The notes beneath the pieces are model-generated. The model saw only the letters and a list, made by a program, of their open reading frames with translations. It was not told the origin of the DNA and did no database searches. Source: a virus (taxonomy: Duplodnaviria; Heunggongvirae; Uroviricota; Caudoviricetes). From it: 4,828 nt of DNA. Below, piece by piece: positions 1-4,828 of this stretch (the first letter of the stretch is position 1; each line of letters starts with the position of its first letter). The stretch lies in the IMG/VR virus record IMGVR_UViG_2681813264_000007; one strand, written 5' to 3'. The translations under genes were made by a program, and so were the position numbers.

Positions 1-184
1 CACAGCTTACGAACCTGAGGAGTAAGAGACCAGGCGGGGGAGAAATCCCTCGCCACCTCTGATGGGTCAGGCATCCTCAATGCACCCACACCGGAATAGA
101 ATCAAAAATACTTAAGTAGCGCGCAGGGAGAAGAGGGATGGACCCCGAACAGGGGAGTGCTATTTATCTGGAAGGATTCTGTTG

Positions 185-466
185 ATGAAAATCGAAGAAT
201 TACGTGAAATTTTTAGTGAAGATGGCCTCTATACTGTGCGCGTTGAGAATGGCGCTATTGTCAGCCACTGCCTTCCAGACTACACAATTCTGATAATTCA
301 GCCGTCTTTGCCAGCAGGCACGGGCGGCGCTCTCACGCATTTAAATCTGATTGGTACCAGCATCCCCCATGCACTGAAGAACAGGCCGAATGGCTCATTC
401 AGTGTTACCGCAGGCGCGGATGCGAGGTTAAAAAAGCCCTTAGCCTCGACTACCGTCACTGGATAA
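185..466 (+). CDS. Hypothetical small protein (93 aa), first gene of the DUF968-rusA-Q cluster
   Basis: ATG at 185 sits 7 nt after a strong SD, GGAAGGA (171-177); the track's TTG at 182 is the same frame. About 32% of codons start with G, which is coding-like. Stop TAA at 464-466. No motif recognised. Same frame as the next gene, separated by a single stop. Confidence 0.5.
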   Translation: MKIEELREIFSEDGLYTVRVENGAIVSHCLPDYTILIIQPSLPAGTGGALTHLNLIGTSIPHALKNRPNGSFSVTAGADARLKKPLASTTVTG

Positions 467-541
467 TCTCCGTCAGGCTCCCTTACTCCGAACGGCCAAC
501 GCGTCCGTCCCGCACATTCCAGCAACGGATCTGGAGGTAAT

Positions 542-1600
542 GTGCGGGTATTACTTCGACCTGTTCTGGTACCGGAACTCGGTCTGGTTATCGTTAAGCC
601 AGGCCGTGAATCAATGTCAGCATTCCATAACGGCAGAATACTGGTGGAGCCGGAACCAAAAAGCATGCGTAATCTGCCGTCCGGGGTCGTTCCTGCCGCT
701 CGCCAGCCGCTGGTGGAAGACAAAACATTGCTGCCGTTTTTCAGTAACGCACGGGTGATTCGTGCTGCTGGTGGTGCTGGTGCATTGTCTGACTGGCTGT
801 TGCGCCATATTAAATCCTGCCAGTGGCCACACGGCGATTATCATCACAGCGAAACCGTCATTCACCGTTATGGTACCGGCGCAATGGTGTTGTGCTGGCA
901 CTGCGACAACCAGCTGCGTGACCAGACATCCGAATCACTCGAGCAACTTGCTCATCAAAACCTGTCAGCATGGATGATTGACGTCATCGGTCACGCAATA
1001 AGCGGTACGCAGGAGCGTGAATTATCTCTGGCTGAATTATCCTGGTGGGCGGTCCGCAATCAGGTGGCGGACGCGCTACCGGAAGCGGTATTACGTCGTT
1101 CGCTGGGGTTGCGTGCGGAAAAAATTCGCTCTGTGTACAGTGAAAGCGACATCATACCGGGAGAGCAGACAGCCACCAGCATACTGAAGCAGCGCACAAA
1201 AAATATTGCGTTACTGCCTCACGTCCACCAGCAACAGAACCCACCACAGGAAAAGACGGTGGTCAGCATTGCCGTTGATCCGGAGTCACCGGCTCAGTAT
1301 CTCCAGCGCCAGAAATCACAACGGGAAGAGATGCCTGTATACACGCGCTGGGTAAAAACGCAGAAATGCATGACGTGTGGCAATCAGGCAGATGATCCGC
1401 ATCACATCATTGGTCATGGACTGGGAGGGATGGGAACAAAGGCTGATGATTTGTTTGTTATTCCGTTATGCCGTAAATGCCGTAACGAACTACATGCCGG
1501 AGTAAAAGATTTTGAAGAGAAACACGGCAGTCAGCTGTTGTTGCTGATTCGTTTTTTAATGCACGCGAGAAATTCGGGTGTTCTGAAGTGGAAAGCATAA
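542..1600 (+). CDS. DUF968 / YdfU-like prophage protein with two NinG-type Cys/His (HNH-like zinc) modules; putative DNA-processing enzyme
   Basis: 352-aa ORF. The C-terminal motif CMTCGNQADDPHHIIGHGLGGMGTKADDLFVIPLCRKCRNELH is characteristic of the NinG/YbcO/DUF968 group, and an N-terminal module CQWPHGDYHHSETVIHRYGTGAMVLCWHCDNQL is related. GTG start at 542 follows GGAGG (533-537); an ATG at 614 is an alternative, so the start is uncertain. Stop TAA 1598-1600 abuts the rusA ATG. Confidence 0.8.
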   Translation: MRVLLRPVLVPELGLVIVKPGRESMSAFHNGRILVEPEPKSMRNLPSGVVPAARQPLVEDKTLLPFFSNARVIRAAGGAGALSDWLLRHIKSCQWPHGDYHHSETVIHRYGTGAMVLCWHCDNQLRDQTSESLEQLAHQNLSAWMIDVIGHAISGTQERELSLAELSWWAVRNQVADALPEAVLRRSLGLRAEKIRSVYSESDIIPGEQTATSILKQRTKNIALLPHVHQQQNPPQEKTVVSIAVDPESPAQYLQRQKSQREEMPVYTRWVKTQKCMTCGNQADDPHHIIGHGLGGMGTKADDLFVIPLCRKCRNELHAGVKDFEEKHGSQLLLLIRFLMHARNSGVLKWKA

Positions 1601-1981
1601 ATGACCGAGCGCATAGAATTTGTTTTACCTTACCCGCCGACGGTGAACACTTACTGGCGTCGTCGTGGCAGCACATATTTTGTATCAAAAGCCGGTGAGC
1701 GTTATCGCCGTGATGTGGCGCTTATTGTTCGCCAGCAGCGGCTGAAATTAAGCCTGTCCGGAAGGTTGGCAATAAAAATTATTGCAGAACCACCGGATAA
1801 GCGCCGCCGTGACCTGGACAATATTCTGAAAGCGCCGCTGGATGCGCTGACGCATGCGGGGTTGCTAATGGACGATGAGCAGTTTGATGAAATCAATATC
1901 GTTCGTGGTCAGCCAGTATCTGGTGGACGTCTGGGGGTGAAGATTTACCCCATAATGCATGAAGAGCAGGTCAAAAAATGA
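1601..1981 (+). CDS. rusA: Crossover junction endodeoxyribonuclease RusA (Holliday junction resolvase)
   Basis: 126 aa. The N-terminal LPYPPTVNTYWRRRG and the acidic catalytic segment PDKRRRDLDNILKAPLDALT match the RusA family signature (E. coli RusA is about 120 aa). The start ATG directly follows the upstream stop (TAAATG) and the stop overlaps the next start (ATGA). Confidence 0.9.
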   Translation: MTERIEFVLPYPPTVNTYWRRRGSTYFVSKAGERYRRDVALIVRQQRLKLSLSGRLAIKIIAEPPDKRRRDLDNILKAPLDALTHAGLLMDDEQFDEINIVRGQPVSGGRLGVKIYPIMHEEQVKK

Positions 1982-2797
1982 AACTGGAAGATTTACCGAA
2001 ATACTACTCCCCAAAATCCCCCGGCCTGACTGATGCATCGGCCTCAACGTCGAAAGATGCGCTGAGTATCACTGATGTGATGGCCGCGCAGGGCATGACA
2101 CAGAATCGGGCTGAGATGGGGGTTTCTGCGTTCCTTGGGAAAATGGGCATTAGTATGAATGACAGAGAGCGGGCAACAGAATTGCTGACAGAATATGCAC
2201 TCAGTCGGTGTGATCGCGTGGCGGCGTTAAGAAAACTCCCGGCAGAAATAAAACCGGCAGTGATGCGTATTATGGCTTCGTATGCGTTTGAAGATTATGC
2301 CCGTAGCGCGGCGAGCAAAAAACAGTGCCCCTGCTGTCACGGAAAAAAATTTATTGAAAGCGAGGTTTTTACAAACAAGATCCAGTATCCGGATGGTAAG
2401 CCGCCGGTATGGGCAAAGTGTACGAAAGGTGTGTATCCGTCTTACTGGGAAGAATGGAAAAAAGTCAGGGAGGTGGTAAAAGTTGCCTGTCCGGAGTGTG
2501 GCGGAAAGGGTGAGGTTTCCACCGCCTGTAAGGATTGCCGTGGGCGTGGTGTCGCCATTCATCGTGAAGAGTCGGTAAAACGTGGTATGCCTGTTATCAG
2601 AGACTGCCAGCGTTGTGGTGGTCGTGGCTATGAAAGACTACCATCAACGGAGGCATTTAATGCTATATGCGAGGTGACAAACCAGATAACACGCGCGTCA
2701 TGGGAAAAAACAGTTAAGAAATTTTATGATGCGCTGGTGACCCGGTTTGATATTGAAGAAGCATGGGCTGAGCGGCAGTTAAAAAAGGTAACTAGGT
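1978..2797 (+). CDS. Late-gene antitermination protein Q (QuuQ/phage-21-82-like family), 3' end truncated by the N-run
   Basis: At least 273 aa, with four CxxC pairs in DnaJ-like CxxCxGxG spacing (CPCCHGKK, CPECGGKG, CKDCRGRG, CQRCGGRG). It sits immediately downstream of rusA and upstream of a tR'-like terminator and the late-region cargo, which is the canonical Q position. The ORF enters the N-run, so the true stop is unknown; the track's end at 2904 is an artefact of translating N as X. Confidence 0.7.
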
Positions 2798-2839
2798 NNN
2801 NNNNNNNNNNNNNNNNNNNNNNNNNNNNNNNNNNNNNNN
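2798..2839. other. Run of 42 ambiguous bases (assembly gap or masked sequence)
   Basis: Directly visible as n characters. The true length and content are unknown. By lambdoid gene order the Q stop codon, the late promoter PR' and the qut site are expected here. Confidence 1.
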
Positions 2840-2876
2840 ATGGGCGTTTTATGCCTGACGTTAGAAGAGTTTCTAC

Positions 2877-2902
2877 AACCCGCCGCCGAGCGGGTTTTTT
2901 AT
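2877..2902 (+). terminator. Rho-independent terminator, tR'-like (late-operon terminator subject to Q antitermination)
   Basis: GC-rich stem CCCGC (2879-2883) pairing with GCGGG (2890-2894), 6-nt loop, then TTTTTT (2895-2900). Positioned just downstream of Q, as tR' is in lambdoid phages. Confidence 0.65.
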
Positions 2903-3020
2903 GACTGAAATCGCGTCAGTACAGTAAACGCGCTGGTGGCGGTGAATACCTGTCTTTCAGCTTGCTGGCTTTTTCGACAAGAGTTATTGGTGTGTCACGT
3001 TAACCGGAAAAGGAAAAGAC

Positions 3021-3218
3021 ATGCTAAAACAGCAGGATATGACAGAAACCGCCAGAGTGGTGTTTAATGAATTAAGCGTTACCGAACCGGCGACAGTCGG
3101 GGAGATAGCGCAGAATACTTACCTTTCACGCGAACGCTGCCAGTTAATACTGACTCAGCTTGTTATGGCGGGTCTGGCAGATTATCAGTTCGGTTGTTAC
3201 AGACGCCTTCCGCAGTGA
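3021..3218 (+). CDS. Small winged-helix-like DNA-binding protein (65 aa), hypothetical regulator
   Basis: Good SD, AGGA (3011-3014), 6 nt before ATG 3021. The segment TVGEIAQNTYLSRERCQLILTQLVMAGLA has the hydrophobic/Gly pattern of small wHTH regulators (AsnC-N-terminal, PapI/FaeA-like). Family assignment is by pattern only. The stop TGA lies inside a terminator hairpin. Confidence 0.55.
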   Translation: MLKQQDMTETARVVFNELSVTEPATVGEIAQNTYLSRERCQLILTQLVMAGLADYQFGCYRRLPQ

Positions 3219-3230
3219 AGGCTTTTTTAT
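3205..3230 (+). terminator. Rho-independent terminator overlapping the stop codon of the 65-aa ORF
   Basis: Stem GCCTTC (3205-3210) pairing with GAAGGC (3217-3222), loop CGCAGT, then TTTTTT (3223-3228). Confidence 0.6.
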
Positions 3231-3245
3231 TTGTGGTAAATGGGC

Positions 3246-3276
3246 GGCTGGTGGGTGTTAGGGGCACCCACCAGCC
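3246..3276. repeat. Perfect 12-bp inverted repeat with 7-nt loop, carrying a Chi octamer in each arm
   Basis: GGCTGGTGGGTG (3246-3257), loop TTAGGGG, CACCCACCAGCC (3265-3276). GCTGGTGG is on the + strand at 3247-3254 and on the - strand at 3268-3275. No T-tract follows, so it is not a classical terminator. Confidence 0.9.
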
Positions 3277-3317
3277 ATCTGCTCATGCGTTGGGTTCACA
3301 AGCAAACCTCAGGCCCA

Positions 3318-3336
3318 CTGCTTTGCGCAAAAGCAG
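3318..3336. repeat. Second hairpin / near-palindrome in the methyltransferase leader
   Basis: CTGCTTT (3318-3324) pairs with AAAGCAG (3330-3336) around the loop GCGCA. The core TTTGCGCAAA (3322-3331) is a perfect DNA palindrome. Confidence 0.7.
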
Positions 3337-3368
3337 AATGAGCCTATCAGAGACAGGCTTAATGATCC

Positions 3369-4427
3369 ATGCTTAATACTGTAAAAATATCCAGTTGTGA
3401 GTTAATCAACGCCGACTGCCTGGAATTTATCCGGTCGTTACCCGAAAATTCTGTTGACCTGATAGTCACGGACCCGCCGTACTTTAAAGTGAAGCCTGAG
3501 GGCTGGGATAACCAGTGGAAGGGCGACGATGATTACCTGAAGTGGCTGGACCAGTGTCTGGCGCAGTTCTGGCGGGTACTGAAGCCTGCCGGAAGTCTTT
3601 ACCTGTTCTGTGGTCATCGCCTGGCATCTGATATCGAAATCATGATGCGTGAACGCTTCAGTGTGCTGAACCATATTATCTGGGCGAAGCCGTCCGGACG
3701 CTGGAACGGATGCAACAAGGAAAGCCTGCGGGCGTATTTCCCCGCCACAGAGCGCATTCTGTTCGCGGAACATTATCAGGGGCCGTATCGTCCGAAAGAT
3801 GCCGGGTATGCGGCGAAGGGCAGTGCACTGAAACAGCATGTGATGGCCCCGCTGATTTCTTACTTTCGTGATGCGCGAGCTGCCCTGGGGATAACGGCAA
3901 AACAGATTGCAGATGCCACAGGAAAGAAAAACATGGTGTCGCACTGGTTCAGTGCCGGTCAGTGGCAGTTGCCGAATGAAAGCGATTATCTGAAATTACA
4001 GGCGCTGTTTGCCCGGGTGGCAGAAGAGAAGCATCGGCGTGGTGAACTGGAAAAGCTCCACCACCAGCTGGTGGATACGTATACCTCACTGAACCGGCAG
4101 TATGCGGAGCTGCTGAGTGAATATAAACATCTGCGGCGGTATTTTGGCGTGACGGTGCAGGTGCCGTATACCGATGTGTGGACGCATAAACCGGTGCAGT
4201 TCTATCCCGGGAAACATCCGTGCGAAAAACCGGCAGAAATGCTGCAGCAGATAATCAGCGCTAGCAGTCGTCCGGGTGACCTGATTGCAGATTTTTTCAT
4301 GGGGTTGGGTTCGACAGTGAAAGCGGCACTGGCGCTCGGGCGTCGTGCAATTGGCGTTGAGCTGGAGACTGAACGTTTTGAGCAGACGGTTCGGGAAGTA
4401 CAGGATTTAGTCAGCCAGAACGGATGA
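3369..4427 (+). CDS. DNA methyltransferase, beta-class N6-adenine/N4-cytosine amino-MTase (N6_N4_Mtase fold), apparently orphan
   Basis: 352 aa. The catalytic DPPY motif lies near the N-terminus (VDLIVTDPPYF, nt 3471-3482) and the AdoMet-binding FxGxG motif near the C-terminus (DLIADFFMGLGSTV). Motif IV before motif I defines the beta permutation. A roughly 130-aa variable region between them is the presumed target-recognition domain. No restriction endonuclease gene is adjacent. Confidence 0.9.
   Translation: MLNTVKISSCELINADCLEFIRSLPENSVDLIVTDPPYFKVKPEGWDNQWKGDDDYLKWLDQCLAQFWRVLKPAGSLYLFCGHRLASDIEIMMRERFSVLNHIIWAKPSGRWNGCNKESLRAYFPATERILFAEHYQGPYRPKDAGYAAKGSALKQHVMAPLISYFRDARAALGITAKQIADATGKKNMVSHWFSAGQWQLPNESDYLKLQALFARVAEEKHRRGELEKLHHQLVDTYTSLNRQYAELLSEYKHLRRYFGVTVQVPYTDVWTHKPVQFYPGKHPCEKPAEMLQQIISASSRPGDLIADFFMGLGSTVKAALALGRRAIGVELETERFEQTVREVQDLVSQNG
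4061..4074. repeat. 14-bp perfect palindrome CCACCAGCTGGTGG containing Chi on both strands, inside the methyltransferase CDS
   Basis: Direct reading: CCACCAGC (4061-4068, Chi on - strand) overlaps GCTGGTGG (4067-4074, Chi on + strand). It encodes the H-Q-L-V-D stretch of the methyltransferase. Confidence 0.9.
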
Positions 4428-4429
4428 TA

Positions 4430-4458
4430 TTGAAGAATTAATTACGCGTCGTTATTAT
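4430..4458 (+). promoter_or_regulatory. Candidate sigma70 promoter for the tRNA cluster
   Basis: TTGAAG (4430-4435), 17-bp spacer, TATTAT (4453-4458), then a GC-rich discriminator GCGGCTCC. The predicted start lies a few nt before the first tRNA at 4468. Motif-based only. Confidence 0.45.
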
Positions 4459-4467
4459 GCGGCTCCC

Positions 4468-4543
4468 GGCCCTTTAGCTCAGTGGTGAGAGCGAGCGACT
4501 CATAATCGCCAGGTCGCTGGTTCAAATCCAGCAAGGGCCACCA
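4468..4543 (+). tRNA. ileZ: tRNA with CAT anticodon, most likely tRNA-Ile2 (lysidine, AUA-reading; ileX/ileZ-like) rather than tRNA-Met
   Basis: Manual cloverleaf: acceptor GGCCCTT pairs with AAGGGCC; D-arm GCTC/GAGC; anticodon loop CTCATAA (CAT at 4501-4503); T-arm GCTGG-TTCAAAT-CCAGC; discriminator A; encoded CCA. The anticodon arm GCGACTCATAATCGC resembles E. coli ileX. The symbol is by analogy with the ileZ-argN-argO trio of Stx phages and is tentative. Confidence 0.8.
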
Positions 4544-4550
4544 TCACATA

Positions 4551-4627
4551 CCGCCATTAGCTCATCAGGAAAGAGCGCCAGCCTTCGAAGCTGGCTGCGC
4601 GGGGTTCAAGTCCCCGATGGCGGTCCA
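4551..4627 (+). tRNA. argN: tRNA-Arg, anticodon TCG (reads CGA/CGG)
   Basis: Manual cloverleaf: acceptor CCGCCAT pairs with ATGGCGG (C1:G72); D-arm GCTC/GAGC; anticodon stem CCAGC/GCTGG with loop CTTCGAA (TCG at 4585-4587); T-arm CGGGG-TTCAAGT-CCCCG; discriminator T; encoded CCA. The symbol is by positional analogy only. Confidence 0.75.
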
Positions 4628-4640
4628 TTATCTGCATCAT

Positions 4641-4717
4641 GCGTTGTTAGCTCAGCCGGACAGAGCAATTGCCTTCTAAGCAATCGGTCACTGGTTCGAA
4701 TCCAGTACAACGCGCCA
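4641..4717 (+). tRNA. argO: tRNA-Arg, anticodon TCT (reads AGA/AGG; argU-like)
   Basis: Manual cloverleaf: acceptor GCGTTGT pairs with ACAACGC; D-arm GCTC/GAGC; anticodon stem ATTGC/GCAAT with loop CTTCTAA (TCT at 4675-4677); T-arm ACTGG-TTCGAAT-CCAGT; discriminator G; encoded CCA. Resembles E. coli argU. The symbol is by positional analogy only. Confidence 0.8.
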
Positions 4718-4731
4718 CACTTATTTTCCCT

Positions 4732-4757
4732 GGCTCGCTTTTGCGGGCCTTTTTTTT
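4732..4757 (+). terminator. Rho-independent terminator after the tRNA cluster
   Basis: Stem GGCTCGC (4732-4738) pairs with GCGGGCC (4743-4749) with one G-U pair, loop TTTT, followed by eight T (4750-4757). Confidence 0.7.
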
Positions 4758-4828
4758 AAATGTCTCACAATTCAGACGGTTGACAGTTGTCTGTTTTGCG
4801 GGGAGTTTGTTAAAAGAAACTGGCATGG

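Follow-up and report, generated by a model that had tools for sequence, protein, structure and literature searches.

Chi sites of both orientations are dense in the nin/Q region of a lambdoid prophage and in its DUF968 gene family

Results

Chi is the signal that switches the host RecBCD enzyme from DNA destruction to repair. The 4,828-nucleotide stretch of viral DNA analysed here (the window) carries nine exact copies of the octamer, GCTGGTGG, and we consider it likely that they are genuine Chi sites and that selection maintains their density in the origin-to-cos arm, the lineage being a lambdoid one that encodes neither a RecBCD inhibitor nor a recombinase. An exact-octamer scan places five on the + strand (709, 767, 2932, 3247 and 4067) and four on the - strand (1173, 1225, 3268 and 4061), a nearly even division. 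All nine lie precisely where the initial annotation had put them, and the peptide contexts it gave are right as well (PLVE at 709, AAGG at 767, HHQLVD at 4061/4067). As part of a common lambdoid prophage, the window corresponds to the nin/Q region, which is situated between replication origin and cos; its features are as follows.

542..1600, + strand: DUF968/YdfU gene (Pfam DUF968, 2.6e-62; HNHc_6; PHROG 96, HNH endonuclease)
709..716, + strand: Chi, DUF968 gene position 168, ccG CTG GTG Gaa, PLVE
767..774, + strand: Chi, DUF968 gene position 226, GCT GGT GGt, invariant AAGG motif
1173..1180, - strand: Chi, DUF968 gene position 632, gCC ACC AGC, ATS
1225..1232, - strand: Chi, DUF968 linker, gene position 684, gtC CAC CAG Caa, VHQQ
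1601..1981, + strand: RusA Holliday-junction resolvase gene (Pfam RusA, 2.3e-16), no Chi inside
1978..2799, + strand: Q-type antiterminator gene (Pfam Antiterm, 1.6e-53), with a DnaJ-like zinc-finger region
2932..2939, + strand: Chi, intergenic, ~35 nt 3' of a terminator-like hairpin after Q
3245..3276, no strand assigned: intergenic hairpin, 12-bp perfect stem (14 bp as folded), with Chi in its left arm (3247-3254, +) and right arm (3268-3275, -)
3369..4427, + strand: N6/N4 DNA methyltransferase gene (Pfam N6_N4_Mtase, 7.9e-42)
4061..4074, no strand assigned: 14-nt palindrome CCACCAGCTGGTGG in the methylase gene, HHQLVD, with overlapping Chi at 4061-4068 (-) and 4067-4074 (+)
4468..4717, + strand: tRNA cluster Met(CAT), Arg(TCG), Arg(TCT), marking the late region

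The DUF968/YdfU product has a conserved N-terminal domain and a C-terminal His-Me (HNH) nuclease domain, the latter belonging to group 7 of the His-Me superfamily (PMC5714182). An N-run at 2798-2839 masks 42 bases, the equivalent stretch of which in E. coli 55989 is free of Chi; it also hides the Q stop codon, and the end of Q was set by homology to an 822-nt gene in relative L001. The Met(CAT) tRNA is annotated ileZ in relatives. Because lysis and terminase genes lie downstream in relatives (L001, L103, L182), the + strand of the window corresponds to the 'top' strand of the lambda map.

The excess of Chi does not depend on a single null model. Two hundred dinucleotide-preserving shuffles of the window gave a mean of 0.19 Chi and a maximum of 2, so that nine is an excess of about 47-fold. 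The roughly 60-fold over-representation claimed in the initial annotation therefore stands against random sequence only; against E. coli it falls to ~8.6-fold, as the K-12 density of 1008 Chi per 4.64 Mb (PMC12315714) predicts 1.05 per window. A codon-preserving expectation of ~1.1 likewise leaves an excess of ~8-fold. The six coding Chi compare with 1.03-1.08 expected from synonymous-codon shuffles, which keep the peptides and each gene's codon usage and take no account of dicodon bias; by strand, there are 3 against 0.87 (+) and 3 against 0.16 (-). Codon usage, earlier offered as an alternative, thus predicts only ~1.1 sites and the excess stands. Since 3247 and 3268 pair as opposite arms of a single hairpin, and 4061 and 4067 share a palindrome, the sites represent seven independent events; at 1.12 expected, the Poisson probability is 1.7e-4 for at least seven and 2.8e-6 for at least nine. 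It is the exact octamer that is over-represented, as one-mismatch variants (10 against ~4.6 expected) are enriched only ~2-fold. The copies have nothing consistent in common outside the octamer, which is itself the repeated unit, and three of the nine are intergenic. The excess is also local: in the closest annotated prophage, that of E. coli 55989, the homologous module holds 9 Chi in 5.1 kb (1.75/kb) versus 7 in the other 33 kb (0.21/kb).

The E. coli 55989 prophage (94.5% identity) retains all nine Chi; other relatives show partial turnover. Among 68 relatives, 97% retain site 1225, against an average of 47% for its flanks, and 91% of 77 retain site 2932, despite variable bases on either side. 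Site 1173 is kept in 76% and persists in distant clades with diverged flanking synonymous sites, where an A-to-T amino-acid change (GCC to ACC) leaves the octamer intact. Site 767 is kept in 62% and recurs in clades below 50% amino-acid identity. Of the two hairpin Chi, that in the left arm is retained by 93% of relatives and that in the right arm by 54%; for the methylase palindrome the figures are 90% (bottom-strand site) and 61% (top-strand site), and a bottom-strand Chi at methylase position ~690 is found also in phages Ayreon, Hafnia yong2 and Eeyore. Site 709 is a recent gain, as just 14% of 63 relatives share it and most read GCTGGCGG. As single sites turn over in this way (709, 3268, 4067), any selection would act on number and orientation and not on each site. 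Many sites lie in conserved peptide motifs (AAGG, CWW, VLVE, ATS), and protein constraint is part of their persistence.

The core Chi island of the window is the DUF968 gene, with four Chi in 1.06 kb. Chi is present in all 178 of 178 distinct DUF968 genes, from nine clades, and 128 unique genes average 1.49 top-strand sites against 0.44 expected from synonymous shuffles, and 1.69 bottom-strand sites against 0.12. Top-strand sites are densest in the 5' part (3.0/kb in the first 500 nt) and bottom-strand sites mid-gene (3.4/kb in the second 500 nt), over backgrounds of 0.1-0.4/kb and ~0.05/kb, respectively. Both orientations occur in eight of the nine clades, the bottom-strand form being absent from one (L009 type). 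Bottom-strand Chi has been re-created convergently, in three codon phases (ATS, xHQQ/xHQL and PPA); in other clades the linker site is read in a phase different from that of the window (CCA CCA GCn, PPA). The octamers persist where flanking synonymous sites diverge. A Vibrio-phage homolog with 27% identity, in a locus of 42% GC, carries Chi at 105+, 512+ and 700-, the only ones in 7 kb. In the functional phage mEp460, four of nine Chi, including its only two bottom-strand sites, fall in the 1.05-kb DUF968 gene (binomial 3e-5).

At whole-genome scale, eight related phages and prophages carry 104 top-strand and 31 bottom-strand Chi; 27 of the 31 lie between the replication gene and cos, where 8.7 were expected (1e-11), and none in the structural regions. 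Codon-aware expectations for seven genomes give, from origin to cos, 41 top-strand sites against 10.6 and 21 bottom-strand sites against 2.5 (8.3-fold), and, in the structural region, 26 against 10.2 and 0 against 2.3. With DUF968 set aside, bottom-strand Chi still number 13 against ~2.3. Both genome sets were picked for carrying DUF968, and the relatives are phylogenetically non-independent. No Gam, Abc2 or strand-annealing protein is recognisable in the complete relatives examined.

Discussion

Chi enrichment in the ori-to-cos interval of inhibitor-less lambdoids is already known (Bobay 2013; Zheng 2025). Such phages concentrate Chi between ori and cos (PMC3784561), and those without a Rec module carry abundant Chi at the right end, and RecBCD improves their growth (PMC12315714); that Chi attenuates RecBCD and feeds RecA recombination where Gam is missing is the published account for them (PMC3784561, PMC12315714). 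The phages studied here resemble them in their lambdoid architecture, in lacking Gam, Abc2 and annealing proteins, as judged from the complete relatives examined, in Chi well over composition and codon expectation concentrated at the right end, and in a genome-wide top-strand majority. They differ in the window's 5-to-4 strand division with its two palindromic pairs, in a bottom-strand enrichment that is confined to the origin-to-cos arm, and in having a single family, DUF968, as a conserved Chi island.

We infer each step of the following mechanism. A phage with neither RecBCD inhibitor nor recombinase would have to coexist with host RecBCD. By analogy with the lambda paradigm and LLS phage work, RecBCD would enter the right cos end opened by terminase, move leftward and encounter the top-strand sites in the order 4067, 3247, 2932, 767 and 709. 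On recognising Chi it would cease degrading the 3' strand and load RecA, so that degradation would become recombination and yield packageable concatemers. The bottom-strand sites (1173, 1225, 3268, 4061) may, in a role as yet unpublished, do the same for rightward-moving RecBCD starting from ends that form in or close to the replication origin, candidates being the tips of rolling-circle tails that grow rightward and breaks that accompany replication. Such an origin-side entry would account for the confinement of bottom-strand Chi to the region right of the replication genes. The joint molecules formed would then be processed by RusA, and perhaps by the DUF968 nuclease; cooperation between Chi and RusA, as first proposed in the initial annotation, is plausible from the adjacency of the genes.

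Dabert, Ehrlich and Gruss reportedly found in 1992, for rolling-circle plasmid multimers, that a correctly oriented Chi shields the free tail of the rolling circle from RecBCD, which offers a precedent for the mechanism proposed for the bottom-strand sites. That plasmid system is engineered, and we know of no evidence of natural selection for such sites in phages.

For the top strand, the proposed mechanism is identical to that of lambda chi+ red gam (Stahl/Smith), in which the right cos end admits RecBCD and a Chi approached from its 3' side promotes RecA-dependent exchange, restoring growth (PMC12315714). Wild-type lambda, by contrast, has no Chi and encodes Gam. Bottom-strand Chi is inactive in classical lambda crosses (PMC12315714), that orientation becoming active only if cos is inverted, and the rightward route is therefore unproven. 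Phage P1, with 50 Chi in 94.8 kb and growth that needs RecBCD and RecA, is likewise temperate, Chi-rich and without a RecBCD inhibitor (PMC12315714). Its DUF968 homolog PdcB (25% identity) has three Chi in 1.04 kb, at homologous gene positions 78, 246 and 503. However, P1 is not lambdoid, all three of these Chi are on one strand, the top, and pdcB lies 0.9-1.9 kb from pac and not 6-10 kb from cos. The E. coli chromosome shares the octamer and the enzyme, and its Chi are also over-represented, mostly coding and in the G-CTG-GTG-G frame, yet they number only ~1 per 4.6 kb and are skewed for recognition by RecBCD moving toward oriC. The window's bottom-strand Chi, unlike these, lie to the right of the phage origin and face RecBCD that moves away from it.

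Other explanations deserve consideration. It is possible, though rather unlikely, that Chi is kept for RecBCD/RecA recombination at module borders, by which the HNH-RusA-Q cassette would be shuffled and spread among co-resident prophages, to the gain of the module and not of lytic growth. The inward-facing sites 1173/1225 (-) and 2932/3247 (+) flank the HNH domain, RusA and Q, and lambdoid mosaicism is extreme here. Similarity breakpoints with relatives form clusters at ~1275-1300, immediately to the right of the - site 1225, and at ~2875-2925, immediately to the left of the + site 2932, both on the side where Chi stimulates exchange. But Chi adjoins only two of ~10 breakpoint clusters, with ~1 expected by chance, both also fall at a domain or gene border, where mosaic joints are expected, and top-strand enrichment in structural genes is left unexplained. 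Module exchange and selection for Chi in RecBCD-dependent growth are compatible.

We disfavour, as unlikely, the view that Chi is unselected, a by-product of Chi-compatible peptides in DUF968 and the methylase (LV, AGG, C/S-WW, ATS, HQQ, PPA, HHQLV) whose codon choices drifted in and then hitchhiked with a very successful mosaic module among E. coli prophages. Sites do fall in conserved motifs, CWW with a TGC codon makes Chi almost automatically, and several sites are freely gained and lost; 4661 of 5426 E. coli genomes carry the module, so that many counts are copies of few ancestors. Against this, shuffles keeping peptides and codon usage give about one site, not six, and across the family 0.12 bottom-strand Chi per DUF968 gene, not 1.69. 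Different clades acquired bottom-strand sites independently, using three codon phases and distinct places in the linker, and the octamer survives the A-to-T replacement. A third of the window's sites are intergenic, one-mismatch neighbours do not share the enrichment, and the pattern holds at 27% identity in the 42% GC Vibrio phage.

It is highly unlikely that the +/- pairs (709/767 with 1173/1225, the hairpin and the palindrome) are kept as RNA or cruciform structures in which Chi identity is incidental. GCUGGUGG and CCACCAGC are perfectly complementary, the 3245-3276 hairpin is very stable, in a region folding at -45 kcal/mol (z = -3.1), and one common right-arm variant (C to T) would retain a G-U pair in RNA. 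Complementarity between the DUF968 sites nevertheless ends at the octamer boundary, at 8-9 nt. The hairpin has no T-run after it and no significant Rfam match, its arms are unequally kept, and no compensatory changes were seen in it among 85 relatives; nor would structure explain the unpaired site 2932 or the clades with only + or only - sites. A decaying cryptic prophage might also ameliorate toward host composition and so gather Chi like the chromosome, a caveat that Zheng et al. raised for prophage-based surveys and one that touches a module whose relatives are mostly prophages, but this reading is refuted here, as amelioration cannot yield ~8 times the host density while the remainder of the same prophage is at host density, and the same pattern occurs in functional, plaque-forming or induced mEp460, Ayreon, Eeyore, ST64B and yong2.

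Selection for Chi in the origin-to-cos arm thus remains our preferred reading, and part of it is new. The published model covers the five top-strand sites only and treats bottom-strand Chi as inactive, so that 'bidirectional protection' reaches by inference past current knowledge. Bobay 2013 and Zheng 2025 make no mention of bottom-strand enrichment, balanced strands, palindromic pairs or DUF968 as a deep and conserved Chi island. The strong enrichment of 'wrong-way' Chi falls outside the published model.

Gene content and position of the window

Judged from its predicted genes, the window is the nin/Q region of a lambdoid prophage, with DUF968, RusA, Q, methylase and tRNAs in the lambdoid order. 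Searches for open reading frames (ORFs) and domains, together with an Rfam scan in which the three tRNAs were the sole significant matches, gave the following features.

Features of the window
First part of the window: end of the hok/rem region (ORFs and domain searches)
542-1600: DUF968/YdfU, 352 aa, with a C-terminal His-Me (HNH) nuclease domain (ORFs and domain searches)
1601-1981: RusA (ORFs and domain searches)
1978 to ~2799: Q-type antiterminator, stop codon under the N-run 2798-2839 (ORFs and domain searches)
Between Q and the methylase: 65-aa ORF, orf65 (ORF search)
3369-4427: N6/N4 DNA methyltransferase (ORFs and domain searches)
4468-4717: three tRNAs (Rfam scan)

The run of 42 N at 2798-2839 masks the Q stop codon and the beginning of the Q-to-orf65 spacer, and a 308-aa ORF spanning it was discarded as an artefact. 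Terminator-like hairpins with T-runs occur on the + strand at 2877-2896, after Q, and at 3205-3222, after the 65-aa ORF; a conserved Chi at 2932 lies ~35 nt past the first of them. A scan of 2700-3450 revealed no sigma-70-like promoter, and neither the late promoter nor the Q-utilisation site of this type of Q could be placed. The three tRNAs, Met(CAT)/Arg(TCG)/Arg(TCT), are the ileZ-argN-argO cluster, which in Stx phages comes before stx; its first member is Met by ARAGORN and Ile in the record annotation, and no stx gene follows the cluster within the window.

Of 5426 complete E. coli genomes, 4661 contain parts of the window and 1001 contain at least 80% of it. The closest relatives are E. 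coli chromosomes (93-96.5% identity), with others in Shigella and E. albertii, and the methylase-tRNA part is common to many Stx2 phages. No full-length identical record was found in the genome_contigs, IMG/VR, phage or E. coli collections, and the window is a mosaic of segments 99-100% identical to different UViGs; whole-prophage context was therefore taken from relatives. Annotated relatives have replication genes upstream of this region and, 3-6 kb downstream of it, the genes for lysis and terminase. It follows that the window is located between ori and cos and that its + strand corresponds to the top strand on the lambda map. The DUF968 gene is itself mosaic, an N-terminal domain joined to an exchangeable nuclease domain, since megablast similarity stops at ~1292 and resumes at 1602. 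In its C-terminal HNH part (1293-1600), the gene carries an allele that diverges from those of most relatives.

Chi excess in the window

A pattern search for the exact Chi octamer GCTGGTGG found nine sites, five on the + strand and four on the - strand, at exactly the coordinates and with the peptide contexts that the initial annotation had given. Nine sites represent seven independent Chi events, because 3247 and 3268 are the two arms of a single hairpin and 4061 and 4067 overlap within a single 14-nt palindrome, CCACCAGCTGGTGG. Dinucleotide-preserving shuffles of the window contained a mean of 0.19 Chi and a maximum of 2. The ~60-fold excess originally proposed holds against random sequence but shrinks to ~8.6-fold against E. 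coli K-12, whose density of 1008 sites in 4.64 Mb (cited in PMC12315714) predicts 1.05 Chi for this length. The Poisson probability is ~1e-4 for at least seven Chi and ~2e-6 for at least nine. One-mismatch variants gave 10 further matches against ~4.6 expected, or ~2-fold, so the strong excess is a property of the exact octamer. Membership of the Chi copies in a longer repeated element was ruled out: their likeness stops at the octamer, and the flanks share nothing consistent.

It is already in the literature that lambda-like phages lacking Gam have a right arm laden with Chi, by which they exploit RecBCD instead of blocking it. Lambdoid (pro)phages lacking a RecBCD inhibitor are Chi-enriched, with the motifs concentrated between the replication genes and terminase (Bobay, Touchon & Rocha 2013, PMC3784561), and 62 of 68 lambdoids without a Rec module have at least eight top-strand Chi (PMC12315714). 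Phage LLS, whose growth is enhanced by RecBCD, has 23 Chi, 20 of them on the top strand, with a cluster at the right end (Zheng, Casjens, Davidson, Amundsen & Smith 2025, PMC12315714). In the accompanying model, terminase leaves the right cos end open, RecBCD enters there, and top-strand Chi turn it into a recombinase loader; Chi in the opposite, bottom-strand orientation is described as inactive (PMC12315714). The same study gives GCTGGCGC as the proposed Pseudomonas Chi (Zheng 2025, PMC12315714).

Nine complete relatives were examined (the 55989 prophage of E. coli, mEp460, Stx2a_1447, ST64B, Eeyore, Hafnia yong2, Yersinia YeP1, Providencia PSTRCR_117lys and Ayreon), and none has a Gam, Abc2 or strand-annealing protein that is annotated or detectable with PHROG or Pfam. 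Several carry a DnaQ-like 3'-5' exonuclease only, which corresponds to class A/B of Zheng et al. (PMC12315714). Given the published pattern and these inhibitor-less relatives, the Chi excess of the window is probably an instance of the described phenomenon. Like the inhibitor-less lambdoids (Bobay 2013; Zheng 2025), the window and its relatives have Chi above composition- and codon-based expectation, concentrated from ori to cos at the right end; unlike them (Zheng 2025), the window lacks a strong top-strand bias, with five top and four bottom sites. Chi enrichment here is almost certainly selected and RecBCD-related, as far as sequence comparison can tell. A role of Chi in attenuating RecBCD and favouring RecA-dependent recombination, as the initial annotation envisaged, coincides with the published explanation and is partly supported.

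Compatible with such selection is the possibility that the Chi sites are hotspots of module exchange. Two of the mosaic joints are found on the side of a Chi where exchange is predicted, at ~1292 after the - strand Chi 1225 and at ~2877-2925 before the + strand Chi 2932. However, two of ~10 joint clusters beside a Chi is the chance level, and both joints also coincide with domain or gene borders. Module exchange is possible and not exclusive of the main explanation.

A second alternative is that Chi arises as a by-product of peptide and codon usage and hitchhikes with its genes. Synonymous codons were shuffled within each gene, keeping the protein sequence and the codon usage of the gene and leaving out dicodon bias. 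These shuffles predict 1.03-1.08 coding Chi against six observed (P < 1/3000), with 4 against 0.57 in DUF968 and 2 against 0.5 in the methylase. By strand, the coding sites number 3 against 0.87 on the + strand (P = 0.026) and 3 against 0.16 on the - strand (P < 1/3000). Against a by-product also stand the three intergenic Chi of the window, the restriction of the enrichment to the exact octamer, and bottom-strand Chi in three codon phases. We therefore disfavour it.

Retention of the exact octamer among the 63-87 relatives aligning at each site
Chi 709, + strand: 14%
Chi 767, + strand: 62%
Chi 1173, - strand: 76%
Chi 1225, - strand: 97%
Chi 2932, + strand: 91%
Chi 3247, + strand: 93%
Chi 3268, - strand: 54%
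Chi 4061, - strand: 90%
Chi 4067, + strand: 61%

Flanking 8-mers have a mean retention of 43-82% in the same relatives. Sites 1225, 2932 and 4061 are clearly stabler than the surrounding sequence, and at 2932 the octamer is constant while the bases on either side vary. As retention varies this widely, Chi sites come and go, and uniform purifying selection on every site is rejected by a range of 14% to 97%.

Chi pairs might instead be kept as structure-forming inverted repeats, a reading that we disfavour because complementarity stops at the octamer. The hairpin at 3245-3276 has a stable stem, but no T-run follows it, Rfam gave no significant match (best P26, 24 bits against a gathering score of 36), and no compensatory changes appear in 85 relatives; it was accordingly rejected as a terminator or structured RNA. 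The + and - Chi pairs in DUF968 were likewise rejected as long-range RNA partners, their complementarity being only 8-9 nt. The palindrome at 4061-4074 contains CAGCTG, a PvuII-type site, inside the methyltransferase gene. Its bottom-strand Chi, at methylase position ~690, has been conserved in the methylase genes of Hafnia, Ayreon and Eeyore.

Amelioration toward host composition is refuted by a window density far above that of the host. The 55989 prophage (94.5% identity to the window) carries all nine Chi, and its remaining 33 kb hold only seven, or 0.21 per kb, the host density. With shuffles predicting about one site and the rest of this prophage at host level, codon bias and amelioration, both raised initially as alternatives, are rejected, and the excess is local.

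The DUF968 gene as a Chi island

Chi is present in all 178 distinct DUF968 genes that we collected from E. coli, Shigella, E. albertii, Enterobacter, Kosakonia, Phytobacter, Symbiopectobacterium and IMG/VR contigs. Among the first 128, 100 have at least three Chi in ~1.05 kb, and the mean per gene is 1.49 on the + strand against 0.44 expected and 1.69 on the - strand against 0.12 (synonymous shuffles). In these 128 genes, top-strand Chi peak in the first 500 nt at 2.97 per kb (background 0.1-0.4 per kb) and bottom-strand Chi in the second 500 nt at 3.36 per kb (background ~0.05 per kb). Nine clades are separated at <75% amino-acid identity, and eight of them contain both orientations.

Top-strand sites encode the peptide motifs GLVV, VLVE, PLVE, AGG and C/S/G-WW. 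Bottom-strand sites occur in three codon phases, ATS (gCC ACC AGC), xHQQ/xHQL (nnC CAC CAG Cnn) and PPA (CCA CCA GCn), and at differing positions within a variable linker; this is convergent re-creation and not the descent of one peptide. More distant homologs also show the pattern. A homolog from a Vibrio anguillarum phage (27% identity, in a 42% GC locus) has Chi at 105+, 512+ and 700-, the only ones in 7 kb. In the functional phage mEp460, the DUF968 gene holds four of nine genomic Chi, including the only two on the bottom strand (binomial 3e-5). The Stx2a_1447 gene has Chi at 226+, 497+ and 626-. Stx2a_1447 has a different nin region, with only the orf65-methylase-tRNA segment in common with the window, and the 9.4 kb that run from its cII to its methylase (7.2-16.6 kb) contain 12 Chi.

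PdcB of phage P1 is a DUF968 homolog (25% identity) with Chi at 78+, 246+ and 503+. Its gene lies 0.9-1.9 kb from pac, directly upstream of lpa and pacA (P1 88859-90812), and going left from the pac cleavage site its three top-strand sites come before any other Chi. The packaged pac end we take to be on the other side of the cut from pdcB; if so, RecBCD entering the unpackaged end would meet the pdcB Chi first.

RusA is nearby in most lambdoid DUF968 loci among the window, L238, L239 (the P1 locus) and L240-L245. We found no Gam-positive DUF968 phage; all the complete DUF968-bearing phages examined, a small sample, lack a Rec module. DUF968 may be a marker or component of a RecBCD-dependent lifestyle, on the genome content of this small sample. 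Three genome_contigs contigs labelled as Veillonella parvula, Geobacteraceae and Caulobacter segnis MAGs (L007, L009 and L014) carry enterobacterial-type DUF968 prophage modules, with DUF968 proteins 47-78% identical in amino acids to that of the window; the Caulobacter contig is 92% identical to a Kosakonia locus. These contigs are probably binning contaminants.

Bottom-strand Chi in the origin-to-cos arm

Genome-wide, Chi in eight DUF968-bearing (pro)phages are biased to the top strand, with 104 sites there and 31 on the bottom strand. Of the 31 bottom-strand sites, 27 are located between the replication-initiator gene and cos, against 8.7 expected (binomial 1e-11), in genomes that were chosen through DUF968 and are mutually non-independent. 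The other four lie at most ~2.5 kb to the left of the replication-initiator gene, and none of the eight has a bottom-strand Chi in its structural or early-left regions. With a codon-aware null, which leaves out dicodon bias, coding Chi in seven relatives number 67 against 20.8 expected on the + strand and 21 against 4.9 on the - strand.

Coding Chi by region in seven complete genomes, observed against expected
Structural region, 141 kb coding: top 26 against 10.2; bottom 0 against 2.3
Origin-to-cos arm, 59 kb coding: top 41 against 10.6 (3.9-fold); bottom 21 against 2.5 (8.3-fold, P ~6e-13)

Without the DUF968 gene, the origin-to-cos arm still has 13 bottom-strand Chi against ~2.3 expected (P ~1e-6). 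Coding-strand effects cannot explain the difference between the two regions, since both are transcribed rightward. Top-strand Chi are also found on the antisense strand of leftward early genes. We could not find in the literature the balanced two-strand layout, the 8-fold enrichment of bottom-strand Chi in the origin-to-cos arm with their confinement to it, or the deep DUF968 island; DUF968, bottom-strand clusters and palindromic Chi are mentioned in neither PMC3784561 nor PMC12315714.

Discussion

Top-strand Chi would act through entry at cos, as in the lambda and LLS model. If RecBCD recognizes Chi in about a third of encounters, five sites in series would raise recognition close to 90% and a tandem pair to ~58%, a gain that the 52-58-nt pairs 709/767 and 1173/1225 would fit.

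It is tempting to speculate that the bottom-strand sites are active as well. They would then make up a further class of positively selected sites, restricted to the origin-to-cos arm, and DUF968 would be an ancient two-way island (top-strand Chi in the 5' 500 nt, bottom-strand Chi at ~400-700 nt). Across phages of E. coli, Hafnia, Yersinia, Providencia and Vibrio, this layout would have been kept and also re-created in different codon phases. We offer this idea tentatively, and on balance would sooner wager against it than for it.

Two mechanisms may be envisaged. In the first, bottom-strand Chi would stop RecBCD that enters by a second route, at or near the origin, and travels rightward from rolling-circle tail tips or origin breaks. 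The tail tip of a rightward fork would have exactly the polarity needed, and the first correctly oriented Chi met would be those of the nin region. Having found no usable support in the open-access literature for RecBCD entry at rolling-circle tail tips, we infer that step. In the second, the outward-facing order in DUF968 (+ sites left, - sites right) would mark a double-strand break programmed to occur within this gene, for which the DUF968 HNH nuclease itself may be responsible. At each of the two ends RecBCD would then give rise to a RecA filament in the space of a few hundred bases, and these filaments could launch recombination-dependent replication in phages without a recombinase. The neighboring RusA would resolve the junctions that result. 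A simpler possibility is that each orientation can arise only where suitable peptide motifs happen to be available.

The window is one more Chi-rich example, and comes from one of the commonest prophage modules of E. coli. If bottom-strand Chi in the origin-to-cos arm are really selected, RecBCD must have a second entry route that is absent from the cos-entry model, and the DUF968-RusA pair would be a candidate host-dependent module for recombination initiation. In practical terms, the arrangement bears on prophage mosaicism, including that of Stx phages which have the methylase-tRNA segment in common, and on the amount of spacer material or degradation product that RecBCD makes from such phages.

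Follow-up and report, generated by a model that had tools for sequence, protein, structure and literature searches.

A conserved leader RNA and a small winged-helix protein accompany an M.EcoGII-type DNA methyltransferase in the late operon of a lambda-like prophage

Background

M.EcoGII is widely used in the laboratory as a tool for marking accessible DNA and RNA, and its natural role is considered to be broad protection of lambdoid phages, Shiga-toxin phages among them, against restriction. It and M.EcoGI, which is 95% identical to it, are non-specific adenine methyltransferases encoded by prophages of Escherichia coli O104:H4 (Murray et al. 2018, PMC5778455). M.EcoGII was reported to be unexpressed in the lysogen and deleterious once expressed, restriction self-protection was proposed as the role of its family, and phage 1720a-02 was named as the carrier of a very similar enzyme (PMC5778455). 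Reconstructed ancestors of the M.EcoGII clade are still non-site-specific (PMC11551740), and a 2025 review couples M.EcoGII with Mom as 'silent in lysogens and toxic' (PMC12707154). M.EcoGII also binds and methylates RNA in vitro. The literature found describes an enzyme that is silent in lysogens and harmful when expressed, with no account of how it is turned off and on, and no regulator of M.EcoGII or of N15 gp52 was found in the literature searched, which is not proof of absence. Control of the mom gene of phage Mu is post-transcriptional and relies on a dedicated small protein together with a fold of the mRNA close to the start codon.

The DNA analysed here is a stretch of 4,828 nucleotides (the window), and the region of interest within it is the first cargo cassette in the late operon of a lambda-like E. 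coli prophage. The enzyme of this cassette is itself ordinary. Upstream of it are encoded a small winged-helix protein and a strongly conserved folded leader RNA, and a description of neither the small gene nor the leader was found in the literature searched.

Gene organisation and genomic context

The elements named in the original prediction are all present where it had placed them. A small ORF of 65 aa (ATG 3021 to TGA 3218, + strand; ORF list) has its own Shine-Dalgarno sequence, AAGGA, at 3010-3014 on the + strand, 6 nt upstream of the ATG, and the purine-rich block before this ATG is conserved in alignment A4. A spacer of exactly 150 nt (3219-3368) separates it from the methyltransferase gene (3369-4427, + strand), which encodes 352 aa with a PF01555 domain. 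Upstream lies the gene for the Q antiterminator (1978 to ~2799, + strand; PF03589, E = 1.6e-53), the stop codon of which falls in a run of N at 2798-2839 that also masks the late promoter PR'. Both masked features are taken from the homologous locus L001, in which Q is 273 aa long and annotated as an antitermination protein, and in which the counterpart of the masked stretch reads TTGATT-16-TGgTAAATT. Downstream of the methyltransferase gene are a promoter-like site (TTGAAG-17-TATTAT, 4430-4458, + strand), three tRNA genes (4468-4717, + strand; ARAGORN and Rfam) with the anticodons CAU (ileZ-type), Arg-UCG and Arg-UCU, labelled tRNA-Ile, Arg and Arg in RefSeq, and a terminator at 4732-4757 (+ strand; terminator scan).

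The order Q, terminator, small ORF, terminator, methyltransferase, then tRNAs or toxin, holin and lysozyme is common to E. coli, phiP27, mEp460 and phages of Hafnia and Providencia. Phage 1720a-02 shares 94.5% nucleotide identity with the window and has an identical module. The link between the two genes had been proposed from adjacency only, and it is real across species. Both are found at equal spacing in 81 of 83 related viral and phage loci and in 22 of 23 loci that each come from a different bacterial species, the latter with start-to-start distances of 340-355 nt and small proteins down to 41% identity, so the layout is not due to chance. The tRNAs follow directly on the cassette, as do the Shiga toxin genes in related phages; the transcript from which the toxin is expressed therefore includes the terminators and RNA structure of the cassette. 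Neither the window nor the 10 kb annotated around a 97%-identical E. coli locus contains a nuclease partner, and the annotated neighbourhoods of homologues contain no restriction endonuclease gene.

The methyltransferase

A search with PF01555 (E = 8e-42; 144 bits against a cut-off of 26.7) bears out the predicted beta-class DPPY amino-methyltransferase. The motif order is DPPY near the N-terminus (aa 35-38, encoded at 3471-3482), a central target-recognition domain and FxGxG near the C-terminus (aa 310-314, codons at about 4293-4310). A weak helix-turn-helix match at aa 167-195 lies inside the central domain, where such a motif has been described for M.EcoGII. Over the full length and with 2 gaps, 324 of 349 residues (93%) are identical to M.EcoGII, a figure in which a few mismatches may be OCR errors of the reference sequence, which was machine-read from a PDF. 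By its sequence, the enzyme is a beta-class N6-adenine DNA methyltransferase of the M.EcoGII family, and it probably methylates adenine in any sequence context, as the 93% identity suggests. The methyltransferase had been called an orphan, which holds in that it has no nuclease partner, but it is no stranger given this close relative. Among the loci compared, the one closest to the OCR-read M.EcoGII sequence, L067 (97%), carries the full module.

The AdoMet-binding motif I reads FFMGLG here and not FFMGSG, the Leu313 codon being TTG at 4305-4307. Serine occupies this position in 176 of 180 family members and leucine in 4, all of which are copies with 100% identity to the window. FFMGLG still conforms to the formal FxGxG pattern, and this copy of the enzyme may be weakened by the S313L change.

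Two roles had been suggested for the enzyme. The first, protection of progeny DNA against restriction, coincides with what the authors of the M.EcoGII study proposed (PMC5778455), since the enzyme is a relative of M.EcoGII, and for this copy it would be the expected function. The second, regulation of late and cargo genes by a newly methylated motif, is unlikely because M.EcoGII is a non-specific adenine methyltransferase.

The small winged-helix protein

The small protein belongs to phrog_331 (E = 1.4e-37) and is labelled 'TrmB family transcriptional regulator' at NCBI. Domain searches were weak: all Pfam winged-helix matches are sub-threshold (TrmB 18.0 against 25.6, MarR_2 14.7 against 27, HTH_24 12.8 against 21.9), nothing in NCBIfam matches, and neither HTH_3 or Xre families nor, at E up to 1, the PapI/FaeA family is matched in Pfam. 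The AlphaFold (AF2) model, with pLDDT 93, has helices at residues 9-16, 26-33 and 37-49 and a beta hairpin at 53-62, and Foldseek matches winged-helix proteins in the PDB and BFVD, with TM 0.8 to winged-helix domains of MarR/OhrR and IclR proteins (OhrR, 0.80). The E-values are about 1e-3, and the matches include winged-helix domains that serve protein-protein interaction; no PapI structure is among the best 50. The conserved core is MLKQQDMTE...RCQLILTQLVMAGL, the protein is slightly acidic by residue count, and no dimerisation domain is detectable in it.

The family is narrow, with 61 representatives in 1.8 billion proteins, and was encountered nowhere else. With the winged-helix model and the linkage to the methyltransferase, this shows that the small ORF is a real gene, and the predicted winged-helix-like, DNA-binding-type fold and its conservation beside the enzyme are both found. 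The resemblances that had been drawn to a controller protein and to PapI/Dam were not sustained; the protein is not an Xre-type C-protein and does not belong to the PapI/FaeA family, and its neighbour is of M.EcoGII type. An accessory role in regulating the methyltransferase appears the more plausible function.

Terminators and transcription

A tR'-like intrinsic terminator of the short PR' transcript lies at 2877-2902 (+ strand), with a 7-bp stem (2877-2896) and a T run. Its position is kept in 19 diverse loci and it is homologous to the late-promoter terminator region of N15. A second intrinsic terminator at 3205-3228 (+ strand) consists of a stem (3205-3222) followed by TTTTTT and overlaps the stop codon of the small ORF, confirming that this gene has a ribosome-binding site and a terminator of its own; when 20 diverse loci were folded, every one gave a hairpin whose loop contains the stop codon. 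Upstream of the small ORF, the conserved element CTTGCTG-N13-AGAGTTAT..TGTCAC (2961-2998, + strand) has invariant columns in alignment A4. Of 275 loci, 112 contain it, always on the + strand and as a single copy in each type-A locus, and it may serve the winged-helix gene as a weak promoter or an operator.

A consensus scan between 2840 and 3368 found no sigma-70-like promoter, and a promoter inside the spacer was rejected on the same scan. The leader begins near the sequence TGTGGTAAAT, which looks like an extended -10 element but was discarded because other loci do not conserve it as such. Expression by Q read-through, as originally suggested, is the natural reading of a methyltransferase gene that lies behind Q and tR'. 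By the same layout, with the second terminator in between and promoter-like sites absent, the enzyme would be silent in the lysogen.

Structure and conservation of the leader RNA

Two palindromic elements had been noted in the spacer, at 3246-3276 and 3318-3336. They are indeed present; what comparison of relatives contradicts is their reading as separate operators, since they form helices P2 and P4 within a single structured RNA that is conserved. This leader of ~135 nt (3234-3368, + strand) was delimited from alignments A2 and A3, RNAalifold and pair counts, and is built as a three-way junction, P1-P2-P3, followed by hairpins P4 and P5, all on the + strand. P1 (3241-3245/3313-3317) closes the junction by pairing bases 70 nt apart, P2 (3246-3257/3265-3276) has 12-nt arms that are 100% complementary, and P3 lies at 3278-3283/3301-3306. 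P4 pairs CTGCTTT with AAAGCAG (3318-3324/3330-3336). P5 (3339-3345/3355-3361), known from per-sequence folds, covaries in relatives and encloses, in paired form, a Shine-Dalgarno-like AGG (3355-3357), the sole AGG of the window's leader; in the main enterobacterial group the methyltransferase start has no Shine-Dalgarno sequence at all. Conserved unpaired motifs are CAUG, GUCACA and AGCCUA, and an invariant GATC (3364-3367) lies 2 nt before the methyltransferase ATG.

The mean column identity of the leader is 82% across 20 loci, the small proteins of which have diverged to 41%, and with a mean pairwise nucleotide identity of 78% it exceeds the coding DNA on either side, which reaches 61-73%. 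In a first count, 96% of pair cells were standard pairs, a level reached by 0 of 500 shuffles and against 25-50% in slid controls, with double changes in 8 pairs. When 82 sequences were used, double changes were seen in 23 of 24 pairs (339 cells), and pairing was 92%, where shuffles gave 72% and slid controls at most 43%; the 92% is inflated because this alignment was fitted to the model. P1 carries a compensatory G-C to A-U change, G-U pairs are seen on the + strand only, as in RNA-type covariation, and the fold is very stable (z = -3.4 against shuffles).

No family of Rfam 15 matches the leader (cmscan, E up to 1, 3234-3368, + strand). The scan returned the three tRNAs and chance matches, and its sole overlap with the leader was a sub-threshold P26 match on the opposite strand. 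The known prophage small RNAs AgvB, AsxR, STnc100/PasD and StxS-like were likewise rejected, with no Rfam match at E up to 1; PasD sits further downstream, upstream of an esterase gene (bioRxiv 10.64898/2026.05.13.724894). A leader peptide was also dismissed. An invariant AUG marks the leader's 5' edge, yet the ORF that it opens ranges from 3 to 58 codons, has variable ends and is absent in N15-type loci; since this ORF is not conserved, selection acts on the RNA. A riboswitch-like toggle between the 5' strand of P1 (UGGGC) and the AGCCUA after P4 found no support, as column counts show that AGCCUA does not change along with P1 in N15-type sequences.

Distribution across relatives

Covariance-model matches lie on the + strand only and directly upstream of the methyltransferase. 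They occur in lambdoid, N15-like, Vibrio and Aeromonas phages: every enterobacterial locus tested has one, as do phiKO2, N15, VHML and phiARM81ld, and so do 126 of 160 distant IMG/VR loci. Rebuilding the model recovered the leader in only 2 of the 34 loci lacking a match, so that it goes undetected in about 20% of the distant methyltransferase loci. The leader abuts the start of the methyltransferase gene or of a com-like gene at a fixed distance, and was found nowhere else in about 1.4 Mb of related phage DNA.

Type-D loci, among them L158 and L245, keep the leader and the methyltransferase and have no winged-helix gene, so the leader can evidently work without the small protein; judged by distribution, the enzyme is accompanied more constantly by the leader than by the winged-helix gene. 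Loci that bear the winged-helix gene share the P2 sequence GGCUGG...GUGUU...CCAGCC. A strict co-variation of the gene with this sequence was rejected, as L158 and L245 carry the same P2 with the gene absent, and the signal is therefore only suggestive. In Aeromonas and Vibrio relatives, a gene for a Mu Com-like zinc ribbon lies between leader and methyltransferase. That of Aeromonas phiARM81ld matches PF10122 at 27.9 bits against a cut-off of 22.9, the match in Vibrio-type loci is sub-threshold, and the window contains no zinc ribbon.

Proposed function and alternative explanations

The reading favoured here, and held to be probable, combines Q-dependent transcription of a toxic hypermethylase gene with a gate that acts after transcription, the winged-helix protein being an accessory regulator. 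In the lysogen the methyltransferase would be silent because its gene lies behind PR'/tR' and the terminator at 3205-3228. Upon induction, Q would make RNA polymerase resistant to terminators and the gene would be transcribed; progeny DNA would become heavily N6-methylated and would escape many host restriction systems. Since the enzyme is toxic, a second layer of control is expected in the transcript itself, and the ~135-nt folded leader, which ends a few bases before a start codon with no good Shine-Dalgarno sequence, would set the amount of enzyme translated. When the gene is expressed and what the leader does are both deduced from the layout of the cassette. The 65-aa protein, conserved yet dispensable and with its own upstream element and terminator, would most likely act in trans as a cassette regulator, with the leader RNA or its coding DNA as the target, and would be functionally analogous to Com for mom of phage Mu. 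Weighing against the reading as a whole are the loci that keep leader and enzyme with the small gene absent, the slight acidity of the protein and its lack of a detectable dimerisation domain, the modest Foldseek E-values, the distant loci in which the leader is missing and the S313L change.

A bolder version of this proposal, which we consider unlikely in all its parts together, holds that the leader is an undescribed class of cis-regulatory RNA for M.EcoGII-type hypermethylases of temperate phages in Enterobacterales, Vibrio and Aeromonas. In it, a promoter of its own would drive the gene of the 65-aa protein, and this winged helix would bind RNA, much as the SelB winged-helix domain binds its hairpin, and would check translation until the flood of late transcript arrives; the result would be a new protein-RNA switch with an origin separate from that of Mu Com-mom, and a Com-like protein would take the place of the winged helix in other lineages.

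The small protein might instead have an independent function, in countering defence, in recognising heavily methylated DNA or as a binding partner of the enzyme, and travel along in a mobile late cassette while the leader acts alone or is bound by something else, for instance the methyltransferase or the ribosome. Its own conserved upstream element and terminator would suit an autonomous unit, leader and methyltransferase occur without it, it is transcriptionally apart from the methyltransferase in N15-type phages, and its top Foldseek matches include methyltransferase winged-helix dimerisation domains and other protein-binding domains. Autoregulation by the enzyme is conceivable because M.EcoGII binds and methylates RNA. 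Such independence is nonetheless doubtful when so small a family, met nowhere else, keeps its place and distance beside the enzyme in nearly every species, and when the neighbourhood survives rearrangement relative to the promoter in N15, which points to a functional tie.

Control at the DNA level fares less well. On this explanation, which is quite unlikely, a C-protein-like winged-helix factor would use the spacer palindromes as operators to switch transcription of the methyltransferase. MarR/OhrR and IclR proteins are the best full-domain matches to the winged helix, the spacer holds a perfect 12-bp inverted repeat, the genes are tightly linked, and the outer P2 arms GGCTGG/CCAGCC are nearly constant in winged-helix-bearing loci. 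The repeat, however, evolves as an RNA helix, with compensatory pairs and tolerated G-U pairs that break the symmetry of the DNA; it is one helix of a larger junction in which P1 also shows compensatory change, and the same structure occurs in loci without the protein. In addition, the spacer offers no promoter-like site to control, the P2 half-site has only one other match in the window, with 2 mismatches and within the range of shuffles, the protein is not an Xre-type C-protein, and a nuclease is absent.

It is improbable that the conserved RNA is a processed trans-acting small RNA, or an element of processing or stability that defines the 5' end of the methyltransferase mRNA, rather than a translational leader. 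Small RNAs are numerous downstream of PR' in lambdoid prophages (PMC4104026; bioRxiv 10.64898/2026.05.13.724894), the element is compact and very stable, and its unpaired CAUG, GUCACA and AGCCUA could be seed or recognition sequences. The invariable position next to a methyltransferase or com-like start, the absence of a terminator downstream of the element and the lack of an Rfam match to AgvB, AsxR or STnc100 argue against it.

PapI is likewise a small winged-helix protein, and with the invariant GATC before the methyltransferase ATG this recalls a PapI/Dam-like switch, in which protein and enzyme would set heritable site methylation for late and cargo genes. Such a switch can hardly be at work, as the enzyme is of the non-specific M.EcoGII family and not Dam, the single conserved GATC does not form paired regulatory sites, the small protein has no Pfam match to PapI/FaeA, and the enzyme family is reported silent in lysogens (PMC5778455), so that no maintained methylation pattern is expected.

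Comparison with known systems

The enzyme shares with M.EcoGII its identity over the full length and, with M.EcoGII and M.EcoGI, its motif order, size class (352 aa here, 349 aa there) and kind of host element. It differs from M.EcoGII in about 25 substitutions, mostly in the central domain and linker, and in leucine for Ser313, and the published work on M.EcoGII makes no mention of an upstream winged-helix gene or of a leader RNA. In N15 and phiKO2, gp51 is distantly homologous to the small protein (profile E = 2e-6 to 3e-5, in a search of only 14 candidate ORFs) and has the same neighbourhood. These phages share the leader RNA (47-63 bits) and a methyltransferase, gp52, that is 56-60% identical, with lysis genes after it. 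They have a late promoter and terminator between winged-helix gene and leader, whereas the winged-helix gene of the window lies downstream of PR' and tR'. This different transcriptional relation in N15-type phages counts against the reading favoured here.

Like the C-proteins of type II restriction-modification systems, the small protein is of DNA-binding type and is encoded beside a methyltransferase. C-proteins, in contrast, are Xre-type helix-turn-helix dimers that act on C-boxes upstream of their own gene and time a nuclease, whereas here the fold is a winged helix, there is no nuclease and the putative operators are RNA helices. With TrmB and MarR regulators the protein shares the topology of a helix-turn-helix plus wing (TM-score 0.8 to OhrR), but it falls below the Pfam curated cut-offs and, at 65 aa, has neither the dimerisation helices nor the sensor domains of those families.

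The Mu com-mom system likewise gives a temperate phage a late, toxic and broad DNA modification, kept silent during lysogeny (PMC12707154), and Aeromonas and Vibrio relatives of the cassette carry a Com-like gene. Mom, however, is not a methyltransferase, Com is a zinc ribbon whereas the small protein here is a winged helix, and the single hairpin of Mu contrasts with a ~135-nt multi-helix leader. Binding or activation in the manner of Com may be suspected for the winged-helix protein by analogy. The candidate control parts of M.EcoGII-type enzymes would thus be two terminators that require Q, a leader conserved across phages of several bacterial orders and a dedicated small protein, which is a winged helix here and Com-like in other lineages. 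If leader and protein do gate translation, they would represent a second, independent solution to the problem that Mu meets with Com and mom, and the leader would be a new RNA family for the catalogue.

The methyltransferase and its setting

The window, 4.8 kb in length, is lambdoid prophage DNA from the late-regulatory region, and when its elements and coordinates were re-read the original prediction was right in every particular of its description. On the + strand, a DUF968/HNH-like gene (542-1600) and rusA (1601-1981) precede a PF03589-type Q antiterminator gene (1978 to about 2799). A tR'-like terminator (2877-2896) separates Q from the small ORF (3021-3218), whose own stop codon is overlapped by a further terminator (3205-3222 plus a T run). 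After a 150-nt spacer come the methyltransferase gene (3369-4427) and three tRNAs (4468-4717) followed by another terminator. An N-masked run of 42 bases (2798-2839) conceals the stop codon of Q as well as PR'. The corresponding stretch of a 97%-identical E. coli locus (L001) includes this stop codon, and TTGATT-16-TGgTAAATT there (L001 3957-3995) is a plausible PR' promoter. The region is very widespread: at least 80% of window positions 2840-4828 is present in 1761 of 5426 complete E. coli genomes, and likewise in Stx2a, Stx2c and Stx2d phages, phiP27 and phage 1720a-02. In related elements the tRNAs are followed 3' by stx genes or an esterase, then by holin and lysozyme. A promoter-like TTGAAG-17-TATTAT lies at 4430-4458, directly 5' of the tRNA cluster, and tRNA expression might be independent of Q.

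The methyltransferase matches PF01555 (E = 8e-42), with DPPY close to the N terminus and FxGxG close to the C terminus, and agrees with published M.EcoGII at 324 of 349 residues (reference sequence from Supplementary Table S1 of PMC11551740). The supposed orphan is thus almost certainly a member of an already named enzyme family. M.EcoGII is a characterised non-specific adenine methyltransferase from a prophage of E. coli O104:H4, which methylates adenine whatever its context, in RNA as well as in single- and double-stranded DNA (PMC5778455). The enzyme is not expressed in the lysogen, its expression slows growth, and its authors proposed that prophage induction turns it on, defeating restriction (PMC5778455), a proposal with which the anti-restriction role suggested for the window coincides. 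Phage 1720a-02, named in that study as having a very similar enzyme (PMC5778455), shows 94.5% nucleotide identity to the window and contains the same two-gene module. In the window, motif I reads FFMGLG, not FFMGSG, following a TCG to TTG change at 4305-4307 (Leu313). Serine occupies this position in 176 of 180 family members among the loci collected and leucine in only four, all of them 100% identical to the window; the Leu313 allele may be weakened. A Dam site (GATC, 3364-3367), 2 nt 5' of the methyltransferase start codon, does not vary among 20 diverse loci (GATCYATG).

The linked winged-helix gene

The link between the small ORF and the methyltransferase, previously drawn from adjacency only, is genuine. 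Among loci recovered via the methyltransferase, the small ORF lies about 348 nt upstream, start to start, in 81 of 83, the two exceptions being a contig end and a rearranged locus. Recovery via the small ORF, across different species, found an M.EcoGII-family methyltransferase 340-355 nt downstream in 22 of 23 loci, and the linkage persists down to 41% small-protein identity, in a Plesiomonas genome. Q genes of different types precede the module, so the two genes travel as a unit. Decaying or rearranged copies also occur: in Erwinia tracheiphila (L100) loss of the stop codon gives a small ORF of 114 aa and the methyltransferase carries a frameshift, L101 has kept the leader without a methyltransferase, and in L006 about 1.9 kb of other DNA replaces the small ORF. 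A 2.5-kb contig labelled 'MAG: Bacillus sp.' (L084) encodes proteins 97-98% identical to those of the E. coli prophage module; contamination or mistaken binning probably accounts for its label in the public record.

The small ORF is a real gene of narrow distribution, with a predicted winged-helix fold. Its product, a member of phrog_331 (function not assigned in PHROGs), matches Pfam winged-helix families below threshold only (TrmB 18 bits, cut-off 25.6), and the NCBI name 'TrmB family transcriptional regulator' is based on such sub-threshold similarity. Only 61 relatives, nearly all small, were found when 1.8 billion representative proteins were searched exhaustively without a profile, and a separate homology search returned named homologues from Escherichia, Shigella, Salmonella, Klebsiella, Citrobacter and Buttiauxella. 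The AlphaFold model (pLDDT 93), computed from an alignment of 20 homologues, comprises three helices and a beta hairpin. Foldseek, with E-values of only about 1e-3, matched it to winged-helix domains of OhrR/MarR (TM 0.80) and IclR regulators, and also to O-methyltransferase dimerisation domains, RNA-binding SelB winged-helix domains and MotA. The modelled fold is clear, but the ligand is not identifiable from it.

A conserved 38-nt element (2961-2998), CTTGCTG-N13-AGAGTTAT..TGTCAC, is situated 23-60 nt 5' of the small-ORF ATG and is present as one copy per locus of the window's type, on the + strand only. Together with the gene's own terminator, this element suggests that the winged-helix gene can be expressed independently. 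It resembles a weak sigma-70 promoter (TTGCTG-17-TATTGG), yet AGAGTTA is invariant where the spacer should vary. Directly 3' of tR', a mini-ORF (2901-2927; ATGACTGAAATCGCG..., MTEIASVQ*) is 87% identical over its first 15 nt to small-ORF codons 7-11 (3039-3053; ATGACAGAAACCGCC, MTETA), and the tails of the two terminators are also similar (GGGTTTTTTAT / GGCTTTTTTAT). These likenesses may be a recombination scar of the insertion of the winged-helix cassette, or chance.

A covarying leader RNA in the spacer

The spacer (3219-3368) measures 147-154 nt in all loci whose small ORF retains its stop codon, and no other part of the region is so well conserved in sequence. Mean pairwise nucleotide identity is 78% for the leader (3234-3368), compared with 61% for the small ORF, 64-73% for methyltransferase segments and 53% for the region 5' of the small ORF. 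From 20 diverse sequences, RNAalifold predicted four helices: P1 (3241-3245/3313-3317; UGGGC/GCCCA), which closes a three-way junction, P2 (3246-3257/3265-3276), P3 (3278-3283/3301-3306) and P4 (3318-3324/3330-3336). In this alignment 96% of cells are paired and eight pairs have changed on both sides, including a G-C to A-U replacement in P1 between bases 70 nt apart. The observed pairing values were reached by none of 500 shuffles, and pairing fell to 25-50% when partners were slid by 1-3 columns. In an alignment of 82 sequences, compensatory changes were found in 23 of 24 pairs (339 cells), and 92% of cells were paired, compared with 72% for shuffles and no more than 43% for slid controls, although fitting to a covariance model favours pairing in this set; the 20-sequence MAFFT alignment, independent of the model fit, gave the same answer.

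The two palindromes of the original prediction coincide with P2 and P4 respectively, and the pair counts and G-U pairs identify them as helices of a covarying leader RNA. G-U pairs are common on the + strand, so selection acts on the late transcript rather than on the DNA duplex. A leader peptide was also considered, and rejected since the ORF from the invariant AUG varies in length and frame among loci. We are confident that the leader is a genuine structured RNA; it matches no Rfam family. Per-sequence folds added a further hairpin, P5 (3339-3345/3355-3361), which covaries (AGCCU/AGGCU versus AGUCU/AGACU in Vibrio-type loci) and encloses the only Shine-Dalgarno-like AGG in the window. The main enterobacterial group lacks any Shine-Dalgarno sequence 5' of the conserved GAUCYAUG.

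A covariance model built from the 20-sequence alignment matched on the + strand only, directly 5' of the methyltransferase, in every enterobacterial locus tested. The leader was also matched in distant phages where tblastn finds no small ORF, with scores of 63 bits in phiKO2, 60 in VHML, 47 in N15, 41 in PhiR46_1 and 29 in Aeromonas phiARM81ld. Among IMG/VR loci it was detected in 54 of 80 recovered with the VHML methyltransferase and 72 of 80 recovered with that of N15. A rebuilt model added just two loci, so about a fifth of distant loci either have no leader or have one that has diverged past recognition.

Four architectures around a constant core

Profile searches of the ORFs 5' of the methyltransferase distinguished four architectures. 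Type A, that of the window, comprises tR', the small winged-helix gene, a terminator, leader and methyltransferase. In type B (N15, phiKO2, PhiR46_1) gp51, which is distantly homologous to the winged-helix protein, comes first, then late promoter and terminator, leader and methyltransferase. Type C, the arrangement of Vibrio and Aeromonas phages, is without the winged-helix gene and has a small zinc-ribbon gene, like Mu Com, between leader and methyltransferase (1829-2044 in L113; about -134 to -9 from the methyltransferase start in L119-L133); the phiARM81ld zinc ribbon scores above the Pfam threshold for Mu Com, and at this position the window has spacer alone. Type D, which includes L158 and L245, consists of Q, terminator, leader and methyltransferase without any small gene, and in L158 and L245 the sequence of P2 does not differ from that of type A. 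Terminator, leader and methyltransferase thus form the constant core of the four arrangements, and the small protein is a common but not invariable accessory.

The N15 late-promoter region (L112 1776-1870) is homologous to the early PR' transcript and tR' of the window (gggatttttacgcctgac versus gggcgttttatgcctgac); in N15 the terminator leads directly to the leader and gp51 lies 5' of the promoter. The winged-helix cassette has therefore shifted relative to the same promoter while still adjoining it. In two Vibrio-type loci where no leader was detected, small proteins (L130, -456 to -175; L137, -379 to -176 from the methyltransferase start) carry an I-x-x-I/V-x-EQL motif reminiscent of the LILTQL helix in the winged-helix family, and these may be more distant homologues missed by the profile.

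Proposed control of methyltransferase expression

Control could be exerted in two layers. At the transcriptional level, the methyltransferase lies behind two intrinsic terminators, with no promoter-like site seen between these and the gene, so only Q-modified polymerase should reach it. Q-dependent late expression is accordingly very probable, and such access fits the report that lysogens do not express M.EcoGII.

At the post-transcriptional level, the large folded leader, under strong selection and adjoining a start poor in Shine-Dalgarno sequence, would serve as a translational gate. Com is a translational activator of another toxic phage DNA-modification gene, and in sister lineages it is a Com-like gene that has been inserted at the leader/methyltransferase junction, which points the same way. 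Action of the leader in cis on methyltransferase translation is, on this evidence, somewhat favoured.

A part for the winged-helix protein is more doubtful. In type-A loci its conserved recognition helix (RCQLILTQL) accompanies conservation of P2 in its outer arms and the 5' half of its loop, which is suggestive of contact between the two, but shared ancestry confounds this association and L158 and L245 contradict it. That the protein acts on the leader or its DNA can be put forward only tentatively.

Relation to known systems

The observation behind the original prediction stood and its interpretation was right in part; the main gene was known before, and the role proposed for it had been published. 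Two features seem to be new: that the palindromes are parts of a widely conserved, covarying leader RNA absent from Rfam, and that a narrow winged-helix family is tied to the cassette and replaced elsewhere by Com-like proteins. In the literature searched, coverage of which was incomplete, no description was found of the small protein, the leader or any M.EcoGII regulator. The leader RNA and winged-helix family make phage control of a toxic hypermethylase directly testable.

Among known systems, the window enzyme is a member of the M.EcoGII family that differs by the motif I serine-to-leucine change. The module is unlike a C-protein system, and the proposed controller-protein and methylase reading fails on its different fold, the absence of a nuclease and 'operators' that are RNA helices. 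The suggested PapI/Dam-style switch is likewise not upheld, since the small protein is of another family and the methyltransferase belongs to a non-specific one. The com-mom system of Mu is similar, in logic only.

Follow-up and report, generated by a model that had tools for sequence, protein, structure and literature searches.

A double-Chi palindrome is one helix of a conserved leader element that abuts an M.EcoGII-family methyltransferase gene

The perfect palindrome upstream of the adenine methyltransferase gene in the stretch of phage DNA analysed here (4,828 nt; the window) does not stand alone: it is helix P2 of a conserved non-coding element of about 140 nt that occupies positions 3232–3371 on the plus strand and ends at the methyltransferase start codon. 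The initial annotation had listed an RNA stem–loop in the methyltransferase 5′ leader among the possible roles of the palindrome; our analysis supports this reading and extends it to a covarying leader of about 140 nt that is found across genera. We favour, with moderate confidence, a model in which the palindrome is part of a cis-acting 5′ leader RNA that gates the late expression of a toxic methyltransferase. A covariance model of the element (R1) scored 122.4 bits (E = 3.8e-29) at the leader, its sole match in the window. The locus comprises the following features.

3021–3218, plus strand: stand-alone winged-helix (wHTH) gene of 65 aa, annotated as TrmB-family or DprA-like winged helix
3205–3232, plus strand: terminator-like hairpin, overlapping the wHTH stop codon and with a T-tract after it
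3232–3371, plus strand: whole leader element, from UGUGGUAAA to the methyltransferase AUG
3232–3240, plus strand: 5′ flank, consisting of GUG and 3–6 purine-rich nt, then UGGGC (read directly from the sequences)
3241–3245, plus strand: P1, 5′ strand UGGGC, partner of 3313–3317 (RNAalifold)
3246–3276, plus strand: P2 (the hairpin), 12-bp stem and 7-nt loop; arm GGCTGGTGGGTG at 3246–3257, loop TTAGGGG at 3258–3264, arm CACCCACCAGCC at 3265–3276
3278–3306, plus strand: P3 hairpin, 3278–3287 with 3297–3306, with conserved C·A and A·C mismatches
3281–3286, plus strand: P1alt, 3′ strand GCUCAU, partner of AUGGGC at 3240–3245
3313–3317, plus strand: P1, 3′ strand GCCCA (RNAalifold, pair counts)
3318–3336, plus strand: P4 hairpin, CUGCUUU/AAAGCAG
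3339–3361, plus strand: P5 hairpin, ending 7 nt before the AUG
3363–3371, plus strand: start region UGAUCCAUG, with no Shine–Dalgarno sequence and a nearly invariant UGAUC
3369–4427, plus strand: gene for an M.EcoGII-family non-specific adenine methyltransferase (PF01555, E = 7.9e-42)
4061–4074: second double-Chi palindrome CCACCAGCTGGTGG, with Chi at 4061–4068 (minus strand) and 4067–4074 (plus strand)

The hairpin is as the initial annotation described it. The arms of the inverted repeat at 3246–3276 are 12 nt long and 100% complementary around the 7-nt loop, and the Chi octamer GCTGGTGG is present as an exact match on both strands (3247–3254, plus; 3268–3275, minus). Of 100 dinucleotide-preserving shuffles, one contained a perfect inverted repeat with arms of 12 nt or more and a loop of 3–20 nt. 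Chi is also the most frequent octamer of the window, with nine copies (five on the plus strand, four on the minus strand) where shuffles predict 0.19. The hairpin is flanked by the wHTH stop codon (3216–3218) and the methyltransferase ATG (3369), and the description of this spacer as non-coding holds, as the frames of the two open reading frames (ORFs) that overlap the hairpin, 3240–3341 (33 aa) and 3194–3376 (60 aa), are not conserved in relatives. We rejected a short coding ORF starting with the conserved ATG at 3240 (MGGWWV...), because a TAG in the loop, which is 6–7 nt long, truncates it to 7 codons in many relatives and loop indels shift its frame; the other overlapping frame carries a DUF3927 annotation only in variants that have no methyltransferase. 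The hairpin is not a simple intrinsic terminator either, as had been noted: the sequence 3′ of it is ATCTGCTC, without a T-tract, AUCUGCUC after the stem provides no U-tract, and the terminator scan matched at 2877–2896 and 3205–3222 with no match at the hairpin. In a test for a REP/BIME-type element, the hairpin proved not to be dispersed, the exact allele having a median of one copy and a maximum of five per genome. This allele occurs in 1218 of 5426 complete E. coli genomes, and in the 391 sequences examined its position is upstream of the methyltransferase gene or a remnant of it.

The leader is conserved better than the proteins that flank it, with long runs invariant across 24 species, among which identity falls to 53–86% for the wHTH protein and to 62–80% for the methyltransferase. 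In relatives, the leader and the pairing of the stem are kept at the same position, and the exact palindrome varies. A MAFFT alignment of 20 species, made blind to structure, had 97.2% of its cells paired, compared with 30–43% when the partners were slid, and seven pairs had changed on both sides, compared with 1.4 in shuffles (0 of 500 shuffles reached seven). Across 98 distinct leaders, 17 pairs showed compensatory change and slid controls were 34–41% paired; pair counts on these 98 sequences lean towards the structure because the alignment was fitted to the covariance model, and many of the compensatory cells come from few clades, mainly the Providencia group. P1, P2 and P4 were recovered independently by RNAalifold. 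An all-against-all mutual-information analysis of the 98 sequences was discarded as uninformative, because the split between the Providencia clade and the rest dominates it.

Individual helices follow the same pattern. P2 occurs in 49 distinct stem versions; across the 98 leaders, 7 of its 12 pairs have changed on both sides and 97.1% of its cells are paired. In P3, three pairs show compensatory change (for example, UA 42, CG 27 and AU 4), and in P5 four of six pairs have changed on both sides. P1 (99.8% paired), P4 (95.3% paired, with compensatory change in two pairs) and the UGAUC pairing described below are almost invariant and, because the leader is so conserved, say little either way; P1 nevertheless has the compensatory forms GAGC/GCUC in Mixta and GUGGC/GCCAC in an Aeromonas phage, and phiKO2 carries UGCUG/CAGCA at the position of P4. 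The UGUGR of the 5′ flank is complementary to the invariant UCACA at 3296–3300, a candidate further pairing. As for the strand, P2, P1alt and P5 are rich in G·U pairs, which the other strand would turn into A·C, and the paired cells of P5 amount to 84.5% on the plus strand versus 69.0% on the minus strand. P3 pairs better on the minus strand (94.9% versus 83.8% on the plus strand), so the strand evidence is not unanimous. The wobble argument, taken alone, would also fit a plus-strand single-stranded DNA hairpin, in which G·T is tolerated.

The base of P2 can be drawn in two ways, both compatible with the family. P1alt, the 3′ strand of which overlaps the 5′ strand of P3, lengthens P2 to an 18-bp hairpin with a 4-nt bulge and excludes P1 and P3. 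It is 98.3% paired (GU 64, GC 33 and AU 1 at one pair; UA 67 and UG 31 at another) and shows compensatory change in locus L248, and phiKO2 retains it as AUGGG/CCCAU. Folding predictions for 11 representatives placed it, in all 11, in the minimum-free-energy structure or no more than about 2 kcal/mol from that structure. The calculated energy gap between the two states (P1 and P3 versus P1alt) is about 0–13 kcal/mol; for the E. coli and Providencia clades, nearest-neighbour calculations make the long hairpin 6–13 kcal/mol more stable than the three-way junction. The junction may therefore need a partner, or may not form. A further pairing that we hypothesize, from modelling, is one between the UGAUC beside the AUG and G(G/A/U)UCA at 3294–3298, the core of which is invariant, with one flanking pair that covaries (AU 43, GU 17 and GC 14). 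A pseudoknot between AUCAG in the P5 loop and CUGAU before the AUG was rejected, as natural variants break the pairing, and so were a ribozyme (hammerhead or other) and a tRNA-like structure, for which the junctions have the wrong lengths and searches with Rfam and ARAGORN gave no match.

The gene downstream encodes a protein with 92.8% identity over 349 aa to the M.EcoGII sequence in the supplement of PMC11551740, with DPPY at residues 35–38 and FMGLG near the C terminus, which is the motif order of the beta class (DPPY first, FxGxG last). On this identity and motif order, we assign it to the M.EcoGII family. In line with the assignment, phage 1720a-02, whose methyltransferase has been named as very similar to M.EcoGII (PMC5778455), is among the database matches to this locus. 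M.EcoGII is silent in the lysogen and harms the cell when expressed constitutively (PMC5778455).

The leader is tightly linked to this gene. At 339 of 358 methyltransferase loci, a long leader abuts the ATG on the same strand; at the remaining 19 the leader is shorter or more divergent, and only two leaders are demonstrably without a methyltransferase gene. The leader is always co-oriented with the methyltransferase ATG and ends at it, and 12 loci have both leader and methyltransferase in the absence of any wHTH gene. Leader-bearing loci include Salmonella, Klebsiella, Providencia, phage phiKO2 and an Aeromonas phage, and at least 80% of a 581-nt query covering the wHTH gene and the leader was matched in 1877 of 5426 complete E. 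coli genomes. A metagenome scan returned close relatives only. Judged from sequence, the leader probably controls methyltransferase expression.

The element is apparently undescribed in Rfam and in the literature searched. In Rfam 15, no family reached its gathering score, the nearest being P26, which scored 24.2 bits on the minus strand where 36 is required and falls to 16 bits in Salmonella. Literature on the stem sequences, on EcoGII regulation and on the late promoter and methylase of phiKO2 yielded no description of the leader, and none of the prophage small RNAs in the retrieved literature corresponds to its site.

Upstream of the leader lies a second hairpin, overlooked in the initial annotation. 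This terminator-like hairpin, GCCTTC-CGCAGT-GAAGGC (3205–3222) followed by TTTTTTATTT, is located 24 nt upstream of the P2 hairpin. An equivalent hairpin of different sequence precedes the leader in most contexts examined, including other genera, locus L343, phiKO2 and the Aeromonas phage; none is evident in the Providencia-type loci or in locus L271. In phiKO2, the leader comes after the putative late promoter and the terminator annotated by the depositors. The long late transcript also holds three tRNAs. A promoter scan of both strands from 2700 to 3500 found no promoter-like site, and a sigma-70 or extended −10 promoter in TGTGAAAAT was not adopted, as it had no scan match and its variants GTGAAGT and GTGAGGT match poorly.

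In the model that we favour, the leader would be transcribed only within the antiterminated late transcript, with the terminator-like hairpin just upstream in most contexts examined, and would act in cis as a gate on how the methyltransferase mRNA is translated and possibly on its stability. The AUG, 7 nt after P5, has no Shine–Dalgarno sequence. The base of P2 could close in two mutually exclusive ways, as a three-way junction (P1, P2 and P3) or as the long hairpin (P1alt and P2), and the long hairpin would free the GRUCA segment, which could then pair with the invariant UGAUC beside the AUG. Switching between the two states, possibly aided by a protein, would restrict synthesis of the host-toxic enzyme to the right moment, in a form of control whose function parallels the role of Com in translating phage Mu mom. 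We infer that the active form is the RNA and that translation is the step controlled, and likewise the direction of the switch and any protein partner. A bolder proposal, which we regard as doubtful, is that the leader represents a new class of riboregulator, either a riboswitch-like sensor or an autoregulatory target of the methyltransferase itself, with a ligand, the enzyme or m6A shifting the balance between junction and hairpin. M.EcoGII methylates RNA adenines in vitro, and m6A weakens A–U pairs. If the proposal were true, the shift between junction and hairpin would determine how much of a genome-wide adenine methyltransferase is present in late phage growth.

Two alternatives place the function of the palindrome in the DNA. 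The initial annotation had suggested an operator for a dimer of the adjacent 65-aa wHTH protein, and in this window the palindrome is indeed perfect, and 338 of 350 loci have the wHTH gene directly upstream of leader and methyltransferase. The protein is predicted to be a winged helix (AF2 model with a pLDDT of 91 and H-H-H-wing topology; Pfam TrmB match weak, with E = 0.0026, below cut-off), and Foldseek with this model retrieved generic winged-helix neighbours only. An operator is nonetheless highly improbable, because the DNA palindrome is imperfect or bulged in most relatives while the RNA pairing persists. The arms are conserved asymmetrically: the 5′ arm is nearly fixed and the 3′ arm varies (CACCTGCCAGCC, CACTTACCAGCC and, with a bulge, CACCCGGCCAGCC), its C>U and A>G changes keeping only RNA-type G·U pairs. 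Moreover, an identical third helix of the wHTH protein is found beside GGCTGGTGGGTG and beside the unrelated GACTGTAAAAGT, the 12 loci without a wHTH gene retain the leader, and the protein is acidic (pI 5.1 in the window and about 4.5–5.1 in four of five versions) with a hydrophobic third helix. The other DNA reading is a recombination hotspot, with the palindrome existing to show Chi to RecBCD on one or both strands. [quoted passage not shown] Among the 49 stem versions, however, the minus-strand Chi is present in 11, only where the P2 stem is fully Watson–Crick, and the plus-strand Chi in 33, being lost in 16. Several stems lose Chi by compensating changes on both arms and keep their pairing (GACUGUAAAGGUG/CACCCUUACAGUC, GACAGUGAGGAUG/CAUCCCCACUGUC, GACCGAUGAGUG/CACACAUCGGUC, GCGGUUAG/CUAACCGC in locus L343 and GCUGCAGCAUG/CAUGCCACAGC in phiKO2), and by the lambda convention only the plus-strand copy in the hairpin is in the orientation called active (PMC12315714). 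The 5′ arm is conserved as pairing predicts, since changes at its G and U positions break pairs and C>U or A>G changes in the 3′ arm give wobbles; in addition, Chi needs no hairpin and conservation spans 140 nt with further helices. We therefore consider a hotspot, bidirectional or otherwise, an improbable reason for the element. On our reading, Chi is found in the 5′ arm because this arm is G/U-rich and mutationally frozen by pairing, and perfect pairing of such a stem brings Chi on both strands as a side effect.

Other alternatives retain an RNA but assign it a different role. The 18-bp P1alt–P2 hairpin, with its asymmetric bulge, could be a processing or stability element of the polycistronic late transcript, possibly an RNase III-type site, that separates the wHTH and methyltransferase cistrons or protects the 5′ end of the methyltransferase mRNA. 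RNase III processing hairpins in lambda and T7 mRNAs are likewise long and irregular, have an asymmetric bulge and lie between cistrons of late transcripts. This reading would fit the place of the long hairpin in or near the predicted minimum-free-energy fold of all 11 representatives, and the location of the element between a terminator and the next cistron of a late transcript with three tRNAs that need processing; we judge it unlikely, as it leaves unexplained the approximately 140 nt of near-invariant sequence, the invariant unpaired bases, P3–P5 and the fixed register with the ATG. Very unlikely, in our estimate, is a minus-strand small RNA, antisense or acting in trans, whose hairpins would be P3 and P2. 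On that strand P3 would be a perfect helix that includes G·U pairs, with the higher paired fraction given above, the two strands of the window fold about equally well (z = −4.8 for the minus strand and −4.7 for the plus strand), and the sub-threshold P26 match lies there. Against it, P2, P1alt and P5 pair better on the plus strand, the P26 score drops in Salmonella, neither strand has a promoter-like site within 2700–3500, and a trans-acting RNA has no need of a fixed register with the methyltransferase ATG. A put-like antiterminator RNA as in HK022, which also has two hairpins one nucleotide apart, was rejected, since the fixed register relative to the ATG points to a leader instead.

Among known systems, the leader that we propose resembles com–mom of phage Mu in that a host-toxic, broad-specificity adenine-modifying late gene lies behind a structured leader, usually with a small, regulatory-looking, co-oriented gene. 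In Mu, a stem–loop of the mom leader is bound by the zinc-finger protein Com. In Mu-like prophages, Com homologues precede non-specific adenine methyltransferases in the mom position (PMC3299994). Consistent with this parallel, at the ortholog of Aeromonas phage PhAER-2 an unannotated Com homologue (PF10122, 34.5 bits) separates leader and methyltransferase; the window has no such zinc-ribbon gene upstream, its ORF being a winged helix, and Com was present only in the Aeromonas phage ortholog. Unlike Com, the small protein here is an acidic winged helix that is encoded upstream of the leader and is dispensable in 12 loci, and the predicted RNA is a multi-helix structure of about 140 nt, in contrast to the short hairpin and inhibitory stem of Mu. 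With riboswitch and attenuator leaders the element shares a multi-helix junction, invariant unpaired bases, a position abutting the start codon and a segment (3281–3286) that serves two alternative pairings; it differs from them in having no terminator after the element, no Rfam match and predicted energies that, for most clades, lean to one state.

M.EcoGII has found wide use as a non-specific adenine methyltransferase, and a conserved structured leader that abuts the start codon is the obvious candidate for its control. The same module occurs in Stx2-converting phages, and phiP27 carries it between its antiterminator Q region and its toxin genes; it may therefore shape late-operon expression there.

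The high Chi density of the window fits a published property of some lambdoid phages. Like the Chi-rich lambdoid phages without a Rec module (Zheng et al. 2025, PMC12315714), the locus carries exact GCTGGTGG at very high density in the right-end region, from Q to lysis, and in relatives most copies are on the top strand; unlike those phages, the window, which covers only 4.8 kb of the prophage, is split between five plus-strand and four minus-strand copies, and the Chi of the hairpin is not conserved as such. A palindrome with Chi on both strands can arise incidentally from a G/U-rich RNA stem where the genome region is rich in Chi. The second double-Chi palindrome, which the initial annotation had correctly placed at 4061–4074 with Chi on both strands, owes its existence to the conserved methyltransferase codons His-His-Gln-Leu-Val in which it lies: the 14-mer is kept in 123 of 214 copies from relatives, and the synonymous codons CAT, CAA, TTG and GTC break it.

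The window corresponds to a lambdoid prophage's late-regulatory region, in which the methyltransferase gene sits behind two terminators, because two plus-strand terminator-like hairpins precede it. Because 41 N interrupt the Q antiterminator gene at its 3′ end as well as the region where the late promoter is expected, neither that promoter nor the Q-binding site can be read in the window.

Features of the window
542-1600, DUF968/HNH protein gene
1601-1981, RusA gene
from 1978, Q-type antiterminator gene (PF03589), its 3′ end entering the gap
2799-2839, 41-N gap
2877-2896, plus strand, tR′-like terminator after the Q gene
3021-3218, 65-aa winged-helix (wHTH) ORF
3205-3222, plus strand, intrinsic-terminator-like hairpin overlapping the wHTH stop codon
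3369-4427, PF01555 methyltransferase gene
4468-4717, three tRNA genes with anticodons CAU, UCG and UCU
709, 767, 2932, 3247 and 4067, plus strand, Chi octamers
1173, 1225, 3268 and 4061, minus strand, Chi octamers

Among public sequences, the nearest match is a prophage of E. coli that has identical gene order, followed by lysis genes. Stx2 phages carry the same module, and in phiP27 it lies just 5′ of the tRNAs and stx2e. The tRNA genes, annotated as Ile, Arg and Arg in a close RefSeq relative, lie directly 3′ of the methyltransferase gene, as they do in Stx phages.

The initial annotation had described a perfect inverted repeat upstream of the methyltransferase gene, and the description is accurate: arms of 12 nt (3246-3257 and 3265-3276), 100% complementary, enclose a 7-nt loop, present Chi on both strands (3247-3254, plus; 3268-3275, minus) and are followed by no T-tract on the 3′ side. 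A second palindrome, at 4061-4074, likewise carries Chi on both strands. A perfect 12-nt arm arose in 1 of 100 dinucleotide-preserving shuffles, so the palindrome by itself is unusual, not overwhelming; its significance comes from comparison with relatives.

DNA 3′ of wHTH homologues was sampled from viral contigs and one genome per species. Between a point about 10 nt 5′ of the hairpin and the ATG of the methyltransferase gene, the non-coding DNA shows striking conservation across genera (Escherichia albertii, Salmonella, Kluyvera, Klebsiella, Citrobacter, Buttiauxella, Mixta, Scandinavium, Mangrovibacter, Enterobacter and Providencia), at loci where protein identity falls to 53–86% for wHTH and 62–80% for the methyltransferase. 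From a plain MAFFT alignment, RNAalifold predicted a closing helix, P1 (UGGGC/GCCCA); the palindrome itself, P2; a second hairpin, P3 (3278-3306), starting one nucleotide after P2; and two more hairpins, P4 (3318-3336) and P5 (3339-3361), with the methyltransferase AUG 7 nt 3′ of P5. The 5′ flank, GUG-purine-UGGGC, is invariant. When a hand-specified structure was scored on the MAFFT alignment of 20 non-E. coli species, 97.2% of cells were paired, compared with 30–43% when the 3′ partners were slid, and 7 pairs had changed on both sides, compared with 1.4 in column shuffles (0 of 500 as high). A covariance model of the leader, R1, built from this alignment, matched directly 5′ of 62 of the 80 methyltransferase orthologs retrieved with the Providencia protein and in 70 of the 80 pattern-selected viral contigs searched. 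It also scored 44 bits in phage phiKO2 and 26 bits in Aeromonas phage PhAER-2, the methyltransferases of which are 60% and 55% identical to that of the window. Across 98 distinct leaders, compensatory changes occurred in 17 of 36 modelled pairs, and P2 had them in 7 of its 12 pairs with 97.1% of cells paired; these pair counts are biased towards the structure by an alignment fitted to R1, and the covariation is largely contributed by a few clades. A fresh RNAalifold run on the 98-leader alignment again recovered P1, P2 and P4. The suggestion that the hairpin is an RNA stem–loop in the methyltransferase 5′ leader is thereby supported: it is P2, one helix of a larger conserved element, with compensatory changes in relatives.

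Conservation of the exact palindrome had been put forward as a check, and it held for the helix but not for the sequence or the minus-strand Chi: among 49 distinct versions of P2, the plus-strand Chi occurs in 33 and the minus-strand Chi in just 11, which weighs against a double-strand Chi hotspot. The helix is kept with changed sequence as GACUGUAAAGGUG/CACCCUUACAGUC, GACAGUGAGGAUG/CAUCCCCACUGUC, GACCGAUGAGUG/CACACAUCGGUC and GGCUGGAUGGUG/CACCGUUCCAGCC, as GCGGUUAG/CUAACCGC in locus L343 and as GCUGCAGCAUG/CAUGCCACAGC in phiKO2. The window's perfect stem occurs in about half of the sampled E. coli loci; the remaining half have CACCTGCCAGCC, where U.G and G.U pairs maintain the helix and the minus-strand Chi is absent. 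Such a near-fixed 5′ arm is what RNA pairing would predict, because transitions in the G/U-rich arm break pairs; C>U and A>G transitions in the C/A-rich arm yield wobbles. Given this arm-specific constraint, double-strand Chi would be the state of one allele and not a selected feature. Chi is nevertheless the commonest 8-mer of the window, with 9 octamers in 4.8 kb where shuffles predict 0.19; in other species and genera, the homologous loci hold 2–12 per 5.2 kb, mainly on the plus strand. Lambdoid phages without a recombination module are Chi-enriched, largely on the top strand and clustered by the right genome end (Zheng et al. 2025, PMC12315714); the window matches that part of the genome in position, and Chi abundance here is thus an already described phenomenon. 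The 4061-4074 palindrome falls in conserved codons (His-His-Gln-Leu-Val), and synonymous changes in relatives break it.

The leader is closely tied to the methyltransferase gene. Among 391 sequences compared, 358 methyltransferase loci had enough flank, and in 339 of these a co-oriented long leader runs up to the ATG; the remaining 19 comprise the Aeromonas phage and a short-leader clade with the order GUGAAAUG, hairpin, conserved start region. A methyltransferase gene is demonstrably missing behind only two leaders, L013 and L100. In 338 of 350 loci the neighbour on the 5′ side is the wHTH gene; in the 12 others, unrelated DNA precedes the leader and methyltransferase gene (L343, for instance, has a divergently transcribed gene there). 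On this association, the leader is best assigned to the methyltransferase. Leaders of the short clade (viral contigs L249-L266) are about 95 nt long and lack P1 and P3; they have a hairpin at the P2 position, such as GGCUGGUG/CACCAGCC or GGCGGGG/CCUCGCC, and retain GUGAAAUG and the conserved AUCGAUUUAUG start region.

Over 349 aa, the methyltransferase shares 92.8% identity with the M.EcoGII sequence given in a PMC11551740 supplement, a lower bound because that text was machine-read with errors. Adenine methylation by M.EcoGII is independent of sequence context and extends to RNA and single-stranded DNA; the lysogen does not express the enzyme, and its constitutive expression is deleterious (PMC5778455).

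We propose that the leader is a cis-acting switch that would gate translation of the methyltransferase. A terminator-like hairpin lies immediately 5′ of the leader in most contexts examined (none is evident in Providencia-type loci or L271), and the phiKO2 depositors annotate the sequence before the leader as a putative late promoter and terminator, so that the leader would arise only from antiterminated late transcription. The methyltransferase start codon has no Shine–Dalgarno sequence, and the start motif UGAUC(U/C)AUG is nearly invariant. The base of P2 has two possible, mutually exclusive closures. One is a three-way junction formed with P1 (3241-3245 with 3313-3317), which shows compensatory changes in Mixta and the Aeromonas phage, and P3, which has three covarying pairs. 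The other, P1alt, pairs AUGGGC (3240-3245) with GCUCAU (3281-3286), extending P2 into a long hairpin; it is compatible in 98.3% of cells across the 98 leaders, with a compensatory change in locus L248, and is kept in phiKO2. In nearest-neighbour calculations the long hairpin is at or near the energy minimum in 11 of 11 representatives, the three-way junction lying 0–13 kcal/mol above it. Opening of P3 would free its apical G(G/A)UCA to pair with UGAUC next to the start codon. Most predicted folds contain this pairing; its five core pairs are almost invariant and just one flanking pair covaries, so we hold it as a hypothesis.

P3 bears on one further reading. Its non-standard plus-strand cells are almost all C.A or A.C, which would become G.U pairs on the minus strand, where P3 would form a perfect G.U-containing helix; the neighbouring helices are biased oppositely. 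An antisense transcript is hinted at by this bias but has a low probability, and the plus-strand mismatches may instead reflect a deliberately weak helix or A+.C wobbles. The palindrome had also been read as a DNA operator for the wHTH protein, which finds little favour: wHTH is an acidic protein (pI 5.1) with a hydrophobic third helix (CQLILTQLVMAGL) that shows no co-variation with the stem. AlphaFold models the protein confidently as a three-helix winged helix (pLDDT 91). The structural neighbours, with E of roughly 1e-3 to 1e-2, are generic: among the best are winged-helix dimerisation domains at the N terminus of SAM-dependent O-methyltransferases, and others include regulators of the MarR and IclR types and SelB's RNA-binding winged helices. 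From this model, wHTH may be a methyltransferase partner rather than a DNA-binding regulator; it may also be a shape-specific RNA binder or have a protein–protein role.

Leader control of this kind has a precedent. The phage Mu mom gene, a toxic adenine-modifying gene, is translated only once the small protein Com binds its leader, and in Mu-like prophages Com homologues lie 5′ of non-specific adenine methyltransferases (PMC3299994). In PhAER-2, the leader and the methyltransferase ortholog are separated by an unannotated ORF (1330-1517; MNLNELRCGNCSRMLARLSGAAEIKCPRCKV...) that scores 34.5 bits against Pfam Zn_ribbon_Com (PF10122; cut-off 22.9). At least one phage thus has this methyltransferase family in a com-type operon, which supports post-transcriptional control as a theme. 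The likeness to Mu would be that of a toxic phage DNA-modification gene under leader control, here putative. Rfam 15 gave no family at threshold on the window or the Salmonella copy, full-text literature searches found nothing on the stem sequences or the regulation of this methyltransferase, and the site is unannotated in RefSeq. Within the literature and databases searched, the element thus appears undescribed; we regard the RNA motif as new, but its category as a known one, in which a leader controls a toxic phage DNA-modification gene.

Some relatives break off at the hairpin. In L387 (phage PhiR5_1, at ~2884) and L388 (at ~2867), which lack the methyltransferase and tRNA genes, homology to the window ends right after GGCTGGTGGGTGT (aligned to 3258), 4 nt 3′ of the plus-strand Chi, and restarts only 3′ of the tRNA genes, at ~4762; in L013 it ends 7 nt past the 3′ arm, and an AraC-family gene comes next. 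Mosaic junctions thus fall at the hairpin and its Chi site. For variants lacking the methyltransferase, RefSeq lists a DUF3927 ORF of 24 aa (VVNGRLVGVVVVAFPLLKKKTPDC; L388 2842-2916, corresponding to window 3234-3258 onwards) with a GTG start, which is read across the 5′ flank and on through the hairpin's 5′ arm; in the window this frame reads VVNGRLVGV and diverges afterwards.

Follow-up and report, generated by a model that had tools for sequence, protein, structure and literature searches.

A prophage-borne methyltransferase gene of Shigella that is very probably an orthologue of the sequence-non-specific adenine methyltransferases M.EcoGI and M.EcoGII

The window, by which we mean the whole stretch of 4,828 nucleotides that was analysed, carries a series of plus-strand genes: a DUF968/HNH-like gene (542-1600), RusA (1601-1981) and a Q-type antiterminator of 273 amino acids (starting at 1978), all upstream of a methyltransferase gene (3369-4427, 352 amino acids). 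A 65-residue open reading frame belonging to phrog_331 (3021-3218, plus strand), with a weak winged-helix signal, lies between Q and the methylase, and three tRNA genes with anticodons CAT, TCG and TCT (4468-4717, plus strand; Rfam) follow directly 3' of it, with a holin gene further downstream in the prophage. No cognate restriction endonuclease adjoins the methylase, its neighbours being Q, the 65-residue frame and the tRNAs, and three open reading frames that overlap it or run antisense to it (3441-3944 and 3679-3900 on the minus strand, 3194-3373 on the plus strand) have no Pfam match and were treated as spurious. A restriction-modification system is thus ruled out, since no partner gene is present. 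Because there is no restriction gene, because the overlapping and antisense frames have no Pfam match and because of the gene order after Q, the enzyme is an orphan, as a reading made from the nucleotide sequence alone (hereafter, the sequence-only reading) had proposed, and belongs to the late operon of a lambdoid prophage.

A run of N (2798-2839, plus strand) hides the Q stop codon and the putative late promoter, so that the listed Q frame, which extends to 2904 (308 amino acids), is an artefact; the stop codon of the true gene of 273 amino acids can be seen in near-identical chromosomes. The run is 42 bases long, against 45 in those genomes. In one unmasked locus (L003, 9425-9475) the stretch reads TAA..TTGATT-16 nt-TAAATT-CGTCAT-AACGATGGGCG, which closely resembles lambda pR' with its sigma-70 pause-inducing element, and which we take to be a candidate lambda-pR'-like late promoter with an AACGAT pause element. 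A promoter scan of the window returned one weak site only, before the tRNAs, because the real candidate sits inside the N run. Downstream, a first terminator-like hairpin with a T run (2877-2905, plus strand; dG -11.2 kcal/mol, z -2.6), a candidate tR', lies about 65-70 nt past the inferred start site, and a second (3205-3232, plus strand; dG -8.9 kcal/mol, z -2.0) lies between the 65-residue frame and the methylase. Also lying between the second of these sites and the start of the methylase is a very stable hairpin with a 14-bp stem (approximately 3246-3277; dG -29.9 kcal/mol, z -5). It is not followed by a T run, carries Chi in opposite orientations on its arms, and is kept in Escherichia coli 55989 and in phage 1720a-02. 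Another strong terminator-like hairpin occurs at 4732-4759, after the tRNAs.

E. coli 55989 and the Stx phage 1720a-02, the latter despite its different Q, both conserve the segment that starts with the first hairpin and takes in the methylase, and phages that differ in Q begin to share homology at this hairpin. In phage 1720a-02, too, Q is followed by this cassette (terminator, small open reading frame, terminator, Chi-armed hairpin, methylase), and stx2A is its next annotated gene on the same strand after the methylase. In all loci compared, the 65-residue frame lies between the two terminator-like hairpins, 5' of the methylase. The annotations of E. coli 55989 and phage 1720a-02 call its product a hypothetical protein, and it gives a sub-threshold match to a TrmB-type winged helix (E = 0.0026); the product might act together with the methylase or regulate it. 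The first tRNA (CAT) is tRNA-Ile in RefSeq, and the three together resemble the rare-codon set of ileZ/argN/argO type in Stx phages; an Rfam search of the window found nothing beyond them. We considered the small RNA StxS for the short leader and did not adopt it: StxS goes with a short Q type of 144 amino acids and a pR'-to-tR' distance of 258 nt (PMC7547250), and Q here has 273 amino acids. A paper on late promoters (PMC6266700) contained nothing on the methylase, the tRNAs or the terminator positions.

The open reading frame at 3369-4427 is real and encodes a beta-class amino-methyltransferase. [quoted passage not shown] Motif IV, the catalytic adenine-binding motif DPPY, occupies residues 35-38 (3471-3482, plus strand), exactly where the sequence-only reading had placed it; it is unchanged in 120 of 120 close relatives, and each of the 134 distant representatives with a residue in that column keeps its aspartate. 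Motif I, the AdoMet-binding loop, is FMGLG at residues 310-314 (4296-4310, plus strand), so that the FxGxG motif expected near residue 300 does exist and only its position had been given roughly. The permuted architecture that had been read from these motifs is borne out by the motif order and the Pfam match, and two strings quoted from the protein at that stage, ITAKQIADATGKKNMVSHWF and HRRGELEKLHHQLVDTYTSLNRQYAELL, both occur in it. The protein also has the seven-stranded Rossmann-like catalytic fold of solved beta-class enzymes, and a full-length AF2 model of it is of moderate quality (mean pLDDT 72). Sequence matches in the PDB (M.BceJIV 8urk/9c3u, M.RsrI, CcrM, M1.HpyAVI, M.MboIIA, TTHA0409 and M.PvuII) are limited to residues ~8-141 and ~263-345, leaving the centre without a solved relative by sequence; M.MboIIA, M.BceJIV, M.RsrI, CcrM and M.PvuII are the solved beta-class enzymes among the nearest known systems. 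The NCBIfam YhdJ-type, PRK13699 and CcrM models likewise match both protein ends only, far under their cut-offs.

The central module (residues ~140-262; 3786-4154, plus strand) is a helical bundle with an Xre-type helix-turn-helix (HTH), followed by a long charged helix that serves as a linker. [quoted passage not shown]

These comparisons, together with sequence identity along the full length, make it very probable that the gene is an orthologue of M.EcoGI/M.EcoGII, the sequence-non-specific N6-adenine methyltransferases of lambdoid (Stx-type) prophages. M.EcoGII is a beta-class prophage enzyme of 349 amino acids from E. coli O104:H4 C227-11 (Murray et al. 2018, PMC5778455; GenBank EGT69837.1) and matches M.EcoGI, from the same strain, at 333 of 349 positions; it methylates adenine whatever the surrounding sequence, accepts double-stranded DNA, single-stranded DNA, DNA:RNA hybrids and RNA as substrates, and yields m6A by LC-MS (PMC5778455). 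The protein described here shares with these two enzymes the beta-class order, the position of DPPY, the length class (352 versus 349 amino acids), the prophage-borne orphan state and approximately 92-96% identity from end to end, HTH target-binding domain and charged linker included. The allele of E. coli 55989 is identical to it at 336 of 349 positions (96%). The printed sequence of M.EcoGII (PMC11551740, Table S1) agrees in 324 of 353 columns with OCR errors uncorrected; when the evident errors are discounted, ~21 real substitutions remain, mostly in the TRD and linker, for an identity of ~92-94% that is approximate, since the printed sequence was machine-read. Exact look-up of four OCR-corrected versions of M.EcoGII gave no match, so the identity to M.EcoGII stays approximate, and the enzyme is absent from the phage collection searched, in which the best tblastn match was 94%. 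Within the subunit-interface segments (97-110 and 116-140) the sole difference falls at residue 103, which is isoleucine in every relative, and the printed difference appears to be an OCR error. Further differences from M.EcoGII are a C-terminus that is 3 residues longer and the substitutions Ser313Leu and Ser197Gly.

The same gene is annotated as "DNA methylase" in Stx2-converting phages, 1720a-02 and phiP27 at 85-95% nucleotide identity (95% for many Stx2-converting phages, 95.0% for 1720a-02 and 85% for phiP27). Phage 1720a-02 was named by Murray et al. as a carrier of a very similar enzyme (PMC5778455), and homologues with 92-93% amino acid similarity to M.EcoGI/GII were entered as "nonspecific" in a methylome paper on O111 STEC.

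The sequence-only reading held that the specificity could not be read and proposed that a database match to a well-characterised enzyme of known specificity would overturn that view; M.EcoGI/M.EcoGII are such a match. Because of these ties to characterised enzymes at 92-96% identity, the specificity of the gene product need not be regarded as unknown, and the earlier account, which had recognised the feature and its architecture correctly, falls short on this point, the family being known as non-specific. We consider it very unlikely that the gene instead encodes an orphan N6-adenine (or N4-cytosine) methyltransferase that is sequence-specific, with a recognition site yet to be found. The database label "site-specific DNA-methyltransferase" would suit such an enzyme, but it is a generic automatic name; the TRD and linker do hold most of the ~21 differences from M.EcoGII, and M.PflMI is a site-specific relative within the same sequence cluster. 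M.PflMI resembles the protein in overall predicted fold, including an HTH-type target-recognition domain, yet it is described as sequence-specific and as having no highly charged linker (PMC11551740), whereas the protein studied here keeps that linker and is 92-96% identical over its full length to non-specific enzymes. Moreover, reconstructed ancestors of the clade stay largely non-sequence-specific (PMC11551740), although their printed sequences diverge from M.EcoGII more than our protein does. An N4-cytosine enzyme is ruled out by DPPY and by the measured m6A product of M.EcoGII. With ~21 substitutions, a change of sequence preference relative to M.EcoGII could, strictly speaking, have occurred; the non-specific assignment nevertheless remains the one that we favour.

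The exact 352-residue protein is already public under a multispecies record for Shigella (S. sonnei and S. flexneri) and occurs in ~1,000 contigs (4,314 indexed blocks), and ~1,000 complete E. coli genomes contain 80% or more of the window. Chromosomes of 4.8 Mb that match the window at 99.7% identity carry the methylase in a prophage remnant adjoining ompW. In the loci examined there (L003-L006, ~10 kb on each side of the gene), the remnant is without early, head and most tail genes and retains a hokD-type toxin, DUF968, RusA, Q, the methylase, a SASA/DUF6645 esterase-like gene and a holin; IS1 and IS3-family insertions flank the region, with one IS element just downstream of the tRNAs. Unlike M.EcoGII, this protein is encoded in a defective Shigella prophage; unlike the remnant, the Stx2-converting phages, 1720a-02 and phiP27 are or formerly were functional and have stx downstream, other Q genes and GSG in motif I. 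Because the prophage is IS-riddled, defective and without an early region, expression of the methylase from it is unlikely, and probably never occurs. A literature search for a methylome study of S. sonnei yielded nothing relevant.

The middle residue of motif I distinguishes the Shigella allele from its relatives. Codon 313 is TTG (4305-4307) and encodes leucine, where E. coli 55989 and phage 1720a-02 have TCA; F310, G312 and G314 of the F-x-G-S-G pattern of the clade are retained. Among 120 close cluster representatives, residue 313 is serine in 119 and leucine in none, and all 36 of a further 41 cluster members in which motif I could be read have GSG, again with no leucine. In 150 distant representatives, which span 32-97% identity (mostly 35-50%), the residue is serine in 113, threonine in 8, glycine in 7, alanine and histidine in 2 each, and leucine and glutamine in 1 each. 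Ser313Leu and Ser197Gly, both rare or absent among relatives, are the only changes by which the protein deviates from columns with 95% or more conservation.

Judging from its place in the AdoMet loop, Ser313Leu may impair AdoMet binding and so weaken or abolish activity. The copy could accordingly be a decaying and functionally dead one, unexpressed in its defective prophage and inactivated by this substitution, a reading that agrees with the absence of Leu313 from the 120 close relatives and the further cluster members (and its single occurrence in 150 distant ones) and with a host prophage by ompW broken by IS1 and IS3-family elements and stripped of early, head and most tail genes. However, the reading frame is intact, and two departures from the strongly conserved columns are the family median. 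The middle position of GxG is also generally tolerant in Rossmann-fold methyltransferases, and neutral changes are easily fixed in clonal Shigella lineages, so that fixation is uninformative both ways. We regard inactivation by decay, and with it a Shigella copy that is catalytically dead or strongly impaired, as a real but minority possibility. Very improbable is that Ser313Leu, fixed in the Shigella allele, represents a natural motif-I variant with an altered function, be it a non-catalytic nucleic-acid-binding protein in which AdoMet binding is abolished or an enzyme with altered cofactor use.

For the intact enzyme of an active phage, the organisation of the locus suggests when and on what it would act. 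M.EcoGII is reported to be silent in the lysogen, and constitutive clones of it are slow-growing and unstable (PMC5778455). Late, Q-dependent expression and this silence fit the position of the gene after Q, the pR'-like promoter and the two terminator-like hairpins: transcription from the promoter would reach the methylase only once Q permits read-through of both terminators, late in lytic growth. The enzyme would then contact nucleic acid non-specifically, mostly by electrostatic interaction, and flip adenines into the DPPY pocket; replicating, concatemeric phage DNA would be heavily methylated before packaging, and progeny might thereby escape many m6A-sensitive restriction systems, a protection by methylation that was also proposed by Murray et al. 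(PMC5778455). It could be argued instead that the main natural substrate is RNA, for example transcripts of the phage or its host, or the neighbouring tRNAs, given that M.EcoGII methylates RNA in vitro and that three tRNA genes lie directly 3' of the methylase. We think this very unlikely: M.EcoGII has an initial rate ~100-fold lower on RNA than on DNA (PMC11551740, Table S3), our search found no in vivo RNA data, and a tRNA neighbourhood is general in Stx-type late regions.

The gene also contains an overlapping Chi/reverse-Chi palindrome, CCACCAGCTGGTGG (4061-4074), which spans the codons for H-H-Q-L-V-D and had been noticed in the initial reading as an internal double-Chi palindrome. The E. 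coli 55989 allele shares it; that of phage 1720a-02 lacks it through synonymous and conservative changes. The window as a whole holds nine Chi octamers, five on the plus and four on the minus strand (709-716, 767-774, 1173-1180, 1225-1232, 2932-2939, 3247-3254, 3268-3275, 4061-4068 and 4067-4074), where shuffles lead one to expect 0.19, and this density is several times that usual in E. coli. The in-gene palindrome belongs to this general excess, and we saw no evidence of a tie to the methylase. The window is probably an instance of the Chi-rich lambdoid phages, a class already described (PMC12315714).

On the strength of its sequence relationships, the enzyme is a member of a well-characterised family with no sequence specificity, and the finding is in this sense already known. 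Its discovery value is little, since the family has been characterised, is sold as a reagent and is widely used in chromatin and protein-DNA footprinting. The automatic NCBI annotation "site-specific DNA-methyltransferase" misleads, because M.EcoGII, the member of the family that has been characterised, shows no such specificity. What remains unusual is the motif-I substitution of the Shigella allele, which is not seen in close relatives; when Shigella methylomes are predicted, or variants of M.EcoGII are mined, activity of the Ser313Leu allele should not be assumed.

Follow-up and report, generated by a model that had tools for sequence, protein, structure and literature searches.

An ileZ-argN-argO tRNA cassette followed by STnc100-family sRNA sequence in a toxin-free prophage remnant of Shigella sonnei type

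Background

Does a trio of tRNA genes for rare codons, found in the late region of a prophage, announce a toxin operon, or does it form a module of wider use? The question was raised by a 4,828-nucleotide stretch of Caudoviricetes DNA (IMG/VR record IMGVR_UViG_2681813264_000007; this whole stretch is called the window here), in which ileZ, argN and argO are found shortly before the end of the sequence. The cluster was reportedly first described by Plunkett et al. in 1999, in phage 933W. A literature search for ileZ, argN and argO returned nothing relevant among the papers it covered, and a paper on helper-embedded satellites (PMC10111431) had no bearing on the cassette.

The window very probably carries this known cassette as it occurs in the late region of lambdoid prophages of the Stx type; the prophage is in this case a toxin-free and decayed S. 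sonnei remnant, in which the cassette would contribute to codon supply. Everything found was of kinds already known, namely a tRNA cassette, an sRNA family, an esterase/lysis arrangement and a prophage degraded by IS elements.

Origin of the window and prophage context

The window was identical to the whole of a 4828-bp draft contig (CXDE01000201.1, assembly GCA_001246585.1), so that its end is an assembly break. A run of 42 N (2798-2839) probably marks a scaffold gap and not masked sequence. Draft accessions of the CX type belong to the S. sonnei collection of Holt et al. 2012 (PMC5447701), so that the window's assembly probably comes from that collection as well. The methyltransferase gene of the window was encoded unchanged on many complete chromosomes, including that of S. 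sonnei 53G (HE616528.1), and these displayed 99.7% identity over the whole window and 100% across 4430-4828. Downstream sequence was read in such closely related complete genomes and not in the source assembly; positions in the 53G locus (L008) are converted to window positions by subtracting 4632. Stx-free prophages of E. coli (UTI89, S88, APEC O1 and an O121 strain) displayed 96.7-97.4% identity over 2840-4828, and no complete E. coli genome exceeded 97.4%. An exact scan of a contig collection holding one genome per species, with the last 75 nt of the window, gave no match; GTDB merges Shigella into E. coli, which is a likely reason.

Genes in the window were ordered as DUF968, RusA, a Q-type antiterminator, tR', a 65-aa ORF, a DNA methyltransferase and the tRNAs. 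The Q-type late antiterminator gene (1978-2799, plus strand, 273 aa) was recognised as an open reading frame whose product in S. sonnei loci matched PF03589 (Antiterm); its stop codon, which lies at the border of the N-run, was read from the 53G locus. A tR'-like intrinsic terminator was found by scan downstream of it (2877-2904, plus strand), with a seven-pair stem at 2877-2896 followed by a T-run. The N6/N4 DNA methyltransferase gene (3369-4427, plus strand, 352 aa, PF01555), also an open reading frame, ends 2 nt before the -35 hexamer of the putative tRNA promoter, and its counterpart was annotated as a DNA methylase in Stx2 phages and in phiP27. The PF03589 gene and the tR'-like terminator agree with the preliminary description, which had placed the trio downstream of Q and tR'. 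Its further wording, that this was exactly the place occupied in Stx phages, was loose, since the 65-aa ORF and the methyltransferase gene separate tR' from the tRNAs.

On complete S. sonnei genomes, the locus was a prophage remnant beside ompW, interrupted by IS1 and IS3-family elements. No called genes for integrase, repressor, terminase, head, endolysin or spanin were encountered in the stretches fetched from these genomes. A second S. sonnei contig (L016), which shares the exact RusA of the window, displayed a patchy and duplicated layout; it may be a genuine second prophage or may result from misassembly.

The three tRNA genes

ileZ (4468-4543, plus strand, CAU anticodon, tRNA-Ile2 type), argN (4551-4627, plus strand, tRNA-Arg with UCG anticodon, reading CGA/CGG) and argO (4641-4717, plus strand, tRNA-Arg with UCU anticodon, reading AGA/AGG) were all called by ARAGORN. 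Against the Rfam tRNA model RF00005, for which a full-length cloverleaf was asked in addition to the gathering score of 29 bits, they scored 72.5, 58.0 and 70.1 bits, respectively (E-values 5e-11 to 5e-15). The three genes, in the order CAU, UCG, UCU, share one strand and fit into about 250 bp, and the 3' CCA of each gene could be read from the sequence. argN was intact in the window, with no non-standard pairs flagged by Rfam. The trio was thus real and free of pseudogenes, as first supposed, and its designation as ileZ-argN-argO could be kept, ileZ and argO being base-identical to the genes so named in AP012536 and argN a close variant.

The CAU tRNA was labelled Met by ARAGORN, from its anticodon, and tRNA-Ile by PGAP in identical gene copies elsewhere. 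It shared 68 of 76 positions with K-12 ileX, annotated as tRNA-Ile(CAU); the anticodon loop was the same in both and the eight substitutions were mostly paired stem changes. By these positions, the body of ileZ resembles ileX rather than tRNA-Met. Pairs C4-G69 and C5-G68 were present in its acceptor stem, as they are in ileX (5' GGCCCUU ... AAGGGCC 3'), and these two pairs are reportedly determinants of TilS, as described by Ikeuchi et al. in 2005. Decoding of AUA by ileZ would require that this tRNA be modified with lysidine. In contrast to K-12 ileX (tRNA-Ile2, lysidine-modified), the window copy is prophage-borne, with an apparent promoter of its own and putative co-transcription with two tRNA-Arg genes.

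Promoter and terminator of the tRNA unit

A sigma-70-type promoter-like site (TTGAAG-17 nt-TATTAT, 4430-4458, plus strand) was retrieved by a consensus scan with nine of twelve matches, at the same place as in the preliminary description. The end of the -10 hexamer is 9 nt from the first tRNA gene; after the hexamer comes a stretch rich in G+C, GCGGCTCCC. By itself the match was not above chance, as one site was found and 1.8 were expected from shuffles. The match at 4430-4458 could accordingly be fortuitous and the tRNAs processed solely from the Q-antiterminated pR' late transcript, a reading also favoured by the fact that the cassette belongs to the late transcription unit and follows Q and tR'.

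That reading seemed quite improbable in view of the relatives. The match gains weight from its fixed 9-nt distance, its conservation and a published start site. TTG-N17-TAT(T/C)AT was kept at the same spacing in O121, UTI89, Stx2a_1447, Stx2c_PV98 and phage 1717, the last of which has no upstream methyltransferase and an unrelated upstream gene, yet still displayed TTGCAA-17-TATTAT 9 nt before ileZ; retention of motif and spacing beside unrelated DNA argues against a fortuitous match. In the Stx2a phage of strain Sakai, a start site which appears to drive these tRNAs was located by dRNA-seq in the corresponding interval, and its 5' end was mapped as primary, not processed, in a lysogenic culture (PMC7547250). 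A dedicated terminator after argO also makes sense for an autonomous unit. The cassette is therefore likely to possess its own promoter, which would be active at the S. sonnei locus as well.

The intrinsic terminator of the tRNA operon (4732-4757, plus strand) is composed of a stem at 4732-4749, with seven pairs (six of them G-C) and a loop of 4 nt, followed by T8. Scan and folding energy both agreed with its earlier designation: the hairpin folded at -13.8 kcal/mol (z = -4.2), a stability that not one of 200 shuffles equalled. It was conserved in all aligned relatives. Two weak resemblances of this terminator, one with AgvB (11 bits) and one with the 3' end of the STnc100 model (15 bits, E 0.15), were attributed to chance. 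The cassette forms a compact unit of ~330 bp, with a putative sigma-70 promoter, three CCA-encoding tRNA genes and an intrinsic terminator.

Sequence downstream of the terminator

The window ends 71 nt after the T-run, in accordance with the ~70 bp first given. These last nucleotides were nevertheless informative, in contrast to the earlier statement that the next gene could not be seen from the window, as the last ~65 nt already tell the junction type. They include the start of a repeated sRNA unit (4764-4828, plus strand), made up of a conserved upstream part (4764-4793) and of the 5'-most 35 nt (4794-4828) of a gene of the STnc100 family (RF02076), which is cut by the contig end. STnc100 is a prophage sRNA family related to PasD, of which the window carries the truncated 5' end alone. 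The fragment taken alone scored 12.4 bits against RF02076 (E 0.75, model positions 1-35, 3'-truncated; gathering threshold 47 bits), and a cmscan of the window tail alone gave no significant match. The same sequence in S. sonnei 53G extends to a full-length STnc100 gene of 123.6 bits (L008 9426-9615). In the 865 bp after the 53G terminator, a second copy was found at L008 9893-10102 (161 bits) and a weak third one at L008 9654-9827 (30 bits), each copy having its own terminator-like hairpin.

In the S. sonnei type, two to three STnc100 copies stand in tandem directly after the tRNA terminator. An 88-nt direct repeat with a period of 467 nt was present in the downstream stretch of 53G, and a 20-mer from the window tail occurred twice in another S. 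sonnei contig; this repetition probably explains the assembly break at the window end. A promoter scan for the STnc100 copies retrieved none that satisfied its criteria, TTGACA at 4780-4785 having no acceptable -10 hexamer at 16-18 nt. One paper (PMC12370729) located STnc100 at a distance of 75 nt beyond the stx2 operon. The family is also on record from prophage regions and from Stx2 phages, where it follows stx2 (PMC12370729; Zhu, Shabalina & Storz 2026 preprint).

After the sRNAs, complete genomes displayed an esterase of 617 aa (DUF1737/SASA), followed by a class II holin, a DUF1327 protein and, finally, IS elements. An IS3-family element was inserted between sRNA copies in six of the eight S. 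sonnei-type loci that were fetched (L004-L007, L009 and L010). The S. sonnei type would thus read, from the terminator on, as an STnc100 array, a NanS-p-like DUF1737/SASA esterase and a holin, with a lysis cassette apparently cut by IS elements. The same order of tRNAs, two STnc100 copies, esterase (or its remnant) and holin was encountered in E. coli prophages devoid of stx, from ExPEC and from other strains (UTI89, S88, APEC O1, an O121 strain). Those prophages retain endolysin, Rz-like and terminase genes, whereas the S. sonnei version lost them to IS elements.

The toxin question and the empty stx slot

The cassette does lie just upstream of stx in Stx2 phages, ~90 nt before stx2A, in agreement with the preliminary description; in Stx2a phage AP012536, stx2A starts 91 nt after argO. 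An stx operon, or another virulence gene, might hence be expected just beyond the window end, the more so as the arrangement recurs upstream of stxA in Stx2a, Stx2c and Stx2e phages and as Stx1-producing S. sonnei strains exist (PMC5447701). Such a marker role for the cassette was found extremely unlikely here. Matches of the window to Stx phages all ended at query ~1916, which corresponds to window ~4755-4757 in the T-run of the terminator, and the junction alignment diverged from the Stx2a phage directly after this T-run. The stx-free prophages of UTI89, S88, APEC O1 and an O121 strain, on the other hand, matched the window to its last base. The supposition that a toxin might come next was consequently abandoned: the last ~65 nt leave the Stx2 junction and match the stx-free one. 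Nor did the sequence beyond the window bear out the expectation of stx. Where genomes were identical over 4430-4828, STnc100 genes, the SASA-family esterase and the holin came next, and tblastn with Stx2A and Stx2B on eight such genomes revealed no stx remnant (best E > 1). The position directly after argO, taken by stxA/stxB in Stx-converting prophages, was thus devoid of them. The esterase and sRNAs could arguably be considered accessory cargo, but they also occur downstream of stx in Stx phages, so that the tRNAs are not specific predecessors of either.

Comparison with the Stx2a phage located the toxin genes as an insertion. Homology of the S. sonnei type with the locus of that phage (L003) extended up to L003 position 6876 and resumed at 8209, the start of its single STnc100 copy. 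The stx2AB cassette occupies L003 ~6877-8208 (about 1.3 kb), and its flanks abut in the window at ~4757/4761. Since the two flanking elements abut in this way, stx2AB is regarded as a cassette between terminator and STnc100 gene. The alignment indicates that the window is the unoccupied form ("empty site") of the stx2AB slot, with the terminator as left boundary. The locus displays cleanly how stx2AB is inserted between the argO terminator and the STnc100 gene.

Similarity to Stx2 phages was otherwise extensive. Stx2a_1447 (AP012536), WGPS2 (NC_049941) and phage 1717 (NC_011357) shared with the window the order ileZ-argN-argO, the anticodons, the promoter motif with its spacing, the terminator and the place in the late region; Stx2a_1447 and phiP27 also displayed the same 65-aa ORF and methyltransferase upstream. 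The window differed from Stx2 phages by the lack of stx2AB after the cassette, where the terminator abuts the STnc100 unit, by a Q of different type (273 aa, PF03589), by an argN that is a local variant and by its place in a non-inducible remnant.

Distribution in Escherichia coli genomes

Frequencies were surveyed in 5426 complete E. coli genomes. Sequences resembling argO were found at about 8200 places in 2560 of these genomes, with up to 13 places per genome. The junction of argO, terminator and STnc100, as in the window, was present in 1009 genomes, and that of argO, terminator and stx2A in 592. The latter figure lends some support to a toxin marker, but the stx-free junction was the commoner one. 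The cassette is a general module of the lambdoid late region and not a toxin marker, a small minority of its copies preceding a toxin. For genome scanning, the tRNA trio is accordingly no flag for a toxin, the junction type being told by the 60-70 nt that follow the terminator.

Conservation of the cassette

The cassette was aligned for the window, 53G, O121, UTI89, Stx2a_1447, an Stx2c phage and phage 1717. ileZ was identical in eight of nine compared loci when 53G was counted and in seven of eight without it, and the same figures were obtained for argO. Both genes were unchanged in 53G, O121, UTI89, Stx2a_1447 and the Stx2c phage, with small differences in phage 1717 and phiP27. In the Stx2c phage, the surrounding 1.9 kb displayed 81.6% identity, and ileZ plus argO (153 nt) displayed no difference where about 28 were expected. 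Such invariance points to purifying selection on ileZ and argO.

argN behaved differently. Its exact window sequence was common to S. sonnei loci only. Elsewhere it scored 56 bits in O121, 55.9 in Stx2a_1447 and 43.4 in UTI89, where stem changes were seen; in the Stx2c phage (Stx2c_PV98), its anticodon arm was missing. argN was not detected in phiP27, Stx2c_PV98 or L016. Having decayed or disappeared in several lineages, it makes at least one third of the cassette dispensable.

These data bear on whether the cassette is merely a leftover of a dead prophage in S. sonnei, unexpressed or inconsequential, whose persistence is due solely to the youth of the lineage. The prophage, crowded with IS elements, has no endolysin, terminase or head genes, argN was lost elsewhere, and the compared S. 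sonnei loci were nearly identical, which renders their mutual identity uninformative on selection. However, ileZ and argO were invariant over much deeper divergence, the conserved promoter would be independent of phage induction, and all three tRNA genes remained intact while neighbouring phage functions were destroyed; the 35% G+C invasion region of the host, moreover, displayed a high demand for AUA and AGA (see below). A neutral relic is therefore possible, if on the unlikely side.

Codon usage and possible function

Codon values are given per 1000 codons, with 40 K-12 chromosomal CDS as baseline. The latter displayed 3.5 ATA, 1.0 AGA, 0.6 AGG, 2.9 CGA and 5.2 CGG; this low sum of 13.3 bears out the initial remark that the codons read by the trio are rare in E. 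coli. The five phage genes of the window reached 39.4 (ATA 13.7, AGA 6.9, AGG 1.7, CGA 1.7, CGG 15.4), an approximately threefold enrichment over K-12 (odds ratio 3.0, p = 2e-9). Use was higher still in stx2A, with a sum of 87.8 (ATA 47.0, AGA 18.8, AGG 6.3, CGA 6.3, CGG 9.4), and stx2B used none of the five codons. The downstream esterase, with 21.1 (ATA 9.7, AGA 1.6, AGG 1.6, CGA 4.9, CGG 3.2), was not significantly enriched (21 versus 13 per 1000, p = 0.11). The 35 ipa-mxi-spa genes of the 53G invasion plasmid displayed a sum of 62.9 (ATA 33.9, AGA 17.4, AGG 5.2, CGA 3.8, CGG 2.6).

These counts, which are a correlation, fit a role of the cassette in codon supply; the general idea of codon compensation is repeated in PMC7946995. 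Two routes to the tRNAs may be envisaged. One would be the cassette's own promoter, which would also work in a lysogen and in a prophage that is dead; the other, Q-antiterminated late transcription, would be added where the phage is still active. The decoding capacity so provided would cover AUA (ileZ, after lysidine modification), AGA/AGG (argO) and CGA/CGG (argN), codons that are rare in host genes and are encountered three to seven times more often in phage genes, stx2A and other acquired A+T-rich genes.

Phage tRNAs might alternatively stand in for host tRNAs that anticodon nucleases or toxins directed at tRNAs, such as the tRNA-Arg-specific colicin D, have cut or depleted. This idea stems from recent work with other phages; argN and argO, two members of the trio, are Arg isoacceptors. 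Such a counter-defence role was judged very unlikely, as the anticodon arm of ileZ is nearly identical to that of host ileX and would not evade a nuclease targeting the latter, as the codon statistics already offer a sufficient rationale and as the cassette was kept in non-inducible remnants.

Codon supply raises a particular point in S. sonnei, where the prophage is a remnant and no benefit to phage growth is therefore possible. It could be imagined that the dead prophage was domesticated, ileZ and argO being kept, through their own promoter, for the AUA- and AGA-rich type III secretion genes of the invasion plasmid. This proposal is rather improbable, but would imply, if true, that tRNAs of a prophage remnant tune the output of virulence proteins in Shigella. 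More modestly, it may be asked whether dead-prophage tRNAs take part in the translation of A+T-rich virulence genes, a question with which the codon counts are compatible. The ipa-mxi-spa genes used AUA about 10 times and AGA about 17 times more often than chromosomal genes, and the excess in this 35% G+C region concerned AUA and AGA/AGG, not CGA/CGG. A demand of this kind suits ileZ and argO, the conserved pair, and not argN, which is decaying, and the lack of a CGA/CGG excess in the invasion genes agrees with the dispensability of argN.

Prophage context and downstream region

In the S. sonnei-type chromosomes (L004-L011), what adjoins ompW is the remnant of a prophage. Insertions of IS1 and of IS3-family elements were encountered upstream, among the sRNA copies (9837-10993 in L004) and 3' of the gene for the DUF1327 protein. 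No endolysin, spanin, terminase or head genes were found over the whole of these loci; tail or tail-fibre assembly genes came directly next.

Between the tRNA terminator and an esterase gene, two to three tandem sRNA units of the STnc100 family (RF02076) were detected (4764-4828 in the window, whose contig end cuts into the first unit, and 9396-10102 in L008, the corresponding locus of S. sonnei 53G). These units displayed a repeat core of 88 nt and a period of 467 nt, and each contained a terminator-like hairpin. A promoter scan of these copies returned none that passed its criteria. The window also displayed a 59-aa ORF on the minus strand (4647-4826), antisense to argO, to the terminator and to the beginning of the sRNA gene. 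This ORF is most likely spurious. At the corresponding place in E. coli (L001 8974-9099), PGAP labels a partial pseudogene.

tRNA genes and codon usage

Comparison with L002, L012, L013 and L016 indicated that argN (UCG; 4551-4627) is the unstable member of the tRNA trio, whereas ileZ and argO were constant. The argN of UTI89 displayed mismatches in its stem, that of an Stx2c phage had lost the anticodon arm, and the gene was not detected in phiP27 or in L016, a second S. sonnei contig. L016 harbored two copies of argO.

Codon usage was examined in the ipa-mxi-spa region of the S. sonnei 53G invasion plasmid (plasmid A; L019 81810-116058), which comprises 35 CDS at 35% G+C. ATA and AGA reached 33.9 and 17.4 per 1000 codons, respectively, against a K-12 chromosomal baseline that is ~10-fold lower for ATA and ~17-fold lower for AGA; CGA and CGG were not enriched.

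Upstream genes and sequence variation

The 42-N run at 2798-2839 probably represents a scaffold gap in the draft contig. The matching segment of S. sonnei 53G is 45 nt long (AACAAGGTTGATTTTTCCGGAATCTGTGGTAAATTCGTCATAACG) and includes the TAA stop of the Q gene. It also holds a possible late promoter (TTGATT and TAAATT separated by 16 nt, with a TG in front), which precedes the tR'-like terminator by ~75 nt. A 308-aa ORF reading through the Ns was rejected as an artefact, the real Q-gene product being 273 aa long.

The 65-aa ORF between tR' and the methyltransferase gene (3021-3218) was conserved in Stx2 phages and in phiP27, where the RefSeq record describes the product as a transcriptional regulator of the TrmB family. 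The stop codon of this ORF lies under a terminator-like hairpin that occupies 3205-3222.

The window showed 13 differences from the S. sonnei chromosomes, all confined to four tight clusters (1696-1714, 1908-1965, 3155-3182 and 3578-3584) in RusA, the 65-aa ORF and the methyltransferase. Its exact RusA was encountered elsewhere only on two short contigs (L016 and L018). This suggests either that prophage copies have recombined or that the draft assembly contains a collapsed, mixed consensus.

Directly 5' of the DUF968 gene, all relatives displayed a type I toxin-antitoxin hok/sok locus, with Rfam hits to sok of 112-120 bits and an annotated hokD, located upstream of the window's start at 3936-4111 in L001, 3934-4108 in L002 and 4268-4443 in L004. 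The first bases of the window appear to overlap its end.

Follow-up and report, generated by a model that had tools for sequence, protein, structure and literature searches.

The 77-nt element near the end of a 4,828-nt viral sequence (IMGVR_UViG_2681813264_000007; this whole stretch of DNA is hereafter called the window) is, with near certainty judging from its sequence and its neighbours, argN, the middle gene of the ileZ-argN-argO tRNA operon found in Stx-converting and other lambdoid prophages of E. coli. We consider it likely that argN supplies a codon-supplementing tRNA-Arg, which would be charged by the host ArgRS and would read CGA and CGG, two codons enriched in phage genes. The gene is already known: Stx-phage records have listed argN among their annotations for decades, and genome pipelines call it routinely. 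An earlier interpretation of the same DNA (the sequence-only reading) missed this long-standing annotation, and the feature is therefore not novel.

Gene call, fold and sequence of argN

ARAGORN called a tRNA-Arg of 77 nt with anticodon tcg at exactly 4551-4627 on the plus strand, and its UCG anticodon and fold were the same as those described in the sequence-only reading. The coordinates, the anticodon TCG, C1:G72 and U73 given there were all correct when compared with ARAGORN, Rfam and a direct reading of the gene. The Rfam model RF00005 matched 4551-4624 with 58 bits (E = 4.8e-11), well above its curated gathering score of 29; the match covered model positions 1-71 full-length and no non-standard pair was flagged. 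When the 77-mer was folded alone, the cloverleaf was the minimum free energy structure (-35 kcal/mol, z = -2.85 versus shuffles).

The acceptor stem reads CCGCCAU/AUGGCGG, so that its first pair is C1:G72; the discriminator is U73, followed by a gene-encoded CCA. The D-loop, AUCAGGAAA, places an A at position 20, and the anticodon loop CUUCGAA is of the canonical 7 nt, with U33, U34, C35, G36 and A37. argN therefore has what is expected of an elongator tRNA, namely a 7/4/5/5-bp cloverleaf that is kept across homologues, a 7-nt loop, U33 and a purine at position 37.

Prophage setting and spread

The gene had been described as phage-borne, and its surroundings bear this out. By Pfam, the window encodes a DUF968 protein, RusA, a Q-type antiterminator, a 65-aa ORF and an N6/N4 DNA methyltransferase upstream of the tRNA genes; prophages that match the window are annotated with the same gene order, and over its whole length the window is matched by lambdoid prophages. 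The window is the late regulatory region of such a prophage. Its Q gene, the 3' part of which is broken by a 42-base run of masked N (2798-2839), corresponds to a gene that E. coli prophages matching the window list as "antitermination protein". The window also has two hairpins that resemble terminators and carry T runs, one at 2877-2896 just after Q and the other at 3205-3222 downstream of the 65-aa ORF; either may be the late-promoter terminator overridden by Q.

The argN of the window is 94.8% identical over 77/77 nt to the annotated argN of phage 933W (NC_000924), and the same identity over 77/77 nt was obtained with the argN of Stx2a_F451. About 230 phage records lie in the band of 90-95% identity to the window copy, and some 265-297 phage records contain argN. 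Matches to the 429 bases around the tRNA cluster were obtained in 297 phage records, mostly of Stx2-converting phages, and several of the matching records, including the feature table of AP012536, carry the labels ileZ, argN and argO. Among 5426 complete E. coli genomes, 1208 (22%) contain argN, at up to 5 copies per genome and under the RefSeq label tRNA-Arg; recurrence in so many genomes and phages goes well past what chance would give. The window allele is a minority form, as only 117 of 1211 E. coli records contain a copy with 99% identity or more, whereas the majority of the records show 90-95%.

The best E. coli match to the window is TUM10008 (96.5%), the best of the retrieved loci is about 96% identical to it, and phage PhiR49_2 shows 97.2% identity over the tRNA region. 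The order of a methylase gene followed by ileZ-argN-argO is the same in Stx2a_1447, P13-6 and TUM10008. In Stx phages the tRNA cluster is followed by stx, and in TUM10008 and PhiR49_2 by iraM, an esterase gene and lysis genes instead. Since these closest matches have no stx after the cluster, the prophage represented by the window is probably not a toxin-converting one.

When we searched for a host tRNA ancestor by blastn, no host Arg, Gly or Pro tRNA was the nearest relative of argN; the only relatives were those in prophages and an element upstream of yahM, described below. The sequence-only reading had suggested a horizontal origin, which is right in the sense that argN belongs to a phage tRNA lineage. 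A literature search on argN, ileZ, argO, Stx-phage tRNAs and Arg-UCG found nothing relevant in the library consulted; a paper on the pR' region does not mention tRNAs (PMC6266700), and the methyltransferase reported elsewhere in the phage is a different one, of the MT-A70 family (PMC10810198).

Organization of the tRNA operon

The features of the operon and of the two annotated genes upstream are listed in Table 1.

Table 1. Features of the window around argN (positions counted from the first base of the window).
Feature	Position	Strand	Basis
Q-type late antiterminator gene	1978..2904	+	Pfam PF03589 Antiterm, E = 1.6e-53
N6/N4 DNA methyltransferase gene, directly upstream of the tRNA operon	3369..4427	+	Pfam PF01555, E = 7.9e-42
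Sigma-70-like promoter candidate (TTGAAG, 17 nt, TATTAT)	4430..4458	+	Consensus scan
ileZ, tRNA(CAU)	4468..4543	+	ARAGORN; Rfam, 72.5 bits; annotated ileZ/tRNA-Ile
argN, tRNA-Arg(UCG)	4551..4627	+	ARAGORN; Rfam; fold; annotated argN in AP012536 and NC_000924
argO, tRNA-Arg(UCU), G1:C72, G73	4641..4717	+	ARAGORN; Rfam, 70.1 bits; annotated argO
Intrinsic-terminator-like hairpin GGCTCGCTTTTGCGGGCC with T run, closing the tRNA operon	4732..4757	+	Top-ranked terminator-like site of the window

ARAGORN and some GenBank records take ileZ for a Met tRNA; in RefSeq and in the records using the name ileZ it is a tRNA-Ile. The latter label on a CAU anticodon implies lysidine modification, and we presume that the anticodon of ileZ is modified in this way and reads AUA. 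The spacer between ileZ and argN is 7-9 nt.

The promoter candidate ends 9 nt before ileZ, and other loci, representing at least three upstream sequences unrelated to one another, have a TTGnnn-17-TATTAT element at this same spacing. Downstream of argO, the hairpin and its T run are also kept across loci, with variants in both the loop and the stem. Conservation of a promoter-like site and a terminator in loci that have different upstream genes suggests that the tRNA genes form an autonomous transcription unit within the late region. We infer that the operon can be expressed from the prophage and, on induction, additionally by read-through from the Q-dependent late promoter.

Codon demand and proposed role of argN

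We compared the codon usage of 565 distinct ORFs (130,210 codons) from viral fragments carrying an intact argN with that of 42 genes from a housekeeping region of K-12 (50 kb, 14.7k codons), predicted by the same ORF caller. Per 1000 codons, the prophage ORFs and the K-12 sample contained 6.3 and 2.7 CGA, 10.8 and 3.6 CGG, 7.9 and 1.5 AGA, 5.9 and 0.8 AGG, and 11.9 and 2.5 ATA, respectively. CGA is thus enriched 2.3-fold and CGG 3-fold in prophage genes near argN, although these ratios are approximate because the K-12 sample is small and comes from a housekeeping region. The annotated genes of the window and of two annotated phages pointed in the same direction as the large sample. Codons of all three phage tRNAs are enriched, those of argN by the lowest fold and with the highest absolute number (17.1 per 1000), and in stx2AB the most enriched codon is ATA (36.9 per 1000). 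In the five ORFs of the window itself, CGG was found at 15.2 versus 3.5 per 1000 and CGA at 2.5 versus 2.6. In the comparison of CGA and CGG usage with the host, which the sequence-only reading had proposed, both codons are thus enriched in prophage ORFs near argN, but CGA is not enriched in the window's own five. Because of the enrichment near argN, codon supplementation is the best reading of the gene.

If argN supplements codon reading, the operon, which follows Q and the DNA methylase gene and precedes either stx or cargo and lysis genes, would be expressed from a sigma-70-like promoter of its own, to which late, Q-modified read-through would be added on induction. The precursor would be cut into three tRNAs, each already having its CCA, and the host ArgRS would arginylate argN through A20, C35 and G36 despite U73. 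U34 of argN would read CGA by a standard U:A pair, a codon which in the host is read only by the inosine of tRNA-Arg(ICG), and it would also read CGG by wobble, for which the host has the minor tRNA-Arg(CCG). Together with ileZ for AUA and argO for AGA/AGG, the phage would bring readers for codons that it uses far more than the host does.

Variation and decay of the argN slot

A scan in which the two ends of the scaffold were fixed and the middle was left free returned 120 viral and 24 genomic loci, with 150 instances and 54 distinct sequences. The intact argN form is the majority (83/150), and 75 of the 150 instances lie in the order Met(cat)-Arg(tcg)-Arg(tct). In these 75 complete clusters the mean number of pairwise differences was 0.36 for ileZ, which is nearly invariant, 3.9 for argN and 1.7 for argO; 26 of the 77 positions of argN were fixed by the search pattern, and yet it is the most polymorphic of the three.

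The cloverleaf is nevertheless well kept, with standard pairs in 98.5% of the pair cells over 34 argN alleles. Both sides of the pairs 7:66, 27:43 and 30:40 are changed between the Arg form and a related form, and the pair 26:44, which runs through G:C, G:U and A:U, is also counted among the compensatory changes. Polymorphism is common at positions 17, 20a, 44 and 57; the other common changes convert G:C pairs to G:U. Changes in the anticodon loop (A37G, G36U, U33G) were seen in single loci only and none is common. Damaging changes (C11:A24, G54/G55, G58) occur in a minority of alleles.

The slot has also been wrecked outright. A 66-nt form from which the anticodon arm is deleted was found in 8 viral loci (L013, L015 and others), and forms of 81-82 nt, which RefSeq labels "tRNA-OTHER" and both ARAGORN and Rfam reject, are present in Stx2e-type prophages, for example in that of E. 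coli P13-6 (L006 4001-4081). ileZ and argO are intact beside the decayed slots. The argN slot has thus decayed independently, several times. The higher polymorphism, the damaged alleles and the wrecked slots indicate that argN, a functional-looking tRNA, is under weaker selection than ileZ and argO and has been lost repeatedly.

These observations can be read in another way, in which argN is a near-neutral passenger on its way out, possibly transcribed but contributing little, with the host tRNA-Arg(ICG) and tRNA-Arg(CCG) already reading CGA and CGG, and persisting by linkage to ileZ and argO. Besides the highest polymorphism of the three genes, the damaging substitutions in some alleles and the repeated degradation or deletion, its Rfam score is below those of its neighbours (58 vs 70-72 bits). 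Intact argN also shows no link with codon usage: CGA plus CGG amounted to 17.1 per 1000 codons in fragments with intact argN, 19.4 in those with a "Lys-like" variant of the slot (see below) and 16.3 in those with a decayed slot. As usage does not differ among the slot states, there is no signal of co-adaptation. On the other hand, every common polymorphism either affects a loop or converts G:C to G:U, alterations of the anticodon loop are confined to single loci, and the 26:44 series is what would be expected of a maintained pair. The intact form is still the majority and is carried by more than a fifth of the complete E. coli genomes, some with five copies, and the CGR codons are numerically the largest group of host-rare codons in the phage genes. 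We therefore regard the passenger explanation as rather unlikely and retain codon supplementation, under selection weaker than that on the neighbouring tRNAs.

One locus from IMG/VR (L021) carries the G36U allele of argN, whose anticodon is UCU, and its cluster accordingly has two Arg(UCU) genes. This allele is a natural anticodon switch within the arginine family.

Non-decoding relatives of the argN scaffold

The argN scaffold also occupies slot 2 (X) of Met(CAU)-X-Thr(UGU)-Gly(UCC) clusters in phages and prophages of several enterobacterial genera, the hosts being Salmonella arizonae and diarizonae, Citrobacter, Cedecea, Pseudescherichia, Dryocola, Rosenbergiella and E. coli. The X elements are 73-74 nt long and have loops of 5-6 nt (loci L127-L139 and L157-L212; examples are L128 1474-1547 and the region of L157 5554-5598). 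Their loops showed 22 variants in 64 instances, and one identical scaffold was found with seven different loops. The diversity per site was 0.30 in the loop, 0.00-0.05 at the free positions of the scaffold and 0.02-0.05 in the neighbouring tRNAs. As the flanks of these loci are only 70-90% identical, the loop behaves as a neutral sequence and the body is under strong purifying selection. There is no need to invoke hypermutation or diversifying selection for the loops, since their variation is compatible with neutral drift in loci whose flanks have diverged by 10-30%. With the body conserved and the loop free, the X elements are apparently non-decoding tRNA-like RNAs under selection, kept for something other than decoding. 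A contig titled Chryseobacterium sp. 18061 (L135) carries a Met(CAU)-X-Thr-Gly cluster that hardly differs from the one in Pseudescherichia vulneris; an enterobacterial-type cluster in a contig with this Bacteroidota title is likely to be a contamination or misassignment.

Another form of the slot has a 7-base loop with C33 and is called "tRNA-Lys(UUU)" by RefSeq and ARAGORN (L003 5001-5077, in a prophage of E. coli MIN10). It is 83% identical to argN, keeps A20, has an A:C mismatch in the T stem and scores 44 bits with Rfam; a degenerate copy lies at L005 4001-4077. In 354 E. coli records the best match to argN falls in the 80-90% band, to which this form belongs. Rather than a lysine tRNA, this form seems to be a further state of the slot that does not decode.

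A further relative lies outside the tRNA clusters, in the Escherichia core genome. In a K-12 derivative of E. coli, an 81-nt element with the argN scaffold is located between yahL and yahM (L004 2501-2581), and a match of about 75% identity, corresponding to this element, is present in some 3400 E. coli records. The element folds into a cloverleaf with a 7-bp "anticodon" stem; ARAGORN calls it tRNA-Ser(GGA), Rfam rejects it as a tRNA, and no RNA annotation was found for it in the RefSeq record. A strong promoter-like site, TTGACA-16-CATAAT, stands about 90 nt upstream (L004 2386-2413), and the annotated ATG of yahM lies inside the 3' acceptor strand of the element. It is identical at 81/81 positions in E. 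albertii, E. whittamii and E. ruysiae, the flanks of which diverge.

These relatives raise the question of whether argN itself serves as a scaffold besides or instead of decoding. It could be a module for the structure or processing of the polycistronic tRNA transcript, or it could mimic a tRNA or act as a decoy. In that case the loop with UCG would represent just one state of a variable loop, and the conserved acceptor, D and T arms would be what matters. Such a role would be in line with the X relatives, whose 5-6-nt loops cannot decode and whose bodies are nevertheless conserved like the functional neighbours, with the very short spacers between the tRNAs (1 nt upstream of X in L003, and 7-9 nt between ileZ and argN), and with the invariance of the copy upstream of yahM in four Escherichia species. 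However, the loop in the argN lineage is the canonical CUUCGAA with U33 and A37 and is not hypervariable, and neither the 81-nt forms nor the K-12 copy reaches the threshold of the tRNA model. A scaffold role is also compatible with decoding, so that the two are not exclusive. We consider this role of argN unlikely, and equally doubtful is the broader proposal that places argN, as the decoding member, in a larger family of slot-2 scaffolds (C1:G72, CCA and an A20-type D-loop) selected for a non-decoding function. If it were true, the acceptor end of argN would be a signature of scaffold function and not an accident of descent, and possible functions would include punctuation for RNase P/RNase E processing of tight tRNA operons, a tRNA decoy and a cis-regulatory leader. 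argN shares the scaffold but stands outside the non-decoding group by its canonical, conserved 7-nt loop, and it is the decoding relative of that group.

Acceptor end and aminoacylation identity

For comparison with the host, we retrieved the seven Arg tRNA genes of K-12 from four loci: argQ/V/Y/Z (ACG), argX (CCG), argU (UCU) and argW (CCU). To our knowledge, K-12 has no further Arg isoacceptor. Like argN, they belong to type I, measure 75-77 nt and have CCA encoded in the gene. Every one carries A20, and C35 is combined with G36 or U36; the 9-nt D-loop of argN is common to six of the seven, that of argW being 8 nt. None has U34-C35-G36, and the earlier statement that UCG lies outside the K-12 set holds for the seven genes. 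All seven have G1:C72 and A or G at 73, and therefore the acceptor end of argN is atypical: it departs from the host Arg tRNAs at both 1:72 and 73, as had been pointed out, and from argO as well. The sole C1:G72 gene in the four loci is tRNA-Pro. At the nucleotide level there is no detectable similarity between argN and the K-12 Arg tRNAs, and in genomes without argN its best match is not a host Arg tRNA. C1:G72, U73 and CCA are present in every argN allele retrieved, though the scan pattern demanded them; the odd acceptor end is real and conserved and is not an error of the window copy.

A20 is the main determinant for E. coli ArgRS, to which C35 and U/G36 contribute; the text of the same review includes A/G73 in the Arg identity set, and its Table 1 also lists U73 for bacterial Arg (PMC9976931). 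argN has A20, C35 and G36, the three bases that the sequence-only reading had noted and that are invariant in all intact UCG alleles, and has U73 in place of A73 or G73. A20 is invariant in the 34 argN alleles and the adjacent 20a is A, C or U, a pattern that would be expected if arginylation is selected.

The mature RNA could in principle carry an eighth acceptor pair, A(-1):U73, comparable to the G(-1):C73 of tRNA-His, with the cut of RNase P shifted by one nucleotide. An A that could pair with U73 does precede C1 in 138 of the 150 scaffold instances, in several upstream contexts, but G or T stands at -1 in the other 12 and argN has no other resemblance to tRNA-His. Moreover, many relatives have A73 with A still at -1, showing that the pair is not maintained, and we think such an extra pair very improbable.

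An altered aminoacylation identity had also been suggested in the sequence-only reading; in that case argN would be mischarged or dual-charged and would recode CGA/CGG. Bacterial tRNA-Gly identity is made up of U73, G1:C72, C35 and C36 (PMC9976931). argN has the U73 and C35 of this set but C1:G72 and G36 in place of the rest, and it is not a tRNA-Gly. C2:G71 and G3:C70, which also belong to the glycine identity set of E. coli, are shared by argN as well, and its C1:G72 is otherwise seen only in tRNA-Pro among the K-12 genes compared; the proline identity elements G35 and A73 are, however, absent from argN. With A20, which is confined to Arg tRNAs and dominates recognition by ArgRS, strictly conserved beside a drifting base, with U73 listed for bacterial Arg and with about 17 codons per 1000 of the phage's own genes that would be mistranslated at a cost, the suggestion finds no support and is hardly credible.

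Comparison with known systems

Supplying a reader for phage-enriched codons is the standard explanation for phage tRNAs, and argN itself changes little in this respect. It has some relevance to the yield of toxin and late proteins in STEC, and it is a natural case of an Arg tRNA breaking the host rule at both 1:72 and 73. More is gained from the comparisons: no gene of the operon is less constrained than argN, and argN has non-decoding relatives with a conserved body and a free loop, a combination pointing to a function, under selection, of tRNA-shaped RNAs without decoding ability.

The argN of 933W and other Stx phages is like that of the window in its anticodon, its C1:G72/U73/CCA end and its slot between ileZ and argO downstream of the methylase gene. 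Relative to the argN of Stx2a_1447, the window allele has four substitutions, all of them in the D- and T-loops (positions 17, 20a, 57 and 60). The Asn/Thr tRNA genes of SfI, Sf6 and P22-like phages come after the late antiterminator gene, as the cluster of the window does, and in SfI the cognate codons of the phage tRNAs are over-represented relative to the host (PMC3636060). These clusters differ from that of the window in their anticodons, and the window cluster is bracketed by a promoter-like element and a terminator of its own. The tRNA cluster of T4 is another codon-supplementing phage cluster, and it includes stable tRNA-like RNAs of unknown function, species 1 and 2 (rnaD/rnaC). As non-decoding cloverleaf-like RNAs among genuine phage tRNA genes, these two resemble the relatives of argN and not argN itself, which, with its canonical anticodon loop, is best regarded as a true tRNA.
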